Made by a program: the position numbers and the translations under genes
Assembly: GCA_041584475.1 (NCBI GenBank)
Contig: JBFHDX010000003.1
Location: 12,621 to 76,620 of the forward strand
DNA length: 64,000 nucleotides
DNA from: Alphaproteobacteria bacterium
Lineage (GTDB): Bacteria; Pseudomonadota; Alphaproteobacteria; UBA8366; JADFVY01
Direction: 5' to 3'
The notes under the pieces: generated by a model
What the model was told of the DNA's origin: nothing
Databases searched by the model: none
Seen by the model: the letters and a program-made list of their open reading frames with translations, nothing else
In this document: one piece after another, positions 1 to 64,000 of the stretch
How positions within the stretch are numbered: position 1 is the stretch's first letter
How the letters are laid out: each line of letters begins with the position of its first letter

Positions 1-137
1 GCGTGCGCCGGCGCCGCCGACAGCGCGACAGCAGCCAGTGCAAGCAACGACACGCACCAGGCCCGCGTCGCGACGCGCCCGGCACCGTCGTTCCGCGGCA
101 AGTGCTTGCCGCTACTTCCGTTTTCAAACCGCACCAT
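1..137 (-). CDS. N-terminal fragment of an exported protein of unknown function (gene runs off the left edge)
   Basis: ATG at 137 (cat at 135-137 on + strand). A GAGGA Shine-Dalgarno lies 5 nt upstream (reverse complement of 141-150). Translation is MVRFENGSSGKHLPRNDGAGRVATRAWCVSLLALAAVALSAAPAHA, i.e. a basic region, a hydrophobic core and an AxA-like site typical of a signal peptide. It is absent from the ORF track because it is truncated. Confidence 0.45.
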   Translation of the reverse strand, partial: MVRFENGSSGKHLPRNDGAGRVATRAWCVSLLALAAVALSAAPAH

Positions 138-557
138 GCCGTTCCTCTTTTTTATCGGTTGGCATGGAATAAGCACGATTCGTGCCACGTTAACGCTCTG
201 CCAACCCTATCCGGGCCTTGTCTCGGCCCGCAGCGAAAATATGCCTTCACATCGATGAATTATTCATTAAAAACAATAAATTAAGTGATCAATTTAGAGT
301 TGCATCAATAGTGCAGTTGCGACCCGCTGACCGGTACCCCGCGTTGCCTCTCGCGCCGGACCGGTCGGAACACGGCATGCGGGCAAATTTGCGTCGCAAA
401 ACGCGGCGGGCAGGACAAAGTGCGGGGGCCGACCGGTCCCAAGTCCGTCGATCCGTGAGTGCCCGATGCGCTACGCCGCCGGGCCGCTATCCGATGTCGA
501 CCGAAAATGCGCTTCTCGGCCGGCCGGACGGCCGGCGACGGGCGCATTCCGGACGGG

Positions 558-2171
558 CTATTCGCTGCGGATTTCCCTGAGGAACCGGTCAACAGCGGTG
601 AAGAGACCCTCGGCCTGTCTCGACATCTCTTGCGAGGCCGCAAGCACCTGGTCCGCCGCCGAGCCGGTTTCCCCGGCCGCACGGCTGACGCCGCCGATCG
701 TCGCGTTGACCTGCTGGGTACCCTCGGCGGCGCGCTGCACACGGCGCGCGATCTCCTCGGTGGAGACACCCTGCTGCTCGATCGCCGAGGCGATCGTCGT
801 ACCGATTTCGTTGATCTCGCCGATGATGCCGGTGATCTTGTCGATCGCGCCGACGACATCCGAGGTCTCGTCCTGCACCGCGCTGATCTGGCGCGCGATC
901 TCCTCGGTCGCCTTGGCGGTCTGGTTGGCGAGGTTCTTGACCTCCTGGGCGACGACCGCGAAGCCCTTGCCGGCCTCGCCGGCGCGCGCCGCCTCGATCG
1001 TCGCGTTCAGCGCCAGCAGGTTGGTCTGGCCCGCGATCTCGTTGATCAGTGTCACCACTTCGCCGATCTTGCTGGCCGCGCTCGCGAGGCTGTGCACGGT
1101 GCTGCTGGTGGTTTCCGCCTCCGCCGCCGCGTTCGCCGCGATCCGCGCGGAGACCGAGACCTGCCGGCCGATCTCCGAGATCGAGGCGCTCAACTCCTCG
1201 GCCGTGGACGCGACCGTCTGGACGTTCGTCGTGACCTCGTCGGACGCGCTGGCCACGGTCGCCGACTGGCGGCTCGTTTCTTCCGCCGTCGCCGCCATCT
1301 GCTGGGCGGTCGACTGCATCTCGTTCGCCGCCGACGTCACCAGGTCGGCGACCTCCTTGACCGACTGCTCGAAATGATCGGCGAGCTCCAGCGTGCTGCG
1401 ACGCCGCTCCTCCTCGGCGCGCAGTTTGGCGGTCGCCTGCTCTTCTTCGAGGTGCCCCTTCTCGAGCGCGTTCTCCTTGAAGATCCGCACCGCCTGCGCC
1501 ATGTCGCCGATCTCGTCGGTCCGGTCGAGCGAGGGAATCTGCGTCTGCAGGTTACCGGCGGCCAGATCCGCCATCGCCCGCGCGATCCCGCTGAGCGGCC
1601 CCGTCATCGTCCGCATCGCGCCGACGACGCCGGATATCACCAGGAACAGCAGGACGCAGAGCAACAGCAGGCCGCCGAGCACGATCTTCGCCAGCGACTC
1701 GCGCAACCTCTGTTCCGAGAGCACGAGCGTCAGCTTGCCGACCTGCCTCGCTTCGGTATCGTCGGCCAGTTCGCTGCGGTGGATGATGTCGCGCTCGACG
1801 ATGTAGAGCGACGCCTGGCCATTCGGCGGCGTGCCGATCTCGCCGATCCGCTTGCCGCGCGTATCCTCGATCGACGCGTAGCTGAAGTCGAGATCCTGGG
1901 CCAGCGTCTGCAGCATGTTTCTGGCCTGCTCGAATTCGAAGTCCCAGATTGGCCGCGCGAGCCCGGCAGACTGGATGTCTGCCAGGAACTCGGCGCGGGA
2001 CACGAGGTCCGCCCGGCGGTCCTGATGGATCAGATACATCGCGGCCGCGACGGCAGAAATGAACACGAGGCTGATCAGCGTCGATATCGACAGCAGCACC
2101 CGCGTCTGGAGTTTGAATTTCTGCCGGCGCGATGATCCGCCGAGCGGTCCCGATCCAAAGTCGTTCGCCAT
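558..2171 (-). CDS. Methyl-accepting chemotaxis protein (2 TM, small periplasmic domain, HAMP, MA signalling domain)
   Basis: 537-aa ORF with ATG at 2171. TM1 is [23 protein letters not shown] and TM2 is [28 protein letters not shown]-like linker follows. The conserved MCP hairpin-tip sequence [38 protein letters not shown] is present. Confidence 0.93.
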
Positions 2172-2217
2172 GGTGACCCCGTGTCTCTCTCTCGTTTTTT
2201 TCCAAAGAAAACGCTGG

Positions 2218-3096
2218 TCACTTCATCGTCGTCTTGGTCTCGAAGAAGCGGTCGTTTTCCTTGATCGATTGCCGGATCGTCTCGTAATCCGCATCGGAGC
2301 CGGCCAGCATGCCGTCAGCCTGCAGAGCCTTGAGAGCTTTCTTGTCCTTGAGGTTCAGCAGCGCGACACGCAGCGCCTGCTCGAGCTCCGCCGGAAGGCC
2401 GGCCCTCGCCACCCAAGGCTTGGTGACGTTGGGGAAGCGGGCGAGCTCGCGGATCGGAACGCCCTTCTTGACGAGCTTCCGGAACGTGCTTTCCTTCAGG
2501 GCGCCGGCGTCGAACTCGCCGCGACCGACGGCGATGCCCACCTTGTCGTGGCGGCCGAGATAATCGAAGCGCGCCAGGTCGCCGACACGAATCCCGTTCT
2601 CGACGAGATAGAGCTGCGACAGGTAGCGGCCGATGGTCGACTGGTCGTCGCCGAACGCGAACGACCTGCCCTTGAGCTGCGAGACTTCCGTGATGTCGCT
2701 GTCCTCGGCGACGCAGATGATGCCGTAGAAGGCCCGCTCGCCGTTCACGCTCTCCATCGCGAGGATGCTGATATTGGGTTCGAGATCGGTGCCGAGAACA
2801 TACGACGCCGGTCCCAGGCGCGTGAAATCGACGCGGCCCTGAACCAGATCATCGAGGCCGCCTTCGTAGGTCGGCGAAATCTCGAGCGTGATCTTTACCT
2901 CTTCGTTGAGACGCCGTGAGAGTGCCTCCTCGAGCACCGCAAGCGCCGGGCGGAATTGCCGCTCGATGTCGGCGCGGCTGTCGGTCGCGTAGACGCCGAA
3001 TTTGAGCGTCACTTCCGCCGCAGCCGGCCCGGCGGCAACGGCCATCGCCGCAAGACCGAGTCCTATCAGACCTGTAAACCGAATAAACGAAGTCAT
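2218..3096 (-). CDS. PhnD/phosphonate-binding-type periplasmic substrate-binding protein (orphan: no permease or ATPase adjacent)
   Basis: 292 aa with ATG at 3096 and a GGAGGA RBS (reverse complement of 3103-3108). Signal peptide is [22 protein letters not shown]-like body with LKFGVY...[24 protein letters not shown]...GYLGRHDKV, which I recognise as the PhnD-like family. It sits 47 nt upstream of the MCP on the same strand. Confidence 0.8.
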
Positions 3097-3404
3097 TTGG
3101 TTCCTCCAAAAATCCGTTTCGTTCGCAACCTTCTAACCGGCAGCCCGGTCGATAGGGCCCGTTCCGCCAGGGCGGGCTATCGGGCCAAACAGAAAGCAAA
3201 AACCGTGCCGCATTGATTCTAATTTTACTTGGATTTTAGTTAATTCGATGAGACCCCGATGTCCCTTTTCAGACGTGCATAGCTCACCATAGAACGTTGC
3301 CAGCTACGTACTATTCCAAAGTGACTTAATATTTCGCTAATAGTTGGGAAATCTCTTGGCCCCGGCCTGTCTTGGCCGGCCACGAGCCGGACGGGGATCG
3401 AGGG

Positions 3405-3480
3405 TGGTGGGCCCGGCAGGATTCGAACCTGCGACAACACCGTTATGAGCGGTGCGTTCTGACCGCTGAACTACGGGCCC
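3405..3480 (-). tRNA. tRNA with CAU anticodon: elongator tRNA-Met, or tRNA-Ile2 if C34 is lysidinylated
   Basis: The reverse complement GGGCCCGTAGTTCAGCGGTCAGAACGCACCGCTCATAACGGTGTTGTCGCAGGTTCGAATCCTGCCGGGCCCACCA folds as a 76-nt cloverleaf. It has a 7-bp acceptor stem, a GTTC/GAAC D stem, a CACCG/CGGTG anticodon stem with loop CTCATAA, a GGTTCGAATCC T arm and an encoded CCA. G1:C72 is paired, so it is not an initiator. Confidence 0.92.
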
Positions 3481-3488
3481 TTATCCTA

Positions 3489-3510
3489 TATAGCAGGGTT
3501 ATAGCAGGGT
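3489..3510. repeat. Perfect tandem duplication of an 11-nt unit (TATAGCAGGGT x2)
   Basis: 3489-3499 is identical to 3500-3510. The repeat lies 9-30 nt upstream of the tRNA 5' end (minus strand) and about 150 nt upstream of the FAD-oxidoreductase ATG (plus strand). Confidence 0.9.
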
Positions 3511-3657
3511 CGTCGCAAAATGGCAGAGCCTCGCCGGTGCGGCAACCGTCTCGGTGAGCATCGTTCGCGGCGCGCCCGTGGACCGATTGCGGCTTTGCTG
3601 GTCTCGCCCTGTCCCGTCCGCTAGAACGGGTTCAGGTCGGGCAGGCAGCGATGCACG

Positions 3658-4833
3658 ATGGAGCGTTACGACGTTGTTATCGCCGGTGGCGGCGCTATCG
3701 GGAGTTCGGTCGCCTATCACCTGAGTGCCCTGGAGGGCTTCAGCGGCAGCGTGGCCGTGCTCGAGCGCGATCCAAGCTACCGCCGGGCGTCGTCGGCCCT
3801 GTCGGTCAGCGGCATCCGACAGCAGTTCTCGACACCGGCCAACATCGCGTTGTCGCGCTGGAGCATCGCGTTCCTGCGCCGCGCCGGCGAACTCCTCGAG
3901 GTCGATGGCGAGCGTCCCGACGTCGGGCTGACCGAGGGCGGATACCTGTTCCTGGCCAGTTCCGCCGGGGCCGACATCCTGCGGCAAAACCATCGCGTGC
4001 AGAGGATCGCCGGCGCCGACGTCGCGCTGCTTTCGCGCGACGAACTGGCGGTGCGGTATCCCTGGCTGAACGTCGGCGATGTCGCCTGCGGTTCGCTCGG
4101 CTTGTCGGGCGAGGGCTGGTTCGACGGCTGGTCGTTGCTGCAGGCGCTGCGACGCAGGGCGCTTGCGAATGGCGTGCGATATGCGGTGGCGGAGATCACG
4201 GGGATCGACGTGGCCGACAACCGCGTCACCGCCGTGACGACGGCGACCGGTTCGCGATTTGCCTGCGGGACGTTGGTCAATGCAGCGGGACCGCTCGCCG
4301 GGGATCTCGCGGCGCTCGCCGGCCTCGATCTGCCCGTGCGTCCGCGCAAGCGGATCGTCCACGTCATCGACTGCCGGACGCCGCTTGCCGCCTGTCCAAT
4401 GGTCATCGACCCCGGCGGCGTCTATTTCCGACCCGAAGGGACGCGGTACCTGGCCGGCGTCTCGCCGGCGCCGGCCGAGGACGCGGACTGTTACGACCTG
4501 GACGTCGACTGGTCGCTGTTCGAGGCGCGGGTCTGGCCGGCGCTGGCCAACCGCGTGCCCGCCTTCGAGGCGATCGGTTTGGTCGATGCCTGGGCCGGCC
4601 ATTACGAATACAACACGGTGGACCAGAACGCCGTACTGGGGCCGCATCCGCAAATTGCGAACTTCTTCTTCGCCAACGGCTTTTCCGGCCACGGCATGCA
4701 ACAGACCCCGGCGGTCGGCCGCGTCACCGCCGAATGGATCGTCGACGGCAAGCCGCGCTCGGTCGACGTTTCCTGCTTCGGCTACGAGCGTTTCGCGACC
4801 GGCCGCCTGGTACGGGAAATCAACGTGATCTGA
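3658..4833 (+). CDS. FAD-dependent oxidoreductase (DAO / D-amino-acid-oxidase-like family)
   Basis: 391 aa with ATG at 3658. N-terminal dinucleotide fold YDVVIAGGGAIGSSVAYHL. C-terminal NGFSGHGMQQTPAVG is typical of DAO-family flavoproteins. Confidence 0.85.
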   Translation: MERYDVVIAGGGAIGSSVAYHLSALEGFSGSVAVLERDPSYRRASSALSVSGIRQQFSTPANIALSRWSIAFLRRAGELLEVDGERPDVGLTEGGYLFLASSAGADILRQNHRVQRIAGADVALLSRDELAVRYPWLNVGDVACGSLGLSGEGWFDGWSLLQALRRRALANGVRYAVAEITGIDVADNRVTAVTTATGSRFACGTLVNAAGPLAGDLAALAGLDLPVRPRKRIVHVIDCRTPLAACPMVIDPGGVYFRPEGTRYLAGVSPAPAEDADCYDLDVDWSLFEARVWPALANRVPAFEAIGLVDAWAGHYEYNTVDQNAVLGPHPQIANFFFANGFSGHGMQQTPAVGRVTAEWIVDGKPRSVDVSCFGYERFATGRLVREINVI

Positions 4834-4878
4834 TCATGCCGCGGCGGGGCCCGCACGGCGTCGAATCCCGGCGGGCGC

Positions 4879-5754
4879 TCAGCGTCCGATCGAGACGATG
4901 CCGTTGCGCCAAAGCAGGCGACGTCGGGCGACGTCGAGCGTCATGAGATCCTCTCCCAGCGTGACCGGCCCCGAAAAGTCGCGCTGCACTTCGTCCAGCA
5001 GAGCCTCGCGATCGCAGTCCGGAGGCGCGAAGTGGGTCAGCGCCAGCCACTTTGCGCCTGCCCTCGCGGCGACCTTGCCGACATCGGACGAAAGCGTGTG
5101 GTAGCTGGCGACGGCCGCCACCGTTTCCGCGGTCCGCACGCCCGGCTGTATCGGCATTTCCCGGTGCACGAAGACCTCGTGCAGAAGCAGGTCGACATCC
5201 CGCGCAGCCTCGATCAGCGCCTCGCACGGCCGCGTATCGCCGGAGATCGCCAGCGTCGCCTCCTCGGTTTCGAAGATGAAACCGTAAGCGTGGCGGACCG
5301 GCTGATGCTCGACGGCAACGGTGGTGACGCGCATGTGACCGAAGGCGAGCCGTTCCTCTGCGCCGATCTCCTCAACCTCGAGCCGCAGCGCCTCGGTCGA
5401 GGGCCGTTTCTCGTGGGCGATGCGTTGATCGAGCTCCGCGCGCCACAACGCCATCATGCCATCGATATAGCGGCGCGTACCCGGCGGGCCGAAGACCGAT
5501 TGCGGCCGGTCGCGCCCCTGGTGCCAGGACGATACGACGAGCTGAAACAGGTCGACGATATGGTCGGAATGCAGGTGGGTCAGCAGAATCGCATCGATAT
5601 CGGCGCCGGACAGACCGGCCTGTACAAGCCGTTGCGTGATGCCCGATCCGCAGTCGACGAGCACCGCTGTCTCCCCGTGCCGCACCAGCTGTGCAGGTCC
5701 GAAGCGGTCGGCGTGCACGACGGGACAGCCGGTGCCGAGAAGTGTGAGCTGCAT
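4879..5754 (-). CDS. MBL-fold metallo-hydrolase (RNase Z / beta-lactamase-like)
   Basis: The track ORF runs to 5823. I prefer the ATG at 5754 (MQLTLLGTGCP), the usual N-terminus of this family. Metal motif LTHLHSDHIVD is present, with a later ISGDT and a terminal LTHF. Confidence 0.8.
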   Translation of the reverse strand: MQLTLLGTGCPVVHADRFGPAQLVRHGETAVLVDCGSGITQRLVQAGLSGADIDAILLTHLHSDHIVDLFQLVVSSWHQGRDRPQSVFGPPGTRRYIDGMMALWRAELDQRIAHEKRPSTEALRLEVEEIGAEERLAFGHMRVTTVAVEHQPVRHAYGFIFETEEATLAISGDTRPCEALIEAARDVDLLLHEVFVHREMPIQPGVRTAETVAAVASYHTLSSDVGKVAARAGAKWLALTHFAPPDCDREALLDEVQRDFSGPVTLGEDLMTLDVARRRLLWRNGIVSIGR

Positions 5755-5891
5755 CGCGCGAGTGTACCGGAAACCGACGGCACGCGCGCCCTGTTCGGTC
5801 GCTCCGCCGGCAACGGCCGGCATACGGCGGCCGCATGCGACGCAGCAGCACCGCCGCTGGCCGGCCGAACCCGCGCTTGTGACCGTCGATT

Positions 5892-5910
5892 TGTCTAGCT
5901 ACCATAGACA
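5892..5910. promoter_or_regulatory. Inverted repeat TGTCTA-N7-TAGACA within a possible TTGTGA-N17-TACCAT promoter upstream of the HTH/zinc-finger gene
   Basis: TGTCTA at 5892-5897 and TAGACA at 5905-5910. Candidate -35 is TTGTGA at 5877-5882 and candidate -10 is TACCAT at 5900-5905, about 30 nt upstream of the ATG at 5935. Confidence 0.3.
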
Positions 5911-5934
5911 GCGTGGACTTATGGACCCGGGCCG

Positions 5935-6495
5935 ATGCCGCTTGACCCGACATTGCTGGACGAGGTGCGCCGCGCCGAGGCCGCGGTGGCGGAGGGCGAA
6001 GGCGCGCTGGCCGACGCCAGGGCCGATTACCGCGTCGCCGTCAAGCGGCTGCACCAGGCGGGCGCGCCGCTGCGCGAGATCGCCGCGGCGCTGGGTCTGA
6101 GCCATCAGCGCGTGCACCAGATGGTCAGCAAGGTCGGCGGCGTATGGGCGCAGCCGTTGGCGCTGCTGTCGGGCGCCCTGCGCCGGCGGCGACTGACGTG
6201 CGCGTTCTGCCGGACGCCGGCCCGCGATGTCCGCAACCTGATCGCCGGGCCGCGGGTCCATATCTGCGATCGCTGCATCACCCTGGGCCGAGAGGTTGCC
6301 GATGGTCGACCGCGTGCCGTCGCAGGCGGCACTGCGCTCGCTGTTCTTGCCCCTGCGAAAGCCCAGCGCTGCTCGTTCTGCCGCAAGCTGGCGAAGGGCG
6401 ACCGGCGGATCGTCGCCGGCGCGGGCGCCCGCATCTGCAACGATTGCCTCGACTACTGCGCGCATATCGTCGAAGAGGAAGGCGCGGCGGGCTGA
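5935..6495 (+). CDS. HTH protein with two tandem ClpX-type C4 zinc-binding domains (function unknown)
   Basis: 186 aa. HTH-like segment is PLREIAAALGLSHQRVHQMV. Two copies of the ClpX N-terminal zinc-binding pattern CxxC...IAG...ICxxC are present: CAFCRTPARDVRNLIAGPRVHICDRC and CSFCRKLAKGDRRIVAGAGARICNDCLDYCAHIVEEE. Compare E. coli ClpX CSFCGK...[24 protein letters not shown], quoted from memory. Confidence 0.75.
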   Translation: MPLDPTLLDEVRRAEAAVAEGEGALADARADYRVAVKRLHQAGAPLREIAAALGLSHQRVHQMVSKVGGVWAQPLALLSGALRRRRLTCAFCRTPARDVRNLIAGPRVHICDRCITLGREVADGRPRAVAGGTALAVLAPAKAQRCSFCRKLAKGDRRIVAGAGARICNDCLDYCAHIVEEEGAAG

Positions 6496-6522
6496 AATCC
6501 GCGCCACCCGTCCGCCCGTTCC

Positions 6523-6554
6523 GGCAACAAACGCGAGGGGCCCGAAGGCCCCTC
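6523..6554 (-). terminator. Intrinsic terminator of rpoD (also closes the convergent zinc-finger gene)
   Basis: 8-bp GC stem GAGGGGCC/GGCCCCTC at 6535-6554. On the minus-strand RNA the loop is UUCG and the trailing sequence is GCGUUUGUUGCC. It lies 27 nt after the rpoD stop. Confidence 0.6.
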
Positions 6555-6580
6555 TCCCGAACCGCGGCAATGCGTGCGGG

Positions 6581-8647
<2,067 letters not shown>

Positions 8648-8715
8648 GCAGTCCTATCCCCGCTAGTGCCGGCCGCAGCCCGGCAATTCAGCAATTCGCC
8701 GCATACCAGTATCGC

Positions 8716-10563
8716 TCAACGGCGGTCACTCCTCCCGCCGCTGCCGTCGAATTCCTCGTCTTCCTCGCGCGCCCGGCTTTCGCCACGTTCCACATCCTTG
8801 CGAAACGCCAAGAACCGCGCTTCCGTCTCCTCGTCCGGATTGTCAGCCGTATAACGCGCAGTTGCCTTCAACTCTTCCCTTCGCCGCGCCTGAAAAATCA
8901 GCGAAAGCACCTCGTCGAGCCCGAACCGTGCCTCCGCCGCCGAGCTTTCCCGGCGGGCGAAGGGTGCATGGACTCTGACGTCATCCGCGCTCAGCACCGC
9001 CAGTACGGCGGCGTGGCCGTCCTGTGAGAGGTGGCGTTTCAATGTCTCCGCGTCAAGGTCCGGGCTGGATGCCAAGTGTTTTTGTAGTCCCTGCAGAACC
9101 TTGTCAAGATCGGGATCGAATTCGACGCGCGCCAGCGCATCGCTGAACTCATCCGCGAGTTCGGGATGCTGCAGCACCGTCGCGAGCACCACCTGCTGGC
9201 GCCGGCGCCGCATCGTCGATGCGTCCGCGAGCGCCCGCGGGCCGATCGGACGATGCCGTGTGGTCGCCTCGAAAGGCCGCGTACCGGCTTGGGGGGGGCG
9301 GCGGAACGCGCGCCACAGCCGGTCGCGGAAGGCCGCACGGTAGTGTGCCTGCACGGTACGGTCCGCGATTTGGGCAACGCGCCGTTCCAGGCGGCGCTGA
9401 AGGTCGGCCTTGCGTTCGGGTGTATCGAGCGGTCTCAGGGCGTACTCGATCTGCCAGACGAGTTCCGACATCGGCTCGGCCTGATCGAGAACGCGCCGAA
9501 GTGCGGCCGGTCCGCCGCTCGCCAGCAGATCGTCGGGATCGTTGCCCGGCGGCAGCATGGCAAAGCGCAACGACCGGCCGGGCTGCAGGAGCGGCAGCGC
9601 GCGTTCGGCCGCCCGTGCCGCCGCCCGGCCGCCGGCCTCGTCACCGTCGAAACAGAGGATCGGCTCCGCGGCGATCCGCCACAGTGCGGCGAGCTGATGC
9701 TCGGTCAGCGCCGTCCCCAGCGGCGCCACGGCCCCGTGAAAGCCGGCGCGATCCATGGCGATCACGTCCATGTAGCCTTCCGCGACGATGAGCTCCGCAC
9801 CGTCGCGGACGGCGCCGGCCGCCCGCTCCAGATTGTAGAGCGTGCGCCCCTTGTGAAAGATCGGCGTTTCCGGCGAGTTGAGATATTTCGGGCCCTCGCC
9901 CCCGAGAATGCGACCGCCGAATGCGATGGTGCGACCGCGGCGGTCGGTGATGGGGAACATCACGCGGCCGCGAAAGCGGTCATAGGACGAACGCCCGTCG
10001 TCGGGCCAGATCAGCAGCCCGGCCTCGATCAGCAGCGCCTCTTCGAAGCCCTGCCCGACGAGCGCTGTCTTGAGTGCGGCGCGGGCGTCGGGCGCCACGC
10101 CGAGACGGAACCTGCGGATCGCCGCATCGTCCAGTCCGCGGCCCTTCAGATAGGCCAGCGCGGCCGCGCCGTCGGGACTTTCCAGGCGGGCGGCGAACCA
10201 GGTTGCGGCGGCGTTCACGGCCTCCGCCAGGCCGGCGCGCTTCTGTTCGCGCGCCCGCTCTTCCGGCGTCTCGCGCGGCAACGGCAGGCCAGCCGTTCCG
10301 GCAAGCTGCTCCACGGCCTCCCGGAAGCCGAGCTTTTCCGCATTCATGACGAAGCCGATCACATCGCCATGCGCGCCGCAGCCGAAGCAGTGGTAGAACC
10401 CCTTGTCCTCGTTGACCGTGAAGGACGGCGTCTTCTCGTTGTGGAACGGGCAGAGCCCGAGATGCTCGCGCCCCCTGCGAACGAGCTTTACCCGCCGGCC
10501 GACGACATCGGCGAGCGCGACCCTGTCCCGGATGTCGTCGAGAAAGCGGGGGGGAAACGCCAT
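8716..10563 (-). CDS. dnaG: DNA primase DnaG
   Basis: 615 aa with ATG at 10563. Zinc ribbon is CPFHNEKTPSFTVNEDKGFYHCFGCGAHGD. TOPRIM segment is LIVAEGYMDVIA. It is in the classic position upstream of rpoD. Confidence 0.96.
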   Translation of the reverse strand: MAFPPRFLDDIRDRVALADVVGRRVKLVRRGREHLGLCPFHNEKTPSFTVNEDKGFYHCFGCGAHGDVIGFVMNAEKLGFREAVEQLAGTAGLPLPRETPEERAREQKRAGLAEAVNAAATWFAARLESPDGAAALAYLKGRGLDDAAIRRFRLGVAPDARAALKTALVGQGFEEALLIEAGLLIWPDDGRSSYDRFRGRVMFPITDRRGRTIAFGGRILGGEGPKYLNSPETPIFHKGRTLYNLERAAGAVRDGAELIVAEGYMDVIAMDRAGFHGAVAPLGTALTEHQLAALWRIAAEPILCFDGDEAGGRAAARAAERALPLLQPGRSLRFAMLPPGNDPDDLLASGGPAALRRVLDQAEPMSELVWQIEYALRPLDTPERKADLQRRLERRVAQIADRTVQAHYRAAFRDRLWRAFRRPPQAGTRPFEATTRHRPIGPRALADASTMRRRRQQVVLATVLQHPELADEFSDALARVEFDPDLDKVLQGLQKHLASSPDLDAETLKRHLSQDGHAAVLAVLSADDVRVHAPFARRESSAAEARFGLDEVLSLIFQARRREELKATARYTADNPDEETEARFLAFRKDVERGESRAREEDEEFDGSGGRSDRR

Positions 10564-10677
10564 GCCCTCGTGGCTCCGTTGCGGGGCGGCCGTCAGCCGG
10601 TCACCGCGGGATATTCACACAGATTCCGTCATCGAGTCACCGATTCCGCGGGACTGGCCGGGAGCCGGCCGGCCGGG

Positions 10678-11136
10678 TCAGCTTGAGAGCAACACCTTCG
10701 CCTTCTGTCCGGCCCGGGCGAAGTCCATGCGACCGGCATATTCCGCCCGCAGCGCCGCCATGACCTGCCCCATTTCCTTCAAGCCGGTGGCTCCCGTCGA
10801 CTCGATGGCCTTGCTGACCGCCTGCTCGATGGCCTCGTCATCCAGCTGTTCGGGGAGGAATTGCTCGATAACCTCGATTTCCTCCTCCTCCTGACGGGCC
10901 AACTCGTCGCGACCGCCCTTCTCGTACATCTCGATGCTCTCACGGCGTTGCTTTACCATGGTCTGCAGCATCGCCAGGATCTCGTCGTCGCTGATACCGT
11001 CGGTCTTGCCCTTCGAACGCGCGGCAATGTCGTTGTCCTTGAGCGCCGCAAGGATGAGCCGCAGGGTGGCCGTTGCCCGCTGATCCTTGGCAAGGACCGC
11101 CTTCTTGAGCTCCTGGGTCAATCGTTCCCGCAACAT
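10678..11136 (-). CDS. GatB/YqeY domain-containing protein
   Basis: The track ORF extends to 11232. I prefer the ATG at 11136 (MLRERLTQELKKAVLAKD), which has an AGGAAGGA RBS upstream. The sequence is typical of the YqeY family (ILAALKD...EILAMLQTMVKQRRESIEMY...IEQFLP). Confidence 0.85.
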   Translation of the reverse strand: MLRERLTQELKKAVLAKDQRATATLRLILAALKDNDIAARSKGKTDGISDDEILAMLQTMVKQRRESIEMYEKGGRDELARQEEEEIEVIEQFLPEQLDDEAIEQAVSKAIESTGATGLKEMGQVMAALRAEYAGRMDFARAGQKAKVLLSS

Positions 11137-11310
11137 GAAGCCGTTCCGTCCTTCCTCTGGTATCGCCAACCCGCCGGTCGGCGCGCCCATCTGCTCGCTC
11201 GCCGGGCCGGGCCGGATCGCGCCGAAGCGCATCCGGCGGGGCCGCGAAAACGGGCAACCCTACTCGATCCGGCGCCACAACGCAATTCGATGTGAGCTCT
11301 TCAACTATAT

Positions 11311-11327
11311 GTTTTCATTATGAAAAC
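11311..11327. promoter_or_regulatory. 17-bp perfect palindrome GTTTTCAT-T-ATGAAAAC in an AT-rich patch upstream of carA (candidate operator)
   Basis: GTTTTCAT at 11311-11318 and ATGAAAAC at 11320-11327. It lies in the divergent yqeY/carA intergenic region, about 18 nt upstream of a TTGACG-N16-TTAAAA promoter-like element (11345-11372). Confidence 0.35.
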
Positions 11328-11439
11328 GAAATTACCCGTTCGGCTTGACGGCGGCAGTGCTTTTGCTTAAAAGACGCGGCAATTTGGCCGCCGCGGCGGC
11401 GGTGCCCGCAGCAACCACCCCGCCAGGGGAAACTCCAGC

Positions 11440-12604
11440 ATGTCCGATGGCAAAATCTCGACGACCGCTGTGCCCCCGGGCGCGACGGCGGCGTTGGTTC
11501 TGGCCGACGGGACGGTATTCTGGGGACACGGACTCGGCGCCACCGGCCGGACGGTCGGCGAGGTTCTCTTCAACACCTCGATCACCGGTTATCAGGAAAT
11601 CATGACGGACCCGTCCTATGCGGGCCAGATCGTCACCTTCACCTTCCCGCATATCGGCAATGTGGGCACCAATCCGGACGATGTCGAAACGCGGACGCCG
11701 GCGGCGCGCGGTTGCGTCATGCGGGCTGCGGTCACCGGTCCATCCAACTGGCGCGCCGCCCAGCCGTTCGATGCGTGGCTCAAATCGCAGAAGCTGATCG
11801 GCATCGCCGGCGTCGACACACGCCGCCTGACCCGCCGGATCCGGGATCTCGGTGCACCGAAGGGGGCGCTGGCACACGAGCCCGACGGCGGGCTCGACAT
11901 CTCCGGTCTGCAGGAACTGGCCGCGGATTGGCCGGGCCTCGAGGGCATGGATCTCGCGAGGGAGGTCAGCTGCACCCAGACCTACGAATGGGACGGCACG
12001 ATATGGCAGGCGGGACGAGGCTACGGCCGCATGGAGCGACCGCGGTTCCACGTCGTCGCCGTCGACTACGGCGCCAAGTACAACATCCTCCGCTCGCTGG
12101 CGACGCTCGGCTGCCGGGTCACCGTCGTGCCGGCGACGGCGAGCGGCGAGGATATCCTGCGCCACGATCCCGACGGCGTCTTTCTCTCGAACGGGCCCGG
12201 CGACCCGGCGGCGACCGGCGATTACGCGGTACCGGCGATCCGGACCGTGCTGGCGACCGGCAAGCCCCTGTTCGGCATCTGCCTCGGCCACCAGATGCTG
12301 GCGCTCGCCCTCGGCGCGCGTACCGAGAAGATGCACCACGGCCACCACGGGGCGAACCATCCGGTGAAGGATCTCGCCACGGGACGTGTCGAGATCACGA
12401 GCCAGAACCACGGTTTCGTCGTCATCGAGGAGTCGCTGCCGGCAGGCTGCGAAATGAGTCACGTCTCGCTGTTCGACGGCTCGCTCGAGGGGCTGCGAGT
12501 CAAGGACCGGCCCGTGTTCAGCGTCCAGTACCATCCCGAAGCATCGCCGGGGCCGCGCGATTCGCGATACCTGTTCGAGCGTTTCGTCGAGCTGATGGAA
12601 CGGC

Positions 12605-12612
<8 letters not shown>
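11440..12612 (+). CDS. carA: Carbamoyl-phosphate synthase small (glutaminase) subunit
   Basis: 390 aa. Class-I amidotransferase nucleophile motif is [13 protein letters not shown], with [11 protein letters not shown] near the C-terminus. Confidence 0.96.
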
Positions 12613-15862
<3,250 letters not shown>

Positions 15863-15962
15863 AGATTTCCCGGCGAGGAGGTTCGGACAATCCGTCGGCT
15901 GCGCGACGCGGCGTCGGACAGGTTATTTTTTGCGGCTGCGGCGAGTGTCCGGAAAGGAACGC

Positions 15963-16442
15963 ATGTTGATGGACAAGGTGCCGATGACGGCGGCCGGATA
16001 CGACCGGCTGCAGGAGGAGCTCAAGACCCTCAAGTCGGTTGAGCGCCCGGCGATCATCCATGCGATCGCCGAGGCGCGCACCCATGGCGATCTCTCGGAG
16101 AATGCCGAGTATCATGCCGCACGCGAGCGTCAGAGCTTCATCGAGGGGCGCATCGCCGAGCTCGAGGACAAGATCAGCCGCGCCCAGGTGATCGACGTCA
16201 GCAAGCTGGACGGCGACATCGTCAAGTTCGGCGCCACGGTCACGCTCGCGGACGACGAGACCGACGAGAAATCGACCTATCAGATCGTCGGCGAGCTGGA
16301 GTCCGACATCGCGGCCGGGCTGCTGTCGATTGCCTCGCCGCTGGCGCGGGCGATCATTGGCAAATCGGTCGGCGACGAGGTCGAGGTGGCGACTCCGCGC
16401 GGCACCAAGGATTACGAGATCGTCGCGGTGGAGTTCAAATAG
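15963..16442 (+). CDS. greA: Transcription elongation factor GreA
   Basis: The track ORF starts at 15819. The real start is probably the ATG at 15963 ([13 protein letters not shown]), which has a GGAAAGGAA RBS. Signature [16 protein letters not shown] is present. Confidence 0.95.
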
Positions 16443-16469
16443 GCCGCAGCGCCCGGGACCGGGGGTCGC

Positions 16470-16955
16470 TCACTCGGCCGCGTCGACATCGATCGGTACC
16501 CCGTAATGGTACTTCGACGAGCGAATTGCCAGCATCGACTTCACATGGCTGACGTTCGGCGCGGCGGTAAGCGTGCTCGTCAGGAAGCGGTTGTAGCTGT
16601 CCCAGTCCTCGGCCACGATCTTGAGCAGGAAGTCGGTCTCGCCCGCCAGCATGTGGCATTCCCGTACCAGCGGCCAGCTGTTGGCCAGCTTCTCGAAGGC
16701 GACCAGATCCGACTCGGCCTGGCTGTTCAAGCCGACATGGGCGAAGACCGTAACCCCGAATCCGAGCGCGTCGGGGGCGATGTCGGCGTGATAGCCCCTG
16801 ATGTAACCCGACTCCTCGAGGGCGCGCAGTCGGCGCAGGCAGGGCGGCGCCGAGATGCCGGCGCGACGCGCGAGTTCCACATTCGGCATTCTTCCGTTTT
16901 CCTGCAGATCGCGAAGGATCTTCCGGTCGATCTTGTCGAGCTTGACGCGCCGCAT
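16470..16955 (-). CDS. Lrp/AsnC family transcriptional regulator
   Basis: I prefer the ATG at 16955 (MRRVKLDKIDRKILRDLQENGRMPNVELARRAGISAPPCLRRLRALEESGYI). It has an AsnC-type HTH plus a RAM domain. Confidence 0.9.
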   Translation of the reverse strand: MRRVKLDKIDRKILRDLQENGRMPNVELARRAGISAPPCLRRLRALEESGYIRGYHADIAPDALGFGVTVFAHVGLNSQAESDLVAFEKLANSWPLVRECHMLAGETDFLLKIVAEDWDSYNRFLTSTLTAAPNVSHVKSMLAIRSSKYHYGVPIDVDAAE

Positions 16956-17086
16956 GAACCGATGCTCCAAAGGACGGGGATGCGCAACAATATTACAAGT
17001 CGTGACGGCCCACGCAAGAGGCGCGAACCGATCGCGGCGACGCCGCGCTGTCCGCGCGGCTGCGACGGCCATGCGGGAAATCGCGC

Positions 17087-18058
17087 ATGACGCAGGAGGT
17101 CGCCTGGGTCCTCACCGACGGCAAGGCGGGGACGCGCAACGGCGCACTCGGACTCGCCGAGGCGGTTGGCTTGCCGGTCTCGGACAAGCACATCCATTCG
17201 ACGTTACCGTGGCGCTGGCTGCCACCCGTGCTCTGGCCGCCCGGGATCCTCGGCGACGGAGCCGGCGGCGCCAAATTGTCGCCGCCCTGGCCCCGCCTGC
17301 TGATCAGCGCGGGGGAGCGGGCGGTCGGCCCTGCCCTCGAGATTCGGCGGCGGTCGGCCGGCGCCACCTTTGCCGTTCATATTCAGCACCCGCGCATCGA
17401 CCCCGGCCGTTTCGATCTGGTCGTCGTCTCGGCGCACGACCGGCTCGAGGGCGCCAATGTCAGGGTGACGCTCGGCGCCCTGCATCGCGTCACCCGCGAA
17501 GGCCTGGCCGAGGCGGGCGGCCGGTTCGCCGCGCGGTTCGATACATTGCCGCAACCGCGCATCGCCGTGCTGATCGGCGGCGCCAACCGGACATACCGCT
17601 TCGACCGCGCCGCCGCGCTGGCTCTCGGCGAAGGATTGGCCCGCGCGGCCCGCCACTCCGGAGCCAGCCTGCTGGTCACCACGTCGCGAAGAACCGGTGC
17701 CGAAAACGAGAAGATCCTGCGCGAGAGCCTCTCCGGGGTGCCGCTCCATTTCTGGGATGGCAGCGGCGACAACCCCTATTTCGCGTATCTCGCGCTTTCG
17801 GACGCGATCGTCGTCACCGCCGATTCCGTCAACATGGTCTCTGAGGCATGTTTCACCGGCAAGCCCGTGCACGTGTTCCCGCTGTCGGGCGGCAAGCGGA
17901 GCAAGTTCGAACGTTTCCACCGGTCGCTGATGGACGCGGGTCTCACCCGGCCCTTCACGGGGACGATCGACTCCTGGTCGTATCCCCCGCTCGACGAGCG
18001 CAGGTCGCTCGCCGAAGAGATTCGTGCCCGGCTTGGTGTCTTGACGGGAGCGCCTTGA
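17087..18058 (+). CDS. ELM1 (mitochondrial fission ELM1 / DUF1022) family protein, putative glycosyltransferase-like
   Basis: 323 aa. The N-terminus VAWVLTDGKAGTRNGALGLAEAVGLP and the later DLVVVSAHD...RIAVLIGG...LLVTTSRRT...DAIVVTADSVNMVSEA match my recollection of bacterial ELM1-family proteins. Confidence 0.72.
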   Translation: MTQEVAWVLTDGKAGTRNGALGLAEAVGLPVSDKHIHSTLPWRWLPPVLWPPGILGDGAGGAKLSPPWPRLLISAGERAVGPALEIRRRSAGATFAVHIQHPRIDPGRFDLVVVSAHDRLEGANVRVTLGALHRVTREGLAEAGGRFAARFDTLPQPRIAVLIGGANRTYRFDRAAALALGEGLARAARHSGASLLVTTSRRTGAENEKILRESLSGVPLHFWDGSGDNPYFAYLALSDAIVVTADSVNMVSEACFTGKPVHVFPLSGGKRSKFERFHRSLMDAGLTRPFTGTIDSWSYPPLDERRSLAEEIRARLGVLTGAP

Positions 18059-18123
18059 GCGGTGTTCAACTGCCGCCGTGACGATTCCATCGGGTCCGGT
18101 CGCCCGCTGCTTCGGAGACGAAG

Positions 18124-18753
18124 ATGCTGATCGATATCGATGCCTTTCGCGCCACGCCAATCGCCACCGACCCCTTCGACCACGCCATCGTGCCCGGATT
18201 CGTCCGCCGCGAGGCGCTCGAGCAGCTGCATGCGGATTATCCGGATGTCGGCAGGCCGGGCAGTTTCCCGGTCGGCACCGTCACCTACGGCGCGTCGTTC
18301 GCCCGCGTCCTCGAAGAGATACAGTCGGATGCGATGGCGACCGCCATCGAGGAGAAGTTTGGACTCGAGCTGCGCGGCCGGCCGACGATGGTCACCGTCC
18401 GCGACCGCTGTCGTGCCCGGGACGGGCAGATCCACACCGACTCCAAGGGAAAGCTGATCACCGTCCTGATCTATATGAACCCGCCGTGGGAGGCGGCGGG
18501 CGGCCGACTGCGGCTGCTCCGGGGACCGAACGACATCGAGGACTACGCCGTCGAGGTGCCACCGGACGCGGGCACGATGCTGGTCTTTCGCTGCACGCCC
18601 GACGCATGGCACGGCCACAAGCCGTTCGAAGGGCGTCGGCGCGCGATCCAGCTGAACTGGGTGCGCGACGAGTCATACCTGAAGCGCGAGCAACGCCGCC
18701 ACCGCGTATCGGCCTTCTTCAAACGCCTGAAAGGCGGTCGGATACGACCCTGA
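18124..18753 (+). CDS. 2OG-Fe(II) oxygenase superfamily protein
   Basis: 209 aa. HxD...H facial-triad candidates are IHTDS and WHGH. The RLRLL...GTMLVF segment is characteristic of prolyl-hydroxylase-like 2OG oxygenases. Confidence 0.7.
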   Translation: MLIDIDAFRATPIATDPFDHAIVPGFVRREALEQLHADYPDVGRPGSFPVGTVTYGASFARVLEEIQSDAMATAIEEKFGLELRGRPTMVTVRDRCRARDGQIHTDSKGKLITVLIYMNPPWEAAGGRLRLLRGPNDIEDYAVEVPPDAGTMLVFRCTPDAWHGHKPFEGRRRAIQLNWVRDESYLKREQRRHRVSAFFKRLKGGRIRP

Positions 18754-18838
18754 GCGTCAAGCGGGCGCAGGACTGGCGCACCTCCTTGTCGGCAGAATTC
18801 CATTGCGCGCAAATGCCGAGCAGGCAATCTAGAGTGCC

Positions 18839-19729
18839 ATGGACTGGGACAAACTTCGAATTTTCCACGCGGTGGCCGAAGCGGGCAGCTTCACACATGC
18901 CGGCGAGGCGCTCAACCTGAGCCAGTCCGCGGTGAGCCGCCAGATCAGCGCGCTCGAAGAAAGTCTCCGGGTACCGCTGTTCCACCGTCACGCCCGCGGT
19001 CTGATCCTCACCGAGCAGGGTGACCTGCTGTTCCGCGCGGTCAAGGATGTATCGCACAAGCTCTCGATGGCCGAAGCCCTGATCTCGGAGAGCCGGGAGA
19101 GGCCGTCGGGCCCGTTGAAGATCACGACGACCGTGGCATTCGGCACGACCTGGCTGACCCCGCGCATCAAGGAATTCGTCGACCTGTTCCCGGAAATCGA
19201 GATCAGCCTGATCCTTACCGACGGGGCGCTCGATCTGAGCATGCGGCAAGCGGACGTCGCCATCCGCATGAGCCCGCCGCGCCAGCCCGACCTCGTCCAG
19301 CGGAACCTGATGACCGTCAACAGCCACGTCTACGCGTCACCGGACTACCTGGCCGAGCACGGCACGCCGCAGACCGCGCAGGAGCTCGACGAGCACGCGC
19401 TGATCGTCTACGGACGCGACCCCCCGCCGCCGGTGAGTTCCATCAACTGGCTGACGGAGGCCGGCGCCAGGCCGGAGCACAAGCGGCACCCGGTCCTGCG
19501 GGTGAACAATCTTTACGGCATCTACCGGGCCGTGCGAAGCGGCCTCGGTCTCGCGGCGCTACCGGACTACATGGTGTCGGAGACATCCAGCCTGGTACGC
19601 GTCCTGCCCGAGCTCTCGGGCCCGGGTATCGAGGCCTATTTCGTGTATCCGGAGGAGCTGCGGCGTTCGAAGCGGGTGAGCGTCTTTCGCGATTTCCTGC
19701 TGCGCAAAGTCGCGGAAGGGAATTTTTGA
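18839..19729 (+). CDS. LysR family transcriptional regulator
   Basis: 296 aa. The N-terminal HTH is LRIFHAVAEAGSFTHAGEALNLSQSAVSRQISALEESL, followed by a LysR substrate-binding domain. Confidence 0.92.
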   Translation: MDWDKLRIFHAVAEAGSFTHAGEALNLSQSAVSRQISALEESLRVPLFHRHARGLILTEQGDLLFRAVKDVSHKLSMAEALISESRERPSGPLKITTTVAFGTTWLTPRIKEFVDLFPEIEISLILTDGALDLSMRQADVAIRMSPPRQPDLVQRNLMTVNSHVYASPDYLAEHGTPQTAQELDEHALIVYGRDPPPPVSSINWLTEAGARPEHKRHPVLRVNNLYGIYRAVRSGLGLAALPDYMVSETSSLVRVLPELSGPGIEAYFVYPEELRRSKRVSVFRDFLLRKVAEGNF

Positions 19730-19962
19730 CGCTGCCGCTCGTTAATAAGAACGTGCATAGACTGCCGACCGTGCCATGCGGTTTTTGCATACCAGAATTG
19801 TCTAATCTGGTATGGAAATGTTAACGGCACGCTCTTATGTCTTGATTATCCTGGTGCGCTGCATATGTGCGGCGTCCTGGATGGAGGTTATCGGCGCAAG
19901 GCCGGTAACCAAGGGTCTTCGGACCCTACGTCTCCCAGACGTGAAGCCTCCCTGTTCAACTT

Positions 19963-19990
19963 GCCGGGCCCGCGTGGCCCGGCATTTTTT
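19963..19990 (+). terminator. Strong plus-strand intrinsic terminator
   Basis: GCCGGGCC (19963-19970), loop CGCGT, then GGCCCGGC (19976-19983), followed by A and T6 (19984-19990). On the minus strand there is no U-tract. A second 8-bp GC hairpin GCGCCGGC/GCCGGCGC follows at 19991-20013. Confidence 0.75.
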
Positions 19991-20031
19991 GCGCCGGCTT
20001 CCGGTGCCGGCGCCGTTGCCGCAGGCAGGCG

Positions 20032-21009
20032 TCACATGAACAGCGGTTCGCCCTCCAGTCCCTCATACAAATGTGCGACGAACTCGCCGTATCCGTTGTA
20101 AAGGCGCGTCGGGACCCTGCCATTGCCGAGCAGCCGCTCGGTGGCCTGACTCCAGCGCGGATGCGGCACCTCCGGGTTGACATTGGCCCAGAACCCGTAT
20201 TCCCGACCCTGCACGGTCTGCCAGAAATTCACTGGCCGTTTGTCGGTGAAGGTGAAGCGGACGATCGACTTGATCGACTTGAACCCATATTTCCAGGGAA
20301 CCGCCAGCCTGAGCGGCGCGCCATTCTGCTTTGGCACGGGCTTGCCGTAGGCGCCGGTCACGAGGAAGGCGAGCTCGTTGGTCGCCTCCTCGATGGTGAG
20401 CCCTTCGATGTAGGGCCACGGATACCAGATCTGCCGCAGGCCCGGCATCGTCTCACGATCCGCGAGCGTCTCCATTTCGACGTAGCGGGCGGCAGACAGC
20501 GGCCGCGCCATGTCGACCAGCGCCTTGAACGCGAAGCCGCTCCACGGCACGTCCATCGACCAGGCCTCGACGCAGCGGTGCCGGTAGAGCCGCTCTTCCA
20601 GCGGCATGCGCCGCAACAGATCGTCGATCGCGATCGTCATCGGCTGTTCGACAAGACCGTCGATGCGCACCTCCCACGGCCGGATCCTCAGCGCCTGCGC
20701 CCGCTCGGAAATCTCCTTGTGGCTGCCGAACTCGTAGAAATTGTTGTAGGTGGTCGCGAGCTTTTCGTCGGTAATCGGCCGATCCAGGCGATAGCGAAGA
20801 TTGCGCATGACCGGGTACAGCCCGGCCGAGGGGTCGGCTTCGGCCCGCGCCTCCTGCTTGCAGCCGGCGAGCAGGGTGCCGACGCCGCCGGCGAGCAAGA
20901 CCGGGCCGAGGCCCATCGCCTTTACGATCTCACGACGCCGCAGGAACAGCGATTCGTCGGTCGCCTCGCGCTCGGGCCGTTCCCAGCCGCGCGGATTCCT
21001 GATCAGCAT
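20032..21009 (-). CDS. msrP: Protein-methionine-sulfoxide reductase catalytic (molybdopterin) subunit MsrP/YedY
   Basis: 325 aa with ATG at 21009. Twin-arginine signal is LFLRRREIVKAMGLG. The YedY-like body includes YNNFYEFG, HRCVEAWSM and VPWKYGFKSIKSIV. Confidence 0.9.
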   Translation of the reverse strand: MLIRNPRGWERPEREATDESLFLRRREIVKAMGLGPVLLAGGVGTLLAGCKQEARAEADPSAGLYPVMRNLRYRLDRPITDEKLATTYNNFYEFGSHKEISERAQALRIRPWEVRIDGLVEQPMTIAIDDLLRRMPLEERLYRHRCVEAWSMDVPWSGFAFKALVDMARPLSAARYVEMETLADRETMPGLRQIWYPWPYIEGLTIEEATNELAFLVTGAYGKPVPKQNGAPLRLAVPWKYGFKSIKSIVRFTFTDKRPVNFWQTVQGREYGFWANVNPEVPHPRWSQATERLLGNGRVPTRLYNGYGEFVAHLYEGLEGEPLFM

Positions 21010-21076
21010 GGATCCTGTCTCCTCAATTGCCGTCAGACCCTCGCATTACAGCGAGGGTGTCACGAAATTCTCACGA

Positions 21077-21092
21077 GTCACAAACATGTGAC
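21077..21092. promoter_or_regulatory. Inverted repeat GTCACA-N4-TGTGAC upstream of msrP (candidate operator)
   Basis: GTCACA at 21077-21082 and TGTGAC at 21087-21092, about 70 nt upstream of the msrP ATG. An 8-bp hairpin ACCCTCGC/GCGAGGGT (21037-21058) lies between it and the RBS. Confidence 0.25.
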
Positions 21093-21181
21093 CATGACGG
21101 ACGCGGACAAGCTCCCGCCGAAGGGCGGTGGCCGATGACGAGCGATCCGTCAGTGACCCCCGTCGGGCCTGGCGAACCCGC

Positions 21182-23203
21182 TCAGGCGGCGCGCTGGCGG
21201 TTGGCGATCACGTCGTCCGCGAGGCGACCCGTGAGTTCCGACAGATGGTCGAATTTCCAGACATAGGTGCCGACGCCGAAGGTCAGCGAGCGCAGCTCGA
21301 TGATGATGTCGTGCAGCTCCGCCTGCGGCATGTGGGCGACGACTTCGTCCCAGCCCGACCAGCCGGCCTTCGCGTCGAAGCCCAGGATCTGACCGCGACG
21401 TTTGCTGATCAGTCCCTGCACCTTCGCGGTGTAGCTGTTCGGCACATAGACATGGACCTCGCAGATCGGCTCGAGCAGCACCGGATCGCATTGCGGGATC
21501 GCATCCTTCATGCCCTGTATCGCGGCGAGCTTGAAGGCCATGTCCGAGCTGTCGACGCTGTGGTACTGGCCGTCGAACAGGTTGACCGCGAAATCGACCA
21601 GCGGGAAGCCGAGCGGACCTTCCTGCATGTACTCCCGGACGCCCGCCTCGACCGCCGGGATGTACTGGCGAGGCACGGCGCCGCCGGTGATCGATTCGCT
21701 GAACTCGAACCCCGTGCCGCGCCGTAGCGGCTTGACCTCGATCTGCACGTCGCCGAACTGTCCGTGTCCGCCGCTCTGTTTCTTGTGACGGGCGTGCTGC
21801 TTGATGCCCTTGCGGATCGTCTCCTTGTAGGGAGTCTGCGGACGCCGGCTGTCGACCGCAACGTTGTAGCGATTGGCGAGGCGATCGGCGGCGACCTGAA
21901 GGTGGATTTCACCCTGCCCCCACAGAATCATCTCGCGCGTGTCCTGGCTGTGCTCGACGCTCAGCGACGCATCCTCGTCCATCAGCCGCTGCAGCGCAGC
22001 GGACAGCTTGACTTCGTCTTCCCGCTTCTTCGGCGTGATCGCGAAGGCATAGACCGGTTGTGCCGGCTCCGGCCAGGAAATCCCATCGACCGGGCCCGAT
22101 GTCGACAAGGTCTGCCCGGTCGAGACCTCGTCCATCCGGCCCAGGGCGACGATGTCTCCGGCCACGGCCGCCGGCACCTTCGAGAGGGTGTGCCCGACCA
22201 TGCGATTGAGACCGCTGACCTTGTGATCCCCGAAACTCATGCCGTCCTTGACGGTACCGCGGAAGACCCGGGCCAGCGAGGTCTTGCCCGTATGCGGCAT
22301 GTGGTAGGTCTTGAACACCTGGACCAGCGGCTCGCCGGCGGGGGCGCCGAGCCGCGCCACGGCCTTGTCGACCTCCGGGGTTTCGTGGCGCAGCGCCTTC
22401 ATCAAACGGTGCACGCCGTTCATCTGCTCGGCCGCTCCCAGGAAGACGGGCACGATCAGGTCCTGCTCGAGATCCTTGGTCAGGTGGCCGTAGATCTCGC
22501 TCTTTCCGGGCACGACGTCCTCGAGCAGCTGCTCGAGCAGCGTGTCGTCGAAGTCGGCCAGGGTTTCCAGCAGTTCCTGACGCGCGACGGCCTCGCGATC
22601 GCTCATGTCGCCCGGGATCGAGATCAGCTCCGAGGCATGGCCCGGCTTGAACTGGTAGGCCCGCTCGGACACCAGATCGACGTAGCCGGTGATCGACTCG
22701 CCCTTGCGGATCGGTACCTCGCGCAGCACCAGCTTGCGCGACGAGACCGACTGCAGCGCCTCGAGCATGTCGCTTATCCGCACGTCCGCATTGTCTAGCT
22801 TGTTGATGAACACCATGTGCGGGATTTCGTGCTCGTCGAGGAAGTGGAAGAGCGGCGCGAGCGTCATCGCGCGCTGGACCTCGGGGTCGCAGACGACGAC
22901 CGCGACATCGGCGACCATCAGCGCCGACCGGGTGTCGTTCCAGAATTCCACCGACCCGGGACAATCGAGGAAATGCCAAGTCTCGCCGAGGAACTCGGCC
23001 GTCGCCGGCGTTACCTCCACGCTCATGTTGCGGGCGCGCGCCTCGGCCGATGCGTCACCTACCGTATTCCCGTCCTTCTGATTGCCCCGGCGTTCGGTCG
23101 CGCCGCACGTGTACAGGAGCGATTCCATGAGCGTCGTCTTGCCGCTGAGATAGGGCCCCACGAGCGCTGCAACGCGTGGAGCCGCGGTTTTCGTGCCGGG
23201 CAT
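21182..23203 (-). CDS. Elongation factor G-like GTPase (EF-G paralogue, outside any ribosomal-protein operon)
   Basis: The track fuses this into a 1051-aa ORF. The real start is the ATG at 23203 (MPGTKTAAPRVAALVG), which has an AAGGAG RBS. G1 is GPYLSGKT, G3 is DCPG and G4 is NKLD. A domain IV-like KKQSGGHGQFGDV is present. Length is 673 aa. Confidence 0.88.
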   Translation of the reverse strand: MPGTKTAAPRVAALVGPYLSGKTTLMESLLYTCGATERRGNQKDGNTVGDASAEARARNMSVEVTPATAEFLGETWHFLDCPGSVEFWNDTRSALMVADVAVVVCDPEVQRAMTLAPLFHFLDEHEIPHMVFINKLDNADVRISDMLEALQSVSSRKLVLREVPIRKGESITGYVDLVSERAYQFKPGHASELISIPGDMSDREAVARQELLETLADFDDTLLEQLLEDVVPGKSEIYGHLTKDLEQDLIVPVFLGAAEQMNGVHRLMKALRHETPEVDKAVARLGAPAGEPLVQVFKTYHMPHTGKTSLARVFRGTVKDGMSFGDHKVSGLNRMVGHTLSKVPAAVAGDIVALGRMDEVSTGQTLSTSGPVDGISWPEPAQPVYAFAITPKKREDEVKLSAALQRLMDEDASLSVEHSQDTREMILWGQGEIHLQVAADRLANRYNVAVDSRRPQTPYKETIRKGIKQHARHKKQSGGHGQFGDVQIEVKPLRRGTGFEFSESITGGAVPRQYIPAVEAGVREYMQEGPLGFPLVDFAVNLFDGQYHSVDSSDMAFKLAAIQGMKDAIPQCDPVLLEPICEVHVYVPNSYTAKVQGLISKRRGQILGFDAKAGWSGWDEVVAHMPQAELHDIIIELRSLTFGVGTYVWKFDHLSELTGRLADDVIANRQRAA

Positions 23204-23358
23204 GTGCTTCTCCTTTCCGGATCCTTCACCTTCGCGGCGGCGCCGGCGCGCGCGGACCGCGGCGGCGCCGTTCCCTGTCGCCTTCATGCTCCCATTGGCG
23301 ACCCTGTCGATGCAAGGAGAATTCGAGCGGCACGGCGCCGCCGGCGGCGGACGCGCGG

Positions 23359-24276
23359 TTACGCTCGCTCGAGGTGCAGCACGCCCTCGCTGACGGCGAC
23401 GGCCCCGCCGCCGACGCGGACCGCCGTTACGTGCGCACCTTCCACGTCGGCCTCGAGTTCGATCAGGCTCGGCCGGCCCATATCCTCCCCCTGCGCGATG
23501 CGCCAGCGATTCGTGCCGGCCCGATGCCGTTTCGTCTCCACCAGGTATCCGGCGAGGGCCGCCGCGGCCGACCCCGTCGCCGGATCCTCCGCGATGCCCA
23601 TCCCTGGCGAGAACATGCGCGCGTGCAAGTCGGGCCCGCGGCCGCCCGACCCCGGACAGAACAGGAATACGGGCGATGCCCAGAAATCCGCGAGCAGCCG
23701 TTCCCAGAGGTCCATGCGCAGCCGGGCGCGCGCCAGCGCCGCGCGGTCGGCCAGCCGCACGAAGACGAACGGCACACCGCAGGAATAGGCCCGCGGGCGG
23801 TCGGCTTCGCCGAGGACGTCGCCGGCATCGAGCGAGAGCATCTCTGCCAGAGCCGCGGCAGCGGGCGCCGGCGGCCCAGGTTCGGGCAGCTGCGCCGTCG
23901 TGAATTGCGCGAAGACGGGTCGCCCACCGTCGGCGCGGATCGTCACGGGGACCGGTCCGACCCCTTCTTCGAGAATCGCCTCGGTCGAGTCGCCGGACAG
24001 ACGGATGCGGCCGCTCCAGGCGAGCACGAGCGCCGTGCCAACGGTCGGGTGCCCGGCGAACGGCAGTTCGGCCGAAGGCGTGAAGATGCGCAGCCGCGCC
24101 GCATGGGCGGACTCCTCCGGCGGCAGTACGAACACCGTCTCGGACAGGTTCATCTCGCGCGCGATCCGCTGCATCTTGGCATCGTCGATCCCCTCGCCGT
24201 CGGGGAACACGGCCAGCGGATTGCCGCCGAACATCCGGTCGGTGAATACGTCGGCGGTATGGAATCGGTACGACAT
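23359..24276 (-). CDS. PhzF family isomerase-like protein
   Basis: I prefer the ATG at 24276 (MSYRFHTADVFTDRMFGGNPLAVF). Further motifs are NLSETVFV, PFAGHPTVG and EDPATGSAA. Confidence 0.85.
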   Translation of the reverse strand: MSYRFHTADVFTDRMFGGNPLAVFPDGEGIDDAKMQRIAREMNLSETVFVLPPEESAHAARLRIFTPSAELPFAGHPTVGTALVLAWSGRIRLSGDSTEAILEEGVGPVPVTIRADGGRPVFAQFTTAQLPEPGPPAPAAAALAEMLSLDAGDVLGEADRPRAYSCGVPFVFVRLADRAALARARLRMDLWERLLADFWASPVFLFCPGSGGRGPDLHARMFSPGMGIAEDPATGSAAAALAGYLVETKRHRAGTNRWRIAQGEDMGRPSLIELEADVEGAHVTAVRVGGGAVAVSEGVLHLERA

Positions 24277-24293
24277 GCGAAGTCCCCCCGGGG

Positions 24294-25214
24294 TCAGGCG
24301 TGGCCCGCGGCATGGAGCTTGAGCGCCGCGTAGACAATCGCGTTGGCCGGCGTCGCGAGTCCGAGCTCGCGCCCGAGCCGGACCACGGCGCCGGACAGCC
24401 ACGGCAGCTCGAGCCGGTTGCCGCGCTCGAGGTCGCCCAGCATCGATGCCTTCATCGCTGCGGGCAGCCCTTCCGAAAAACGCATGAGGTCCGCGATCAG
24501 CGTGTCGGGCAAGCCGACGGCCCTGGCGCGCCCGACCGTCGCGGTTTCCTCCATCAGCGCGACAAACAGGGCGCGTGTGTCGGGGTCGCCGAGAATCGCA
24601 CCGATCGGCATGCGCGTGACCGACGTGGCGCCCGAAAGCCCCACCAGGAACACGAACTTCTCCCAGATGTCGGTCTCGATGGCGTCGCTGAGCTTCGTCT
24701 CGAATCCCGCCCGCAGGCAGGCCGCGTGGAGTCGCTCGAGTCGCGCGCTGCGCGAGCCGTCGAGTTCACCGAAGGTAAGCCGGGCGAGCGTTCCGTTCTG
24801 TCGGATCACGCCGGGCGCCTCGATCAATGCGGCGATATGCGCGACACCGCCGACCGCATGCGCGGCACCGAGCACGCGACCGATGGCCGCTTCGCCGTCG
24901 ACGCCGTTCTGCAGGCAGACCACGCCGGTGGCCGGACCGACCAGCGGTCGGCATGCCTCGGCAGCCGACTCGGTGTCCCACAGCTTGACCGCGAAGAGCA
25001 CGATATCGACGGGCCCCACCTGCGCCGGGTCGTCCGTCGCGCTGGCCGGCCGCACGAGCATGTCGCCTGCCGGTGCCAGCACCTTGAGGCCGGCGGCGCG
25101 GATCGCCTGCAGGTGAGCGCCGCGGGCGATGAAGGTGACGTCCTCCCCGGCGAGCGCCAGCCGGGCCCCGAACCAGCCACCGACCCCGCCCGTGCCCATG
25201 ACCGCGATCTTCAT
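24294..25214 (-). CDS. 2-dehydropantoate 2-reductase (ketopantoate reductase, PanE/ApbA family)
   Basis: 306 aa. Rossmann N-terminus is MKIAVMGTGGVGGWFGARLA. The C-terminal ApbA_C-like region includes SMLGDLERGNRLE. Confidence 0.85.
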   Translation of the reverse strand: MKIAVMGTGGVGGWFGARLALAGEDVTFIARGAHLQAIRAAGLKVLAPAGDMLVRPASATDDPAQVGPVDIVLFAVKLWDTESAAEACRPLVGPATGVVCLQNGVDGEAAIGRVLGAAHAVGGVAHIAALIEAPGVIRQNGTLARLTFGELDGSRSARLERLHAACLRAGFETKLSDAIETDIWEKFVFLVGLSGATSVTRMPIGAILGDPDTRALFVALMEETATVGRARAVGLPDTLIADLMRFSEGLPAAMKASMLGDLERGNRLELPWLSGAVVRLGRELGLATPANAIVYAALKLHAAGHA

Positions 25215-25232
25215 GTCGCGCCTGCCGCGACC

Positions 25233-28764
<3,532 letters not shown>

Positions 28765-28886
28765 CTGATTCACCCTAATTCCCCGCCGTCGCCAGCAGTC
28801 GTTCGCAACGGCAAGCGACCGCACCGCTCCCCGGCGGGGGATGACGGGGCGCCGCGCTTGCCGCCGGCGTGACCTCGCCGGACCGA

Positions 28887-29396
28887 CTAATGCGCCGGCT
28901 CGACCGCCTCGACCGTGACTTCGACGGACATCCTTCCGGCGTGCTCGAAGAACAGGGTCACCGGAAACGTCGAACCGACCGCCGGTGCGACTTCCGGTTC
29001 CATCAGCATGATGTGCGACCCGCCATGCTCCAGCGTGGCGGTCGCGCCCGCGGGAACGTCCAGTACCGCCGTCTGCATGTGCATCGCAACGCCGCTGGTC
29101 CCGGCGCCGTTCGCGTGCGGGCCGTCCTGGACGACGGCGAGCATCGTCCTGCGCGAGACCTTGCTGCGCACGGCATAGAGGCGATCGCGCGCGGCTCCGG
29201 CATTATGGATGTCCATGTAGACCTCCACACGCCGGCCGTTGACCGGATCCTCCATGACGTGGGCGGTCGCGCCGCTGACGCTGACGTCCGCCGCCGACGC
29301 CGGAGCGCCGGCGAGGCCGGCGTACATGAATGCTGCCGCGACCGCCAGCATAGCCAGCTCGCGTTCCCGCGGGTCTTCGTTTTGGGTTCGTGCCAT
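28887..29396 (-). CDS. Copper chaperone PCu(A)C (DUF461) family periplasmic protein
   Basis: 169 aa. Signal peptide is MLAVAAAFMYAGLAGAPASA. The Met/His-rich region is VAMHMQTAVLDVPAGATATLEHGGSHIMLM, as in PCuAC proteins. The start is either 29396 (AGAGGAA RBS) or the Met at 29351. Confidence 0.72.
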   Translation of the reverse strand: MARTQNEDPRERELAMLAVAAAFMYAGLAGAPASAADVSVSGATAHVMEDPVNGRRVEVYMDIHNAGAARDRLYAVRSKVSRRTMLAVVQDGPHANGAGTSGVAMHMQTAVLDVPAGATATLEHGGSHIMLMEPEVAPAVGSTFPVTLFFEHAGRMSVEVTVEAVEPAH

Positions 29397-29747
29397 CGTG
29401 GGGTGTTTCCTCTAACTCTCTCTACCCGATGCCCGGCCCCTTACTTTTGCTGCCAACCCGGCTTTCTTATTAGCGGGGCAAGGTTGCCAATTGCTTAAGT
29501 CTTAATACGTTTGGGACAGCTCCTCCGTTGCGGACACTGCTGCAAGCGTTTTCGGATCGGCTAGTGAACAACGGGTTTGACCGCGTTTGCATTCCATCGG
29601 ACCGCCGAATTCCGGACGCCGGATCGCGAGTCGGCAGCGAGCGCCGCCCTCGCGCCGCACAGGGGACTGTCAAACGGGGTAGCCGCCCACTTGGCAACGG
29701 CGCCGCCACCCCGTGACCCGCTTCGCATCCGCGCCTATATTGTCGGC

Positions 29748-31922
29748 ATGTCCGTCGCCACCATGACCCGCAAGCCGCCGGAACGGCCCCGTTCCGAAGG
29801 CGGCATCCCGTTCGACCTGGTGTCCGAGTATCAGCCGGCCGGCGATCAGCCCCAGGCAATCGGGGAACTGGTGGCGGGGGTCGGCGCCGGCGAGAGGGAC
29901 CAGGTGCTACTCGGCGTCACCGGCTCGGGCAAGACCTTCACGGTCGCCCGGATCATCCAGGAAACCCAGCGCCCGGCGTTGATCCTGGCGCCGAACAAGA
30001 CACTTGCGGCGCAGCTTTACGGCGAGATGCGCTCGTTCTTCCCGAACAACTCGGTCGAGTATTTCGTCTCCTACTACGACTACTACCAGCCCGAGGCCTA
30101 TCTGCCGCGGACCGATACCTATATCGAGAAGGATTCCTCGAGGAACGAGCAGATCGACCGCATGCGGCACGCGGCAACGCGCGCCCTGTTCGAGCGTGAC
30201 GACGTGATCATCGTCGCCTCGGTCTCGTGCATCTACGGCATCGGCTCGCCGGAGACCTATTCGGAGATGACGATCGAGCTCGCGGCCGGCGGGCGCGTCG
30301 AGCGCGACACGCTGCTCGCCGGCCTCGTCGAGCTTCAATACCGCCGCAACGACACGAACTTCGTGCGCGGCACGTTCCGGGTGCGCGGCGACGTGATCGA
30401 GATTTTCCCGGCGCATTACGAGGATCGCGCGTGGCGGATCTCGCTGTTCGGCGAGGACATCGAGACGATCGACGAGTTCGACCCGTTGACCGGCGCAAAG
30501 GCGACGTCGCTAGAGGCCGTACGCGTTTACGCCAACAGCCATTACGTCACTCCGCGACCGACGTTGCAGCAGGCGACGCGGACCATCAAGATCGAGCTGA
30601 AGGACCGGCTCGGCGAACTCAATGCCGCGAACCGGCTGCTCGAAGTGCAGCGGCTCGAGCAACGCACGACGTTCGACCTCGAAATGATCGAGGCGACGGG
30701 CTCGTGCCCCGGCATCGAGAACTATTCGCGTCACCTGACCGGCCGCAATCCCGGCGAACCGCCGCCGACCCTGTTCGAGTACCTGCCGGACAACATGATC
30801 CTGTTCGTCGACGAGAGCCACGTCACCGTGCCGCAGATCGGCGGCATGGCGCGCGGCGACTACGCGCGCAAGTCGGTGCTCGCCGAATACGGCTTCCGCT
30901 TGCCGTCCTGCGTCGACAACCGGCCGCTGACGTTCGACGAGTGGAACCACATGCGGCCACAGACCGTCTACGTATCGGCGACGCCGGGGCCATGGGAGCT
31001 GGAGCGGACCGGCGGCGTGTTCGTCGAGCAGGTGGTGCGGCCGACGGGGCTGGTCGACCCGGTCTGCGTCGTGCGGCCGACCGAGCACCAGGTCGACGAC
31101 CTGCTCGCCGAGTGCAGGGACTGCGCGGAGCGGGGCCAGCGGGTGCTGGTGACCACGCTGACCAAGCGCATGGCCGAGGATCTTACCGAATACATGGTCG
31201 AGGCGGGCCTCAAGGTGCGCTATCTCCACTCCGACGTCGATACGCTCGAGCGTATCGAGATCATCCGCGACCTGCGGCTCGGGGCATTCGACGTGCTCGT
31301 CGGCATCAACCTGTTGCGCGAGGGTCTCGACATCCCCGAATGCGCGCTGGTGGCGATCCTCGACGCCGACAAGGAGGGATACCTGCGCAGCCGCACCTCG
31401 CTGATCCAGACGATCGGACGCGCGGCGCGCAACATCGACGGCCGCGTCATCCTCTATGCCGACAGCATGACCGAGTCGCTCAAATACGCGATCGAGGAGA
31501 CCGAGCGGCGGCGCGAGAAGCAGCAGGCCTACAATGCCGAACGCGGCATTACCCCGGAGACGGTTCGCAAGCAGATCGCCGATATCCTCGACAGCGTGTA
31601 CGAGCGCGATCATGTCACCGTCGCGACGGGGGACGCGGCGGCGCCGCACCTGGTCGGGCTCGACCTCAAGAGCTATCTGTCGCAGCTCGAGGACCGCATG
31701 CGGGCGGCCGCCGCCGATCTCGAATTCGAGGAGGCGGCGCGGCTGCGCGACGAGATCAAGCGACTCGAGGCGTTCGACCTCGAGATGCCGGTCGACGTGT
31801 TGCCGCTGGATCCGGCGATCGCCGGAACGCTAGCCGGCGGCGGCAAGGCGCTGCAACCGGCGGGCGGCGGGCGGCGCAGATCGCCGAAGGGCAGGTCGAA
31901 GGGCAAGCACAGGCGGCGCTGA
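29748..31922 (+). CDS. uvrB: Excinuclease ABC subunit B
   Basis: The track ORF starts at 29577. I prefer the ATG at 29748 ([11 protein letters not shown]). Motifs are [17 protein letters not shown], Walker [17 protein letters not shown] and the C-terminal UVR motif [17 protein letters not shown]. Confidence 0.96.
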
Positions 31923-32008
31923 GCCGCGTCGTCGAGGGTTTGCGGCAAAACCTGGAATCGTAGTGACGAGACGTGCCGGCACGCCGGCATTGCGAGGGGG
32001 ACAGAGCG

Positions 32009-33805
32009 ATGTCGATCCTGGGGCTGGCGACCGTGCTGATGGTCGCGGCGGTGATTGCGGTACCGGTCGCGAAGCGGCTCGGGCTCGGCTCGGTGCTCGG
32101 CTACCTCGCGGCGGGTGCGGTGCTCGGTCCGGCCGGGCTCGGCATCGTGCGCGACGTCGACAATATCCTCCATTTCGCCGAGCTGGGCGTCGTCCTGCTG
32201 CTGTTCATCATCGGCCTCGAGCTGCAGCCGAGCCGCCTTTGGACCATGCGCCGCCCGGTGTTCGGGCTGGGCGGTGCGCAGGTCGCGGTCTCGGCGCTGC
32301 CGATCGCGCTGGCCGGCTGGCTTGCCGGACTGTCGCCGCAGGCGGCCCTGGTCGTCGGCCTGGCGCTGGCACTCTCGTCGACCGCGTTCGCGTTGCAGCT
32401 GCTTGCGGAGAAGAACCAGCTGACGACGAAACATGGCCGGGCCGCCTTCTCGATCCTGCTGTTCCAGGATATCGCGGCGATCCCGATCCTCGCCCTGACG
32501 CCGCTACTCGGGCCGCAGGACGGCGCGCCGCCCGGCGCCGGCGAGACGGCGCTGGCCGCCGCACAGGTGGTGGCGGTGGTCGTCGCGGTCGTGCTCGGCG
32601 GCCGCTATCTGCTGCGCCACGTCTTCAGGATCGTCGCCGCGAGCGGAATCCGCGAGGTGTTCACGGCGACCGCACTGCTGACCGTCGTCGGTACGGCGCT
32701 GCTGATGCAGCTGGTCGGACTGTCGATGGGACTCGGCGCCTTCCTCGCCGGCGTCCTGCTGGCGGACTCGGAATACCGGCACGAGCTCGAAGCGGATATC
32801 GAGCCGTTCAAGGGGCTGCTGCTCGGGCTGTTCTTCATCGCCGTCGGCATGTCGGTCGACCTCCGCCTGGTCGGCACGCAGCCGACGCTCATCGCCGGCC
32901 TCGTGGCCGGTCTGGTGGCGCTCAAGGGAATCGTCCTCTATGGGTTGGGCCGGCTCTACTGCGAGACCGACGCGTCGGCCCGTCAGCTCGCGCTGGCGAT
33001 CCCGCAGGGTGGCGAATTCGCCTTCGTCATCTTCGGCGTCGCCGTCGGCGCCGGCGTCATGGATTCCGGCATCGCCGACCTGCTGGTCCTCGTCGTGTCG
33101 CTGTCGATGGCGGTGACACCGCTGCTCATGGCTGCCCACGACATCGTCCTGCGCGGGCGCGGCAAGCCCGCCGCTGCCGACGGGTACGAACCGCCGGACC
33201 CGGAGGAGCACCCGGTGATCATCGCGGGGTTCGGCCGGTTCGGGCAGATCGTCGGACGCGTCCTGCGCGCCCGCAAGATCGGCTTCACCGCGCTTGAGGC
33301 GAGTTCCGACCAGGTCGATTTCGTCAAGAAGTTCGGCAACAAGGTCTATTACGGCGATGCGTCGCGCCTCGACCTGCTGCGCGCCGCGGGCGCCGACCGG
33401 GCAACCGCGTTCGTCCTGGCCATCGACGATGTCGATTCCTCGCTGCGAACCGCGTCGACGGTGGCCCGGCATTTCCCGAGACTGAAGATCTATGCGCGGG
33501 CGCGGAACCGTGCCCATGCCTACAAGCTGATGGAGCTCGGCGTCGAGGTGATCCGGCGCGAAACGCTGCTGTCGAGCCTCGACCTGGCGCGCGCGCTGCT
33601 CGAGGGTCTCGGTCTGCCCGAATACGACGCCGAGAAGACTGTGCAGACCTTCCGCCGGCACGACGAACAGCGCCTGCATGCGCATTTCGACATGCGCGAC
33701 GACGAGGATCGCATGGCGCAGCTGGCGCAGGAATGGGCGAAGGAGCTCGAACAGCTGTTCGAGCAGGACGCTGCCGACGAGGCGGCGCGCCGCGGCATAT
33801 CGTAG
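32009..33805 (+). CDS. Monovalent cation:proton antiporter-2 (CPA2) family K+ efflux protein, KefB/KefC-like, with C-terminal RCK/TrkA-N domain
   Basis: I prefer the ATG at 32009 (MSILGLATVLMVAAVIAVPVAKRLGLGSVLGYLAAG). It has a polytopic Na+/H+-exchanger-type body followed by VIIAGFGRFGQIVGRVL (NAD-fold RCK). Confidence 0.9.
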   Translation: MSILGLATVLMVAAVIAVPVAKRLGLGSVLGYLAAGAVLGPAGLGIVRDVDNILHFAELGVVLLLFIIGLELQPSRLWTMRRPVFGLGGAQVAVSALPIALAGWLAGLSPQAALVVGLALALSSTAFALQLLAEKNQLTTKHGRAAFSILLFQDIAAIPILALTPLLGPQDGAPPGAGETALAAAQVVAVVVAVVLGGRYLLRHVFRIVAASGIREVFTATALLTVVGTALLMQLVGLSMGLGAFLAGVLLADSEYRHELEADIEPFKGLLLGLFFIAVGMSVDLRLVGTQPTLIAGLVAGLVALKGIVLYGLGRLYCETDASARQLALAIPQGGEFAFVIFGVAVGAGVMDSGIADLLVLVVSLSMAVTPLLMAAHDIVLRGRGKPAAADGYEPPDPEEHPVIIAGFGRFGQIVGRVLRARKIGFTALEASSDQVDFVKKFGNKVYYGDASRLDLLRAAGADRATAFVLAIDDVDSSLRTASTVARHFPRLKIYARARNRAHAYKLMELGVEVIRRETLLSSLDLARALLEGLGLPEYDAEKTVQTFRRHDEQRLHAHFDMRDDEDRMAQLAQEWAKELEQLFEQDAADEAARRGIS

Positions 33806-33891
33806 GGTACGGGCCGGAATTCCTTCCCACCGCTGCGTTTCGGGTTATATTCGCTCGGTGGAGGTGGCGCGATTCCGGGTTGGAGCGGGCG

Positions 33892-34296
33892 ATGAGCCAG
33901 ACCGATCATGCTCTGTCGGTGGTGCAGCGGGCTTACCGCTGCCTCGAGGCGGGCGACATGTCCGGGCTCATGGCGTTGATGGACACCAACCTCGACTATA
34001 TCGAGCCAGGGCCGCCGGGCCGCATACCCTGGGCGGGCCATTTCAAGGGCCTCGAAGGGTTCGCCCAGTGGATGGCCTCGAACCAGGAGCACCTGGAGAA
34101 CAGCAGGATCGAGCCCGAGGATTACGTATCGGACGGGAATCGCGTGGTCATGTTCGCGCGCATGTCGGCGACCGTCCGCAAGACCGGGAAGCCCCTCGAG
34201 AGCCATCTCGCCATCGCTTTCACGATCACGAACGGACGGCTGCGAACGGTCCGCATCTACCAGGATACGGCTGCGCTGCTCGAGGCGATCGCCTGA
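33892..34296 (+). CDS. SnoaL-like / NTF2-fold (ketosteroid-isomerase-like) protein
   Basis: I prefer the ATG at 33892 (MSQTDHALSVVQRAYRCLEAGDMSGLMALMD...). Length is 134 aa. The pattern is typical of SnoaL_2/NTF2-like proteins (V..AY.....GD...L..L...D..W, ending F.I.NG.I). Confidence 0.7.
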   Translation: MSQTDHALSVVQRAYRCLEAGDMSGLMALMDTNLDYIEPGPPGRIPWAGHFKGLEGFAQWMASNQEHLENSRIEPEDYVSDGNRVVMFARMSATVRKTGKPLESHLAIAFTITNGRLRTVRIYQDTAALLEAIA

Positions 34297-34404
34297 CCCG
34301 CGACGCCGCGTCCGTCGACGGCCCTTGCCGAGACCGTTCGCGCTCACGGATAATGGGTGCGTCGCCTGTCGTCCCCCGCAATCGAACCGCGTGCCGCTGA
34401 TCCG

Positions 34405-35139
34405 ATGAATTCCGGTTTCCTGTCCCTCCTGCGCCTCGTCCTGGGCAGCGTAAGGGATCTGGGTCCGATCATCGTCGTCATCGGTTTCTTCCAGATCGTC
34501 GTCTTGCAGCAGCCGTTCCCCGAACTCGAGCGGGTCGCGATCGGCGTCGTGCTGGTCATGGTCGGACTCACGCTCTTCGTCGAGGGTCTGGAGATGGGCC
34601 TGTTCCCGATCGGCGAAGCCATGGCGCACGCCTTCGCACGCAAGGGCAGCCTCGCCTGGCTGCTCCTCTTCGCGTTCTGTCTCGGCTTCGGAACGACCGC
34701 GGCCGAGCCGGCGCTGATCGCGGTGGCGGCGGAGGCCGCGCGCGCCATGGCCGAGGCCGGTGTCGTCGCGCCCGACGCGCCGTCCCGGGCGTCCTATGCG
34801 CTCGGCCTGCGGTTCACGGTCGCCATTTCGGTCGGCGCGTCGCTCGTGCTCGGCGTCTACCGGATCCTCAAGGGGTGGCCGGTCCACGTCCTTATCATCG
34901 GGGGCTACATCATCGTCGTCATCCTGACCTTCTTCGCGCCGCCGGAGATCGTCGGCGTCGCATACGATTCCGGAGGCGTGACGACGTCGACCGTGACCGT
35001 ACCGCTGGTCACGGCACTCGGTTGCGGGCTGGCGGCGACGATCCGCGGCCGCAACCCCCTCACCGACGGCTTCGGACTGATCGCCTTCGCAAGCATGTTC
35101 CCGATGATCTTCGTCATGCTCTACGGGATGGTCGTGTGA
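34405..35139 (+). CDS. DUF1538 family polytopic membrane protein, paralogue A
   Basis: The track start at 34357 is a GTG. The ATG at 34405 ([30 protein letters not shown]) aligns with the N-terminus of paralogue B. Conserved block is [50 protein letters not shown]. Confidence 0.8.
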
Positions 35140-35960
35140 TGGAACTGCTGCTGCATTTCTTGAATACGGCTCGGGCAACGCTGTTCGATGTGGCGCCGAT
35201 CGCCGCCGTTCTCGTCGGCTTCCAGGCCCTGGTCATCCGCCGCCGGCCACCGGGCCTGCGGCGCATCGTCATCGGGTTCGTCTACGTCCTGGTCGGCCTC
35301 ACGCTGTTTCTGGTCGGCCTCGAGGAAGCGTTGTTCCCGATCGGTCGGATCATGGCCAGGCAGTTGACCGACCCGGTCTTCCTGGGTATCGCGGGATCCG
35401 CCGTGGTCTGGACCGATTACCTCTGGGTCTATGGCTTTGCCGCGGCCATCGGTTTCTCGACCACCATCGCCGAGCCATCGCTCCTGGCCGTGGCGGTCAA
35501 GGCGAACCAGGTCTCGGGCGGCACGATCTCGGTCTGGGGGCTGCGCATCACGGTGGCAATCGGGGTCGGTATCGGCGTCACGCTGGGCGTCTATCGCATC
35601 GTCACCGGCACGCCGCTCTACTGGTATATTATCGTCGGCTACGCGGTGCTGATCGTGCAGACCTGGCGGGTCGTCAGGGTGGCGGACGAGATCGTGCCCC
35701 TGGCGTACGATTCCGGTGGCGTGACGACCTCGACTGTCACTGTTCCGCTCGTCACGGCGCTCGGGCTCGGCCTTGCTGCAACGATCCCGGGACGCAGCCC
35801 GGTTATCGATGGATTCGGGCTGATCGCCTTTGCCAGCCTGTTTCCGATGATCACCGTCCTGGGTTACGCTGAGCTCGCCGCTGCCCGGGCCCGACGGCGC
35901 GACAGGGCGAGCGAGGTCGAGGTGGAAAAGGAACGGGGCACCGAAAGGAGCACCATATGA
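35139..35960 (+). CDS. DUF1538 family polytopic membrane protein, paralogue B
   Basis: The ATG at 35139 overlaps the stop of paralogue A (TGATG, 35137-35141). Length is 273 aa. The N-terminus is [29 protein letters not shown]. Conserved block is [50 protein letters not shown]. Confidence 0.82.
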   Translation: MELLLHFLNTARATLFDVAPIAAVLVGFQALVIRRRPPGLRRIVIGFVYVLVGLTLFLVGLEEALFPIGRIMARQLTDPVFLGIAGSAVVWTDYLWVYGFAAAIGFSTTIAEPSLLAVAVKANQVSGGTISVWGLRITVAIGVGIGVTLGVYRIVTGTPLYWYIIVGYAVLIVQTWRVVRVADEIVPLAYDSGGVTTSTVTVPLVTALGLGLAATIPGRSPVIDGFGLIAFASLFPMITVLGYAELAAARARRRDRASEVEVEKERGTERSTI

Positions 35961-36307
35961 GGTTCAAATTGATCATGGCGCTGGTCGATGACGACTACAC
36001 GGAAGAAATCGTCGCGGCCGCGCGCGAGGCCGGGGCTACCGGCAGCACGATCATCACCAGCGCTCGCGGCGAAGGGTTGAAGCCGGAAAAGACGTTCCTC
36101 GGGCTCGACCTCGCGGCGCAGCGCGATCTCCTGTTGTTCCTCGTCGCGGAACCGTTGAGCCGCGACATTCTCGAGACCATTGCCGAGGCGGGCAAGTTCG
36201 ACGAACGCCCCGGCTCCGGAATTGCCTTCCAGGTCGCCATCGAAGACGCGGTGGGCCTGTCGTCCCAGATGGAGACCCTGACCCAGGAAATCGAAGAGCA
36301 GATATGA
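35957..36307 (+). CDS. PII-like (GlnB-fold) signal-transduction protein, divergent
   Basis: 116 aa. The start forms an ATGA overlap with the upstream stop (35957-35960), with an AAAGGAG RBS at 35944-35950. The layout FKLIMALV / helix / GSTIITSARGEG / loop / LLLFLV / helix / GSGIAFQVAIEDAVG matches the PII double beta-alpha-beta fold. The canonical T-loop Tyr context and the TGxxGDGKIF signature are missing. Confidence 0.75.
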   Translation: MRFKLIMALVDDDYTEEIVAAAREAGATGSTIITSARGEGLKPEKTFLGLDLAAQRDLLLFLVAEPLSRDILETIAEAGKFDERPGSGIAFQVAIEDAVGLSSQMETLTQEIEEQI

Positions 36308-36729
36308 AGCAGGAACCGTATATCAGCGTTGCCGAAGTGATGACTCGCAACGTTCAGACGGTCGACAGCATGGCCACGGTGCGCGAGGCAATGGAGAAAA
36401 TGGCGACCTCGCATGTCAGTTCGCTGGTCGTCGATCGGCGCGACGAGCGGGACGAGTACGGCATCGTCGTCGTCACCGATATCGCCAGCAAGGTCGTCGC
36501 ACGGAATCTCTCGTTCGACCGCGTGCAGGTGTACGAGATCATGCGCAAGCCGATCATCACGATCGATCCCCAGATGGATCTGCGCTACGCCATCCGTCTG
36601 ATGGTTCGGCTCAACGCCAGCCGCGCGCTGGTCCAGGGTCCCGACCGCGAGCGGCAGGGCGTGGTGACGTTGCGCGACATGGTGCTGCGGTATGCCAAGG
36701 CACGCGATTCCGCGGAGCCCGGGAGTTGA
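36304..36729 (+). CDS. Tandem CBS-domain protein
   Basis: 141 aa. The start forms an ATGA overlap at 36304-36307. There are two CBS repeats: VAEVMTRNVQTVDSMATVREAMEKMATSHVSSLVVDRRD...GIVVVTDI and VYEIMRKPIITIDPQMDLRYAIRLMVRLNASRALVQ...GVVTLRDM. Confidence 0.85.
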   Translation: MKQEPYISVAEVMTRNVQTVDSMATVREAMEKMATSHVSSLVVDRRDERDEYGIVVVTDIASKVVARNLSFDRVQVYEIMRKPIITIDPQMDLRYAIRLMVRLNASRALVQGPDRERQGVVTLRDMVLRYAKARDSAEPGS

Positions 36730-37526
36730 CCGAGGGCGAACGGCCAGCGGGCGGAGTCTCGCCGACGATCCCGCGTGCCGCCCTGGTCACCGGTGCCGCG
36801 TACCGGATTGGCCGCGCCATTGCGGTCGAGCTGGCGTCGCGGGGATTCGCAGTCGCCGTTCACTACAACCGGTCGAAGGACGGGGCGAGCGAACTGGTCG
36901 CCGAGATCCGCGACGCGGGCGGACGGGCCGTCGCCGTCTCGGCCGACCTCACCGACGAGGCCGAGACGTCGAAGCTGATCGATCGCGCCACGGCTGCCGT
37001 CGGCCCCATCGGCTGCCTTGTGAACAATGCGTCACGGTTCGAAATGGATGTCTGCGACACGGTTACCCGCAAGAGCTGGGACGCCCACATGGAGACGAAC
37101 CTGCGGGCACCGTTCATCCTTTCGCAGTCCATGGCGGCGGCCCTCCCGGCCGACGCCGAGGGCGTCATCGTCAACCTGCTCGACCAGCGCGTGTGGAACC
37201 TCACCCCCTACTTCATCAGTTACACGGTCTCGAAATCCGCGCTCTGGACGCTTACGCAGACACTGGCGCTGGCGCTGGCACCGCGTATCCGGGTCAACGC
37301 CATCGGTCCCGGCCCGACGCTGAAGAGCGAGCGTCAGACCGAGGACCAGTTTCGCATGCAGTGGAACGCCGTACCGCTGCGTCGCGGTGCGACGCCCGAG
37401 GAGATCGCCGCGGGCGTGAGCTTCGTCCTGTCGGCGCCTTCGATGACCGGCCAGATGATCGCGCTCGATGGCGGCGAGCACATGGGCTGGGCCCAGCCGG
37501 AGCACGGGCAGACGCCCGTCGAATGA
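36726..37526 (+). CDS. Short-chain dehydrogenase/reductase (SDR) family oxidoreductase
   Basis: 266 aa. The TTG start at 36726 overlaps the CBS stop (TTGA), and there is no in-frame ATG or GTG before the Rossmann motif ALVTGAAYRIGRAIA. Further motifs are NNAS and the catalytic YTVSKSAL. Confidence 0.85.
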   Translation: MTEGERPAGGVSPTIPRAALVTGAAYRIGRAIAVELASRGFAVAVHYNRSKDGASELVAEIRDAGGRAVAVSADLTDEAETSKLIDRATAAVGPIGCLVNNASRFEMDVCDTVTRKSWDAHMETNLRAPFILSQSMAAALPADAEGVIVNLLDQRVWNLTPYFISYTVSKSALWTLTQTLALALAPRIRVNAIGPGPTLKSERQTEDQFRMQWNAVPLRRGATPEEIAAGVSFVLSAPSMTGQMIALDGGEHMGWAQPEHGQTPVE

Positions 37527-37821
37527 GTCGCTAAGAACCGGCGGACGACGGGGTCTTCGCCGTCGCATCCCGCAGCATCGGTTTCCGGTGCGGAAACACG
37601 GTGTTGGAGGGGCGCCGCCGATCGCGATTTTTTGCACAGCGGGTTTTCGTACTTCGCCGATCGCGTCCGGTGGCGCAGGCGTTGCCTATCGGTTATACAA
37701 CCTATACAGAAGGATACGGATTATGCCGTTAAAAAACAGGGCGTTAGATGATGTTGCCCAATTCTTGGGCAGCGCTCGCAAAGCTGTGAGATTCCCGATA
37801 CGAAGGGCCGGTCTTCGCGAT

Positions 37822-37856
37822 TTATCGACAAAGTTATCCACAGATTCCGTGGATTT
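37822..37856. promoter_or_regulatory. Cluster of DnaA-box-like 9-mers in an AT-rich island upstream of uvrC
   Basis: TTATCGACA at 37822-37830 has 1 mismatch. TTATCCACA at 37834-37842 is a perfect match to the E. coli-type consensus TTATCCACA. An inverted AAATCCACG (reverse complement of 37848-37856) has 3 mismatches. The three boxes are spaced 3 and 5 nt apart. Confidence 0.4.
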
Positions 37857-37947
37857 GTTTCTAAATTATTGAGAATTCGAAGATTCGTTCCGCGCAGCCG
37901 GTTCCGTGCCATTGACGGCGACGGCGGCGTTGCCGAGATTAGGGTCC

Positions 37948-39864
37948 ATGATCGACGCATCGTCCAGCGCGCAGTCGCCCGCTACCGGATCGCGCGGCGC
38001 TGCGGTCAGCCTCTCGGCCGGCACCCGGCTGATTCGCGAAAAGGTCCGTACGATGTCGGGTGCGCCCGGCGTCTACCGGATGATCGGCGGCCGCGGGAAA
38101 GTCCTGTATGTCGGCAAGGCGCGTAATCTGAAGAAGCGCGTCGGGACCTATGCCAATCCGGCGAGGCTGTCGGTACGGCTGCAGCGGATGGTGGCGGAGA
38201 CGAGGGAGCTCGAGGTCGTCACGACCCATACCGAGGTCGAGGCCCTGTTGCTCGAAGCCAACCTCATCAAGACGCTGAAGCCGCACTACAACATCCTGCT
38301 CCGCGACGACAAGTCGTTCGCCGACATACTCATCGCGACCGATCACGGCTATCCGCAGATCATCAAGCATCGCGGCGCCCGCAAGCGCCCTGGGCGTTAT
38401 TACGGGCCGTTCGCCTCCGCCGGTGCCGTGAACCGCACGATCACCGCCCTGCAGCGCGCGTTCCTGATCCGGAATTGTTCGGACGCGGTGTTCGCCAGCC
38501 GAACGAGACCCTGCCTGCAGTACCAGATCAAACGCTGCAGCGCGCCCTGTGTGGGGCGCATCGATCAGACCGACTACGACGATCTCGTGCGACAGGCTCA
38601 TGCCTTCCTGAGCGGGCGCACCCACGACGTCCAGCAAGATCTCGCGCGACAGATGCAGGTCGCGAGCGACGCCATGGAGTTCGAGCGCGCCGCCGCCATT
38701 CGCGACCGCATCAAGGCGTTGACGATGATCCAGTCGCACCAGGACATCAACCCCCTGGGAATCGGAAATGCCGACGTGATCGCCCTGGCACAGGAAGGCG
38801 GCCAGTCGTGTATCCAGGTGTTCTTCTTCCGCGACGGTCGCAACCACGGCAACCGCGCCTATTTCCCGAGCCACGACAGCAACGCCGGCCCGGCGGAGAT
38901 CATGGCGGCGTTCGTCGGCCAGTTCTACGAGGGTCGATCGCCGCCGAGACTGATCCTCATGAGCCACCAGCCCGACGAGGCGGCATTGCTCGGCGAGGCG
39001 CTTTCGGTGATGGCCGGCCGCAAGGTCGAGATCCGCGTGCCGCGGCGCGGGCGATTCCGGAAGCCGACCGAGCATGCGCTCATGAACGCCCGATCGGCAC
39101 TCGCAAGACGCATGTCGGAAAGCGCCTCGCAGCGGCGGCTGCTTGAAGGCGTGGCGGCGGCCCTCGACCTGGAATCGGCACCCGAGCGGATCGAGGTCTA
39201 CGACAACAGCCACATCCAGGGTACCGGTGCGGTGGGGGCGATGATCGTCGCCGGTCGCGAAGGTTTCAACAAGGCGGCGTATCGCAAGTTCAACATCCGG
39301 ATCGAAGGTGGTGACGAGGCGTCGGCGGGCGACGACTACGCGATGATGCGCGAGGTGCTGACGCGACGCTTCAGCCGGGCGATGCGGGAGGATCCCGATC
39401 GCGAAGACGGAACCTGGCCCGATCTCGTCGTGATCGACGGCGGGCCGGGGCAATTGTCGGTGGCGACAGGCGTGCTCGAGGAGCTCGGGATCGAGGATGT
39501 TGCGCTGGTCGCCATCGCCAAGGGGCCCGACCGGAACGCCGGGCGCGAGCGGTTCCATCGACCGGGACGCGCGCCGTTCATGCTCGAGCCGCGCGATCCC
39601 GTCCTGTATTTCCTGCAGCGCCTGCGAGACGAGGCGCACCGGTTCGCCATCGGCGCCCACCGAACGCGCCGGGCAAAGGGCATCGCAGCGTCGCCGCTCG
39701 ACGAGATCCCGGGCGTCGGAGCGCGTCGCAAGCGCGCCCTGCTCCAGCACTTCGGATCGGCGCGTGCCGTCGCGCAGGCGGGTCTGGCGGATCTCGAGGC
39801 GGTCGCGGGTGTCAGCCGCTCGGTCGCGCGGAAAATCTATGGCCATTTCCATGACGACCGTTAG
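37948..39864 (+). CDS. uvrC: Excinuclease ABC subunit C
   Basis: I prefer the ATG at 37948 (MIDASSS...). The GIY-YIG motif is [26 protein letters not shown]. The C-terminal (HhH)2 is [37 protein letters not shown]. Confidence 0.96.
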
Positions 39865-39921
39865 AATGCCGCGACCCTCGAAGCCGCTGTGCCATTGCTC
39901 CAAGCCCGCTTGCAAAGCCCA

Positions 39922-40539
39922 ATGCTGACGAGCCTGCCCAATCTCCTGACCGTCTCGAGGATCCTGCTGATCCCGCTGATCGTCGGCATGTTCTGGATCA
40001 ACGGCGATGTGGCCCGATGGGTGACGCTCGGGCTGTTCATCGCCGCCGGCGTAACCGACTATCTCGACGGTGTCGCGGCGCGATCGATGGGCAAGACGTC
40101 GAGCCTGGGCCGCTTTCTCGACCCGGTGGCGGACAAGCTCCTGGTTTCCTCGATCCTGATGATGCTCGTCGCCTTCGACGCGATATCGGGGCTCGTGATC
40201 CTGCCGGCCCTCGTCATCCTTTGCCGCGAGATCCTCGTCTCCGGCCTGCGCGAGTTCCTGGCCGGAATCAAGGTCGGCGTCCCGGTCAGCCGGCTCGCCA
40301 AGTGGAAAACGACTGTGCAGATGGTGGCGCTCGGCTTCCTCATCGTCGGCGAGGCCGGGCCGGTGTTTGTTCATCCGGCGCTGACCAGCATCGCCATCGG
40401 CGAGACCCTGCTGTGGATTGCCGCGATGCTGACGATCATTACCGGCTACGACTACATGCGCGCCGGGTTGCGCCACATGGCGGGAAACGAGAGGAGCACT
40501 GCCATGCCGAACAAGAAACAGACGCCGCCGCCGGCGTGA
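39922..40539 (+). CDS. pgsA: CDP-diacylglycerol--glycerol-3-phosphate 3-phosphatidyltransferase
   Basis: I prefer the ATG at 39922 (MLTSLPNLLTVSRILLIPL). The CDP-alcohol phosphatidyltransferase motif is DYLDGVAARSMGKTSSLGRFLDPVADK. It is in the classic position after uvrC. Confidence 0.92.
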   Translation: MLTSLPNLLTVSRILLIPLIVGMFWINGDVARWVTLGLFIAAGVTDYLDGVAARSMGKTSSLGRFLDPVADKLLVSSILMMLVAFDAISGLVILPALVILCREILVSGLREFLAGIKVGVPVSRLAKWKTTVQMVALGFLIVGEAGPVFVHPALTSIAIGETLLWIAAMLTIITGYDYMRAGLRHMAGNERSTAMPNKKQTPPPA

Positions 40540-40577
40540 CGGGCACCGGGGTCGGGCTTGCGGGCTTTGACGATGTG

Positions 40578-41099
40578 ATGAAGATTTTCGGACTGGCAGG
40601 CTGGAGCGGCAGTGGCAAGACCACCTTGATGGTCCGCCTGCTGCCGGAGCTCGTCGGACGTGGATTGCGCGTCTCGACGATGAAGCACGCCCATCACAGC
40701 TTCGAAATCGACAAGCCCGGCAAGGACTCGTACGAACATCGCGCGGCAGGGGCGCTGGAAGTGTTGATCACCGGCGGCCGGCGCTGGGCGCTGATGCATG
40801 AGAACCGCGGCGAGAGCGAGCCGTCCGTCGAGGAGCTCGTGCGTCGCATGACGCCGGTCGACCTGCTGCTCATCGAGGGTTTCAAGCGCTATGAGCACCC
40901 GAAGCTCGAAGTCCACCGCGCCGCGACGGGAAAGCCGCTGATCTGCACCGACGATCCGCATGTCGTTGCGGTCGCCAGCGACGCCCCGATGGAAGCTCTG
41001 CCCGTGCCGTGGCTGCATCTCGACGACGTCGCGGGAATCGCCGATTTCGTCGTCGGCCATTGCGGGCTGCCGAGAGGTGCGCGCCATGGCGCAGCTTAG
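40578..41099 (+). CDS. mobB: Molybdopterin-guanine dinucleotide biosynthesis adaptor protein MobB
   Basis: ATG at 40578 (MKIFGLAGWSGSGKTTLM, P-loop), in frame inside track ORF 40017-41099. Motifs are HAHHSFEIDKPGKDSYEH and LLLIEGFK. Confidence 0.87.
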   Translation: MKIFGLAGWSGSGKTTLMVRLLPELVGRGLRVSTMKHAHHSFEIDKPGKDSYEHRAAGALEVLITGGRRWALMHENRGESEPSVEELVRRMTPVDLLLIEGFKRYEHPKLEVHRAATGKPLICTDDPHVVAVASDAPMEALPVPWLHLDDVAGIADFVVGHCGLPRGARHGAA

Positions 41100-42342
41100 C
41101 GACGACTGTTTCGCGCATGGCGGCACCCTGATGCCGCTCGACGAGGCGCTCGCGCTGCTGTCCGAGCGGCTTGGACCTGTGTGCGCGACGGAAACCGTTC
41201 CCCTCGCGAGGGCGTTCGGCCGCGTTCTGGCGGAGGATGTGCAGGCCGCCGTCGATGTGCCGCCGCACGCCAACGCCGCGGTCGACGGCTATGCCGTCTA
41301 CTACGACGATCTCGACCCGGCGGCGGAAACGCGCTTGCCGATCGCCGGACGGGTGGCGGCCGGCGCCACCCTGGGGCACGTCATGCAGCGCGGGACGGCG
41401 GTTCGCATCTTTACCGGCGCGCCGATGCCGCCGGGGCCCGATACCGTCATGATGCAGGAGGACTGCCGCGAGGAAGGCGACCATGTGGTCATCGCGCCGG
41501 GCATCAAACGTGGCGCCAACCGGCGCGAAGCGGGAGAGGACGTGCGGCGGGGCGACACCGCGCTGCGCACAGGAAGGCGTCTCGGTCCCGCGGATATCGG
41601 TCTTGCCGCCGCGGTCGGCCGGGCCAGCCTTCGCGTCTACGTCCGGCTTCGCGTCGCCGTCTTCTCGACCGGCGACGAGGTGGTCGAACCGGCTTCCGAA
41701 CTGCCGGAAGGCGCAATCTACGACGCCAACCGGTACGCCCTCATGGCCGCGCTCGACGGCCTGGGTTGCGACGTCAGCGATCTCGGAATTCTGCCCGACG
41801 ACCGCCCGGCAATCGGCAAGGCACTCGCGTCCGCAGCCGGCAAGCACGACCTGATCCTGACGTCGGGCGGCGTGTCGACCGGTGACGAGGACCACGTCCG
41901 GGCCGCCGTCGAAGCCAACGGCGCGCTCCATTTCTGGCGCCTCGCGATCAAGCCGGGCCGGCCGGTGGCGATGGGGCAGGTGCGCGGCACACCGATCGTC
42001 GGACTGCCGGGAAATCCGGCGGCGGTACTGGTCACGTTCCTGCTGGTCGCGCGGCCGATCATCCTGCTGCTGGGCGGCGCGAGGATGCCGGCACCGGATC
42101 GATTTCCGGTGCGCGCGGGTTTCGACTACAAGAAGAAGAAAGGACGTCGTGAGTTCGTTCGCGTCCGACTGGCGGCACAGGCGGACGGGACGCTCGTCGC
42201 CCACAAGCACGGTCGGAGCGGTGCCGGCATCCTGTCGTCGATGGTCGATGCGGACGGGTTGGTGGACTTGCCCGCCGACATGACCTATCTGGAGTCCGGA
42301 AGAACGGTCGAGTTTCTGCCGTTCAGCGAGGTCTTGTCATGA
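41086..42342 (+). CDS. moeA: Molybdopterin molybdotransferase MoeA
   Basis: I prefer the ATG at 41086 (MAQLSDDCFAHGGTLMPLDEAL), which overlaps mobB by 14 nt. Motifs are VDGYAV, TSGGVSTGDEDHV, IKPGRP and GLPGNPAA. Confidence 0.92.
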   Translation: MAQLSDDCFAHGGTLMPLDEALALLSERLGPVCATETVPLARAFGRVLAEDVQAAVDVPPHANAAVDGYAVYYDDLDPAAETRLPIAGRVAAGATLGHVMQRGTAVRIFTGAPMPPGPDTVMMQEDCREEGDHVVIAPGIKRGANRREAGEDVRRGDTALRTGRRLGPADIGLAAAVGRASLRVYVRLRVAVFSTGDEVVEPASELPEGAIYDANRYALMAALDGLGCDVSDLGILPDDRPAIGKALASAAGKHDLILTSGGVSTGDEDHVRAAVEANGALHFWRLAIKPGRPVAMGQVRGTPIVGLPGNPAAVLVTFLLVARPIILLLGGARMPAPDRFPVRAGFDYKKKKGRREFVRVRLAAQADGTLVAHKHGRSGAGILSSMVDADGLVDLPADMTYLESGRTVEFLPFSEVLS

Positions 42343-42590
42343 GGATCCTCTATTTCGCCTGGCTGCGACAGCGCACGGGCACCGGCGAAGAGACGATCGA
42401 GCCGCCGCCCGAGGTCCGCGACGTCGCCGGGCTGATCGAGTGGCTGAAGGGGCGCGGACCGGGCCACGCCGAGGCGTTGCGGGATATCTCGGCCATTCGC
42501 GTCGCCATCAACCAGGAATTCGCCGGCATGGATTCGGCGGTCGCGCCGGGCGACGAGGTCGCCCTGTTCCCGCCGATGACAGGCGGTTGA
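42339..42590 (+). CDS. moaD: Molybdopterin synthase sulfur-carrier subunit MoaD
   Basis: 83 aa. The start forms an ATGA overlap with the moeA stop. It has a ubiquitin-like size and a C-terminal ...FPPMTGG. Confidence 0.87.
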   Translation: MRILYFAWLRQRTGTGEETIEPPPEVRDVAGLIEWLKGRGPGHAEALRDISAIRVAINQEFAGMDSAVAPGDEVALFPPMTGG

Positions 42591-42593
42591 GCC

Positions 42594-43073
42594 TTGGCCG
42601 TCCGGGTCCAGCGCGAGGATTTCGACGTCGGTGCCGCGCTCGCCGAGCTCACCGACGGCCGTCGGGATATCGGCGGCGTGGCGAGTTTCGTCGGCCTCGT
42701 TCGCGACGTCTCGGGCGACGCGCAGGTCAGGTCGATGACGCTCGAACATTACCCCGGCATGACCGAGAGTATGCTGGCCCGCATCGAAGCCGAGGCGAAG
42801 GCCCGCTGGCCGCTCGACGGGACGTTGATCATACACCGGTACGGCAGGCTCGAGCCCGGTGAGCGCATCGTGCTGGTCGCGACGGCGAGCGCCCACCGTC
42901 GTCACGCGCTGGAGGCCTGCGAATTCCTGATAGACTGGCTCAAGACCAAGGCACCGTTCTGGAAACTCGAAGATACCGGCGACGGAGAGCGATGGGTGGC
43001 CGCGAAGGCGAGCGACGACGACGCTGCGGCGCGCTGGCAGGCCGGCGCGTCGGATGATCGAGCCGCCGAATAG
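42594..43073 (+). CDS. moaE: Molybdopterin synthase catalytic subunit MoaE
   Basis: 159 aa with a TTG start at 42594. Motifs are GGVASFVGLVRD, LEHYPGMTE and ASAHRRHALEACEFLIDWLKTKAPFWK. Confidence 0.9.
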   Translation: MAVRVQREDFDVGAALAELTDGRRDIGGVASFVGLVRDVSGDAQVRSMTLEHYPGMTESMLARIEAEAKARWPLDGTLIIHRYGRLEPGERIVLVATASAHRRHALEACEFLIDWLKTKAPFWKLEDTGDGERWVAAKASDDDAAARWQAGASDDRAAE

Positions 43074-43135
43074 GGGCATCGTGCGGATTGGCAGCAGGGC
43101 ACGTCTTCGCTGACGGACGCCCGCCGGGGGACGGA

Positions 43136-44029
43136 ATGGGCAGTGCGTCCGGCAACGGGAAGCGGTCTCGCTATGGCCGGCTGTTGGCCCGATTGGCCGC
43201 ATGGGCCGCCTTCGCGTTCGCCACGCACCAGCTGATCCACAGGTACCTGTTCGACGTCGGGCCGGTTCCCGGACCCGGACTCGTCACGCTGCTCCTGCAG
43301 GCGCTTGCGGTGGCCGCAGCGGCCATGCTGCTGATCCTCGCCCTGCATCCGCGGCACGTGATCGGGCTCCGCGGACTGCTGGCGGCGGCGGTTTGGGCCT
43401 CGCTGATCGTTTTCGGTCATTACCTCTCGCATCTGTCGATGTCCGAGGTCGAGGCGACGCTGGCCGCACTGCGCGAGGGCATGGGCATGGGCGCGCTCGC
43501 GATGAGCGCGATCACGCTGGCGATATTGCTGGGCCTGCCGTTCGTTCCCAGCGTCGAGATGGGCCTATTGATGATGACCGTATTCGGACGCGAGGGAGCG
43601 GTGGCGGCCTGGCTGGCCACGATCGCCGGCCTCTCGCTCGCCTTCGCGGCGGGCCGTTACATGCCCTCGGCCGCCGCGTCGCGCTGGCTCGAGCGGCAGG
43701 GCCTGATCGCGCCGCACGACGAGGCGCCGGCTCCGGGCCCGGCGCTCGAGCGATTGCTCGACCGGACACGGATCGGCCGTGCCGGAGGACGCGTCGCTTC
43801 GTTCCTGCTGAGCCACCGCTATCTGCTGTTTGCAGCCCTGATCAACCTGCCCGGCAATTCCGTGCTCGGCGGCGGTGGCGGCATCGCGCTGGTCTGCGGC
43901 TTCTCGCGCCTCTATCGCTGGCCGTGGTTCGTGCTGACGACGGGGCTGGCGTCGCTGCCGATTCCGTTGCTCGTGTTTTCCGGCTTGATCCGCGTCGACG
44001 AGTGGCTCGCCGTGCTGGCGGGGCGCTGA
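43136..44029 (+). CDS. Hypothetical polytopic membrane protein
   Basis: The track start at 43088 is a TTG. The first ATG is at 43136 (MGSASGNGKRSRYGRLLARLAAWAAFAFATHQL). There are several hydrophobic helices and high GC3. I recognise no family. Confidence 0.6.
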   Translation: MGSASGNGKRSRYGRLLARLAAWAAFAFATHQLIHRYLFDVGPVPGPGLVTLLLQALAVAAAAMLLILALHPRHVIGLRGLLAAAVWASLIVFGHYLSHLSMSEVEATLAALREGMGMGALAMSAITLAILLGLPFVPSVEMGLLMMTVFGREGAVAAWLATIAGLSLAFAAGRYMPSAAASRWLERQGLIAPHDEAPAPGPALERLLDRTRIGRAGGRVASFLLSHRYLLFAALINLPGNSVLGGGGGIALVCGFSRLYRWPWFVLTTGLASLPIPLLVFSGLIRVDEWLAVLAGR

Positions 44030-44036
44030 CGCGCGG

Positions 44037-44936
44037 TCAGGCGGCGTCGAGCGTAACCGGCACTTTGCGTCGAACCTCCGCGTCATAGTCCTGCATGAGC
44101 GTTCGCGTCAGCTCGCCCGGGGTAAACCGGTACTCGCCGATCTCCCGCACCGGCGTCACCTCGACCGCCGTGCCGGTCAGAAATACCTCGCTGGCCTGCG
44201 CGAGCTCCTCGGGCATGATGGCGCGTTCGACGATTTCGATTCCGCGGGCCTGCGCCAGCGCAATGACCGTGCGTCGCGTAATGCCGTCGAGGAAACAGTC
44301 GGGCGTCGGCGTATGCAGCTTGCCGTCGATGACGAGGAAGATGTTGGCGCCGGTCGCCTCCGCCACCCGGCCACGCCAGTCCAGCATCAGCGCATCGTTG
44401 TAGCCTTCCGCTTCGGCCTGGTGTTTCGACAGCGTGCAGATCATGTAGAGGCCGGCCGCCTTCGACTTCGATGGCGCGGTTTTGGGATCGGGCCGCCGCC
44501 ACTGCGCGAAGCGCATGCGGATGCCCTGCATGCGCGCCTCCGGCGAGAAGTAGGCGGGCCATTCCCACGCCGCGATGGCGAGATGAATCCGCGTCTTCTG
44601 GGCGGAAACCCCCATCATCTCGGAACCGCGCCAGGCGATCGGCCGCACATAGCCGTCCTCGATGCCCTGCGCCGTGACCAGCATGCGGCAGGCCTCGTCG
44701 ATCTGTGCGGTCGTCCAAGGAATCCGGAAATCGAGCTGTCGCGCCGAGTCGTGCAGCCGCTCGGTATGCTCGGTCAGCTTGAAGATGCGGCCGCCATAGA
44801 CCCGCTCGCCCTCGAACACCGCCGAGGCATAGTGCAACGCGTGCGTCAGAACATGGACCCTGGCATCCTTCCAGGGAATCATCTGACCGTCGAACCAGAT
44901 CGATCCCGGCCGATCGTCGAAGGGCATCATTGACAT
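44037..44936 (-). CDS. ilvE: Branched-chain amino acid aminotransferase (class IV PLP enzyme)
   Basis: 299 aa with ATG at 44936. Motifs are HALHYASAVFEGERVY, KAAGLYM (PLP Lys region), NIFLV..GKLHTP, ILDGITR-like FLDGITRRTV and LTGTAVEVTPV. Confidence 0.93.
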   Translation of the reverse strand: MSMMPFDDRPGSIWFDGQMIPWKDARVHVLTHALHYASAVFEGERVYGGRIFKLTEHTERLHDSARQLDFRIPWTTAQIDEACRMLVTAQGIEDGYVRPIAWRGSEMMGVSAQKTRIHLAIAAWEWPAYFSPEARMQGIRMRFAQWRRPDPKTAPSKSKAAGLYMICTLSKHQAEAEGYNDALMLDWRGRVAEATGANIFLVIDGKLHTPTPDCFLDGITRRTVIALAQARGIEIVERAIMPEELAQASEVFLTGTAVEVTPVREIGEYRFTPGELTRTLMQDYDAEVRRKVPVTLDAA

Positions 44937-45085
44937 GGCAGTATCCCGGCGCTCGAGTTCCCAGTCCTGTGTTTTGTGTCAACCGACGAAACGCGGGCAC
45001 GATTCCGTCCGTTTCGGCATCGGTCGTGTACGATTATGTCGTTTGACCCTTGCTTCTAGTATCATTCCGTAGCATATAAGTCAAC

Positions 45086-45610
45086 ATGGCTGACGTAAAA
45101 TCGCCGCCGCTGGGCGCCCCCAAACCGACCGTGAACCCGTTGTTCCTGCGCGATGAGGAGCTGCGCCAGGCGATGGAGCTCCTGTTTTTCGCGTATCGGG
45201 ACTTCACGGCCGAGCCCGACGCCATCCTGGCACGCCATCGGTTCGGGCGCGCCCATCACCGGGCGATCTACTTCATCGGCCGCCATGCGGGCATCAGCAT
45301 CAGCGAGCTGCTCGGCATTCTTAGAATCACCAAGCAGAGCCTCAACCGCGTGCTCGGCCAGCTGATCGACCAGGACTACGTGCGCCAGCGGCAGGGCACA
45401 CGCGACCGGCGCCAGCGCCTGCTGGAGCTGACCGCCAAGGGCCGGGCGCTCGAGGAACAGCTGTCGGTCGAGCAGCGCGCACGCATCGCGCGGGCCTATC
45501 GCGAAGCGGGCGCCGAGGCCGTCGAGGGATTCCGCAAGGTGATGCTCGGCATCATCGGCGGCGAGAACGACCGGTTGCGGTTCGAGAGGTTGCGGCCGCC
45601 ACGGCGATAG
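45086..45610 (+). CDS. MarR family transcriptional regulator (PetP-like position upstream of an OmpR-type regulator)
   Basis: 174 aa. The winged HTH is ISISELLGILRITKQSLNRVLGQLIDQDYVRQRQGTRDRRQRLLELTAKG. Confidence 0.85.
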   Translation: MADVKSPPLGAPKPTVNPLFLRDEELRQAMELLFFAYRDFTAEPDAILARHRFGRAHHRAIYFIGRHAGISISELLGILRITKQSLNRVLGQLIDQDYVRQRQGTRDRRQRLLELTAKGRALEEQLSVEQRARIARAYREAGAEAVEGFRKVMLGIIGGENDRLRFERLRPPRR

Positions 45611-45638
45611 GCAGGGGCCCCCACGCCGGCCTATACTC

Positions 45639-46337
45639 GTGCCGATGGAAGAACTGCAGCATGTCCTGGTCGTCGACGACGATACGCGGCTGCGCGAGCT
45701 GCTCCGCCGCTACCTCTCCGACAACGGCTTCCGCGTGACGACCGCCGAGGATGCGGCCGCCGCCCGGCGTCAGATGCAGGCGATGACCTTCGACCTGATC
45801 GTGCTCGACCTGATGATGCCGGGCGAAACCGGTCTTGAGCTTGCCCGCTCGCTGCGCCAGATGCGTGACGACGTACCGATCCTGATGCTGACGGCCATGG
45901 GCGAAATCGCGGACCGGATCGGCGGGCTGGAAGCGGGGGCCGACGACTATCTGGCCAAGCCGTTCGAGCCGCGCGAGCTGCTGTTGCGCATCCGCACCAT
46001 TCTGCGGCGGGTCCCGGCCGCCGCGGCCGAACCGGCGAGAACGAGGGAAGTCAGCCTTGGCGACCACAGGTTCGATCGCGAACGCGCGATCCTGAGCAGC
46101 AACGGTCGTATGGTTCGGTTGACCACGGCGGAAGCCAGCCTGTTGTCGGTGCTCTCCGAGGAGCCGGGCACCGTGCTGAGCCGCGAGGAGTTGAGCGAGC
46201 GCTGTCGCGTGGCCGGCGGCGACCGCGCGATCGACGTGCAGGTTGCGCGCCTGCGCCGTAAGATCGAACCCGACCCCAAGACGCCGCGATTCCTCCAGAC
46301 CGTGCGCGGTCGTGGCTACGTGCTCCGGCCCGATTGA
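45639..46337 (+). CDS. OmpR-family response regulator (CenR/PetR-like)
   Basis: 232 aa from the GTG at 45639, or from the ATG at 45645. Receiver motifs are VLVVDDD, DLIVLDLMMPGETG and YLAKPF. The C-terminal winged helix includes IDVQVARLRRKIE...FLQTVRGRGYVL. Confidence 0.93.
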   Translation: MPMEELQHVLVVDDDTRLRELLRRYLSDNGFRVTTAEDAAAARRQMQAMTFDLIVLDLMMPGETGLELARSLRQMRDDVPILMLTAMGEIADRIGGLEAGADDYLAKPFEPRELLLRIRTILRRVPAAAAEPARTREVSLGDHRFDRERAILSSNGRMVRLTTAEASLLSVLSEEPGTVLSREELSERCRVAGGDRAIDVQVARLRRKIEPDPKTPRFLQTVRGRGYVLRPD

Positions 46338-46346
46338 GCCACCGCC

Positions 46347-47672
46347 GTGCTGACCCAGCTCGCGCTCAAGAACATGCTGCCGCGGACCCTGTTTGGGCGT
46401 TCGCTGCTGATCATCGTCATGCCGCTGATCATTCTCCAGGTGGTCTCTACCTGGATCTTCTATGACCGGCACTGGGACACGATCACCCGGCGGCTGTCCA
46501 CGGCCATCGCCGGTGACATCGCGCTGACGCTCGAGCTGCTCGAGCAAAGCCCCGGCGTCGAGGCACGGACCGCCATCCTCGACCTGGCACGCCGCAATTT
46601 CCAGTTCGCGATCACCATACAGCCCGGCGAAATCATTCCGCGAACCGCGGTGAACGGCAATTCGCAGATCGACCATTTCCTCTCGCGTGCCCTGGGCGAG
46701 ATGGTCAGACGCCCGTTCCAGATCGATTCGACCGAGTACAGGGAGCGCGTGATAGTCGACGTCCAGCTCAGGGACGCAGTGATGACGATCGTCGTCCCGG
46801 GCAAGCGGCTGTTCAGCACGACGACGTATATCTTCATCATGTGGATGGTCGGCACCTCGCTCGTCCTGTTCGCGGTCGCCTCGATATTCATGCGCAATCA
46901 GGTCAGGCCGATCCGGCGACTCGCGACCGCGGCGGATGCCTTCGGCAAGGGCCGCGACAGTGCCGAGATCGAGTTTCGGCCCGAGGGTGCCGCCGAGGTC
47001 AGGCAGGCAGCCGCCGCTTTCAATCTGATGCGCACGCGGCTGCGCCGGCAGATCCGGCAGCGCACCGACATGTTGTCGGGCGTGAGCCACGATCTGCGAA
47101 CGCCGATCACGCGACTGAAGCTGCAACTGGCGATGCTGCCGGAGAGCCCCGAGGTGCACGATCTCAAGAACGACATCGCCGAGATGGAGCGCATGATCGA
47201 GGGCTACCTGACGTTTGCCCGCGGCGAAGGCGACGAGGCCGGCACCGAGACCGACCTCGGGTTGCTGGTGGAGGACACGGTGGCCGGCTCGCGACGGAAC
47301 GGCGCGATCATCGACCTGCATATCGAGGGGAAGCTGGTGGCGTGGCTGCGCCCCGTGGCGATCAAGCGGGTCATCGGCAACCTGCTGGCCAACGCGGAGC
47401 GCTTCGGCTCGCACATCTGGGTTCGCGCCGGCCGCCGCGGCGACGCGATCGAGATCACGGTCGACGACGACGGGCCCGGGATCCCGAAGACCCATCGCGA
47501 GGACGTGTTCAGGCCGTTCTACCGGCTCGAGGAATCACGTAATCCGACGACCGGTGGAACCGGCCTCGGCCTGGCGATCGCCCGCGACCTGGTGCGCGGC
47601 CACGGCGGAGACATCGTGCTCGAGGACTCGCCGCACGGCGGGTTGCGCGCCCGGCTGCGGCTACCGGTCTGA
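46347..47672 (+). CDS. Sensor histidine kinase (EnvZ-like: 2 TM, HAMP, HisKA, HATPase_c)
   Basis: 441 aa with a GTG start at 46347. H-box is SGVSHDLRTPITRLKL, N-box is IGNLLANAERF, G1 is VDDDGPGIP and G2 is GTGLGLAIARDLV. Confidence 0.92.
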   Translation: MLTQLALKNMLPRTLFGRSLLIIVMPLIILQVVSTWIFYDRHWDTITRRLSTAIAGDIALTLELLEQSPGVEARTAILDLARRNFQFAITIQPGEIIPRTAVNGNSQIDHFLSRALGEMVRRPFQIDSTEYRERVIVDVQLRDAVMTIVVPGKRLFSTTTYIFIMWMVGTSLVLFAVASIFMRNQVRPIRRLATAADAFGKGRDSAEIEFRPEGAAEVRQAAAAFNLMRTRLRRQIRQRTDMLSGVSHDLRTPITRLKLQLAMLPESPEVHDLKNDIAEMERMIEGYLTFARGEGDEAGTETDLGLLVEDTVAGSRRNGAIIDLHIEGKLVAWLRPVAIKRVIGNLLANAERFGSHIWVRAGRRGDAIEITVDDDGPGIPKTHREDVFRPFYRLEESRNPTTGGTGLGLAIARDLVRGHGGDIVLEDSPHGGLRARLRLPV

Positions 47673-47682
47673 GCGCGGCGAA

Positions 47683-48018
47683 TCAGTACATGCGTCCGCC
47701 ATCGGGGACCTGTTTGTCCGGCGTCAGAAGAACCACCTCGCCCTGGGAATCCGGAACGCCGAGCACCAGGACCTCGGACATTACCGGTCCGATCTGCTTG
47801 GGCGGGAAATTCACCACGGCCAGCACCTGGCGCCCGACCAGCTGGTCGGCGTCGTAATTGCACGTGACCTGCGCCGAGGTGCGGCGCTCGCCAATCTCCG
47901 GGCCGAAATCGACCCACATGCGGTAGGCGGGCTGGCGCGCCTCTGGAAAGGGTTCGGCACGCACGACCGTGCCGACGCGGATGTCAACTTTGAGGAAATC
48001 GCTGAAGTCGATCGCCAT
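47683..48018 (-). CDS. csaA: tRNA-binding (EMAP/Trbp111-fold) protein, CsaA-like
   Basis: 111 aa. The N-terminal FLKVDIRVGTVVRAEPFPEARQPAYRMWVDFG and the later LVGRQVLAVVNFPPKQIG are typical of CsaA. Confidence 0.85.
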   Translation of the reverse strand: MAIDFSDFLKVDIRVGTVVRAEPFPEARQPAYRMWVDFGPEIGERRTSAQVTCNYDADQLVGRQVLAVVNFPPKQIGPVMSEVLVLGVPDSQGEVVLLTPDKQVPDGGRMY

Positions 48019-48099
48019 GGTGCGCCCCCCGGAACCTGCGTCTGCCGCCGCAGGCTATCACCGGCGGCCGCGTCCCGCAAAAGTCGGCCCGGATGCACA

Positions 48100-48159
48100 G
48101 CCGCCCCTGCGCGTGCAGGGGCGGCAGTTCGCTTCGAACGCGGTAGGAGCCGTTCGAAG
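48100..48159 (-). terminator. Two consecutive GC-rich hairpins downstream of the phasin gene (terminator-like, no adjacent U-tract)
   Basis: An 11-bp stem GCCGCCCCTGC/GCAGGGGCGGC lies at 48100-48125 and a 9-bp stem CTTCGAACG/CGTTCGAAG at 48132-48159. The first hairpin met by the minus-strand transcript begins 17 nt after the phasin stop. Confidence 0.35.
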
Positions 48160-48176
48160 TGAGATCCTAACCGGTC

Positions 48177-48605
48177 TTACTTCGCGGCGGATTCGACCAG
48201 GCCCTTGACCTCGTCGAGTCCCTCGACGAAACGCTTGCTCAGCAAATCGAACACCGCGTTGTTGGCCTTGGCCATCACGGCGTTCAGTTCCTTCAGGTTG
48301 GCGACCGCGCGCTCATAGCCTTCCTTGGTGAGCTCGGCCTGGCGCGCGACCTTGGCGTCGGGCGCACCCTCGGCGGCAAGCGCCTGCAGGATCTCGGTCA
48401 GTTCGGCGACGTTGTCGCGGGCGATCGCGACCTGCCGCTCGAAGACCTGCCGGGCCCCCGCGGCGGCGGCCTTGTTGACCGCGGTCAGGGCGTCGAGATT
48501 CTTCTGCTGGGCCGCGACGACCTTGTTGACGTCGAACATCGGCACCTTCATCTCGGCCATGTATTTGCTGAAATCGACGGCCGCGAACGGATTGGCAGTA
48601 GCCAT
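48177..48605 (-). CDS. Phasin family protein (PHA granule-associated)
   Basis: I prefer the ATG at 48605 (MATANPFAAVDFSKYMAEMKVP), which has a GAGGAG RBS. Length is 142 aa. It is Ala-rich and amphipathic, with FDVNKVVAAQQKNLDALT, as in alphaproteobacterial phasins. Confidence 0.85.
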   Translation of the reverse strand: MATANPFAAVDFSKYMAEMKVPMFDVNKVVAAQQKNLDALTAVNKAAAAGARQVFERQVAIARDNVAELTEILQALAAEGAPDAKVARQAELTKEGYERAVANLKELNAVMAKANNAVFDLLSKRFVEGLDEVKGLVESAAK

Positions 48606-48646
48606 TTGTTGTCTCCTCGGAGCGCTTGGGTGCAGAGCACAAATTG

Positions 48647-48667
48647 TTATGCTGCGCTGCAGCATAA
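48647..48667. promoter_or_regulatory. Perfect 9-bp-arm palindrome TTATGCTGC-gct-GCAGCATAA containing CTGC-N3-GCAG (candidate PhaR operator)
   Basis: The arms are at 48647-48655 and 48659-48667. The palindrome starts 4 nt downstream of the -10 element of the phasin promoter and 42 nt upstream of the phasin ATG. Confidence 0.5.
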
Positions 48668-48671
48668 GGCC

Positions 48672-48699
48672 AATATAATCGGTGCGCTCAAAGGGTCAA
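48672..48699 (-). promoter_or_regulatory. Sigma-70-type promoter of the phasin gene (TTGACC-N16-TATATT)
   Basis: On the minus strand the -35 TTGACC is the reverse complement of 48694-48699. The -10 TATATT is the reverse complement of 48672-48677. The spacer is 16 nt. Confidence 0.55.
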
Positions 48700-48759
48700 G
48701 CTGAATTTTCGCAGTGCAGCAATATTCGTTCGGCCGGGGTCGGCGGCCGTTCCGGTCTC

Positions 48760-49431
48760 TCACGCGGCTTCGCGGCGCGGCGCCCGCTCGCGCGGGAACA
48801 GGATGCGGGCGCAGCGTCCGGCACGCCCGAGATTGCGGTCGAGCGCCGCCATCGTCCGCGCGAGATCCGTCGTATCGTCATCGAGCCATGCGGCAAGCGT
48901 GCGAAGCCACACGCCCGTCAGACCCAACGCCTTGAGCTGGCCCACGGGCCCGTCCGAAGAGACGTCGGCCGCCTCGAGCATCCACGCCATCGAGCGGCAC
49001 AGGATGGGCAGATATGCTGCGCCCTCCGCCGGTGCGCGCGTCAGGTCGCGGCGTATGCCGCGCACCGCCTCGCGGTGCGGCTGCAGGGCGTCGAACCGCC
49101 GCATGAGAACTTCGAACAGCCGGTCCCGCTGCGAATCCTCGGGCGCGAACTTGAAGGGCGCGGCGAGGACCTGGCGGTCGACGCGCCGGATGAACGCGAC
49201 GAGGATCGACGCCTTCGACGGATAGGCCGGATAGAGCTCGGCAAACGGAACGCCCGCCGCCTGCGCGATGTCGGCGAGCCCGAGCGCGCGCCAGCCCCGT
49301 GCCGCCGCGAGATCCAGCATCGCGTCGACCAATCTGTCCTCCGCATCGCCCCGCCTCGACGTGCGCGGCGCCGCCTCGCCTCGCTTCGTGGCACGCGGCT
49401 CCGGCTTTCCTTCCTTCGGTTGCTTGGCCAT
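48760..49431 (-). CDS. TetR/AcrR family transcriptional regulator
   Basis: 223 aa with ATG at 49431. The HTH region is RLVDAMLDLAAARGWRALGLADIAQAAGVPFAELYPAYPSKASIL. It has a basic N-terminal tail. Confidence 0.75.
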   Translation of the reverse strand: MAKQPKEGKPEPRATKRGEAAPRTSRRGDAEDRLVDAMLDLAAARGWRALGLADIAQAAGVPFAELYPAYPSKASILVAFIRRVDRQVLAAPFKFAPEDSQRDRLFEVLMRRFDALQPHREAVRGIRRDLTRAPAEGAAYLPILCRSMAWMLEAADVSSDGPVGQLKALGLTGVWLRTLAAWLDDDTTDLARTMAALDRNLGRAGRCARILFPRERAPRREAA

Positions 49432-49510
49432 GGTCCGAATCTCCTATGCTCGCGGCCGGTGCCCGGTTTCCCGGCGCGGATCCGTCTCTCTCTAATCTGG
49501 GGGCGTTTCG

Positions 49511-49996
49511 TCAGTCTTGCAACGCCAGCGCCGCGACCGTGCCCCCGGTCAACGGCGCCAGCGCAGCCGCGCGCAGGCGGACTACGGCGAACGGTGTGCC
49601 GGCGGCGGCCCAGACTTCCTCGAACCCCAGCAGGTCCTCGTCGATGAAGGTCGTTATCGGCCGGTCGTGACCGACCGGCGGCACGCCCCCGATCGCGAAC
49701 CCGGTGCGTTCCCGAACGAACGCCGCGTCTGCCTTCTGCACCGGCTGACCGAGCAACCGGGCGAGCGCGGCCTCGTCGACGCGGTTGGCGCCGCTGGCGA
49801 TGACCAGTACCGCGGTATCGCCCTCCGCGACACGAAACAGAATGGATTTGGCGATCTGCGCGACCGAGCATCCGAGCGTCGATGCGGCGTCGGCAGCGGT
49901 GCGGGTCGACCGGTCGAGCTGTCGCAGCTCGAAGCTGACGCCGCTGCCGGCGAGCGCCGCCTCGACCTTGCGGACGCTTGGTGCCAGCTCGCTCAC
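49511..49996 (-). CDS. YbaK/EbsC (ProX-type) aminoacyl-tRNA trans-editing deacylase domain protein
   Basis: 161 aa. The GTG start at 49996 overlaps the proC stop (GTGA). Motifs are AQIAKSILF, VLVIASGANRVD and FAIGGVPPVGH. Confidence 0.83.
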   Translation of the reverse strand: MSELAPSVRKVEAALAGSGVSFELRQLDRSTRTAADAASTLGCSVAQIAKSILFRVAEGDTAVLVIASGANRVDEAALARLLGQPVQKADAAFVRERTGFAIGGVPPVGHDRPITTFIDEDLLGFEEVWAAAGTPFAVVRLRAAALAPLTGGTVAALALQD

Positions 49997-50826
49997 ATCT
50001 CGCCGGCGAGCTCCCGCCCGCGCCGGGCCGCAGCCGCGACCGCCCGTTCCATCAATGCCGGCAGGCCGTCGTCGGCCGTCAGCACATCGAGCGCCGCCTG
50101 CGTGGTCCCGCCGCGACTGGTCACGTTGCGGCGCAGCTGGTCGGGCGGCTGGCCGCCATGCAGAGCGAGTTCGCCGGCGCCGGCCACCGTCACCAGCGCC
50201 AGCCGATCGGCGACCGGGCGCGGCAGGCCGGCGCGCACGCCCGCGTCGGCCAGCGCCTCGATCAGCAGGAAGACATAGGCCGGCCCGCTGCCGGAGACCG
50301 CGGTCACCGCATCCATCAGCGACTCGTCATCGATCGACAGCGTCTCGCCGATCGACCCGAGCAGCGTCGTGCACACGGCGGTCTGGCGTTCGCTCGCGGC
50401 GGCTTTCGGGCAGACCACCGTGATGCCCCGGCCGATCGCGGCCGGCGTATTCGGCATGGCGCGTACGATCGCCGCCTTGCGGCCGAGATGCTTTTCGAAG
50501 TACGCGATCGTCGTGCCCGCGGCGATCGACAGGAAAACGGTCGACGTGCCGACGAACCGGGCTGCCAGCGGGACGACCTCGTCCATCTGCTGCGGCTTGA
50601 CCGCGAAGACGACGACTTCGGGGTCGAGATCCTGGGGCAGCGAGCCGGCCGAATCGACGATCGAAACATCTCCGCTCCCGGCGAATTCGGTGGCACCGGC
50701 GGGATCGACGATCACGATTCCGGCTCCGGCGATTCCGCTTTTCAACCAGCCCGACAGCATCGCGCCGCCCATCTTGCCGCAGCCGAACAACAACAGAGGG
50801 CGCGCGAGTCGAATGGCGGCGGACAT
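49993..50826 (-). CDS. proC: Pyrroline-5-carboxylate reductase
   Basis: 277 aa. The Rossmann N-terminus is LLLFGCGKMGGAMLSGW. Motifs are RAMPNTPAAIG, SGSGPAYVF and VTSRGGTTQAAL. Confidence 0.93.
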   Translation of the reverse strand: MSAAIRLARPLLLFGCGKMGGAMLSGWLKSGIAGAGIVIVDPAGATEFAGSGDVSIVDSAGSLPQDLDPEVVVFAVKPQQMDEVVPLAARFVGTSTVFLSIAAGTTIAYFEKHLGRKAAIVRAMPNTPAAIGRGITVVCPKAAASERQTAVCTTLLGSIGETLSIDDESLMDAVTAVSGSGPAYVFLLIEALADAGVRAGLPRPVADRLALVTVAGAGELALHGGQPPDQLRRNVTSRGGTTQAALDVLTADDGLPALMERAVAAAARRGRELAGEM

Positions 50827-50838
50827 TGTGGTTTCCTC

Positions 50839-51342
50839 TCAGGCCTCCCCGACCGTGTCGATGAGCGCGGCCGAGATTGCTTCCTCCGGCGGCCTGCCGG
50901 CCCACAGAACATATTGGAAGGCCGGGTAAAAGCGGTCGCATTCCTCGAGCGCCGCCTCGACGATTTCCTCCAGCAGCTCGGTGCCCGGCGTGATCTGCCC
51001 GCGTGTCAGCAACGTGTGGCGGAAGGTCGGCGTCGATTCCTCGGAGCAGACCTCGAAATGTCCGAGCCACAGCCGTTCGTTGATGGTCGCGAGAAGATCG
51101 TTGATGTCGCGGCGTTTCTCGACCGGTACCTTGATGTCGAACGCGCAGTGCAGGTGCAGTGCCGAGAGGTCGTGCTGCCAGAGGAAATGCAGTCGATAGG
51201 CGCACCAGCGGCGCGACGGCTCGGTCACGAATTCATCGTCGGCCGCCCGCATGTGCGGCCAGCCCTGCAGGTTGGCCAGCTCTTCCAGCAGATCGAGCGG
51301 ATTGGCTGCGTGCCTGCCCGTGCCCGCCAGCATTATTGCCAT
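50839..51342 (-). CDS. YbjN domain-containing protein (type III secretion chaperone-like fold)
   Basis: The track start at 51348 is a GTG. The ATG at 51342 has an AGGGGG Shine-Dalgarno 5 nt upstream. The product is an acidic protein of about 167 aa with NPLDLLEELA...WLGHFEV, as in alphaproteobacterial YbjN-family genes next to proC. Confidence 0.72.
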   Translation of the reverse strand: MAIMLAGTGRHAANPLDLLEELANLQGWPHMRAADDEFVTEPSRRWCAYRLHFLWQHDLSALHLHCAFDIKVPVEKRRDINDLLATINERLWLGHFEVCSEESTPTFRHTLLTRGQITPGTELLEEIVEAALEECDRFYPAFQYVLWAGRPPEEAISAALIDTVGEA

Positions 51343-51525
51343 CGTCACCCCCTAACCCGAGGATCCCGCGGCCGGCGAATTGGCACGCCGGCCCGATTTC
51401 GCACAACGGGCGGAGCCGGTCAAGATATTGAGCTTCGCCTATGCGCAGCTACAATACCTAGCATGCCATAGCGGGAATCGCGGACGCAAGGCCGCAACGC
51501 GGGCTCCGAGGCAATTATCTGTGGA

Positions 51526-51879
51526 TTAAACTTGCCCGGTGTCGGATGCCGGGCTCGACCGTCCCTTGCCGCCGCCTTTCTTGGCGCCACGCGGCGAGCG
51601 CGGCGACGCGGCGGTCGACGGCTGCGCCGCCGCCCCGGCCAGCCTGGCCTCGAGTTCGGCCACGCGTTTCGCGAGCGTCTCCTGCTCGGTCCGCGCTTTG
51701 GCGGCCATCGCCTTGACTGCCTCGAACTCCTCGCGCTGGACGAGGTCCATCTCCGAGAGGATCCTCTCGAACTGCTGCTTGAGCCGAGCCTCGACCTCGT
51801 GCCGCACGCCCGAAATGGCGCCGAACGCGCCGCTGGCTACCCGGGCCAGATCGTCGAGCAACCGGTTGTCCGCCTGCAT
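51526..51879 (-). CDS. ubiK: UbiK/YqiC (BMFP) family accessory factor
   Basis: The track fuses this into a 413-aa ORF antisense to lgt. The real start is the ATG at 51879 (MQADNRLLDDLARVASGAFGAISGVRHEVEARLKQQFERILSEMDLVQREEFEAVK). Length is 117 aa, with a coiled coil and a basic tail. Confidence 0.72.
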   Translation of the reverse strand: MQADNRLLDDLARVASGAFGAISGVRHEVEARLKQQFERILSEMDLVQREEFEAVKAMAAKARTEQETLAKRVAELEARLAGAAAQPSTAASPRSPRGAKKGGGKGRSSPASDTGQV

Positions 51880-52029
51880 ATGTCCTGCTCCCGTCAATGG
51901 CTGCATTCCGATATATGCCGCGACCGTCCCGGGCGCAACCGCGGGGCCGGCGGCTTGCAGCGGCCGGGGACGGCTCCTATAAGGAATGCCGTCCGCATCC
52001 CGCCGCAACGACGACCGGTAGACACGCGC

Positions 52030-52848
52030 ATGGGCCCCTTCCAGTTCCCCGACTTCGACCCGGTGGCAATCCACATCGGACCGCTTGCGATCCGGTGGTA
52101 TGCCCTGGCCTATGTGGTCGCCCTGCTTGCGGGCTGGCGCTACTGCATGCGGTTGGCCAAACGGCCGCCGCAGCTGGTCACGCCGCTCCAGGTCGACGAT
52201 TTCCTGGTCTGGGCGACGCTGGGCGTGATTCTCGGCGGGCGGCTCGGGTTCGTGCTGTTCTACCAACCCGGCTACTTCGTCGCCAACCCGTTGGAAATCG
52301 TCAAGATCTGGAAGGGCGGCATGTCGTTCCATGGCGGATTGCTGGGGGTGCTGCTGGCGATGCTGGTCTATGCGCGACGCCAGGGGATCATGTTGCTGGC
52401 GCTGGCCGACCTCGTCACCGCGGCGACGCCGATCGGCCTGTTCCTGGGCCGCATCGCGAACTTCGTCAACGGGGAACTGTGGGGCCGCACGACCGATGTT
52501 CCCTGGGGCGTGATCTTCCCGCGCGCGAGCAGCGAGCCGCGCCACCCGAGCCAGCTCTATGAAGCCGGGCTCGAGGGCATCGTCCTGTTCGTCGTCCTCG
52601 CTGCCCTGATATTCAGCCCCGTCCAGGCGCTGCGGCGGCCCGGGCTGGTATCCGGCGTCTTTCTCGCCGGCTACGGCGCAGCCCGGGTTTTCGTCGAATT
52701 CTTCCGCCAGCCCGACCCCTTTCTCGGGTCGGGCGGCTTCCTCGCGTTCGGGACGACGTGGGGCCAATGGTTGTCGCTGCCGCTGGTGATCGGCGGGATC
52801 TACCTGATCGCCCGCGCGTTTCGCCGCGCGCCGGAATACGGCGCGTGA
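52030..52848 (+). CDS. lgt: Prolipoprotein diacylglyceryl transferase
   Basis: The ATG at 52030 (MGPFQFPDFDPVAIHIGPLAIRWYALAY) is in frame inside track ORF 51532-52848. Motifs are GGMSFHGGLLG and GRIANFVNGELWGR. Confidence 0.93.
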   Translation: MGPFQFPDFDPVAIHIGPLAIRWYALAYVVALLAGWRYCMRLAKRPPQLVTPLQVDDFLVWATLGVILGGRLGFVLFYQPGYFVANPLEIVKIWKGGMSFHGGLLGVLLAMLVYARRQGIMLLALADLVTAATPIGLFLGRIANFVNGELWGRTTDVPWGVIFPRASSEPRHPSQLYEAGLEGIVLFVVLAALIFSPVQALRRPGLVSGVFLAGYGAARVFVEFFRQPDPFLGSGGFLAFGTTWGQWLSLPLVIGGIYLIARAFRRAPEYGA

Positions 52849-53957
52849 CGGCGCCGCTTGCGGACGTCCTGCGCCGGCGAATCCGGCACGCCGGCCCGAT
52901 CAGCATCGCGGAATTCATGACCGAATCGTTGGCCCACCCCGAGCACGGCTATTACATGACGCGCGACCCACTCGGCGTCGCCGGTGATTTCGTCACGGCC
53001 CCGGAAATCAGCCAGATGTTCGGCGAGCTGATCGGTCTCTGGTGTGCCGAGATCTGGCGCACTGCGCTCGGGCGCGACCGGGTCCGCCTGATCGAGCTCG
53101 GGCCCGGCCGCGGCACGCTGATGGCCGATGCGCTGCGCGCAGCGCGACTGGCCCCCGGATTTCTCGACGCCGCAACGGTCCATCTGGTCGAGGTCAGTCC
53201 GGCGCTCGCCGCGGCACAGCGGCAAACATTGCCCGATCACGAGCTGCATTGGCACGCGAACTTCGCCGATGTACCGGCTGGTCCCGTCATCCTGATCGCA
53301 AACGAGTTCTTCGACGCGCTGCCCGTGCACCAGCTGCAATGGACCGGTGAGGCGTGGTGCGAACGCATGGTCGGTCTGGCCGAGGACGGCCTCTCGTTTC
53401 GGCTCTGTCTCGCCCCGGGGGCCTCGTCGCTCGAGCCGTTGCTGCCGCCGCCGTTGCGGGCGCATGCGCGCGCGGGCGATGTCGCCGAGATCTCCCCGGC
53501 GCGCATCGGCTGCATCGCGGACATCGCGCGGCGCATCGTCTCCGAAGGCGGCGTCGCCTTGATCATCGACTACGGCCATCTGCGCAGCGCCGCGGGCGAG
53601 ACGCTGCAGGCGGTCCGCGGACACCGGCGCCACGAACCGCTGCAGGATCCCGGCACCGCAGACCTCACCGCCCATGTCGATTTCGCGGCGCTGGCGGCGG
53701 CGGCCGGAAGGGCCGGGGCCAGTGTGCACGGGCCGATCGAGCAGGGCGCGTTCCTGCAGCGACTCGGTGTCGGCGTGCGGGCTGAAGGGCTGTGTCGTGC
53801 GGCGCCGTCCCGGGCACGGGAAATACGTGCCGCTTGCCATCGCTTGATTGCGCCGGACGAAATGGGCACGCTGTTCAAGGTTATGGCCGTGGCTGTACCG
53901 GATGCTCCGGTCCCGCCGGGATTTGGCACCGTTCGCGAGGACACGACGATCGCATGA
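52845..53957 (+). CDS. Class I SAM-dependent methyltransferase, MidA/NDUFAF7 (DUF185) family
   Basis: The GTG at 52845 overlaps the lgt stop (GTGA). Motifs are FMTESLAHPEHGYYMTRDPLGVAGDFVTAPEISQMFGELIG, ELGPGRGTLMAD and IANEFFDALPVHQ. Confidence 0.85.
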   Translation: MTAPLADVLRRRIRHAGPISIAEFMTESLAHPEHGYYMTRDPLGVAGDFVTAPEISQMFGELIGLWCAEIWRTALGRDRVRLIELGPGRGTLMADALRAARLAPGFLDAATVHLVEVSPALAAAQRQTLPDHELHWHANFADVPAGPVILIANEFFDALPVHQLQWTGEAWCERMVGLAEDGLSFRLCLAPGASSLEPLLPPPLRAHARAGDVAEISPARIGCIADIARRIVSEGGVALIIDYGHLRSAAGETLQAVRGHRRHEPLQDPGTADLTAHVDFAALAAAAGRAGASVHGPIEQGAFLQRLGVGVRAEGLCRAAPSRAREIRAACHRLIAPDEMGTLFKVMAVAVPDAPVPPGFGTVREDTTIA

Positions 53958-54751
53958 CCGAACCTCATCCGCCGCGCATCACGGATCCGGTCCTGGCTGC
54001 CTGCGACGGCGTCAGCCACGCCTTCTTCACGCGGGCGGGCGGCGTCAGCAACGGCGTCTACGCCTCGCTCAACGTCGGGTACGGATCAGGGGATGCACGC
54101 GACAACGTCGGCGAGAACCGCCGTCGTGCGATGGCTTGCCTCGACTGCCCGCCGACGGCCTTGACCACGCTCTATCAGACACACAGCGCCGATGCCGTTG
54201 TCGTCGACCGCATCTGGGAGCCGTCCGACGCGCCGCGCGCCGATGGCATGGTCACCGACCGGCCGGGGATCGTTCTCGGAATCCTGACGGCGGACTGCGC
54301 GCCCGTGCTGCTGGCGGGCACGACGCCGGACGGCGGCCCGGTGATCGGCGCCGCCCACGCGGGCTGGCGCGGTGCCCTGGCGGGCGTGCTCGACGCGACG
54401 GTTGCGGTGATGGAGCGCCTCGGCGCGAGCCCGGAGTGCATCCGGGCCGCGGTCGGCCCCTGCATCGGCGCCCGTTCCTACGAGGTAGGGCCGGAATTCG
54501 CGCCGCCGTTTCTCGACCAGGATCCCGAGAATGCGCGCTTCTTCTCGGCGGGCAAGCGTGCGGGCCACCCGTATTTCGATCTCGCCGGCTACGTCGCGCA
54601 TCGGCTTGCCCGTTGCGGCATTCGCGAGGTCGGGCGCATCGAGGCGGATACCTGCGCCGACGAAGCGCGTTTCTTCAGTTACCGGCGGACGACACTCGCC
54701 AACGAGGCCGATTACGGGCGCGAGCTGTCGGCCGTGGTGATCGACGCATGA
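53954..54751 (+). CDS. pgeF: Peptidoglycan editing factor PgeF (YfiH/DUF152, laccase-domain protein)
   Basis: The ATG at 53954 overlaps the upstream stop (ATGA). Motifs are HAFFTRAGGVS, LTADCAPVLL, AHAGWRG and CT-type end FFSYRR. Confidence 0.87.
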   Translation: MTEPHPPRITDPVLAACDGVSHAFFTRAGGVSNGVYASLNVGYGSGDARDNVGENRRRAMACLDCPPTALTTLYQTHSADAVVVDRIWEPSDAPRADGMVTDRPGIVLGILTADCAPVLLAGTTPDGGPVIGAAHAGWRGALAGVLDATVAVMERLGASPECIRAAVGPCIGARSYEVGPEFAPPFLDQDPENARFFSAGKRAGHPYFDLAGYVAHRLARCGIREVGRIEADTCADEARFFSYRRTTLANEADYGRELSAVVIDA

Positions 54752-54766
54752 CGGGGGAAGAGCGAC

Positions 54767-55948
54767 ATGTCAGGTGCGACCCATCTGCATTTCAGCGAGG
54801 CCGAACTGGCCGGCCGCCGCGACCGTGCGGCCGCCGCCATGCAGCGTCGGGGGCTGGACGGGCTGCTGATGTTTCGGCAGGAGAGCATGTACTGGCTCAC
54901 CGGATACGATACCTTCGGGTACGTGTTCTTCCAGTGTCTCTACCTGGGAGCCGACGGCAGGATGTTGCTGCTGACGCGCGCGCCCGACCTGCGTCAGGCC
55001 CTGTTCACGTCGGTGATCCCGCGCGATCACATTCACATCTGGGCGGATCGCGAGGGGGCCGATCCGATCGCCGAGCTCAAGGCCCTGCTCGGCGAGGAGG
55101 GGTGCGAGGGAGGACGCCTCGGCGTCGAGTGGGACTCGTACGGCCTCAACGCCCGTAACGGTTTCCGTCTGAAGGAGGCGCTCGACGGTTTCGCGACGCT
55201 GGAGGACGCGTCCTACCTGATCAGCCGACTGCGGCTGGTGAAAAGTGCCGCCGAGCTCGACCATACGCGGCGCGCCGCCGAACTCGCCGACGCCGCGTTG
55301 GCCGAAGCGGAGGCGTTGGCGCTACCCGGTGCGTTCGAGGGCGACATCCTCGCGGCCATGCAGGGCGTGATCTTTCGCGGCGGCGGCGACGACCCGGCGA
55401 ACGAGCAGATCATCGGTTCGGGCCCCGGCGCGCTGATGTGCCGGTATTTCACCGGACGCCGCACGCTCGATGCCCGCGACCAGCTGACGCTCGAATTCGC
55501 GGGGGTGTACCGCCATTACCACGCAGCCCTCATGCGCACGATCATCGTCGGCAAGCCGCACGCGAAGCACCTGAGCATGCATGCGGCGGCGCGGGACGCC
55601 CTGCTGGCATGCGAGGACGCGCTGCGACCGGGGCGGGCCGTCGGTGACGTGTTTGATGCCCACGCCCGCGTCCTCGACGCGGCGGGACTGTCCCGGCACC
55701 GGCTCAACGCCTGCGGCTACAGCCTCGGAGCGACCTTCGCCCCGCTGTGGATGGACTGGCCCATGCTCTATCACGGCAATCCCGTCGAGGCGGCGCCGGG
55801 GATGGTGTTCTTCATCCACATCATCATCTTCGATTCCGACTCCGGCACCGCCATGACGCTGGCGCGAACGTCGCTCGTGACGGAATCGGGCTGCGAACCG
55901 CTGTCGCAGGCCTCGCTCGACCTGATCGTCAACCAGGGGGGCCGCTGA
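54767..55948 (+). CDS. M24 family metallopeptidase (Xaa-Pro aminopeptidase / creatinase-like)
   Basis: 393 aa. It has a creatinase-like N-domain (LLMFRQESMYWLTGYDT) and a pita-bread C-domain (VKSAAELDHTRRAAELADAAL...LEFAGVYRHYHAALMRT...GYSLG...GMVFFIH). Confidence 0.85.
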   Translation: MSGATHLHFSEAELAGRRDRAAAAMQRRGLDGLLMFRQESMYWLTGYDTFGYVFFQCLYLGADGRMLLLTRAPDLRQALFTSVIPRDHIHIWADREGADPIAELKALLGEEGCEGGRLGVEWDSYGLNARNGFRLKEALDGFATLEDASYLISRLRLVKSAAELDHTRRAAELADAALAEAEALALPGAFEGDILAAMQGVIFRGGGDDPANEQIIGSGPGALMCRYFTGRRTLDARDQLTLEFAGVYRHYHAALMRTIIVGKPHAKHLSMHAAARDALLACEDALRPGRAVGDVFDAHARVLDAAGLSRHRLNACGYSLGATFAPLWMDWPMLYHGNPVEAAPGMVFFIHIIIFDSDSGTAMTLARTSLVTESGCEPLSQASLDLIVNQGGR

Positions 55949-56019
55949 TGCCCCATTTGATCAACCTCATCCTCTTCACGATGCTCGCGATCGTCGTCAG
56001 CTGCACGCTCGTTCTCTAG
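55948..56019 (+). CDS. Candidate 23-aa single-TM small protein, translationally coupled to the M24 peptidase gene
   Basis: The ATG at 55948 overlaps the upstream TGA (TGATG). The product is MPHLINLILFTMLAIVVSCTLVL. 19 of the 21 non-Met sense codons end in G or C, matching genome coding bias. The stop is TAG at 56017-56019. Confidence 0.35.
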   Translation: MPHLINLILFTMLAIVVSCTLVL

Positions 56020-56172
56020 GGCGTGCCGACCCGGCCGCTTCGGCGTTTACACCGGCCCGACCGCTTGATATAGAGTGCGCGCCCTGAGCGTCGCCGGCGG
56101 CGGCAGGGGTGAGTGATTTCGGGCGCGGGGAGCGGCGACGGGCCGCACATTATCGGGTATCAGAACCAGACC

Positions 56173-57108
56173 ATGAAGATCCTCAGTGGCAACAGCAACC
56201 GGCCGCTGGCTGAAGCCATTTCCGCAAAGCTGGGCGTCCCGCTGACCGAGGCGGCGATCCGGCGCTTCTCGGATCAGGAAGTTTTCGTCGAGATCCTCGA
56301 GAACGTGCGCGGCGAGGACGTCTTCGTCGTGCAGTCGACGTGCTACCCGGCGAACGACAACCTGATGGAACTCCTCGTCATCATCGACGCGTTGCGGCGC
56401 GGCTCGGCGCGACGCATAACCGCGGTGATCCCGTATTTCGGCTATGCCCGGCAGGACCGCAAGACCGGTCCGCGCACGCCGATATCCGCAAAGCTGGTCG
56501 CCAATCTGATCACGACGGCCGGCGCCGACCGTGTGCTCACGCTCGAGCTTCATGCCGGCCAGATCCAGGGCTTCTTCGACATACCGACCGACAACCTGTT
56601 TTCGTCACCGGTATTCGCCAACCACATCGAGGCCCACAAGAAGAAGGGCAATCATCTGATCATCGTCTCGCCCGACGTCGGTGGCGTGGTGCGCGCCCGC
56701 GGAATCGCCAAGCGCCTCGAGGCGGACCTCGCGATCATCGACAAGCGGCGCGAGCGGGCCGGCGTCTCGGAGGTGATGCACATCATCGGCGAGGTCGAGG
56801 GGCGCAGCTGCATTCTCGTCGACGATATCGTCGACTCGGCCGGCACGCTGTGCAACGCGGCCGAGGCCTTGATGAAGGAGGGCGCCAAGTCGGTCTCGGC
56901 CTACGTCACGCACGGTGTCCTGTCCGGCGGCGCGGTGGCACGCGTCACCTCGTCGCCGCTGGAGGGCCTCGTGATCACGGACAGCATCCCGGCCACCGAG
57001 GCGGTGCGCGTCTCGCACAACATCATGCAGGTTTCGATCGCGCCGCTGCTGGCCGACGCCATCGAACGGATCGCAGGAGAGAAATCGGTTTCGAGCCTGT
57101 TCGACTGA
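56173..57108 (+). CDS. prs: Ribose-phosphate pyrophosphokinase
   Basis: I prefer the ATG at 56173 ([21 protein letters not shown]). Motifs are [22 protein letters not shown] and the PRPP loop [13 protein letters not shown]. Confidence 0.96.
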
Positions 57109-57186
57109 CCCTCGAACCAGGCCGCAAGGGCGGCGACGGCACCCCTGGAGGCCGCGCCGCATGACCCAGAAGCAAGGAGTAGGACA

Positions 57187-57867
57187 ATGAGCACAGGACG
57201 CACGATAAGCGCGGCAACGCGCGACCGGGTCGGAAAGGGGGCCGCCCGGGCCATACGTCGCGGCGGCAGGGTCCCGGCCGTGATCTATGGCGACAAGCAG
57301 GACCCCGCCTTGATCACGCTGGAACCGCGCGAGTTGCGCAAGCAGCTCGATACCGGACATTTCTTCTCGACCGTCTATTCGATCGAGGTCGCCGACGGCA
57401 AGACCGAGCGCGTGCTGCCGCGCGACTGCCAGTTCCATCCCGTGAACGGCGACGCCCTGCATGTCGATTTCCTGCGCGTCAGCAAGGCGACCCGCACCAA
57501 CGTCATGGTGCCCTGCGTCTTCCTCAACGAGGAGGAGAGCCCCGGCATCAAGCGCGGTGGCCTGCTCAACGTCGTGCGCCACGAGGTCGAGGTGATTTGC
57601 GGCGTCGACGACATTCCGGAACAGTTCGACATCGATCTGACCGGGCTCGACATCGGCGACAGCGTTCACATCAGCGATGTCGCGATTCCCGAGGGCGTCA
57701 TGCCGACCATCTCCGACCGCGACTTCACCATCGCCACCATCGCCGCCCCGACACTCGTGACCGAGGAGGAAGAGGCCGAGGAGGCCGAGGAGGAAGAAGG
57801 CGAGGAGATCGAGGGCGAGAAGGAAGGTGCCGCCGAGGAGGAGGCCGAGGAGTCCGAGGAGGACTAG
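57187..57867 (+). CDS. rplY: 50S ribosomal protein L25 / general stress protein Ctc, with long acidic C-terminal tail
   Basis: 226 aa with an AAGGAG RBS. Motifs are GKGAARAIRRGGRVPAVIYG and HPVNGDALHVDFLRV. The tail is EEEEAEEAEEEEGEEIEGEKEGAAEEEAEESEED. Confidence 0.93.
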   Translation: MSTGRTISAATRDRVGKGAARAIRRGGRVPAVIYGDKQDPALITLEPRELRKQLDTGHFFSTVYSIEVADGKTERVLPRDCQFHPVNGDALHVDFLRVSKATRTNVMVPCVFLNEEESPGIKRGGLLNVVRHEVEVICGVDDIPEQFDIDLTGLDIGDSVHISDVAIPEGVMPTISDRDFTIATIAAPTLVTEEEEAEEAEEEEGEEIEGEKEGAAEEEAEESEED

Positions 57868-57879
57868 TCGGACAGATCG

Positions 57880-58524
57880 ATGCTGCTTTTCGTCGGCCTC
57901 GGCAACCCCGGCCCGAAGTACCAGCAGAACCGGCACAATATCGGCTTCATGGCGGTGGACGAGGTCGTCCGCCGCCATTCCCTTGGGGCGTGGCGTGGGC
58001 GCTTCCACGGCCTGGCCGCGGAGGGACAGCTCGCGGGTCACAAGGTCCTGGTGCTGAAGCCGGCGACCTACATGAACGAGTCCGGCCGTGCGGTCGGCGA
58101 AGCGTTGCGTTTCTTCAAGCTTCAGCCGCCGGAGGTGATCGTCTTCCACGACGAGCTCGACCTGGTACTCGGCAAGGTCCGGGTCAAACGTGGCGGTGGC
58201 CACGCCGGCCACAACGGGCTGCGCAGCATCGATGCCCACATCGGCGACGATTTCCGACGCGTGCGCATCGGCATCGGCCATCCCGGCGACAAGGACCGGG
58301 TGCACGGTCATGTCCTGAGCGACTTTGCGAAGGCGGAGCAGGCGCTGGTCGGGCGCGTCGTCGAGGCGATCGGCGCGTGCGCCCCGCTGCTGGCGTCCGG
58401 CGACGATTCGAGCTTCATGAGCCGGGTCGCGCTGCTCGTCTTCCCGCCACCGTCGAAGCCGCAGAAGCCGGAAGCGGGCGGGGACGGTGCCGCGACGGAC
58501 GGCGAGGCGCCCGATCAGGGCTGA
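57880..58524 (+). CDS. pth: Peptidyl-tRNA hydrolase
   Basis: 214 aa. Motifs are [28 protein letters not shown] and [10 protein letters not shown]. Confidence 0.94.
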
Positions 58525-59249
58525 CCGGCCTGGACCTCGGCGGCCCGGGGGTCGCGTTCCGAGATGAGTCGGCCGAGTCGCTCGGAGACCGCCCGGTAGG
58601 CGGAGCCTGGCGGTTCGAGCACGAGCGGCAGCTGCGCGAGCTTGTCGGCAGCGACATCGAATTCCCCGAGCCGGCGGTGAAGATTGACGATCAGGAACTT
58701 CACGGCCCACCAGCGCTCGCTCTTCGATTGCTCGGCGCCCGTCCGGTCGTAGGCGTCGAAGACCGACAGCGCACGCCGTGCGTAATGCTTGTAGCGCGCG
58801 GTTTCGTCGTCGACTTCCCACGTCGCCTGCAGCAGCAGGAAGGCGACGACGGCCGGCTCTTCGTCGAGTTCCTCGGCCTCGTAGGCGGCCACGAAATAGT
58901 CCGTGTTGCGGGCGCGGATCTGCTGGAATTCGGGCGTCGCCACGAGGGCGCGGAAGAAGGCTATGTCGGCCTCACTGAAATTCTCCCGGTAGACGACGAA
59001 TCCGCTGTCCGGACAGACCGGTGGCGGCAGCGGTGCGACGAGCGCTCCGATCGGTTTCAGGTCGAGCTGCATGCCGAAGCGCGAATAGGAGTTGACGGTC
59101 TGCCGGGTGAATGTCTGCCCCGTCAGCGGGCAGGTCTCGGTGACCTCGCGCCACGTCAGCGCGGCCGCGGACGCGGCGAGCGCGACCAGCGCGGCGATCA
59201 ACGGCAGCAGCAGCGGCCGCCGGGCGGCGTGAGCGAGGCGGCGTGTCAT
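58515..59249 (-). CDS. Hypothetical exported protein (signal/anchor helix plus a helical-repeat-like body)
   Basis: I prefer the ATG at 59249 ([33 protein letters not shown]). Length is 244 aa with high GC3. The 3' end overlaps the convergent pth by 10 nt. Confidence 0.6.
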
Positions 59250-59385
59250 GGGTCGAGCGCCGTCGGTTGCGGGACGGCGCATTCCTGCCAGCGAATTGTG
59301 GCGGGAATCGGTATCGCCTCGCCCGCGATTGACCGTCCCGGGGCGATCGTCTAAGCAGGGCGCGTTTCGACGACCGGGATTTCCC

Positions 59386-60483
59386 ATGGGCTTCAAATGC
59401 GGCATCGTCGGCCTGCCCAACGTCGGCAAGTCGACGCTCTTCAACGCGCTCACGCAGACCGCGGCGGCCGAAGCCGCGAACTATCCGTTCTGCACGATCG
59501 AGCCGAACGTCGGCCGGGTCGCCGTGCCCGACGACCGGCTGGAAAAGCTGGCAGCGCTGGCCCGATCGGCGCAGACGATCCCGACCTTTCTCGAATTCGT
59601 CGACATCGCCGGCCTCGTGCGCGGCGCGTCGCGGGGCGAGGGTCTCGGCAACCAGTTCCTGGCCAACATCCGCGAGGTCGACGCCATCGTCCACGTGTTG
59701 CGGTGCTTCGAGGGCGAGGTGACGCACGTCGAGGGATCGGTCGATGCGGTCCGCGACGCCGAGACCGTGGAGACCGAGCTGATGCTGGCCGATCTCGAGA
59801 GCCTCGAGAGGCGGATCACGCCGCTCGAGAAACGCGCCAAGACCGGCGACCGCGAGGCAAGGATCCAGGTCGCGATCATGCAAAAGGCGCTGCAGCTGCT
59901 TCGCGCCGGACGGCCTGCCCGGGAGGCCGGCATCCCGGCGGAAGAAGTGCGGGCGTTCGCCCAGCTCCAGCTGCTGACGGCGAAACCGGTGCTCTATGTC
60001 TGCAACGTCGACGAGCAGAGCGCCGCCGCGGGCAACGCCGAGTCCCGCCGGATCGCCGAGCGGGCCGAACGGAGTGGTGCGGCGTGCGTCGACATCTCGG
60101 CGGCGATCGAAGCCGAGGTGGCGGCCCTGGAATCGGAGGCCGAGAAGGCGGAATTTCTCGCCTCGCTCGGGCTGCGCGAGACCGGCCTCGCGCGGGTGAT
60201 CCGCGCCGGCTACGCGCTCCTCGACCTGATCACGTTCTTCACCACGGGCCCCAAGGAGGCCCGCGCCTGGACCGTTCGGCGCGGGGCGAAGGCGCCGGAG
60301 GCCGCCGGCGTCATCCACAGCGACTTCGAGAAGGGTTTCATCCGGGTCGAAACCATCGCCTTCGATGATTTCGTGAAGTACGGTGGCGAGCAAGGGGCCA
60401 AGGACGCCGGCCGCATGCGTCTTGAGGGAAAGGACTACATCGTCCGTGACGGCGACGTACTGCGCTTCAGGTTCAACGTCTGA
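59386..60483 (+). CDS. ychF: Redox-regulated ribosome-binding ATPase YchF
   Basis: The ATG at 59386 (MGFKCGIVGLPNVGKSTLFNALT) is in frame in track ORF 59248-60483. Motifs are FVDIAGLV and the C-terminal TGS-like YIVRDGDVLRFRFNV. Confidence 0.96.
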   Translation: MGFKCGIVGLPNVGKSTLFNALTQTAAAEAANYPFCTIEPNVGRVAVPDDRLEKLAALARSAQTIPTFLEFVDIAGLVRGASRGEGLGNQFLANIREVDAIVHVLRCFEGEVTHVEGSVDAVRDAETVETELMLADLESLERRITPLEKRAKTGDREARIQVAIMQKALQLLRAGRPAREAGIPAEEVRAFAQLQLLTAKPVLYVCNVDEQSAAAGNAESRRIAERAERSGAACVDISAAIEAEVAALESEAEKAEFLASLGLRETGLARVIRAGYALLDLITFFTTGPKEARAWTVRRGAKAPEAAGVIHSDFEKGFIRVETIAFDDFVKYGGEQGAKDAGRMRLEGKDYIVRDGDVLRFRFNV

Positions 60484-60521
60484 GCCTTCAGCGTCGTGGC
60501 TCGTACAGGGAGGAGACGAAG

Positions 60522-61190
60522 ATGGGACAGTTCATCGCGCTTGCAGCTTCGGACAGCCATGAATTCGCAGCCTATCGGGCGGAGCCCGAGGGACCATCGC
60601 GCGGCGCCGTCGTCGTCATCCAGGAGATTTTCGGCGTCAACAGCCACATCCGCGCGGTGACCGACGGCTTCGCGGCCGAGGGTTACATCGCCGTTGCGCC
60701 GGCCCTGTTCGACCGTATCGAAGGCGGCATCGAGCTCGACTACGACCCCGACAGCGTCGCCCGCGGCCGCGAGCTCAAGGCGAAGATGGACTGGGACGGA
60801 CCGTTGCGCGACATCCGCGCAGCGGTGGAGTCGCTGGCGGGAAGCAAGGTCGCGGTCGTCGGTTACTGCTGGGGCGGCTCGCTGGCCTGGCTGGCGGCGA
60901 CGCGGTTCGAGGGGCTGGCCGCCGCGGTCTGCTATTACGGGGGACAGATCAGGGAGTTTAGCGAGGAGACGCCGCGGTGCCCGGTGCTGATGCATTTCGG
61001 CAGCCAGGACCAGGGCATCCCGCTGGCCGACGTCGAGGCGATCCGCGCGTCGCATCCGGAGCTGCCGATCCACGTCTACGAGGGGGCGGGGCACGGCTTC
61101 AACTGCGACCAGCGCGCGAGCTACGATCGCGCCGCCGCAGCGACGGCACGCCAGCGCACGATGGAGTTCCTCGCGGCGACGCTGGGCTGA
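60522..61190 (+). CDS. Dienelactone hydrolase family protein
   Basis: 222 aa with a GGGAGGAGA RBS. Motifs are GAVVVIQEIFGVN, the nucleophile elbow VGYCWGGSLA and YEGAGHGF. Confidence 0.88.
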   Translation: MGQFIALAASDSHEFAAYRAEPEGPSRGAVVVIQEIFGVNSHIRAVTDGFAAEGYIAVAPALFDRIEGGIELDYDPDSVARGRELKAKMDWDGPLRDIRAAVESLAGSKVAVVGYCWGGSLAWLAATRFEGLAAAVCYYGGQIREFSEETPRCPVLMHFGSQDQGIPLADVEAIRASHPELPIHVYEGAGHGFNCDQRASYDRAAAATARQRTMEFLAATLG

Positions 61191-61192
61191 GT

Positions 61193-62059
61193 TCAGCCTG
61201 CCGGCTCGAACGCGAGGGCAACGCCACAGGCTTCCCCGGGCGTCACGACGAACCGCCGCGCGCCGTCGCGCACGAAACCGATCCCGGCCGCCTCGAGACA
61301 GGCTGCGGCGGCCTGCAGCGACTCCACGCGCACCGTCAGGCCGACGATCGTACCGGCCCGCTGCAGCGGTATCGCCACCTGCGGATACAGGCGAGGCAAT
61401 GCGGCCGGTCGCGCGAAGTCGAGCCGCGCCGTGCCGGTCTCGACCGAGACATGCCCCGCCGCCGCGGTCACGGCCGGTCGGCCGAACAGCCGCGCCCACC
61501 CGGCCGCAAGGGCCGGCGGGTCGGAGGCGAGGATCGTGTAGGAAGCGACGGCAACGGCGGTGTTGCGGTGCCGAAGCCATGCCGATTGCCACACCAGATC
61601 CGGCGTCTTGTGCTCGCAGATGAAGCCGGCCAGTCCCGGCATCGCCTCGGGCAACGGATGGATGAGGCGAAACGCGGGCGTCAGCGTCCCGCCCGGCAGC
61701 TCGATTTCCCGCGCCAGGTCCTGGATGGGGCCGGCGACGAGGCCGGCTTCGGCAAGGAACGCGTGCGTCCGCTCCGCGTCGTCGCTGCGCAGCGCCAGTT
61801 TGAGCAGACCCTCGCCGCGCTGTTCCAGGATTTCCGAGAGACCCGCACTATAGCCTGCGGAATCGAGCACGCCGAGCAACTCGATGTAATCGTGCGCGAA
61901 CATGATGCAGTAGTTCGCCGTGGCCCAGCCGATGTGGCGGCCGCGCGGCGTAATAGTGAACCCGAACGCCGCGAATCGCCTGCGCGCGGCCTCGAGATCT
62001 CCGACGCCGACGACGCCGTGGTCAACTCCCGCGATGGCGTGGGTTGCGGACACGGGCAC
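61193..62059 (-). CDS. VOC (glyoxalase-like domain) family protein
   Basis: 288 aa with a GTG start at 62059. GVDHGVVGVGDLEAARRRF...GFTITPRGRH resembles the Glyoxalase-like_dom family. Confidence 0.72.
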   Translation of the reverse strand: MPVSATHAIAGVDHGVVGVGDLEAARRRFAAFGFTITPRGRHIGWATANYCIMFAHDYIELLGVLDSAGYSAGLSEILEQRGEGLLKLALRSDDAERTHAFLAEAGLVAGPIQDLAREIELPGGTLTPAFRLIHPLPEAMPGLAGFICEHKTPDLVWQSAWLRHRNTAVAVASYTILASDPPALAAGWARLFGRPAVTAAAGHVSVETGTARLDFARPAALPRLYPQVAIPLQRAGTIVGLTVRVESLQAAAACLEAAGIGFVRDGARRFVVTPGEACGVALAFEPAG

Positions 62060-62067
62060 GAGGCGGA

Positions 62068-62955
62068 TCAGCGCCCGAGCACGCGCCCCGCGACCGCTGC
62101 AAGACGCTCCAGCACCGCGGGGTCGCGCCGGTCCTCGGCCGTGATCAGCGCCGCATCGAGCGCCGTGTGGCAGTTCGCATGACAGCGCTCGGAACGGCCC
62201 GACAGCAGGGGAGCGACCTCGCGCACCAGCGATCGGGCCTTTTCCGCGTTGTCGAGGAGCACCTTGATGACCGCGTCGACCGTGACGTCGTCATGGTGGG
62301 GATGCCAGCAGTCATAGTCCGTGACCATGGCGATGGTCGCGTAGCAGATCTCGGCCTCGCGGGCGAGCTTGGCCTCCGGCATGTTGGTCATGCCGATGAC
62401 GTCGCATCCCCAGCTGCGGTAAAGCTCCGACTCCGCCCGCGTCGAGAACTGCGGCCCCTCCATCACCAGATAGGTGCCGCCGACGACGATCGGAATGCCG
62501 AGCCGGCGCGCCGCCGCTTCGATATGCCCGCCGAGCCGCCGGCAGACGGGATCCGCCATCGAGACGTGCCCCACCATGCCGGTCTCGAAGAACGACTTGG
62601 TCCGCGCGAAGGTTCGGTCGATGAACTGGTCGGCAATGACGAAGGTTCCCGGGTCCAGCTCCTCCCTCAGCGAGCCGACCGCGGACAGCGACAGGATCTC
62701 GGTCACGCCGCTGCGCTTGAGCGCGTCGATATTGGCCCGGAAGTTGATCCCGCCGGGTGCGATCCGGTGGCCGCGACCGTGACGCGGCAGGAACACGAGC
62801 TGCTGACGGCCGAGGCGGGCGAACATCAGCTCGTCGGACGGCGCGCCGTAGGGGCTATCGACGGACCGCCACGCGACGTCCTCGAGCCCGTCAATGTCGT
62901 ATAGTCCGCTGCCGCCGATGATCCCGATGACCGGCGGCGTTCCCGGCTCAGCCAT
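62068..62955 (-). CDS. mtnP: S-methyl-5'-thioadenosine phosphorylase
   Basis: I prefer the ATG at 62955 (MAEPGTPPVIGIIGGSGLY). Motifs are FLPRHGRGHR, VGSLREE and VIGMTNMPEAKLAREAEICYATIAMVTDYDCW. Confidence 0.9.
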   Translation of the reverse strand: MAEPGTPPVIGIIGGSGLYDIDGLEDVAWRSVDSPYGAPSDELMFARLGRQQLVFLPRHGRGHRIAPGGINFRANIDALKRSGVTEILSLSAVGSLREELDPGTFVIADQFIDRTFARTKSFFETGMVGHVSMADPVCRRLGGHIEAAARRLGIPIVVGGTYLVMEGPQFSTRAESELYRSWGCDVIGMTNMPEAKLAREAEICYATIAMVTDYDCWHPHHDDVTVDAVIKVLLDNAEKARSLVREVAPLLSGRSERCHANCHTALDAALITAEDRRDPAVLERLAAVAGRVLGR

Positions 62956-63078
62956 TGCCCTTGCCTCCCTGCTCGCTGGGCACACTCCGCCGGAGTATCG
63001 GCCGCGGCGCAGGCGCGATCAACCGGCTACGTCGTGCGCCGCCCGGTGTGCGGAATCGCGCGACCGGACGGGCGGCGG

Positions 63079-63852
63079 TCAGTGCTTCTTGACGTCGGCC
63101 CAGACCCGTCGCTTGAGCGCGACGAGCATGATCGTGAACAGCCCGAGGAAGGCCAGGACCTTGATGCCGAGCGATTTGCGCTCCTCGAGTTCGGGCTCCG
63201 CGGCCCAGGCGAGGAACGCGGTTACGTCGGCGGCGATCTGCTCCACCGTCGCCGGCGTTCCGTCCGCATATTCGACCGCATCCGGGAACAGCGGCTGCGG
63301 CATGGCGATCTGCTTGCCCGGGAAGTACTTGTTGTAGTTCATGCCCGCCATCGGCTCGAAGCCCTCGGGCGGCTCCTCATAGCCAATCAGCAGGGCGTAG
63401 ACGTAGTCCGCGCCGCCCTTGCGCGCCTTCGTCATCACCGAAAGATCGGGCGGATAGGCGCCGTTGTTCGCCGCGCGCGCGGCCTGCTCGTTGGGATAGG
63501 GCGACACGAAACGGTCGGACGGGATGGCCTCGCGCATGTACATCTCGCCGTTCTCGTCGGGTCCGTCCTGCACCTCGAAGTTGGCGGCGTAGGCCTTGAC
63601 CTCCTCCTCGTCGTAGCCGAGGGCCTGGAGGTTGCGGTAGGCGACGAGGCGCAGGCCGTGACAGGCGAGGCAGATCTCGGTAAATCCCTGCAGGCCGCGC
63701 TGCAGCTGTGCCCGGTCGAAGGTGCCCAGCGGACCCTCCCAGGACCAGTCCATGTCGGGCAACTCGATGTCCTCGACCGCCGACCGGGCGGTGCCCGCTG
63801 CGGTGACGATCGCGATGGCGGCGACGATGAGGATCCGCGTCGTACGCATCAT
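63079..63852 (-). CDS. petC: Cytochrome c1 of the cytochrome bc1 complex
   Basis: 257 aa. It has a signal peptide, the heme-binding motif CLACH, the segment PPDLS, and a C-terminal anchor GIKVLAFLGLFTIMLVALKRRVW. Confidence 0.93.
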   Translation of the reverse strand: MMRTTRILIVAAIAIVTAAGTARSAVEDIELPDMDWSWEGPLGTFDRAQLQRGLQGFTEICLACHGLRLVAYRNLQALGYDEEEVKAYAANFEVQDGPDENGEMYMREAIPSDRFVSPYPNEQAARAANNGAYPPDLSVMTKARKGGADYVYALLIGYEEPPEGFEPMAGMNYNKYFPGKQIAMPQPLFPDAVEYADGTPATVEQIAADVTAFLAWAAEPELEERKSLGIKVLAFLGLFTIMLVALKRRVWADVKKH

Positions 63853-64000
63853 GCCTTCTCCATCTGGCTTGCGGCACCCTTGAGCACGGGTTCGCTGATG
63901 CTGGCCGGCAGCGGCAACGGCCGCTCGAACTTTCCGAGGAGCGGCATCAGAATGAGGAAGTGGGCGAAGTAATAGGCGGTGGCGAGCCGCCCGATGGCGA
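63849..64000 (-). CDS. petB: Cytochrome b, C-terminal fragment (gene continues past the right edge)
   Basis: My own translation of the reverse complement gives ...AIGRLATAYYFAHFLILMPLLGKFERPLPLPASISEPVLKGAASQMEKA*. The stop TGA (63849-63851) overlaps the petC start (ATGA). It is not in the ORF track because no start lies inside the window. Confidence 0.85.
   Translation of the reverse strand, partial: AIGRLATAYYFAHFLILMPLLGKFERPLPLPASISEPVLKGAASQMEKA

Follow-up and report, generated by a model that had tools for sequence, protein, structure and literature searches.

A candidate ClpC2-like autorepressor carrying two ClpX-type zinc-binding domains behind a helix-turn-helix

Within a 64,000-nucleotide stretch of alphaproteobacterial DNA (the window), a gene convergent with rpoD encodes a 186-residue protein that joins an N-terminal helix-turn-helix (HTH) domain to two copies of the zinc-binding domain (ZBD) found at the N-terminus of ClpX. 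We put at about even the chances that this protein is an autorepressor resembling mycobacterial ClpC2, with the N-domain of ClpX in place of that of ClpC1. ClpXP, a central protease in regulation, is also a drug target, and adaptors as well as many clients dock at the N-terminal zinc domain of ClpX. A free, self-regulated copy of this docking domain would add a new level at which the choice of ClpX clients is controlled. A search of the literature found no described protein combining an HTH with ClpX zinc domains. The gene, its control region and the domains of its product are located as follows.

5877-5882, + strand: -35-like hexamer TTGTGA (from sequence; the TTG is kept in three alphaproteobacterial relatives)
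5885-5889, no strand assigned: degenerate outer half-site GTCGA, 3 nt upstream of the core operator (alignment with relatives; a weak feature)
5892-5910, no strand assigned: operator TGTCTA-N7-TAGACA, its core GTCTA-N7-TAGAC spanning 5893-5909, to which the protein's own HTH is predicted to bind (sole match in the window; conserved in homologous loci)
5900-5905, + strand: -10-like hexamer TACCAT within the operator spacer (from sequence; 17-nt spacer to TTGTGA)
5914-5918, no strand assigned: degenerate outer half-site TGGAC, 4 nt downstream of the core operator (alignment; 1-nt gap versus relatives; a weak feature)
5935-6495, + strand: coding sequence, 186 aa plus stop (ORF list; full-length homologues)
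5935-6138, + strand: N-terminal DNA-binding domain, residues 1-68 (AlphaFold pLDDT 90-97; matches to phrog_686 and phrog_8245)
6100-6126, + strand: recognition helix S56-V64 (SHQRVHQMV) in the HTH of the N-terminal domain
6139-6195, + strand: basic linker, residues 69-87, predicted to be disordered (pLDDT <50 for 69-72 and 74-83)
6196-6300, + strand: zinc-binding domain 1, residues 88-122, Cys89/92/111/114 (best Pfam stretch, 88-121)
6301-6366, + strand: inter-domain segment, residues 123-144, a predicted β-hairpin (strands 127-130 and 133-137, pLDDT ~88)
6367-6489, + strand: zinc-binding domain 2, residues 145-185, Cys146/149/168/171 plus Cys175 as in ClpX (second Pfam stretch)
6535-6554, - strand: GC-rich hairpin between the convergent stop codons (terminator scan; - strand only, followed there by GCGTTTGTTG)

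The open reading frame begins with ATG, and the start codon at 5935 is fixed by conservation of the N-terminal sequence MPLDPxLL. Homologues that align over the full length are 38-99% identical to the window protein. All three peptide segments quoted in the original prediction were found in this product, at residues 45-64, 89-114 and 146-182. The Pfam zf-C4_ClpX profile (PF06689) matches it in two stretches (E 4.5e-24, 84.5 bits against a cut-off of 27), which upholds the proposal of two ClpX-type zinc domains. The cysteines C89, C92, C111, C114, C146, C149, C168 and C171 are invariant across 118 homologues, and a ninth cysteine is conserved beside these eight. The supposed lack of an AAA+ module was likewise borne out, as the chain stops at residue 186 and the NCBIfam ClpX models, which align residues 142-182 to ClpX residues 4-44, score 49-58 bits versus cut-offs of 359-371.

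Domains 1 and 2 are each 44-47% identical to the E. coli ClpX ZBD, including the KLIAGPxV(Y/H)ICDxC stretch, and the fifth cysteine of the ClpX helix is also present in domain 2. In domain 1, KLIAGPxVYICDxC represents nearly the whole ClpX consensus and extends well past the zinc ligands. A profile of the family matched the E. coli ClpX ZBD structures (1ovx, 2ds5) with E values of 4e-14 to 1e-13, while Foldseek superposed the AlphaFold model on 2ds6 with an rmsd of 0.6 Å over 37 residues (46% identity). The zinc domains are predicted to adopt the Cys4 treble-clef fold of the solved ClpX ZBD (PDB 1OVX, 2DS5-2DS8). The inter-domain hairpin was predicted again when the zinc-domain pair was modelled alone (residues 84-186, pTM 0.77, pLDDT 84.8), and the two domains are predicted to pack within one chain as a single compact body. 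The ClpX domain, in contrast, dimerises between subunits, and ClpX has neither two copies per chain nor a fused DNA-binding domain, while the window protein is without the AAA+ ATPase. In ClpX, the N-domain binds auxiliary tags of both substrates and adaptors (PMC12383707). The Bacillus subtilis anti-sigma factor CsfB (Gin) offers a comparison, being a stand-alone zinc treble-clef dimer that resembles the ClpX N-domain and acts in non-protease regulation; however, its identity to ClpX is ~20%, it has one zinc domain and no DNA-binding domain, and its targets are sigma factors (PMC5890618).

In the AlphaFold model, the N-terminal domain consists of a long helix (residues 5-41) followed by the HTH helices 46-53 and 57-68, with R47, A50, L53, S56, H57, Q58, R59 and Q62 invariant among the 118 homologues. 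This segment had been described as sigma-region-4/HTH-like. The HTH is confirmed. The profile search gave matches below threshold to HTH_23 (E 7.6e-5), Sigma70_r4 (E 0.012, 15.6 bits versus a cut-off of 24.1) and region 4 of TIGR02937 (sigma70-ECF; E 2.3e-4, model positions 114-156 of 165), and the pairing of sigma-70/ECF region 2 with region 4 was absent, the only sigma-type matches being these sub-threshold ones to region 4. The C-terminal module of some HicB antitoxins describes the HTH better than a sigma-factor fragment does, the domain matching both phrog_686 (HTH protein) and the C-terminus of phrog_8245 (HicB-like antitoxin). Cyanobacterial sigma-70 proteins with an accessory zf-C4_ClpX domain also fuse a ClpX-type zinc domain to a protein with a region-4-type HTH, but these are complete sigma factors with region 2, whereas the window protein has the region-4-like HTH only and a predicted palindromic operator (PMC11119718). 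A strong PDB match to 8vd6 ('CAP repeat') was set aside as uninformative, since this repeat protein contains an HTH-like unit of a generic kind. In the linker, most family members carry the motif GGSWWxRxWRxR, of which the window protein retains GGVW...RRRR only.

The palindrome at 5892-5910 and the overlapping TTGTGA-N17-TACCAT promoter are both present as originally quoted, although the promoter is weak (8/12 to consensus) and falls under the reporting threshold of the promoter scan. Allowing one mismatch, GTCTA-N7-TAGAC occurs once in the 64-kb window against 0.25 expected, and at least once in 24 of 100 shuffles, so that the palindrome in the window is by itself not significant and within chance. 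It is the comparison across homologous loci that renders it highly significant. With at most one mismatch allowed, the 150 nt upstream of the gene contain the motif in 74 of 76 family loci (exact in 65), as against 3 one-mismatch sites in 1.06 Mb of flanking sequence, an upstream enrichment of ~3500-fold. Loci bearing the operator, with the consensus (Y)GTCTA-N7-TAGAC(R), belong to Acidobacteriota, Actinomycetota, Myxococcota, Gemmatimonadota and Alphaproteobacteria. At the outer upstream half-site the relatives have GTCTA or GTCAA, giving the extended form GTCnA-N3-GTCTA-N7-TAGAC-N3-nAGAC. Two operator sites are found in 37 loci, usually with an offset of 23 bp. Across the family the operator overlaps the -35/-10 elements or abuts a leaderless start; the proximal site is located no more than 4 nt from the start codon in 34 loci, and in 32 of these a TAnnnT hexamer within the site indicates leaderless transcripts. 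The earlier idea of autoregulation thus gains strong support from an operator that is conserved across phyla in front of this gene and rare in the flanks. Judging from the position of the operator, the protein very probably represses rather than activates its own promoter.

The motif alone does not identify the binding protein, since the same tandem motif is used by BlaI/MecI-type repressors of low-GC bacteria, which have an unrelated fold. A scan of metagenomes for tandem operators, used as a regulon search, was dominated by such BlaI-type repressors (77 of 120 loci) and yielded no regulon. Searching metagenomes by the DNA motif alone also led to three hicA-hicB operons with tandem GTCTA-N7-TAGAC operators in front. 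The HicB-like proteins of these operons, whose own HicB/UPF0150 matches are weak (E 4e-4 to 5e-3), end in the same helix and LG(L/V)S(H/Y)QR HTH (LGLSHQRV in HicB-family antitoxins of this type), which argues that this module reads GTCTA-N7-TAGAC. The arrangement differs in that the HicB module is C-terminal, after the toxin-binding HicB/UPF0150 domain, while in the window protein it is N-terminal and followed by the zinc domains; a Pfam search of the window protein gave no match to HicB/UPF0150. HicB also has the hicA toxin gene adjacent, whereas no toxin gene is linked to the HTH/zinc-domain family, in which no conserved neighbour of 40 aa or more was found.

The closest parallel to this organisation is mycobacterial ClpC2 (Rv2667), in which an N-terminal domain is joined to a copy of the N-domain of ClpC1 and which acts as a repressor of its own promoter (PMC10030653; PMC13345244). 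One copy of its operator, CGTCAAC-n5-GTTGACG (that is, GTCAA-N7-TTGAC), precedes the ORF by 1-2 nt, another overlaps the -35/-10 elements, and the transcript is leaderless (PMC10030653; PMC13345244). Cyclomarin A, rufomycin and phosphoarginine release ClpC2, which functions as a sponge (PMC10030653; PMC13345244). We confirmed two GTCAA-N7-TTGAC sites upstream of one Mycobacterium clpC2 gene. As in the family loci, a site of clpC2 encloses the -10-like hexamer. Like ClpC2, the window protein is a small two-part protein with an N-terminal helical domain, a copy of a Clp unfoldase N-domain and no AAA+ module, encoded by a monocistronic, self-controlled gene; in both systems the operators are palindromes of two 5-bp half-sites spaced by 7 bp, in one or two copies that overlap the -35/-10 elements and abut a leaderless start. 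The differences lie in the sensor, which is a helical Clp_N repeat in ClpC2 and two ClpX-type zinc ribbons in the window protein, in the half-site (GTCAA versus GTCTA), and in the hosts, the window family occurring in Acidobacteriota, several Actinomycetota orders, Myxococcota and some Alphaproteobacteria, but not in mycobacteria.

A further likeness is provided by relatives with the same HTH (P0192, P0207, P0225, P0236, P0252 and P0263), in which a ClpC1-type Clp_N domain is located between the HTH and two ZBDs. The Clp_N domains of these hybrids match ClpC1 N-domain structures with E values of 1e-27 to 1e-36, and at least one hybrid has an exact GTCTA-N7-TAGAC operator. The window protein itself gave no match to Clp_N (PF02861).

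Similarity between the N-terminal domains of ClpC2 (residues 4-72) and the window family is marginal. An hhalign comparison placed the ClpC2 domain in register with the family HTH (probability 66%, E 5.5e-5, 48 columns) using a shallow ClpC2 alignment (Neff 1.2), and 8ADA, the ClpC2 N-terminal domain, was not among the matches of a PDB profile search; the two DNA-binding domains are thus no more than possible homologues. In addition, the authors of the ClpC2 study attributed DNA contact to the C-terminal rather than the N-terminal domain (PMC10030653), and the parallel with the window family may therefore be imperfect. Our comparison suggests that in ClpC2-type proteins the N-terminal domain is a candidate DNA-reading head, besides the Clp-like domain.

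If the window protein does work as a ClpC2-like autorepressor, the helix and HTH domain would bind YGTCTA-N7-TAGACR, presumably as a dimer, and because the palindrome covers the -10 region of its own promoter, the protein would keep its own synthesis low. The C-terminal zinc-ribbon body would be similar to the N-domain dimer that serves ClpX as a docking site for adaptors and some substrates, and could act as the sensor. A ligand of the ClpX N-domain that builds up, for instance the tail of an adaptor, a client with a degron or a foreign molecule directed at this domain, would bind the zinc-domain pair; the ligand-bound protein would leave the operator, more protein would be made, and the surplus would titrate the ligand away from ClpX. 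Ligand sensing, ligand-dependent release and the sponge effect are proposed here by analogy with ClpC2. The Clp_N hybrids, the ClpC2-like organisation and the predicted compact zinc-domain body lend indirect support to a decoy or sensor function; a decoy or anti-adaptor had originally been put forward as one option, beside a dimerisation scaffold and a zinc- or redox-responsive regulator. We know of no natural ligand specific for the ClpX zinc domain in the phyla of this family.

The ClpC2-like reading would extend the ClpC2 principle past mycobacteria and past ClpC, and as a decoy the protein would also be a resistance and sensing device against agents aimed at ClpX. We tentatively suggest that 'N-domain decoy repressors' are widespread in bacteria, self-repressing proteins with a copy of the docking domain of an essential unfoldase that sense and soak up molecules hijacking this domain, with ClpC2 and the window family as instances and the hybrids covering both unfoldases. 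Were this so, soil bacteria would meet undiscovered molecules directed at the ClpX zinc domain, whether natural products, phage proteins or endogenous signals, and the promoter at 5877-5934 and its homologues would be ready-made reporters for such molecules. A precise predicted operator and promoter are thereby supplied for reporter assays, with the caveat that the window has one operator and a promoter of weak consensus only.

Among other explanations, an ordinary autoregulated repressor fares best, though we consider it improbable at roughly one chance in five. Here the zinc ribbons would serve oligomerisation only, tetramers would form on adjacent operators, there would be no Clp link, and the real targets would be elsewhere in the genome. 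Such a role would suit the constitutive dimer formed by the ClpX ZBD and the different purpose to which the related treble-clef dimer of CsfB is put (PMC5890618), and ClpC2 itself binds DNA cooperatively, as higher oligomers (PMC13345244). Paired operators, at the fixed 23-bp offset, occur in half of the family's promoters, and the number of zinc domains varies from 2 to 5 among relatives. However, a ClpC1-type N-domain inserted in relatives is hard to square with mere glue, the ClpX consensus is kept in ZBD1 well past the zinc ligands, and AlphaFold packs both zinc domains on each other in one chain. No further operator sites were found in the 64-kb window, and no regulon emerged from the 1.06 Mb of flanks.

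Somewhat less probable still is an unstable regulator coupled to ClpXP, a substrate by virtue of an Ala-Ala or Leu-Ala C-terminus, of docking by pairing of its ZBDs with the ClpX N-domain, or both, whose level, and with it the activity of its own promoter, would report ClpXP capacity. The chain ends in -LA or -AA in 58 of 118 members (RLA in 32, RAA in 22) and stops exactly 9 residues after the last cysteine in 88 of the 118; a ClpXP signal has been suggested to reside in the C-terminal AA of another regulator, and the DNA-binding module is common to antitoxins, which are typically protease-labile. The C-terminal counts come from phylogenetically non-independent sequences, however, and in the window protein and its clade the last residues are -AAG, -AG or -AS instead.

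We regard as unlikely a zinc- or thiol-redox-responsive repressor, in which oxidation or loss of zinc would unfold the C-terminal half and alter DNA binding. Cys4 zinc sites serve as redox switches in other regulators, and the eight invariant zinc cysteines together with the conserved ninth would fit such a role. Against this, none of the lineages has a linked redox or metal gene, conservation reaches well past the cysteines, and the cysteine-free ClpC-type N-domain of the hybrids points to Clp-related ligands.

An orphan antitoxin or toxin-antitoxin remnant, its HicB-type domain kept and its zinc domains neutralising a toxin encoded elsewhere, would account for a DNA-binding module and operator shared with the three hicAB operons and for the patchy distribution (297 loci among 185,579 species genomes), but is very improbable given that no conserved neighbour of any size was found at 76-80 loci, that in the window a second gene would not fit ahead of the hairpin and rpoD, that synteny is stable in four alphaproteobacterial genomes, and that plasmids, phages and viral contigs gave no full-length copy.

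The neighbourhood was compared at two scales. ORFs of 80 aa or longer lying within 5 kb of one of 80 loci were all compared with one another, as were ORFs of 40-130 aa within 700 nt, and neither set gave a partner gene beyond lineage-level synteny. Two large recurring neighbour clusters were discarded as antisense ORFs of the HTH/zinc-domain gene itself. Searches of plasmids and phages by tblastn found no copy, matches in IMG/VR were confined to the zinc-domain region, and PADLOC gave no meaningful match to a defence system. In all, the family comprises at least 181 sequence clusters at 50% identity, from several phyla of soil bacteria; complete genomes with a member include Kutzneria sp. CA-103260 (NZ_CP073318.1) and Planotetraspora species.

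In the four alphaproteobacterial genomes, the conserved gene order is FAD oxidoreductase, MBL hydrolase, the HTH/zinc-domain gene, rpoD and dnaG. In the window, rpoD occupies 6581-8647 on the - strand. The hairpin at 6535-6554 had been taken as a terminator shared by the two genes; it does lie between them, but its T-tract is on the rpoD strand only, so that the earlier description is correct in part. The hairpin is an intrinsic terminator for rpoD and possibly acts as a barrier for the + strand gene.

The window gene encodes a 186-residue protein that contains all the peptide segments quoted in the original prediction. A Pfam search identified two zf-C4_ClpX domains (E 4.5e-24, 84.5 bits, against a cut-off of 27 bits), in agreement with the two ClpX-type zinc domains first proposed. 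Matches to the HTH families HTH_23, HTH_38 and Sigma70_r4 were all sub-threshold, the NCBIfam ClpX models matched over the first ~45 ClpX residues only, and the match to an NCBIfam ECF sigma model was limited to region 4 of that model. Searching 5.8 billion proteins gave 479 matches; among the best 120, nearly all are full-length relatives, about 150-200 aa long and 38-99% identical. When 1.84 billion cluster representatives were searched exhaustively with an HMM, 181 clusters were recovered at E <= 1e-30, and a scan of one genome per species yielded 297 confirmed family loci, in Acidobacteriota (many Vicinamibacterales), Actinomycetota (Streptosporangiaceae, Kutzneria, Saccharopolyspora, Planotetraspora, Nonomuraea and Crossiella), Myxococcota, Gemmatimonadota, Dormiibacterota, Vulcanimicrobiota and a few Alphaproteobacteria. 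Conservation of the cysteines had been proposed as a test of the zinc domains; all 8 zinc cysteines are invariant in an alignment of 118 family members, as are L102, G105 and P106 of zinc domain 1 and, in the HTH, R47, A50, L53 and S56-H57-Q58-R59-x-x-Q62. A ninth cysteine, C175, the counterpart of the ClpX helix cysteine, is nearly invariant. Compared with the solved zinc-binding domain of E. coli ClpX, the family profile gives a match at E about 1e-13, with the common consensus CxFCGxxxxEVxKLIAGPxVYICDxCV. Assignment of the family to ClpC2, ClpX, HicB or the sigma factors was rejected on membership tests.

AlphaFold, supplied with the 118-sequence alignment, modelled the window protein with a mean pLDDT of 85.8 and the following elements:

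Residues 5-41, long helix
Residues 46-53 and 57-68, HTH helices
Residues 69-83, basic linker, disordered
Residues 88-122, zinc domain 1
Residues 127-137, beta-hairpin, confidently predicted
Residues 146-185, zinc domain 2

Foldseek superimposed one zinc domain of the model on ClpX zinc-binding domain crystal structures with an rmsd of 0.6 A over 37 residues (46% identity), and found the HTH to resemble generic three-helix HTH domains (resolvase, Fis, LuxR-type, KorA/ArdK). When residues 84-186 were modelled alone the pTM was 0.77, which means that both zinc domains and the hairpin are predicted to hold together as a single rigid body, not as beads on a string. The linker between the HTH and zinc domain 1 (residues 69-87; 6139-6195), predicted to be disordered, carries an aromatic and basic GGSWWxRxWRxR motif in most family members, reduced to GGVW...RRRR in the window clade; the linker might serve as a DNA arm, as a degron or as an internal ligand.

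The window, of 67% G+C, holds the gene between a divergent MBL-fold hydrolase gene and convergent rpoD-dnaG, the ORF map bearing out the predicted convergence with rpoD:

3405-3480, minus strand, tRNA-Met (CAT), flanked by a periplasmic-binding-protein-like ORF and by the FAD oxidoreductase gene
4879-5823, minus strand, MBL-fold hydrolase gene, divergent from the window gene, the intergenic region with the operator being common to both
5935-6495, plus strand, coding sequence of the window protein (ATG start, 186 residues)
6535-6554, GC hairpin between the stop codons of the window gene and rpoD

The true start of the hydrolase is likely at the MQLTLLGTG motif near 5754. The hairpin, originally described as a terminator common to the window gene and rpoD, does lie between the two stop codons, but a T-rich run is found on the rpoD strand only. 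Three alphaproteobacterial metagenome-assembled genomes conserve the order FAD oxidoreductase, MBL hydrolase, window gene, rpoD, dnaG, with orthologues 68-75% identical to the window protein, and the pairing with the hydrolase is kept in all three relatives (loci L001, L002 and L003). A comparison of the neighbours of family loci found no partner gene, of ordinary size or small, conserved beyond close relatives. The product of rpoD (6581-8647, minus strand) contains, in its non-conserved region (window 7900-8080), a long acidic insert that is rich in Asp, Ala and Gly and includes short repeats; the L003 orthologue has a different acidic insert at the equivalent place.

Judged from the window alone, the inverted repeat TGTCTA-N7-TAGACA (5892-5910) is unremarkable: the single GTCTA-N7-TAGAC match compares with 0.25 expected, and at least one match occurred in 24 of 100 shuffles. 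The TTGTGA-N17-TACCAT promoter proposed alongside it was too weak for the promoter scan to report. What settles the matter is the comparison with homologous loci, 80 of which were picked from genomes by peptide patterns and thus without bias toward upstream DNA; the counts rest on the 76 in which a start codon could be placed. Within 150 nt upstream, 74 of these 76 loci have the operator with at most one mismatch, and an exact site lies upstream in 65. The rest of the loci DNA (1.06 Mb) holds only three one-mismatch sites, the chance level. The logo reads Y-GTCTA-N7-TAGAC-R, and 37 loci have two sites, most commonly offset by 23 bp. Acidobacteriota promoters usually run TTGACT, operator 1 (occupying the spacer), a TAnnnT hexamer, operator 2, Shine-Dalgarno and ATG. 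Many Actinomycetota have a proximal site that stops 2-3 nt short of the start codon, with a TAnnnT hexamer inside it in 32 of 34 such loci, which indicates that transcripts of these genes would be leaderless. The core operator of the window, like that of its three relatives, covers the -10 region and is flanked by extra half-sites, GTCnA-N3-GTCTA-N7-TAGAC-N3-nAGAC, partly degenerate (window 5885-5918; L001 about 2480-2515; L002 and L003 about 7950-7990). The half-sites are degenerate in the window itself, and the arrangement differs from the two separate sites of other phyla. With an operator lying across the promoter in nearly all members and an invariant recognition helix in the protein, the case for direct negative autoregulation is strong; the palindrome had already been said to fit autoregulation. 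We infer with high confidence that the window protein binds the palindrome as a dimer and thereby represses its own transcription.

The operator also occurs outside the family. Scanning metagenomes for two GTCTA-N7-TAGAC sites 3-20 nt apart gave at least 120 loci; among the 120 listed, 12 are family promoters, 3 are hicA-hicB operon promoters, 77 are BlaI/MecI-type repressor loci and 28 were left unassigned. Each hicAB operon (L088 491-1158, L139 7948-8698, L192 4322-4939) has two operators in its promoter, followed by a HicA-like toxin ORF and then a HicB/UPF0150-like protein that ends in a long helix and an HTH, LG(L/V)S(H/Y)QR(V/A)xQ, homologous to the family head (the N-terminal helix-HTH domain). 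Independently, the C-terminal end of phrog_8245 (a PHROG HicB-like antitoxin) matches window protein residues 26-66, and phrog_686 (a phage HTH family) matches residues 6-64. Helix-HTH module and operator thus travel jointly as a cassette with varied partner domains, a behaviour that identifies the N-terminal domain as the probable DNA-reading part. The 77 BlaI/MecI-type loci (within L083-L200), on low-GC, largely gut-derived contigs, encode winged-helix repressors of about 120 aa (Pfam Penicillinase_R), with tandem sites for example at L085 2352-2397, L100 8128-8173 and L165 5484-5531 and the promoter layout TTGACA, site 1, TAnnnT hexamer, site 2, RBS. An unrelated fold thus appears to use an identical operator and layout, and the motif alone does not identify the binding protein.

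A precedent is found in mycobacterial ClpC2, in which an N-terminal helical dimerisation domain is joined to a copy of the ClpC1 N-domain. ClpC2 shuts off its own gene, which is leaderless, through CGTCAAC-n5-GTTGACG sites (one 1-2 nt upstream of the ORF, a second over -35/-10), is freed by cyclomarin A and shields cells as a molecular sponge (PMC10030653). A 2026 preprint adds that higher oligomers bind the dual operators cooperatively, and that rufomycin and phosphoarginine free ClpC2 (PMC13345244). Rewritten as GTCAA-N7-TTGAC, the ClpC2 site has the geometry of the family operator and differs by one base per half-site. Upstream of a Mycobacterium clpC2 orthologue (L205 1453-1497) we found two such sites 28 bp apart, the proximal one containing TAATGT and ending 3 nt ahead of the ATG. 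The sequence that we took to be ClpC2 matched database entry P0270 at 99% identity. Using a shallow ClpC2 alignment, hhalign paired ClpC2 residues 32-79 with family residues 15-62, HTH in register (RRSGASWSDIGKSMGVTKQAAQK with HQAGAPLREIAAALGLSHQRVHQ; probability 66%, E 5.5e-5), which suggested that the two N-terminal domains may be homologous; 8ADA (ClpC2) was absent from the hits of a PDB profile search. Within P0270 residues 32-79, the HTH-like segment SWSDIGKSMGVTKQAAQK aligns with the family HTH. The published model has the C-terminal domain contact DNA (PMC10030653); on the cassette evidence, the ClpC2 operator may likewise be read by the N-terminal domain.

Variant architectures tie the family to the Clp unfoldases. 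The top matches of the exhaustive search include six with the head, a Clp_N domain and two zinc domains (P0192, P0207, P0225, P0236, P0252 and P0263), whose Clp_N part matches ClpC1 and ClpC N-domain structures (E 1e-27 to 1e-36). P0125 has the head and four zinc domains, P0238 four zinc domains only, and P0253 TPR repeats and five zinc domains. One DNA-binding head is thus joined to client-docking domains of both Clp unfoldases, never to their ATPase modules. Hybrid promoter L201 has an exact GTCTA-N7-TAGAC site, and L203 and L204 have GTCTA-N6-TTGAC or GTCTA-N6-TGGAC sites. The latter are intermediate between the half-sites of the family and of ClpC2.

By analogy with ClpC2, the zinc-domain pair may copy the ClpX docking site and bind whatever the ClpX N-domain binds; a ligand on the pair would weaken the grip on DNA, and the protein thereby induced would titrate that ligand. 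We regard this as an even prospect. Known ligands of the ClpX N-domain are auxiliary tags of substrates and adaptor proteins (PMC12383707). Since the partner must be present in phyla as distant as Acidobacteriota and Actinomycetota, a species-specific adaptor such as SspB is unlikely to be the general ligand; likelier candidates are ClpX itself, some generic class of degrons, or foreign molecules that target the ClpX N-domain. That the zinc domains serve purely for oligomerisation seems unlikely to us. Coupling to ClpXP through instability of the protein, which the family C-termini suggest, is rather doubtful. Of 118 C-termini, 58 are -LA or -AA (RLA 32, RAA 22) at a constant spacing from the last cysteine, and 88 end exactly 9 residues past it, resembling ssrA-like ClpX recognition tails; those of the window clade are instead -AAG or -AG (-GAAG in the window protein, 6472-6492). 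A zinc or thiol switch is improbable, and an orphan antitoxin we give scarcely any credence. All of these are compatible with autorepression.

No account of an HTH protein bearing ClpX-type zinc domains emerged from full-text literature searches; the only related mentions concerned zf-C4_ClpX, which cyanobacterial sigma factors carry as an accessory domain (PMC11119718), and the structural resemblance of CsfB to the ClpX zinc domain (PMC5890618). The 2026 preprint does not mention ClpX (PMC13345244), and the portion of the 2023 paper covered describes no ClpX-type counterpart of ClpC2 (PMC10030653). The family is thus probably a ClpX-type counterpart of ClpC2-type N-domain repressors, one that the literature searched does not describe. 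Plasmid and phage collections searched with the window protein gave no match, and PADLOC returned nothing meaningful. Many IMG/VR viral contigs (L206-L285), several >400 kb, encode ClpX-type zinc-domain sequences; almost all matches lie within query residues 70-186 and none covers the full protein. Their PHROG counterparts are phrog_6797 and phrog_12435.

Follow-up and report, generated by a model that had tools for sequence, protein, structure and literature searches.

The locus

The window is the whole 64-kb stretch of DNA that was analysed, and its source organism is known from metagenomes only. We are concerned here with the spacer between a LysR gene and msrP, two convergent genes whose ends at 19729 and 20032 we confirm. 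The features at the locus are these:

18839-19729, plus strand: LysR regulator gene, 296 aa, LsrB/VtlR-type, the conserved partner of the sRNA
19776-19799: predicted LsrB/VtlR operator, an ATGC-N7-GCAT palindrome (19776-19790) overlapping GCAT-ACC-AG-AAT-T (19787-19799)
19789-19813: inverted repeat ATACCAGA-N9-TCTGGTAT, overlapping the box and reaching the -35 region
19813-19840, plus strand: predicted core promoter, -35-like TGGAAA (19813-19818), 16-nt spacer, -10-like (C)TTATGT (19834-19840)
~19846-19990, plus strand: predicted primary sRNA of ~144 nt, with a predicted 5' end and the U-tract as 3' end
19848-19882, plus strand: 5' stem-loop of the MFE structure, core GCGCUGCA-UAUG-UGCGGCGU (19856-19875)
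19886-19910, plus strand: hairpin HP0, GGUUAUCGGC-GCAAG-GCCGGUAACC, helix 1 of the model
19913-19926, plus strand: hairpin HP1, GGGUC-UUCG-GACCC, with a UUCG tetraloop, helix 2 of the model
19927-19943, plus strand: hairpin HP2, (U)ACGUC-UCCCA-GACGU(G), with CUCCCA (19932-19937) in the loop
19944-19961, plus strand: unpaired seed region AAGCCUCCCUGUUCAACU, with the anti-Shine-Dalgarno (anti-SD) core CCUCCCUGUU at 19947-19956
19962-19990, plus strand: intrinsic terminator from a terminator scan, 9-bp stem, loop CGCGU, U6
20032-21009, minus strand: msrP (MsrP NF003767, 412 bits)

The initial annotation had picked out several of these parts, and they hold up well. The UUCG hairpin AGGGTC-TTCG-GACCCT is present at 19912-19927, the hairpin ACGTCT-CCC-AGACGT at 19928-19942 and the motif CCTCCC at 19947-19952. 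The stretch around this motif, which it took to be single-stranded, belongs to a seed region that is unpaired in the centroid structure. The strong terminator, which it oriented for the plus strand only, is the sole terminator-like site within 19400-20400; it lies at 19963-19990 on the plus strand and reads GCCGGGCC-CGCGT-GGCCCGGC (19963-19983), then A, then T6 (19985-19990). A second GC hairpin lies 3' of it at 19991-20013. About 117 nt separate the LysR stop codon from the predicted start of the sRNA.

The RNA from 19847 to 19990 folds at -74.6 kcal/mol, as against -52.9 +/- 4.3 in shuffles (z = -5.0; 0 of 200 shuffles equally stable), and CCTCCCTGTT occurs once in the 64-kb window where 0.02 occurrences are expected. 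The terminator count in the window shows no excess over chance when taken alone (1 seen, 1.0 expected). The decisive weight of proof is carried by the comparison across loci, rather than by the statistics of a single window sequence. From this comparison we take the segment for a genuine gene of a small regulatory RNA, one that is deeply conserved and stands behind an LsrB/VtlR-type LysR gene.

The RNA family

The window RNA is one copy of an sRNA family that has at least about 95 other alphaproteobacterial loci. They are found in Rhodospirillales, Reyranella, Stellaceae, Kiloniellales, Micavibrio and Holosporales-like carriers. Aliidongia dinghuensis, Inquilinus ginsengisoli, Nitrospirillum, Niveispirillum and Reyranella are among the carriers in culture. 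A pattern scan returned at least 120 loci, all but two of which resemble true copies. We sorted the loci into type-B, which are copies like the window RNA, and type-A, which are SorX-side copies. Among the matches listed a core of about 30 nt is almost invariant across the family, and in close relatives the core is invariant and the flanks drift. HP2 is near-invariant across about 95 of the matches listed, for which the search pattern had fixed the 3' arm only, and its rare variants are compensated (CAUGUC...GACAUG in L070 and L095). The seed region is common to the SorX family of Rfam; part of its sequence had been fixed by the search pattern.

Three of the four modelled helices show strong covariation. 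HP0 has changes on both sides at all 7 of its pairs, uses all six pair types and is paired in 90.8% of cells. HP1 has changes on both sides at 5 of 5 pairs and is paired in 96.6% of cells, 28 of which are G-U and compatible with the plus strand only. The inner pairs of the terminator covary as well, with 27, 38 and 20 cells changed on both sides. These counts come from a structure written by hand on a cleaner alignment of 30 sequences, which gave the covariance model R1, followed by realignment to that model. Over all helices 95.4% of cells are paired, as against 76.5% when shuffled, and 23 of 26 pairs change on both sides; the alignment is fitted to R1, so these pairing counts are somewhat inflated. 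The covariation score is 0.508, as against at most 0.125 for slid partners, and many G-U pairs are again compatible with the plus strand only. RNAalifold on a plain MAFFT alignment recovered HP2 and the terminator and nothing else because the 5' part was misaligned. For the 5' stem-loop, 42 of 62 loci have a perfect hairpin with 6 bp or more shortly past the -10, in many cases GAUGYUGC...GCAGCAUC, in a count made without a shuffle control.

R1 finds the window copy at 19882-19990 with 112.6 bits, its sole match in the window, and scores type-B copies at 47-114 bits. Duplicate copies occur at some other loci. The initial annotation had proposed a search of Rfam, and Rfam 15 at gathering score returns tRNA only over the whole window and nothing for the sRNA segment. 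The best sub-threshold match is SorX (34.3 bits, E 9.6e-7, 19922-19989, full model length, gathering score 46.6); suhB/mmgR (RF00519) reaches 20.8 bits against a gathering score of 41. The CcsR and alpha-r14 families, which the initial annotation had named in connection with such C-rich seeds, are not among the 8 Rfam matches at E <= 10. The proposed check of conservation came out in favor of the candidate, with the core kept at the loci counted above and the hairpins covarying as described.

The partner gene

The LysR gene product belongs to the LysR family by NCBIfam, which gives no equivalog match. Its best match in the PDB is 9hh1_A (E 1.2e-96, 327 bits, full length), and the runner-up LysR-type regulator falls to E 1.9e-34 and 123 bits. 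9HH1 is LsrB of A. tumefaciens (PMC11975290). The two proteins are 49% identical with zero gaps, and about 80% identical in the HTH region. By this likeness we take the window protein to be an LsrB/VtlR orthologue.

Among the matches listed, 65 of 77 type-B loci have the LysR orthologue as the immediate upstream neighbor on the same strand, and MsrP is the downstream neighbor in 14 of 77. The initial annotation had placed the element between the LysR gene and msrP; the first of these links is conserved and the second is not. The LysR gene is the conserved partner of the sRNA and msrP is an incidental neighbor. We considered a functional link between msrP and the sRNA and rejected it on these synteny counts.

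The redox cysteines of A. tumefaciens LsrB are C144 and C273 (PMC11975290). That protein has four cysteines, whereas the window regulator has none, and both of these positions are valine. The thiol redox sensing of Rhizobiales LsrB therefore cannot apply to it. Directly upstream of the window LysR gene there is a 2OG-Fe(II) oxygenase gene instead of trxB. At the Aliidongia locus (L015) a 333-aa Pyr_redox_2 gene, likely a thioredoxin reductase, lies upstream of the LysR gene.

Predicted operator and promoter

The published VtlR box is GCAT-N3-TG-N3-T at -61 to -49 (PMC8844928, PMC7486931). The window has GCATACCAGAATT at 19787-19799, which fits this box except for AG in place of TG, and its GCAT...T stands at -60 to -48 relative to the predicted start, in agreement with the published position. 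The window box can be aligned column for column with Rhizobiales abcR promoters. Exact ATGC-N7-GCAT precedes 68 type-B copies among the matches listed and none of the type-A copies scanned. Anchored on the box, the family consensus reads AGCcATGC-N7-GCATa.CtG...TG. We infer that this is the operator bound by the LsrB/VtlR orthologue. The A/T-rich spacer of this conserved box is what the initial annotation had taken for a weak hairpin plus T5 at 19767-19786, able to terminate the LysR mRNA.

The inverted repeat which it had noted at 19790-19814 is present, one base off, at 19789-19813. This is a possible activation-site region. The repeat ATACCAGA-N9-TCTGGTAT is kept in the closest clade only (L013, L014, L065, L103), and family-wide there are scattered conserved positions around it, a T at +23 and T..G at +37/+39.

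The letters of the promoter that had been suggested, TTAACG-N17-GATTAT, are there (19821-19826 and 19844-19849). We reject them as a promoter because they are not conserved even in the closest relatives. What is conserved is TAnnT at +60 (+/-1) from the start of the box, found in 46 of 62 non-redundant loci among the matches listed, as against a background of 0.9% per position. Between the box and the RNA core the distance ranges from 112 to 218 nt while box and -10 keep a fixed spacing, the same as that of CCATAT in the abcR promoters of Rhizobiales. The start of transcription would then fall at about 19845-19848. A simple sigma-70 scan does not call the window promoter TGGAAA/CTTATGT, the -35 of which is weak. 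We considered a sigma-32/RpoH reading first (TGGAAA-N15-CTTATGT) and dropped it as the main reading because the element aligned with the sigma-70-type abcR1 promoters (CTTGAC-N17-CTATAT). Judged by its letters the promoter could conceivably still be of the sigma-32/RpoH type.

Proposed mechanism and its rivals

We think it probable that 19846-19990 on the plus strand is the gene of a trans-acting anti-SD sRNA with its own promoter, activated by LsrB/VtlR. The sRNA would be transcribed from this promoter, which lies in the spacer that follows the LysR gene. The orthologue encoded upstream would bind the ATGC-N7-GCAT / GCAT-N3-(T/A)G-N3-T box, the palindrome of which has its center upstream of the predicted start by about 64 nt, and would activate a promoter that has CTTATGT as its -10 and a poor -35. 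The RNA would run from the 5' hairpin through two structural hairpins with stable loops and the CUCCCA hairpin to the unpaired CCUCCCUGUU and a Rho-independent terminator with a U-tail. CUCCCA and CCUCCCUGUU would be two anti-Shine-Dalgarno seeds that pair with GGGAGG-type ribosome-binding sites of several mRNAs. This pairing would prevent translation and probably hasten decay, with Hfq most likely taking part. The data show the sequence elements and their conservation, the covariation of the structure, the linkage to the regulator, and the box with a constant distance to the -10. Transcription, the exact 5' end, binding by the regulator, an inducing signal and targets are predicted. The function of the seeds is argued by analogy with SorX, AbcR, SuhB and SisA. 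Within the 64-kb window the complement of the seed with up to 2 mismatches has 23 matches, not above the chance expectation of 13.8 +/- 4.1. The plus-strand, terminator-capped, independently transcribed trans-acting sRNA with an unpaired C-rich anti-SD motif, which had been put forward as a candidate, is still the candidate that we favor.

An alternative is that the sRNA is derived from a 3' UTR, cut by RNase E or other nucleases from read-through LysR mRNA without a promoter of its own, and that the box serves some other purpose. The sRNA does follow the regulator gene immediately and on its strand. SorX is placed likewise behind its upstream gene and is matured by RNase E from 116 to 75 nt, and an OmpR-type gene ends about 75-100 nt upstream in 8 of 8 type-A loci examined. 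The window has no strong terminator at 19729-19962, between the LysR stop and the sRNA, and in some loci an RNase E-like GAGUUUC linker follows the 5' hairpin (AGTT[TC] in 16 of 62). However, the -10-like element is fixed to the box while its distance to the RNA body varies, and the promoter aligns column for column with the experimentally studied abcR promoters (PMC8844928). At the Aliidongia locus the LysR gene is followed by a strong terminator, and the sRNA is still kept about 230 nt further on. At L019, L091, L114, L102 and L129 the LysR gene is not adjacent or is 2-3.4 kb away, and the first three of these keep the box. The tandem copies at L100 each have their own ATGC-N7-GCAT box. We consider the 3' UTR origin unlikely. 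A primary transcript from its own promoter could also be processed to shorter 3' species, and read-through from the LysR gene with processing could be a further source of the RNA.

The segment might also act in cis and have no role in trans, as a structure for stability or termination in the 3' UTR of the LysR mRNA, or as a buffer against convergent transcription for msrP. Its position between two convergent genes, and a strong terminator followed by the GC hairpin at 19991-20013, would suit such an element. MsrP is the neighbor at few of the loci, as counted above, the hairpins of the minus strand have no U-tract after them, and duplicate copies exist. About 30 nt of loop and unpaired sequence (CUCCCA, CCUCCCUGUU) are invariant across orders while the stems covary, which fits a base-pairing seed and not a mere terminator. 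We therefore regard a purely cis-acting element as very improbable. That the segment encodes a small protein we find hardly credible at all. Three open reading frames in the program-made list would allow it (19812-20039 and 19865-20101 on the plus strand, 19835-20035 on the minus strand), but they read through the terminator, the best-conserved stretch is a hairpin and a C-rich linker, and the variation consists of compensatory stem changes and 1-2 nt indels in loops and linkers and does not follow codon position.

Comparison with known systems

The closest parallel to the predicted LsrB/VtlR-activated sRNA gene is the VtlR/LsrB-AbcR cassette of the Rhizobiales, which also has a LysR-type gene followed by an sRNA gene on the same strand, with an orthologous regulator. 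The genes of A. tumefaciens stand in the order trxB-vtlR-abcR1-abcR2, and abcR1 is directly activated by VtlR (PMC7486931). In Agrobacterium-like loci Rfam ar15 (RF02345) follows lsrB on the same strand at a distance of about 180-200 nt. The operator is of the same type with an upstream ATGC half-site, at the same position and with the same spacing to the -10 as in the window. AbcR motif M1, which target regulation requires, is CUCCCA displayed in the loop of a hairpin (PMC5461406). The window shares this loop, but in the fourth hairpin, whereas in AbcR it is in the first. Both RNAs have a second unpaired C-rich motif between the M1 hairpin and the next hairpin, GUUCCC in AbcR and CCUCCCUGUU in the window, where the unpaired stretch is GAAGCCUCCCUGUU. 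AbcR has three hairpins in about 115-121 nt and the window RNA five in about 144 nt; A. tumefaciens has two genes, abcR1 and abcR2, and the window a single copy.

The covariance models are less generous. At E <= 10 no ar15 match to the window is listed (gathering score 40 bits), whereas true AbcR loci score 58-120 bits. RF00519 and ar15 belong to the same Rfam clan, CL00108, and the best clan match is suhB with 20.8 bits, so that an ar15 match overlapping it, if there is one, must be weaker. On lsrB-linked loci of the Rhizobiales type R1 reaches no more than 20 bits, which is marginal. Since the ar15, suhB and SorX models all stay below their gathering scores, the likeness to AbcR stands on context, promoter and loop motif and stops short of RNA homology.

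SorX of Rhodobacter (Cereibacter) sphaeroides (RF02784) is reported to come from the ompR-1 (RSP_0847) mRNA's 3' UTR, matured by RNase E from 116 to 75 nt, depends on Hfq and represses potA. Its seed CCUCCCUGUU is identical to that of the window RNA, its GCCGGGCC-type terminator is very similar, and in both an unpaired seed precedes a GC-rich terminator. The preceding hairpin of SorX has a related 3' arm, GACRYG, and the intermediates L070 and L095 carry the CAUGUC...GACAUG form. SorX, like the window RNA, has a transcription-factor gene upstream of it in the same orientation. The SorX model gives 34.3 bits on the window and 34.2, 29.9 and 32.3 on L013, L014 and L015, where the gathering score of 46.6 is not reached, and 69-96 bits on 13 of 13 Rhodobacterales copies; R1 scores these copies at 27-38 bits. 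The upstream gene is OmpR-type in all 8 type-A loci examined and LysR-type at the window. The LysR gene of the type-B loci is found at 0 of 24 type-A loci and the LsrB box at none of those scanned. Type-B RNAs have extra 5' hairpins and the CUCCCA loop, which SorX does not.

By covariance-model score the nearest family is SorX, and by gene context, promoter and loop motif it is AbcR (alpha-r15). In our opinion the window RNA is a non-Rhizobiales counterpart of the AbcR sRNAs, with a 3' half that it has in common with SorX.

The alpha-r8 RNAs (RF00519; MmgR of S. meliloti, SuhB of Sphingopyxis granuli, SisA-D of Caulobacter) have a hairpin, an unpaired CCUCCCU anti-SD stretch and a terminator, as in the window. 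Against the alpha-r8 10-mer UUUCCUCCCU the window has AAGCCUCCCU, which agrees at 7 of 10 positions. The canonical alpha-r8 copy adjoins an N-formylglutamate amidohydrolase gene (PMC12559287), which is absent at the window, where the neighbors are LysR and MsrP. S. granuli SuhB is directly activated by a LysR-type regulator through a T-N11-A site (bioRxiv 10.64898/2025.12.09.693200). We considered whether this is the same cassette and rejected it, as the regulator gene SGRAN_2041 and suhB are 1.85 Mb apart. In SorX, SuhB and SisA comparable C-rich stretches act against ribosome-binding sites.

The enterobacterial pairs OxyR-OxyS and GcvA-GcvB follow a similar logic. In each a LysR-type regulator activates an adjacent sRNA gene and the sRNA regulates many mRNAs. 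These pairs are divergently transcribed, and OxyR senses peroxide through cysteines. Their RNAs and regulators are unrelated in sequence to the window locus, and the window regulator has no cysteines.

Origin and significance

We offer one tentative proposal about origins, which we think possible rather than likely. The type-B RNA may be near the ancestral form of a single pan-alphaproteobacterial superfamily of anti-SD sRNAs, originally located behind lsrB and driven by LsrB. If so, AbcR (alpha-r15) would have retained the loop with CUCCCA as well as box and position, alpha-r8 would have retained the CCUCCCU linker, and SorX would have retained the 3' half and relocated to the ompR-1 3' UTR. 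The cognate LsrB is cysteine-free in most lineages, so under such a scheme it would sense something besides thiol oxidation and the redox sensing of the Rhizobiales would be a derived trait. In the window RNA the M1 loop of AbcR comes together with a linker like that of alpha-r8 and with the 3' half of SorX, so a common origin of the three families is testable.

In Brucella and Agrobacterium the VtlR/LsrB-to-AbcR circuit is important for virulence, and in Sinorhizobium for symbiosis. It has been regarded as a feature of the Rhizobiales, and published work calls the VtlR box possibly unique to that order. The same cassette of regulator, operator, spacing and downstream sRNA is now seen in Rhodospirillales, Reyranella, Stellaceae, Kiloniellales, Micavibrio and Holosporales-like lineages. 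A cysteine-free regulator at its head calls into question thiol-based redox sensing as the general signal of LsrB. Outside the Rhizobiales the RNA of the cassette escapes Rfam 15 despite a nearly invariant core. About 90 sequences and a structure are in hand for a new RNA family model, and the carriers include cultured species.

The regulator beside the sRNA

The conserved partner of the sRNA is the LysR gene and not msrP. Among the matches listed, 77 loci carrying a window-like copy (type B) have enough upstream sequence for their neighbours to be counted. In 65 of these an orthologous LysR gene (41-83% identical, full length) lies directly upstream on the same strand, and a convergent msrP follows downstream in only 14. 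The orthologous LysR gene was found at none of 24 loci with Rhodobacterales SorX copies (type A). The relevant features of the window are:

18839-19729, plus strand: LysR-family regulator gene
19776-19790: palindrome ATGC-N7-GCAT (the box, a putative LsrB/VtlR operator), in the spacer after the LysR gene
19821-19849: TTAACG-N17-GATTAT
19912-19927: UUCG hairpin
19928-19942: ACGUCU-CCC-AGACGU hairpin
19947-19952: CCTCCC
19962-19990, plus strand only: terminator, from a terminator scan
20032-21009, minus strand: MsrP gene

The elements listed in the initial annotation, which proposed an sRNA or 3' UTR element here, can all be found in the window sequence; the inverted repeat it described is also present, shifted by one base to 19789-19813. 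Compared with shuffled sequence, the predicted RNA has a much more stable fold (z = -5.0). Directly 3' of its T6 lies a second GC-rich hairpin, GCGCCGGC-TTCCGGT-GCCGGCGC (19991-20013). What follows this hairpin on the minus strand, the sense of msrP, is A6 instead of U, so a canonical intrinsic terminator for msrP is absent there.

Judged by its sequence, the window regulator is LsrB/VtlR. Its top solved-structure match is 9HH1 (E 1.2e-96, full length; the next LTTR, 1.9e-34), which is A. tumefaciens LsrB (PMC11975290). The two align without gaps at 49% identity, and the DNA-binding region is ~80% identical. A thiol switch has been described for the Rhizobiales LsrB (PMC11975290), whose conserved cysteines in A. 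tumefaciens include C144 and C273. The window orthologue has no cysteine at all (V, V, A and V stand in place of C144, C236, C244 and C273), and therefore a redox switch of the Rhizobiales type cannot operate there. Beyond msrP lies an EF-G-like gene (21182-23203, minus strand; 673 aa in matching contigs). Two relatives have a metallo-beta-lactamase-fold gene between these genes (L013 4735-5478, L014 4813-5568) that the window does not.

The predicted operator and promoter

The exact palindrome ATGC-N7-GCAT lies upstream of 68 type-B copies among the matches listed; no scanned type-A copy has it there. An alignment anchored on the box gives the consensus AGCcATGC-N7-GCATa.CtG...TG, which contains the published VtlR/LsrB consensus GCAT-N3-TG-N3-T (PMC8844928, PMC7486931). 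Counted from the box start, a -10-like TAnnT stands at +60 (+/-1) in 46 of the 62 non-redundant loci (background 0.9% per position), and this offset stays fixed while the distance from box to RNA core ranges between 112 and 218 nt. The window promoter can be aligned to the Rhizobiales abcR promoters column by column, with CTTATGT over CCATATC. With a predicted start near 19846-19848, GCAT...T would lie at about -60 to -48; in PabcR1 the box is at -61 to -49 (PMC8844928). What the spacer shows is an operator and a promoter of LsrB type with a structured ~144-nt RNA behind them, both the 5' end of the RNA and the binding of the regulator being predictions.

This reading explains two features of the initial annotation. 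What was taken for a weak hairpin plus T5 is actually the spacer of the box, and the ATACCAGA/TCTGGTAT repeat is a clade-specific element between box and -35. An independent sRNA promoter is also supported by the strong terminator after the LysR gene in Aliidongia, by the boxes before each tandem copy in one locus (L100), and by three loci that keep the box with no adjacent LysR gene (L019, L091, L114).

Different clades appear to have connected the same sRNA core to different regulators. Roseobacter-group SorX loci (L020, L032, L033, L052, L074, L080 and other Ruegeria-type loci) carry TTGACGTGGATCAA, a Crp/Fnr-like TTGA-N6-TCAA, ~45-60 nt upstream of the SorX hairpin; the AACCCGCG 5' end comes ~41 nt after its centre, and the -10 is TAGATT. 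Rhodobacter-like SorX copies (L067, L017) have CCTATATAT or GGTATAT in its place.

Conservation and covariation

The source organism is an uncultured, metagenome-derived alphaproteobacterium, and close homologues of its LysR gene are annotated as Rhodospirillales, Stellaceae and Aliidongia. Among four compared sequences with LysR proteins 80-86% identical, the hairpin and C-rich core at 19913-19956 shows no differences (one locus, L011, ends just after 19956), and the rest of the spacer drifts. CCTCCCTGTT occurs once in the 64-kb window. Scanning one genome per species with GACRYG-N2-3-CCTCCCTGTT-N4-8-GCCGG gave at least 120 loci of two discernible types; the conservation of GACRYG, CCTCCCTGTT and GCCGG in them is partly by construction, since the pattern fixed part of the core.

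Type A is SorX proper. Its hosts among the matches listed are Rhodobacterales (Ruegeria, Rhodobacter, Gemmobacter and others); all 13 loci tested pass the Rfam SorX threshold (69-96 bits), and in 8 of 8 examined an OmpR-type response-regulator gene, the published context of SorX, ends 75-100 nt upstream. Type B, to which the window sRNA belongs, is laid out as a GCAA-type hairpin, a UUCG-type hairpin, ACGUCUCCCAGACGU, GAAGCCUCCCUGUU and a terminator. Among the matches listed it occurs in Rhodospirillales (Inquilinus, Niveispirillum, Nitrospirillum, Aliidongia), Reyranella, Stellaceae, Kiloniellales, Thalassospiraceae, Micavibrio, and Caedibacter-, Caedimonas- and Odyssella-like MAGs. A covariance model built on 30 type-B sequences separates the types cleanly (type B 47-114 bits, type A 27-38 bits) and matches the window once, at 19882-19990 (112.6 bits). 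Some genomes hold two type-B copies in one locus (L100 4919-5036 and 5197-5309; L056 754-862 and 1001-1120; L073 2170-2290 and 3383-3492), recalling the tandem abcR1/abcR2 layout. Cassette-bearing contigs titled 'uncultured Flavobacteriales', 'Planctomycetales' and 'Pseudobdellovibrionaceae' MAGs (L065, L071, L094) or 'Rhizobium sp. Q54' (L085, L089) are likely binning or naming errors.

In a 101-sequence alignment fitted to the type-B model, which favours the structure, standard pairs fill 95.4% of cells (76.5% shuffled), and 23 of 26 pairs change on both sides (435 cells) against a shuffled mean of 14.5 (96.1 cells). The covariation score is 0.508, against at most 0.125 with partners slid 1-3 columns, a large margin despite the fitted alignment. 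Covariation is seen in HP0 (19886-19910) and HP1 (19913-19926), each with six of six pair types, and in the inner terminator pairs. HP2 (19927-19943) is nearly invariant, which speaks neither for nor against pairing; a fully compensated version, CAUGUC...GACAUG, occurs in L070 and L095. G-U pairs are frequent, and therefore the plus strand is the RNA strand. Mechanical ORFs across the region are at odds with this pattern of stem-pair changes.

Relation to known sRNA families

At gathering score the LysR-msrP spacer matches no Rfam family; the window's only such match is a tRNA gene (3408-3480, minus strand, 72.7 bits). A permissive scan gives full-length, sub-threshold matches to SorX (34.3 bits, gathering score 46.6, E 9.6e-7) and suhB/mmgR (20.8 bits, gathering score 41); neither CcsR nor alpha-r14, the families suggested in the initial annotation, is matched.

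By covariance-model score SorX is closest to the 3' half of this RNA; the linker resembles the alpha-r8 10-mer, and AbcR1 is alike in context, regulator, operator and loop motif. The A. tumefaciens genes run trxB-vtlR-abcR1-abcR2, and abcR1 is a direct activation target of VtlR (PMC7486931). Starting from A. tumefaciens LsrB we retrieved 80 loci; in those most like Agrobacterium, Rfam ar15 (AbcR) follows lsrB by ~180-200 nt on the same strand, often in tandem. More distant lsrB loci show no Rfam family, and after lsrB and behind the same box carry varied C-rich sRNA-like sequences. The type-B model gives only marginal matches on AbcR-type loci; ar15 and suhB share one Rfam clan. We describe the window sRNA, which reaches gathering score for no family, as an LsrB-linked anti-SD sRNA and do not class it as AbcR, SorX or alpha-r8. 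Within the searchable literature, of partial coverage, we found no earlier description of this RNA or of an LsrB-sRNA cassette outside the Rhizobiales.

Some loci with LsrB 57-67% identical to that of A. tumefaciens (L172 2734-2950, L212 1440-1640, L194 ~2890-3130) have downstream sRNA-like sequences that seem to fall between AbcR, alpha-r8 and type B, none at Rfam gathering score. L172 has a CCUCCCA loop and UUUCCUCCCAGGG, L212 has CCCUCCCUGUG, and L194 has three CCUCCC motifs.

Proposed action

By analogy of context, regulator, operator and loop motif, the window sRNA would work like AbcR1. CUCCCA (19932-19937) sits in a hairpin loop and is the AbcR motif M1, needed for target regulation in Brucella (PMC5461406); CCUCCCUGUU (19947-19956) is unpaired ahead of the U-tailed terminator. 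S. meliloti AbcR1/2 target ribosome-binding sites with two motifs, one in a loop and one in a linker (PMC8844928), and SisA pairs through its C-rich 10-mer (PMC12559287). SorX represses potA, and SuhB blocks the thnR Shine-Dalgarno sequence. Because AbcR, SorX, SuhB and SisA act in this way, we would expect the sRNA, most likely together with Hfq, to repress translation of several mRNAs whose ribosome-binding sites are of GGGAGG type.

Two ribosome-binding sites in the window have 9-nt complementarity to the seed, a number not above chance in 64 kb. A YghX-like hydrolase gene has ACAGGGAGG (60505-60513, plus strand) 8 nt ahead of its ATG 60522. An S-methyl-5'-thioadenosine (MTA) phosphorylase gene (504 bits) has CAGGGAGGC (62963-62971, minus strand) 7 nt ahead of its ATG 62955. 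MTA arises as a by-product when polyamines are made; SorX targets polyamine uptake.

Follow-up and report, generated by a model that had tools for sequence, protein, structure and literature searches.

A UmpAB-like DUF1538 gene pair in a conserved four-gene cassette with PII-like and CBS-pair proteins, its candidate regulators

Five genes that follow one another on the + strand of an alphaproteobacterial contig raise the question of what a pair of DUF1538 membrane proteins transports, and whether the PII-like and CBS-pair proteins encoded directly behind it act on that transport. The window, that is the whole stretch of DNA that was analysed, is 64,000 nucleotides long, and the features considered here are the following:

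34325..34354, + strand: weak sigma-70-like promoter match (TTGCCG, 18-nt spacer, GATAAT), from a consensus scan only, with 9/12 hexamer positions; a match without functional weight
34405-35139, + strand: gene A, umpA-like, DUF1538 membrane subunit A (244 aa)
35139-35960, + strand: gene B, umpB-like, DUF1538 membrane subunit B with a hydrophilic basic C-terminal tail (273 aa)
35957-36307, + strand: PII-like gene, divergent PII-family protein, proposed antiporter regulator (116 aa)
36304-36729, + strand: CBS gene, stand-alone CBS-pair (Bateman module) protein, proposed second sensor (141 aa)
36726-37526, + strand: SDR oxidoreductase gene, TTG start (266 aa)
37836..37854, + strand: terminator-like hairpin and T-run, the first on this strand past gene A (pattern scan only)

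The five overlapping open reading frames and the four junctions between them were found as the sequence-only reading had described them, and the gene calls in the public record for the same contig have identical starts. Genes A and B share one base (TGATG, 35137-35141), ATGA overlaps connect gene B with the PII-like gene (35957-35960), upstream of which lies a GGAG Shine-Dalgarno-like sequence, and the PII-like gene with the CBS gene (36304-36307), and a TTGA overlap joins the CBS stop to the SDR start (36726-36729). The TTG start of the SDR gene is the least certain coordinate among the five genes. The sigma-70-like match lies in the 108 nt that separate the SnoaL gene from gene A, and the pattern scan detected no terminator-like sites on the + strand across 34405-37835. 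All Pfam matches of the proteins of the locus (A, B, PII-like, CBS, SDR and the upstream genes) exceeded the gathering thresholds, which bears out the domain identities that had been proposed for the cassette and the SDR.

The products of genes A and B are tandem paralogues, as had been claimed. They are 48% identical (BLASTP, E 1e-61) and have in common the block [44 protein letters not shown]; at the DNA level, 118 of the 148 aligned positions between 34960-35110 and 35703-35850 are identical (~80%). Against the Pfam DUF1538 profile (PF07556, cut-off 22.6 bits), A aligned over positions 1-211 of 211 (232 bits, E 6e-69) and B over positions 1-209 of 211 (209 bits, E 5e-62). The sequence-only reading took DUF1538 to have no function established by experiment, which is outdated: for its founding pair, UmpAB from Halomonas zhaodongensis, Na+(Li+,K+)/H+ antiport by a heterodimer has been reported (Meng et al., Sci Rep 2017, PMC5484666), and NCBIfam models exist for both subunits. 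Each of our proteins best matched its own subunit model, A scoring 360 bits with UmpA (NF041627) versus 177 bits with UmpB, and B scoring 308 bits with UmpB (NF041628) versus 192 bits with UmpA. As these scores stay under the equivalog cut-offs (490 bits for UmpA, 500 bits for UmpB), A and B are UmpAB homologues at an estimated 60% identity rather than near-identical copies, and equal function with UmpAB is an extrapolation over that ~60% identity. Gammaproteobacterial orthologues with the same cassette also scored under the cut-offs (356-401 bits), and the two models appear to be narrowly trained around Halomonas. Halomonas UmpA and its Vibrio homologues share 59-65% identity, and the Vibrio loci in the survey described below have the full cassette.

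The likeness to UmpAB extends to the layout of the pair: in both, the DUF1538 genes are paralogues with 40-50% mutual identity that lie side by side and overlap, the shorter A preceding the longer B. In the A-B pairwise alignment, A has an 11-residue insertion at about residues 113-131, and B has a 12-residue insertion following its second helix, together with a charged C-terminal tail of 26 residues. UmpA has been described as having a longer loop, and UmpB an extra loop after its second helix and a hydrophilic C-terminus (PMC5484666); compared by the paper's description, the insertions and the B tail agree with these features. Moreover, the residues invariant between A and B (E101, D188, D221, R136, R153 and R216) match in kind and number the one Glu, two Asp and three Arg listed as conserved charged residues of UmpAB (PMC5484666). 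An AF2 model of A is all-helical (pLDDT 82), with helix breaks at E101-P102 and T196-V197.

As UmpA and UmpB co-immunoprecipitate as a heterodimer (PMC5484666) and natural A-B fusions of ~500 aa were found, A and B most likely form the heteromeric A/B transporter that the sequence-only reading had predicted. Its substrate, which had been given as unknown, is no longer simply so, because Na+(Li+,K+)/H+ antiport has been shown for UmpAB and the UmpA and UmpB models are the best matches. Judged from their sequences, A and B are most likely orthologues of UmpAB, forming a heterodimeric Na+/Li+/K+:H+ antiporter with a role in salt and alkaline-pH homeostasis. UmpAB alone conferred salt and alkali tolerance on E. 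coli KNabc (PMC5484666). In other published studies, DUF1538 was among the Pfam features selected to predict optimum growth pH, and UmpAB homologues of cable bacteria were proposed as a salinity adaptation. Taking the locus as a whole, our preferred reading, with a probability of about 0.6, is that a dedicated PII-like/CBS sensor pair gates an antiporter of the UmpAB type.

The proposed association of the two sensor genes with the DUF1538 pair was upheld in a survey of 80 genome loci from Alpha- and Gammaproteobacteria, Desulfobacterota, Nitrospirota, Dehalococcoidia and Latescibacterota. DUF1538 was present in all 80, a PII-like gene followed the pair in 74 and a CBS gene did so too in 70, with the gene order A-B-PII-CBS kept in 70 loci across phyla. 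In 67 of 71 loci the stop of the PII-like gene overlaps the start of the CBS gene, by ATGA in 61 of these cases, and no other gene family was common to more than 12 of the 80 loci. In more distant clades, the PII-like gene lies directly downstream in 56 of 59 usable metagenome loci, and plasmid DUF1538 genes that are 27-31% identical to A are followed by P-II genes in Methylocystis, Peptoclostridium and Paraclostridium (three loci). The segment 34405-36729 is a self-contained four-gene cassette made up of umpA, umpB, the PII-like gene and the CBS gene.

This leaves outside the cassette the SDR gene, which had been counted as a possible part of the operon module, and the genes immediately upstream, which encode a CPA2 protein with Na_H_Exchanger and TrkA_N domains (KefC-like) and a SnoaL_2 protein and had been taken as a hint of ion, pH or electrophile homeostasis. 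That all of these belong with the cassette to a single homeostasis module, its substrate unspecified, is very improbable. The TTGA overlap of the SDR start with the CBS stop and the + strand free of terminator-like sites up to 37836 would suit such a five-gene unit, as would the Kef-type CPA2 gene that lies near the cassette in 5 of the 80 loci; these genes, however, sit on either strand. The SDR itself (Pfam adh_short) belongs to the PRK09134/pteridine-reductase-like group (NCBIfam NF006597, 383 bits with a cut-off of 281; pteridine reductase was the runner-up), and among the 80 loci it is close to the cassette in Rhodospirillales relatives and absent from there outside that order. In one relative, two genes (PA14 and Na_Ca_ex) separate it from the cassette and folB comes after it; its position there next to uvrC and pgsA is local Rhodospirillales synteny. 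The related genome has uvrB directly before the cassette and is missing the KefC-like and SnoaL genes there. The comparative context thus largely refutes the five-gene unit. The SDR gene is probably co-transcribed with the cassette here; it is a lineage-specific neighbour and a passenger of local synteny, and the KefC-like and SnoaL genes are also lineage-specific neighbours outside the module.

The survey also bears on what the transporter carries. The DUF1538 pair could move another substrate, such as bicarbonate or other inorganic carbon, ammonium or an organic ion, with the PII-like protein reporting carbon, nitrogen or energy status as in SbtA-SbtB, AmtB-GlnK and DabAB-CPII, and with the Na+/H+ antiport seen in E. 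coli as a side activity. In keeping with this, the PII-transporter pairs covered by a 2023 review all move nitrogen or carbon species and no alkali cations, and many of the survey carriers live as autotrophs that oxidise sulfur, or as methylotrophs (Thiomicrorhabdus, Sedimenticola, Beggiatoa relatives, Gallionellaceae, Methylophaga). The antiport function of UmpAB comes from a single heterologous study, by complementation and vesicles, in one laboratory. Nor does the fold give a clue to the substrate, since the predicted fold matched no solved transporter in Foldseek; a search by sequence found no solved structure for the DUF1538 transporter either. Nevertheless, direct measurements on everted vesicles showed UmpAB to exchange Na+, Li+ and K+ for H+ and gave K0.5 values (PMC5484666), and the cassette is equally conserved in marine heterotrophs (Vibrio, Photobacterium, Colwellia, Teredinibacter). 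Carboxysome, RuBisCO, amt and gln genes do not recur among its neighbours in the 80 genome loci, and the PII-like protein lacks canonical ATP and 2-oxoglutarate residues, as detailed below. We regard another substrate as unlikely.

Domain fusions link the PII-like protein to the transporter itself. In P0242, P0255, P0256 and P0286, which represent four separate 50%-identity clusters, a DUF1538 protein carries a PII-like domain at its C-terminal end, joined by a linker of 40-55 aa, and in P0243 a cytidylate-kinase-like nucleotide-binding domain occupies the same C-terminal position; none of 150 representatives showed a CBS domain fused to DUF1538. These fusions argue against the PII-like and CBS proteins being co-expressed with the antiporter and acting elsewhere, on an enzyme or a transcription factor, with the transporter as a co-regulated neighbour or membrane sink. 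Also against such a distant target are the lack of a third gene family conserved with the cassette that could provide it and the persistence of the linkage down to ~27% identity within DUF1538. On the other side, canonical PII has many soluble targets and AmtB sequesters GlnK on the membrane (2023 review), and soluble enzymes are regulated by stand-alone CBS proteins, DarB among them. Furthermore, the cloned Halomonas fragment ended past umpB and was active in E. coli without PII-like or CBS genes, and downstream genes of either kind are not mentioned in that work (PMC5484666). In any case, the activity of this clone indicates that the sensors are dispensable for UmpAB activity, and an exclusive role of the two proteins elsewhere seems quite improbable to us. 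In this respect the locus, like most of its relatives, differs from UmpAB as it was cloned, for its unit includes the PII-like and CBS genes.

The PII-like protein matched Pfam PF00543 (P-II) at 36.7 bits (cut-off 25). Its AF2 model as a monomer (pLDDT 86) shows the beta-alpha-beta-beta-alpha-beta arrangement with an extra C-terminal helix, and in Foldseek this model matched GlnK, GlnB, CPII and SbtB at E about 1e-6, with TM 0.6-0.8 to GlnK and GlnB structures. By sequence, the PII-like profile came nearer to archaeal GlnB/GlnK (E 4e-6) than to SbtB, for which it gave no match. The PII layout that had been proposed, without the canonical tyrosine and GDGKIF signature, is thus confirmed: Tyr51, the uridylylation or adenylylation site, and Ser49 are absent, with Leu52 and Leu50 aligned instead, and the B-loop reads PGSGIAF in place of GDGKIF. 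Canonical R38, K90, R101 and R103 are missing, L41, I89, G100 and S102 aligning there, and the positions of Q39, K58 and G87-D88-G89 are taken by K42, R56 and G86-S87-G88, so that the B-loop retains its glycines and the K58 position a basic residue. As the expected residues of the ATP/ADP/2-oxoglutarate site were not found, we file the protein as "PII-like" and not as GlnB/GlnK. Its T-loop is ~5 residues shorter than that of canonical PII and is strongly conserved among orthologues, with the motif KTF[FL]GL. An acidic C-terminal tail with a hydrophobic last residue was present in 85 of 99 distinct PII-like sequences having a downstream CBS gene and in 0 of 16 without one, a correlation confounded by shared ancestry because the CBS-less loci stem from few clades.

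The CBS protein matched Pfam CBS in two stretches (E 3e-18), and the closest solved sequence was the CBS part of CBS-CP12 (5nmu, E 1e-18). Both repeats contain the ribose-binding G-h-h-[ST]-x-x-D motif, as GIVVVTD and GVVTLRD, conserved over 72 CBS orthologues within the motifs DEYGIVxx[ST]DIA and G[IV]V[ST]xxDMV. Ion and osmolyte transporters regulated by CBS pairs include MgtE, OpuA, CorC/CNNM and ClC, in which the pair is built into the transporter or its ATPase as a domain. The protein studied here is similar to these as a Bateman module associated with an ion transporter, both of its repeats having the ribose-binding Asp motif; it differs in being a separate 141-aa protein that is coupled to the PII-like protein and not to the membrane subunits. 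The same two stand-alone domain types, also in a setting of monovalent-cation homeostasis, occur in the Firmicutes c-di-AMP receptors DarA/PstA (PII-like) and DarB/CbpB (CBS pair), which act in K+ and osmolyte homeostasis. Membership in this receptor pair failed at the sequence level: the CBS protein gave a faint match to the CbpB model (21.7 bits, cut-off 125), the PII-like profile matched PstA (4rww) at E 0.36 versus 4e-6 for GlnB/GlnK, and its T-loop is long whereas that of PstA is shortened. Moreover, Vibrio and other Proteobacteria, in which the cassette is common, to our knowledge make no c-di-AMP.

For the gated antiporter, the following mechanism may be proposed. The two small cytoplasmic proteins would be dedicated regulators of the antiporter that are not needed for transport itself. 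The PII-like protein would dock on UmpAB from the cytoplasmic side, close to the UmpB C-terminus, where its conserved T-loop (KTF[FL]GL) would switch transport on or off, in the manner of GlnK plugging AmtB or SbtB locking SbtA. Homology, subunit assignment, gene linkage and domain fusions are shown by the analysis above, and we infer direct binding, the direction of regulation and the ligands. The ATGA overlap would provide the CBS protein in a fixed ratio to the PII-like protein. The CBS protein would add a second input, most likely an adenine nucleotide or ionic strength, and the acidic C-terminal tail of the PII-like protein may be where it binds.

With AmtB-GlnK and SbtA-SbtB the cassette has in common that the gene for a small PII-fold protein lies directly beside that for a secondary transporter, in many phyla and throughout the family, and that an extended, conserved T-loop could insert into the transporter. 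The differences are that the DUF1538 transporter is unrelated and a reported heterodimer instead of a trimer, that the PII-like protein has the altered residues, shorter T-loop and extra helix listed above, and that a CBS protein is added. One of these differences counts against a gated antiporter: PII proteins are trimers, and PII regulation is seemingly restricted to transporters that function as trimers (2023 review).

A search of the searchable literature found no description of PII-like and CBS proteins as partners of UmpAB or DUF1538. The antiporter family itself was characterised in 2017; what this analysis adds is the pairing of PII-like and CBS proteins with a DUF1538 transporter.

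The cassette occupies the forward strand of the window as a run of four genes, A-B-PII-CBS, with an SDR oxidoreductase gene just downstream:

34325-34354, weak promoter-like site upstream of A
34405-35139, + strand, A, UmpA-like DUF1538 membrane protein (244 aa)
35139-35960, + strand, B, UmpB-like DUF1538 membrane protein (273 aa)
35957-36307, + strand, PII-like protein (116 aa)
36304-36729, + strand, CBS-pair protein (141 aa)
36726-37526, + strand, SDR (266 aa, TTG start)

Neighboring genes overlap at each of the four junctions (TGATG, ATGA, ATGA and TTGA, in gene order), and the starts of all five ORFs are the same as in the public gene calls for this contig. A and B share 48% identity (E 1e-61), including a long C-terminal block that is about 80% identical at the DNA level. 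Coordinates, junctions and alignment thus agree with the five overlapping ORFs and the paralogous A/B pair described in an earlier, sequence-only reading, and the profile search that it had proposed returned DUF1538 twice, P-II, a CBS pair and adh_short with Pfam. No terminator-like site was found on the + strand before position 37836 which, together with the promoter-like site, is compatible with a single transcript without being evidence for it. Rfam searches gave no match between 33600 and 38000 of the window up to E = 1, nor ahead of the cassette in any of 11 other loci, and an upstream riboswitch of the Na+, Li+ or c-di-AMP classes was rejected. Separately, a Nitrospirales genome (locus L038, 8630-8706) has a riboswitch of the c-di-GMP-I-GGC class that exceeds the gathering score (72 bits). 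It lies on the strand of the cassette, about 360 nt downstream from the CBS gene, and probably controls the gene that follows.

The sequence-only reading took DUF1538 to have no defined function, a view that is out of date. NCBIfam holds models named as Na,Li,K/H(+) antiporter subunits UmpA and UmpB, after UmpAB, the DUF1538 pair of Halomonas zhaodongensis, for which pH-dependent antiport of Na+, Li+ and K+ against H+ in everted vesicles and co-immunoprecipitation of UmpB with UmpA have been reported (PMC5484666). A scored 360 bits on the UmpA model and 177 on that of UmpB, and B scored 308 on UmpB and 192 on UmpA, all under the equivalog cut-offs of 490 (UmpA) and 500 bits (UmpB). Ten of ten gammaproteobacterial orthologues tested also fell under the UmpA cut-off (356-401 bits), and the models seem tuned narrowly to Halomonas. 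Vibrio homologues are 59-65% identical to UmpA (Table S1, PMC5484666), about the same distance as that between the window protein and Vibrio. The window pair further shares with UmpAB a shorter A and a longer B encoded by overlapping genes, a longer loop in A, an additional loop and a hydrophilic tail at the C-terminus in B, and one Glu, two Asp and three Arg conserved in both subunits (E101, D188, D221, R136, R153 and R216 in the window proteins). As model scores, described features and identity distances agree, we read A and B as UmpA and UmpB orthologues, their biochemical function being extrapolated from a single study. The locus is an ordinary member of a widespread, already named transporter family, whose UmpAB homologues have been cited in genome papers as salinity adaptations and whose DUF1538 domain is among the features predicting optimum growth pH. 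The Halomonas umpAB locus itself was not recovered: the UmpA cut-off was reached by none of the family representatives and gammaproteobacterial proteins, and a protein search seeded with the closest one (401 bits, from Gynuella) led to Teredinibacter, Neiella and other genera, with Halomonas not among the matches. The Vibrio loci are the nearest proxy for it.

Ion-coupled transporters typically contain discontinuous helices that bear conserved acidic residues. In the AF2 model of A (pLDDT 82, pTM 0.67), which is helical throughout, two helices are interrupted, with the breaks exactly at the invariant motifs AE101P and TT..T196V..P, an arrangement that would suit such a transporter. For the DUF1538/UmpAB family we found no solved or recognisable fold. 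An internal duplication of the DUF1538 domain, whose N- and C-terminal halves each contain a TT....P broken helix, was rejected, with an hhalign probability of 0.2% between the two halves.

The linkage of the PII-like and CBS genes to the DUF1538 pair was followed in a scan of one genome per species with a four-sequence alignment as query. This yielded 588 DUF1538 loci, from which the best 80 were kept (63-73% identity to A), their ORFs being searched with the window proteins and all neighboring ORFs clustered. Represented among these best 80 are Alpha- and Gammaproteobacteria (Vibrio, Photobacterium, Colwellia, Moritella, Sedimenticola, Methylophaga and Beggiatoa relatives), Desulfobacterota, Nitrospirota, Dehalococcoidia and Latescibacterota. 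DUF1538 was present in 80/80 of them, the PII-like gene in 74/80 and the CBS gene in 70/80, always in the order A-B-PII-CBS and on a single strand. Stop and start of the PII-like and CBS genes overlap in 67 of 71 loci (61 by ATGA), those of A and B in 44/78 and those of B and the PII-like gene in 31/78. Clustering of the neighboring ORFs revealed no other gene family common to more than 12 of these 80 loci, so the cassette moves between genomic contexts as a unit; the remaining neighbors, which by eye we take to resemble nadC, ampD, ampE, an OmpR-type regulator and a YfcE-like phosphoesterase, are lineage synteny.

A second scan, of metagenomes and seeded with distant DUF1538 proteins, provided 59 loci with enough downstream DNA, and in 56 of them a PII-like gene immediately follows the DUF1538 gene or genes, with a CBS gene too in 35 to 37 of the 56. 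The association of both genes with the pair, as supposed by the sequence-only reading, therefore recurs in other genomes and is far stronger than the sequence alone could show. One clade in the metagenome survey consists of A-B-PII without CBS, and one or two PII-like genes come after the genes for fused double-DUF1538 proteins (567-609 aa). Annotated plasmids, at 27-31% identity, carry the same DUF1538-then-P-II arrangement: a Methylocystis plasmid encodes DUF1538-DUF1538-"P-II family nitrogen regulator", and in Peptoclostridium and Paraclostridium plasmids the gene for a fused DUF1538 protein precedes one for a protein of 222 aa, in which Pfam found two P-II stretches (Peptoclostridium) or one (Paraclostridium), both halves of each matching a broader PII-like profile. 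Finally, among 150 DUF1538 family representatives at 50% identity, four (P0242, P0255, P0256 and P0286) have a PII-like domain fused to the DUF1538 C-terminus through a linker of 40-55 residues, and P0243 (724 aa, double DUF1538) carries a C-terminal cytidylate-kinase-like/AAA_18 nucleotide-binding domain where its relatives have the PII-like one. A fifth apparent fusion, P0274, was set aside as an apparent frameshift artefact. From the three surveys and the fusions, the DUF1538/PII-like link is family-wide and probably physical. The presence of a CBS partner is restricted to a large clade.

Several loci depart from this scheme or extend it. In clades with fused double-DUF1538 proteins (L087 4617-5285, L088 4614-5282, L158, L162, L164 and L167) the PII-like partner is doubled, either as the 222-aa tandem protein of Clostridia plasmids or as two consecutive genes, which hints at hetero-oligomeric PII-like assemblies. 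Two loci from Thiomicrorhabdus/Thiosulfatimonas (L024 and L050) have A-B-PII without CBS and a longer PII-like protein (122-124 aa), and are directly followed by a Kef-type CPA2 gene that brings a regulatory domain of its own. Cassette proteins are 66-71% identical across bacterial phyla (L066, L014 and L046), and L066 (contig CAVYIJ010000005.1) lies in a bin labeled Halobacteria archaeon MAG, suggesting frequent horizontal transfer or, in the archaeal case, mis-binning.

Genes at either side of the cassette in the window had also been drawn into the proposed module. The SDR, which matches PRK09134 with pteridine reductase as next best, does not belong to it. The genome of a Rhodospirillales relative reads uvrB, cassette, PA14, Na_Ca_ex, SDR, folB, uvrC, pgsA, so the SDR is part of the local synteny on the uvrC side, and that it overlaps the CBS gene in the window is secondary; among the best 80 loci it was absent beside the cassette outside Rhodospirillales. 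In L004 (8444-9627), from a related Rhodospirillales genome, the SDR is immediately followed by folB, whereas in the window 380 nt of non-coding DNA (37527-37905) separate it from uvrC. A folB remnant at this place was rejected, as tblastn found no folB homologue anywhere in the 64 kb. Upstream, Pfam identified a SnoaL_2 protein and a KefC-like CPA2 protein, the latter narrowly missing the cut-off of the KefC model (735 against 752 bits). The genes for these two proteins (31973-34296) lie between uvrB and the cassette only in the source species. As uvrB directly precedes the cassette in the relative L004/L005, this pair looks like a lineage-specific insertion, and it is not part of the module. 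Kef-type genes occur near the cassette in 5 of the 80 other loci, on either strand, which is at most a weak clustering tendency of cation/proton antiporter genes. The longest uvrB ORF of the window (29577-31922), which opens with TTG and encodes 781 aa, begins about 60 residues ahead of the 720-aa UvrB called in L004, and the true start is probably internal.

The AF2 model of the PII-like protein (pLDDT 86) shows a PII fold with an extra C-terminal helix, and Foldseek matched it about equally to GlnK, GlnB, CPII and SbtB (E near 1e-6). Against the PDB, the family profile found archaeal GlnB/GlnK best (E 4e-6), PstA at E 0.36 and no match to SbtB. The family retains the cleft glycines of canonical PII proteins (G26/G29, G38/G40, G86/G88) and, with R56, a basic residue in place of K58, whereas R38, K90, R101 and R103 are replaced by L41, I89, G100 and S102, and the T-loop is about 5 residues shorter, with a nearly invariant KTF[FL]GL motif. 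Leu aligns at Tyr51, confirming the lack of the T-loop Tyr noticed earlier. Canonical ATP/2-oxoglutarate chemistry is unlikely, and PII-like should be the proper name. The CBS protein is a plain Bateman module with the ribose-binding Asp motif conserved in both repeats, its closest solved relative being the CBS part of CBS-CP12. An acidic PII-like C-terminal tail ending hydrophobic (e.g. VEDEL) was found in 85 of 99 distinct sequences with a downstream CBS gene and in 0/16 without it, a count that overstates the independent evidence, as the loci lacking CBS come from few clades. This distribution fits a putative contact of the tail with the CBS protein. The tails of UmpB and of the PII-like protein tend to carry opposite charges (median net charge +2 and -2), but this trend is weak, is explained by the positive-inside rule and was not used as evidence.

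As UmpAB was active alone in E. coli from a cloned fragment that ended after umpB (PMC5484666), the soluble PII-like and CBS proteins would be modulators and not transport subunits. In AmtB-GlnK and SbtA-SbtB the T-loop inserts into the transporter and locks it (PMC10710835). By analogy, we propose that the PII-like protein would dock on UmpAB from the cytoplasmic side, close to the UmpB C-terminus, as that is where the fusions place the domain, and gate antiport from there. The CBS protein, co-produced through translational coupling, would supply a second input, e.g. adenylate or ionic strength. PII proteins are trimers and UmpAB is reported as a heterodimer, which does not sit easily with PII-like gating. 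PII regulation seems confined to trimeric transporters (PMC10710835). We assign a tentative probability of about 0.4 to the reading that DUF1538/UmpAB transporters are standardly equipped with a dedicated PII-like subunit, joined in a large clade by a CBS-pair co-sensor, and that the PII-like protein, because its ATP/2-oxoglutarate site is lost, may sense a new signal and relay it via a PII-CBS complex. That signal may be a different nucleotide, pH or a cation.

In open-access papers and preprints we could not find the DUF1538-PII-CBS link described, and it is this near-obligatory PII-like partner, with its CBS co-partner, of a UmpAB-type transporter that appears to be new here. The premise of an unknown function falls, and what remains is a specific and readily testable regulatory hypothesis, that of a PII-regulated transporter built on an antiporter and fitted with a second sensor. 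It can be tested directly, since carriers of the cassette include marine bacteria that are readily cultured, among them Vibrio, Photobacterium, Colwellia and Teredinibacter. For annotation, DUF1538 pairs are better named UmpAB-like, and a "P-II family nitrogen regulator" beside them probably does not regulate nitrogen. Few signal integrators in biology are as widespread as PII proteins, yet only a handful of transporter partners are known, to our knowledge all carriers of nitrogen or carbon species. If true, the hypothesis would add to AmtB-GlnK and SbtA-SbtB another natural pairing of a PII protein with a transporter. It would be the first to involve an alkali-cation/proton antiporter, and also the first with a transporter reported as heterodimeric, calling into question the idea that PII regulates only trimeric transporters. 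It would also provide a testable regulatory mechanism for the poorly understood UmpAB family and extend PII signaling to pH and salt homeostasis.
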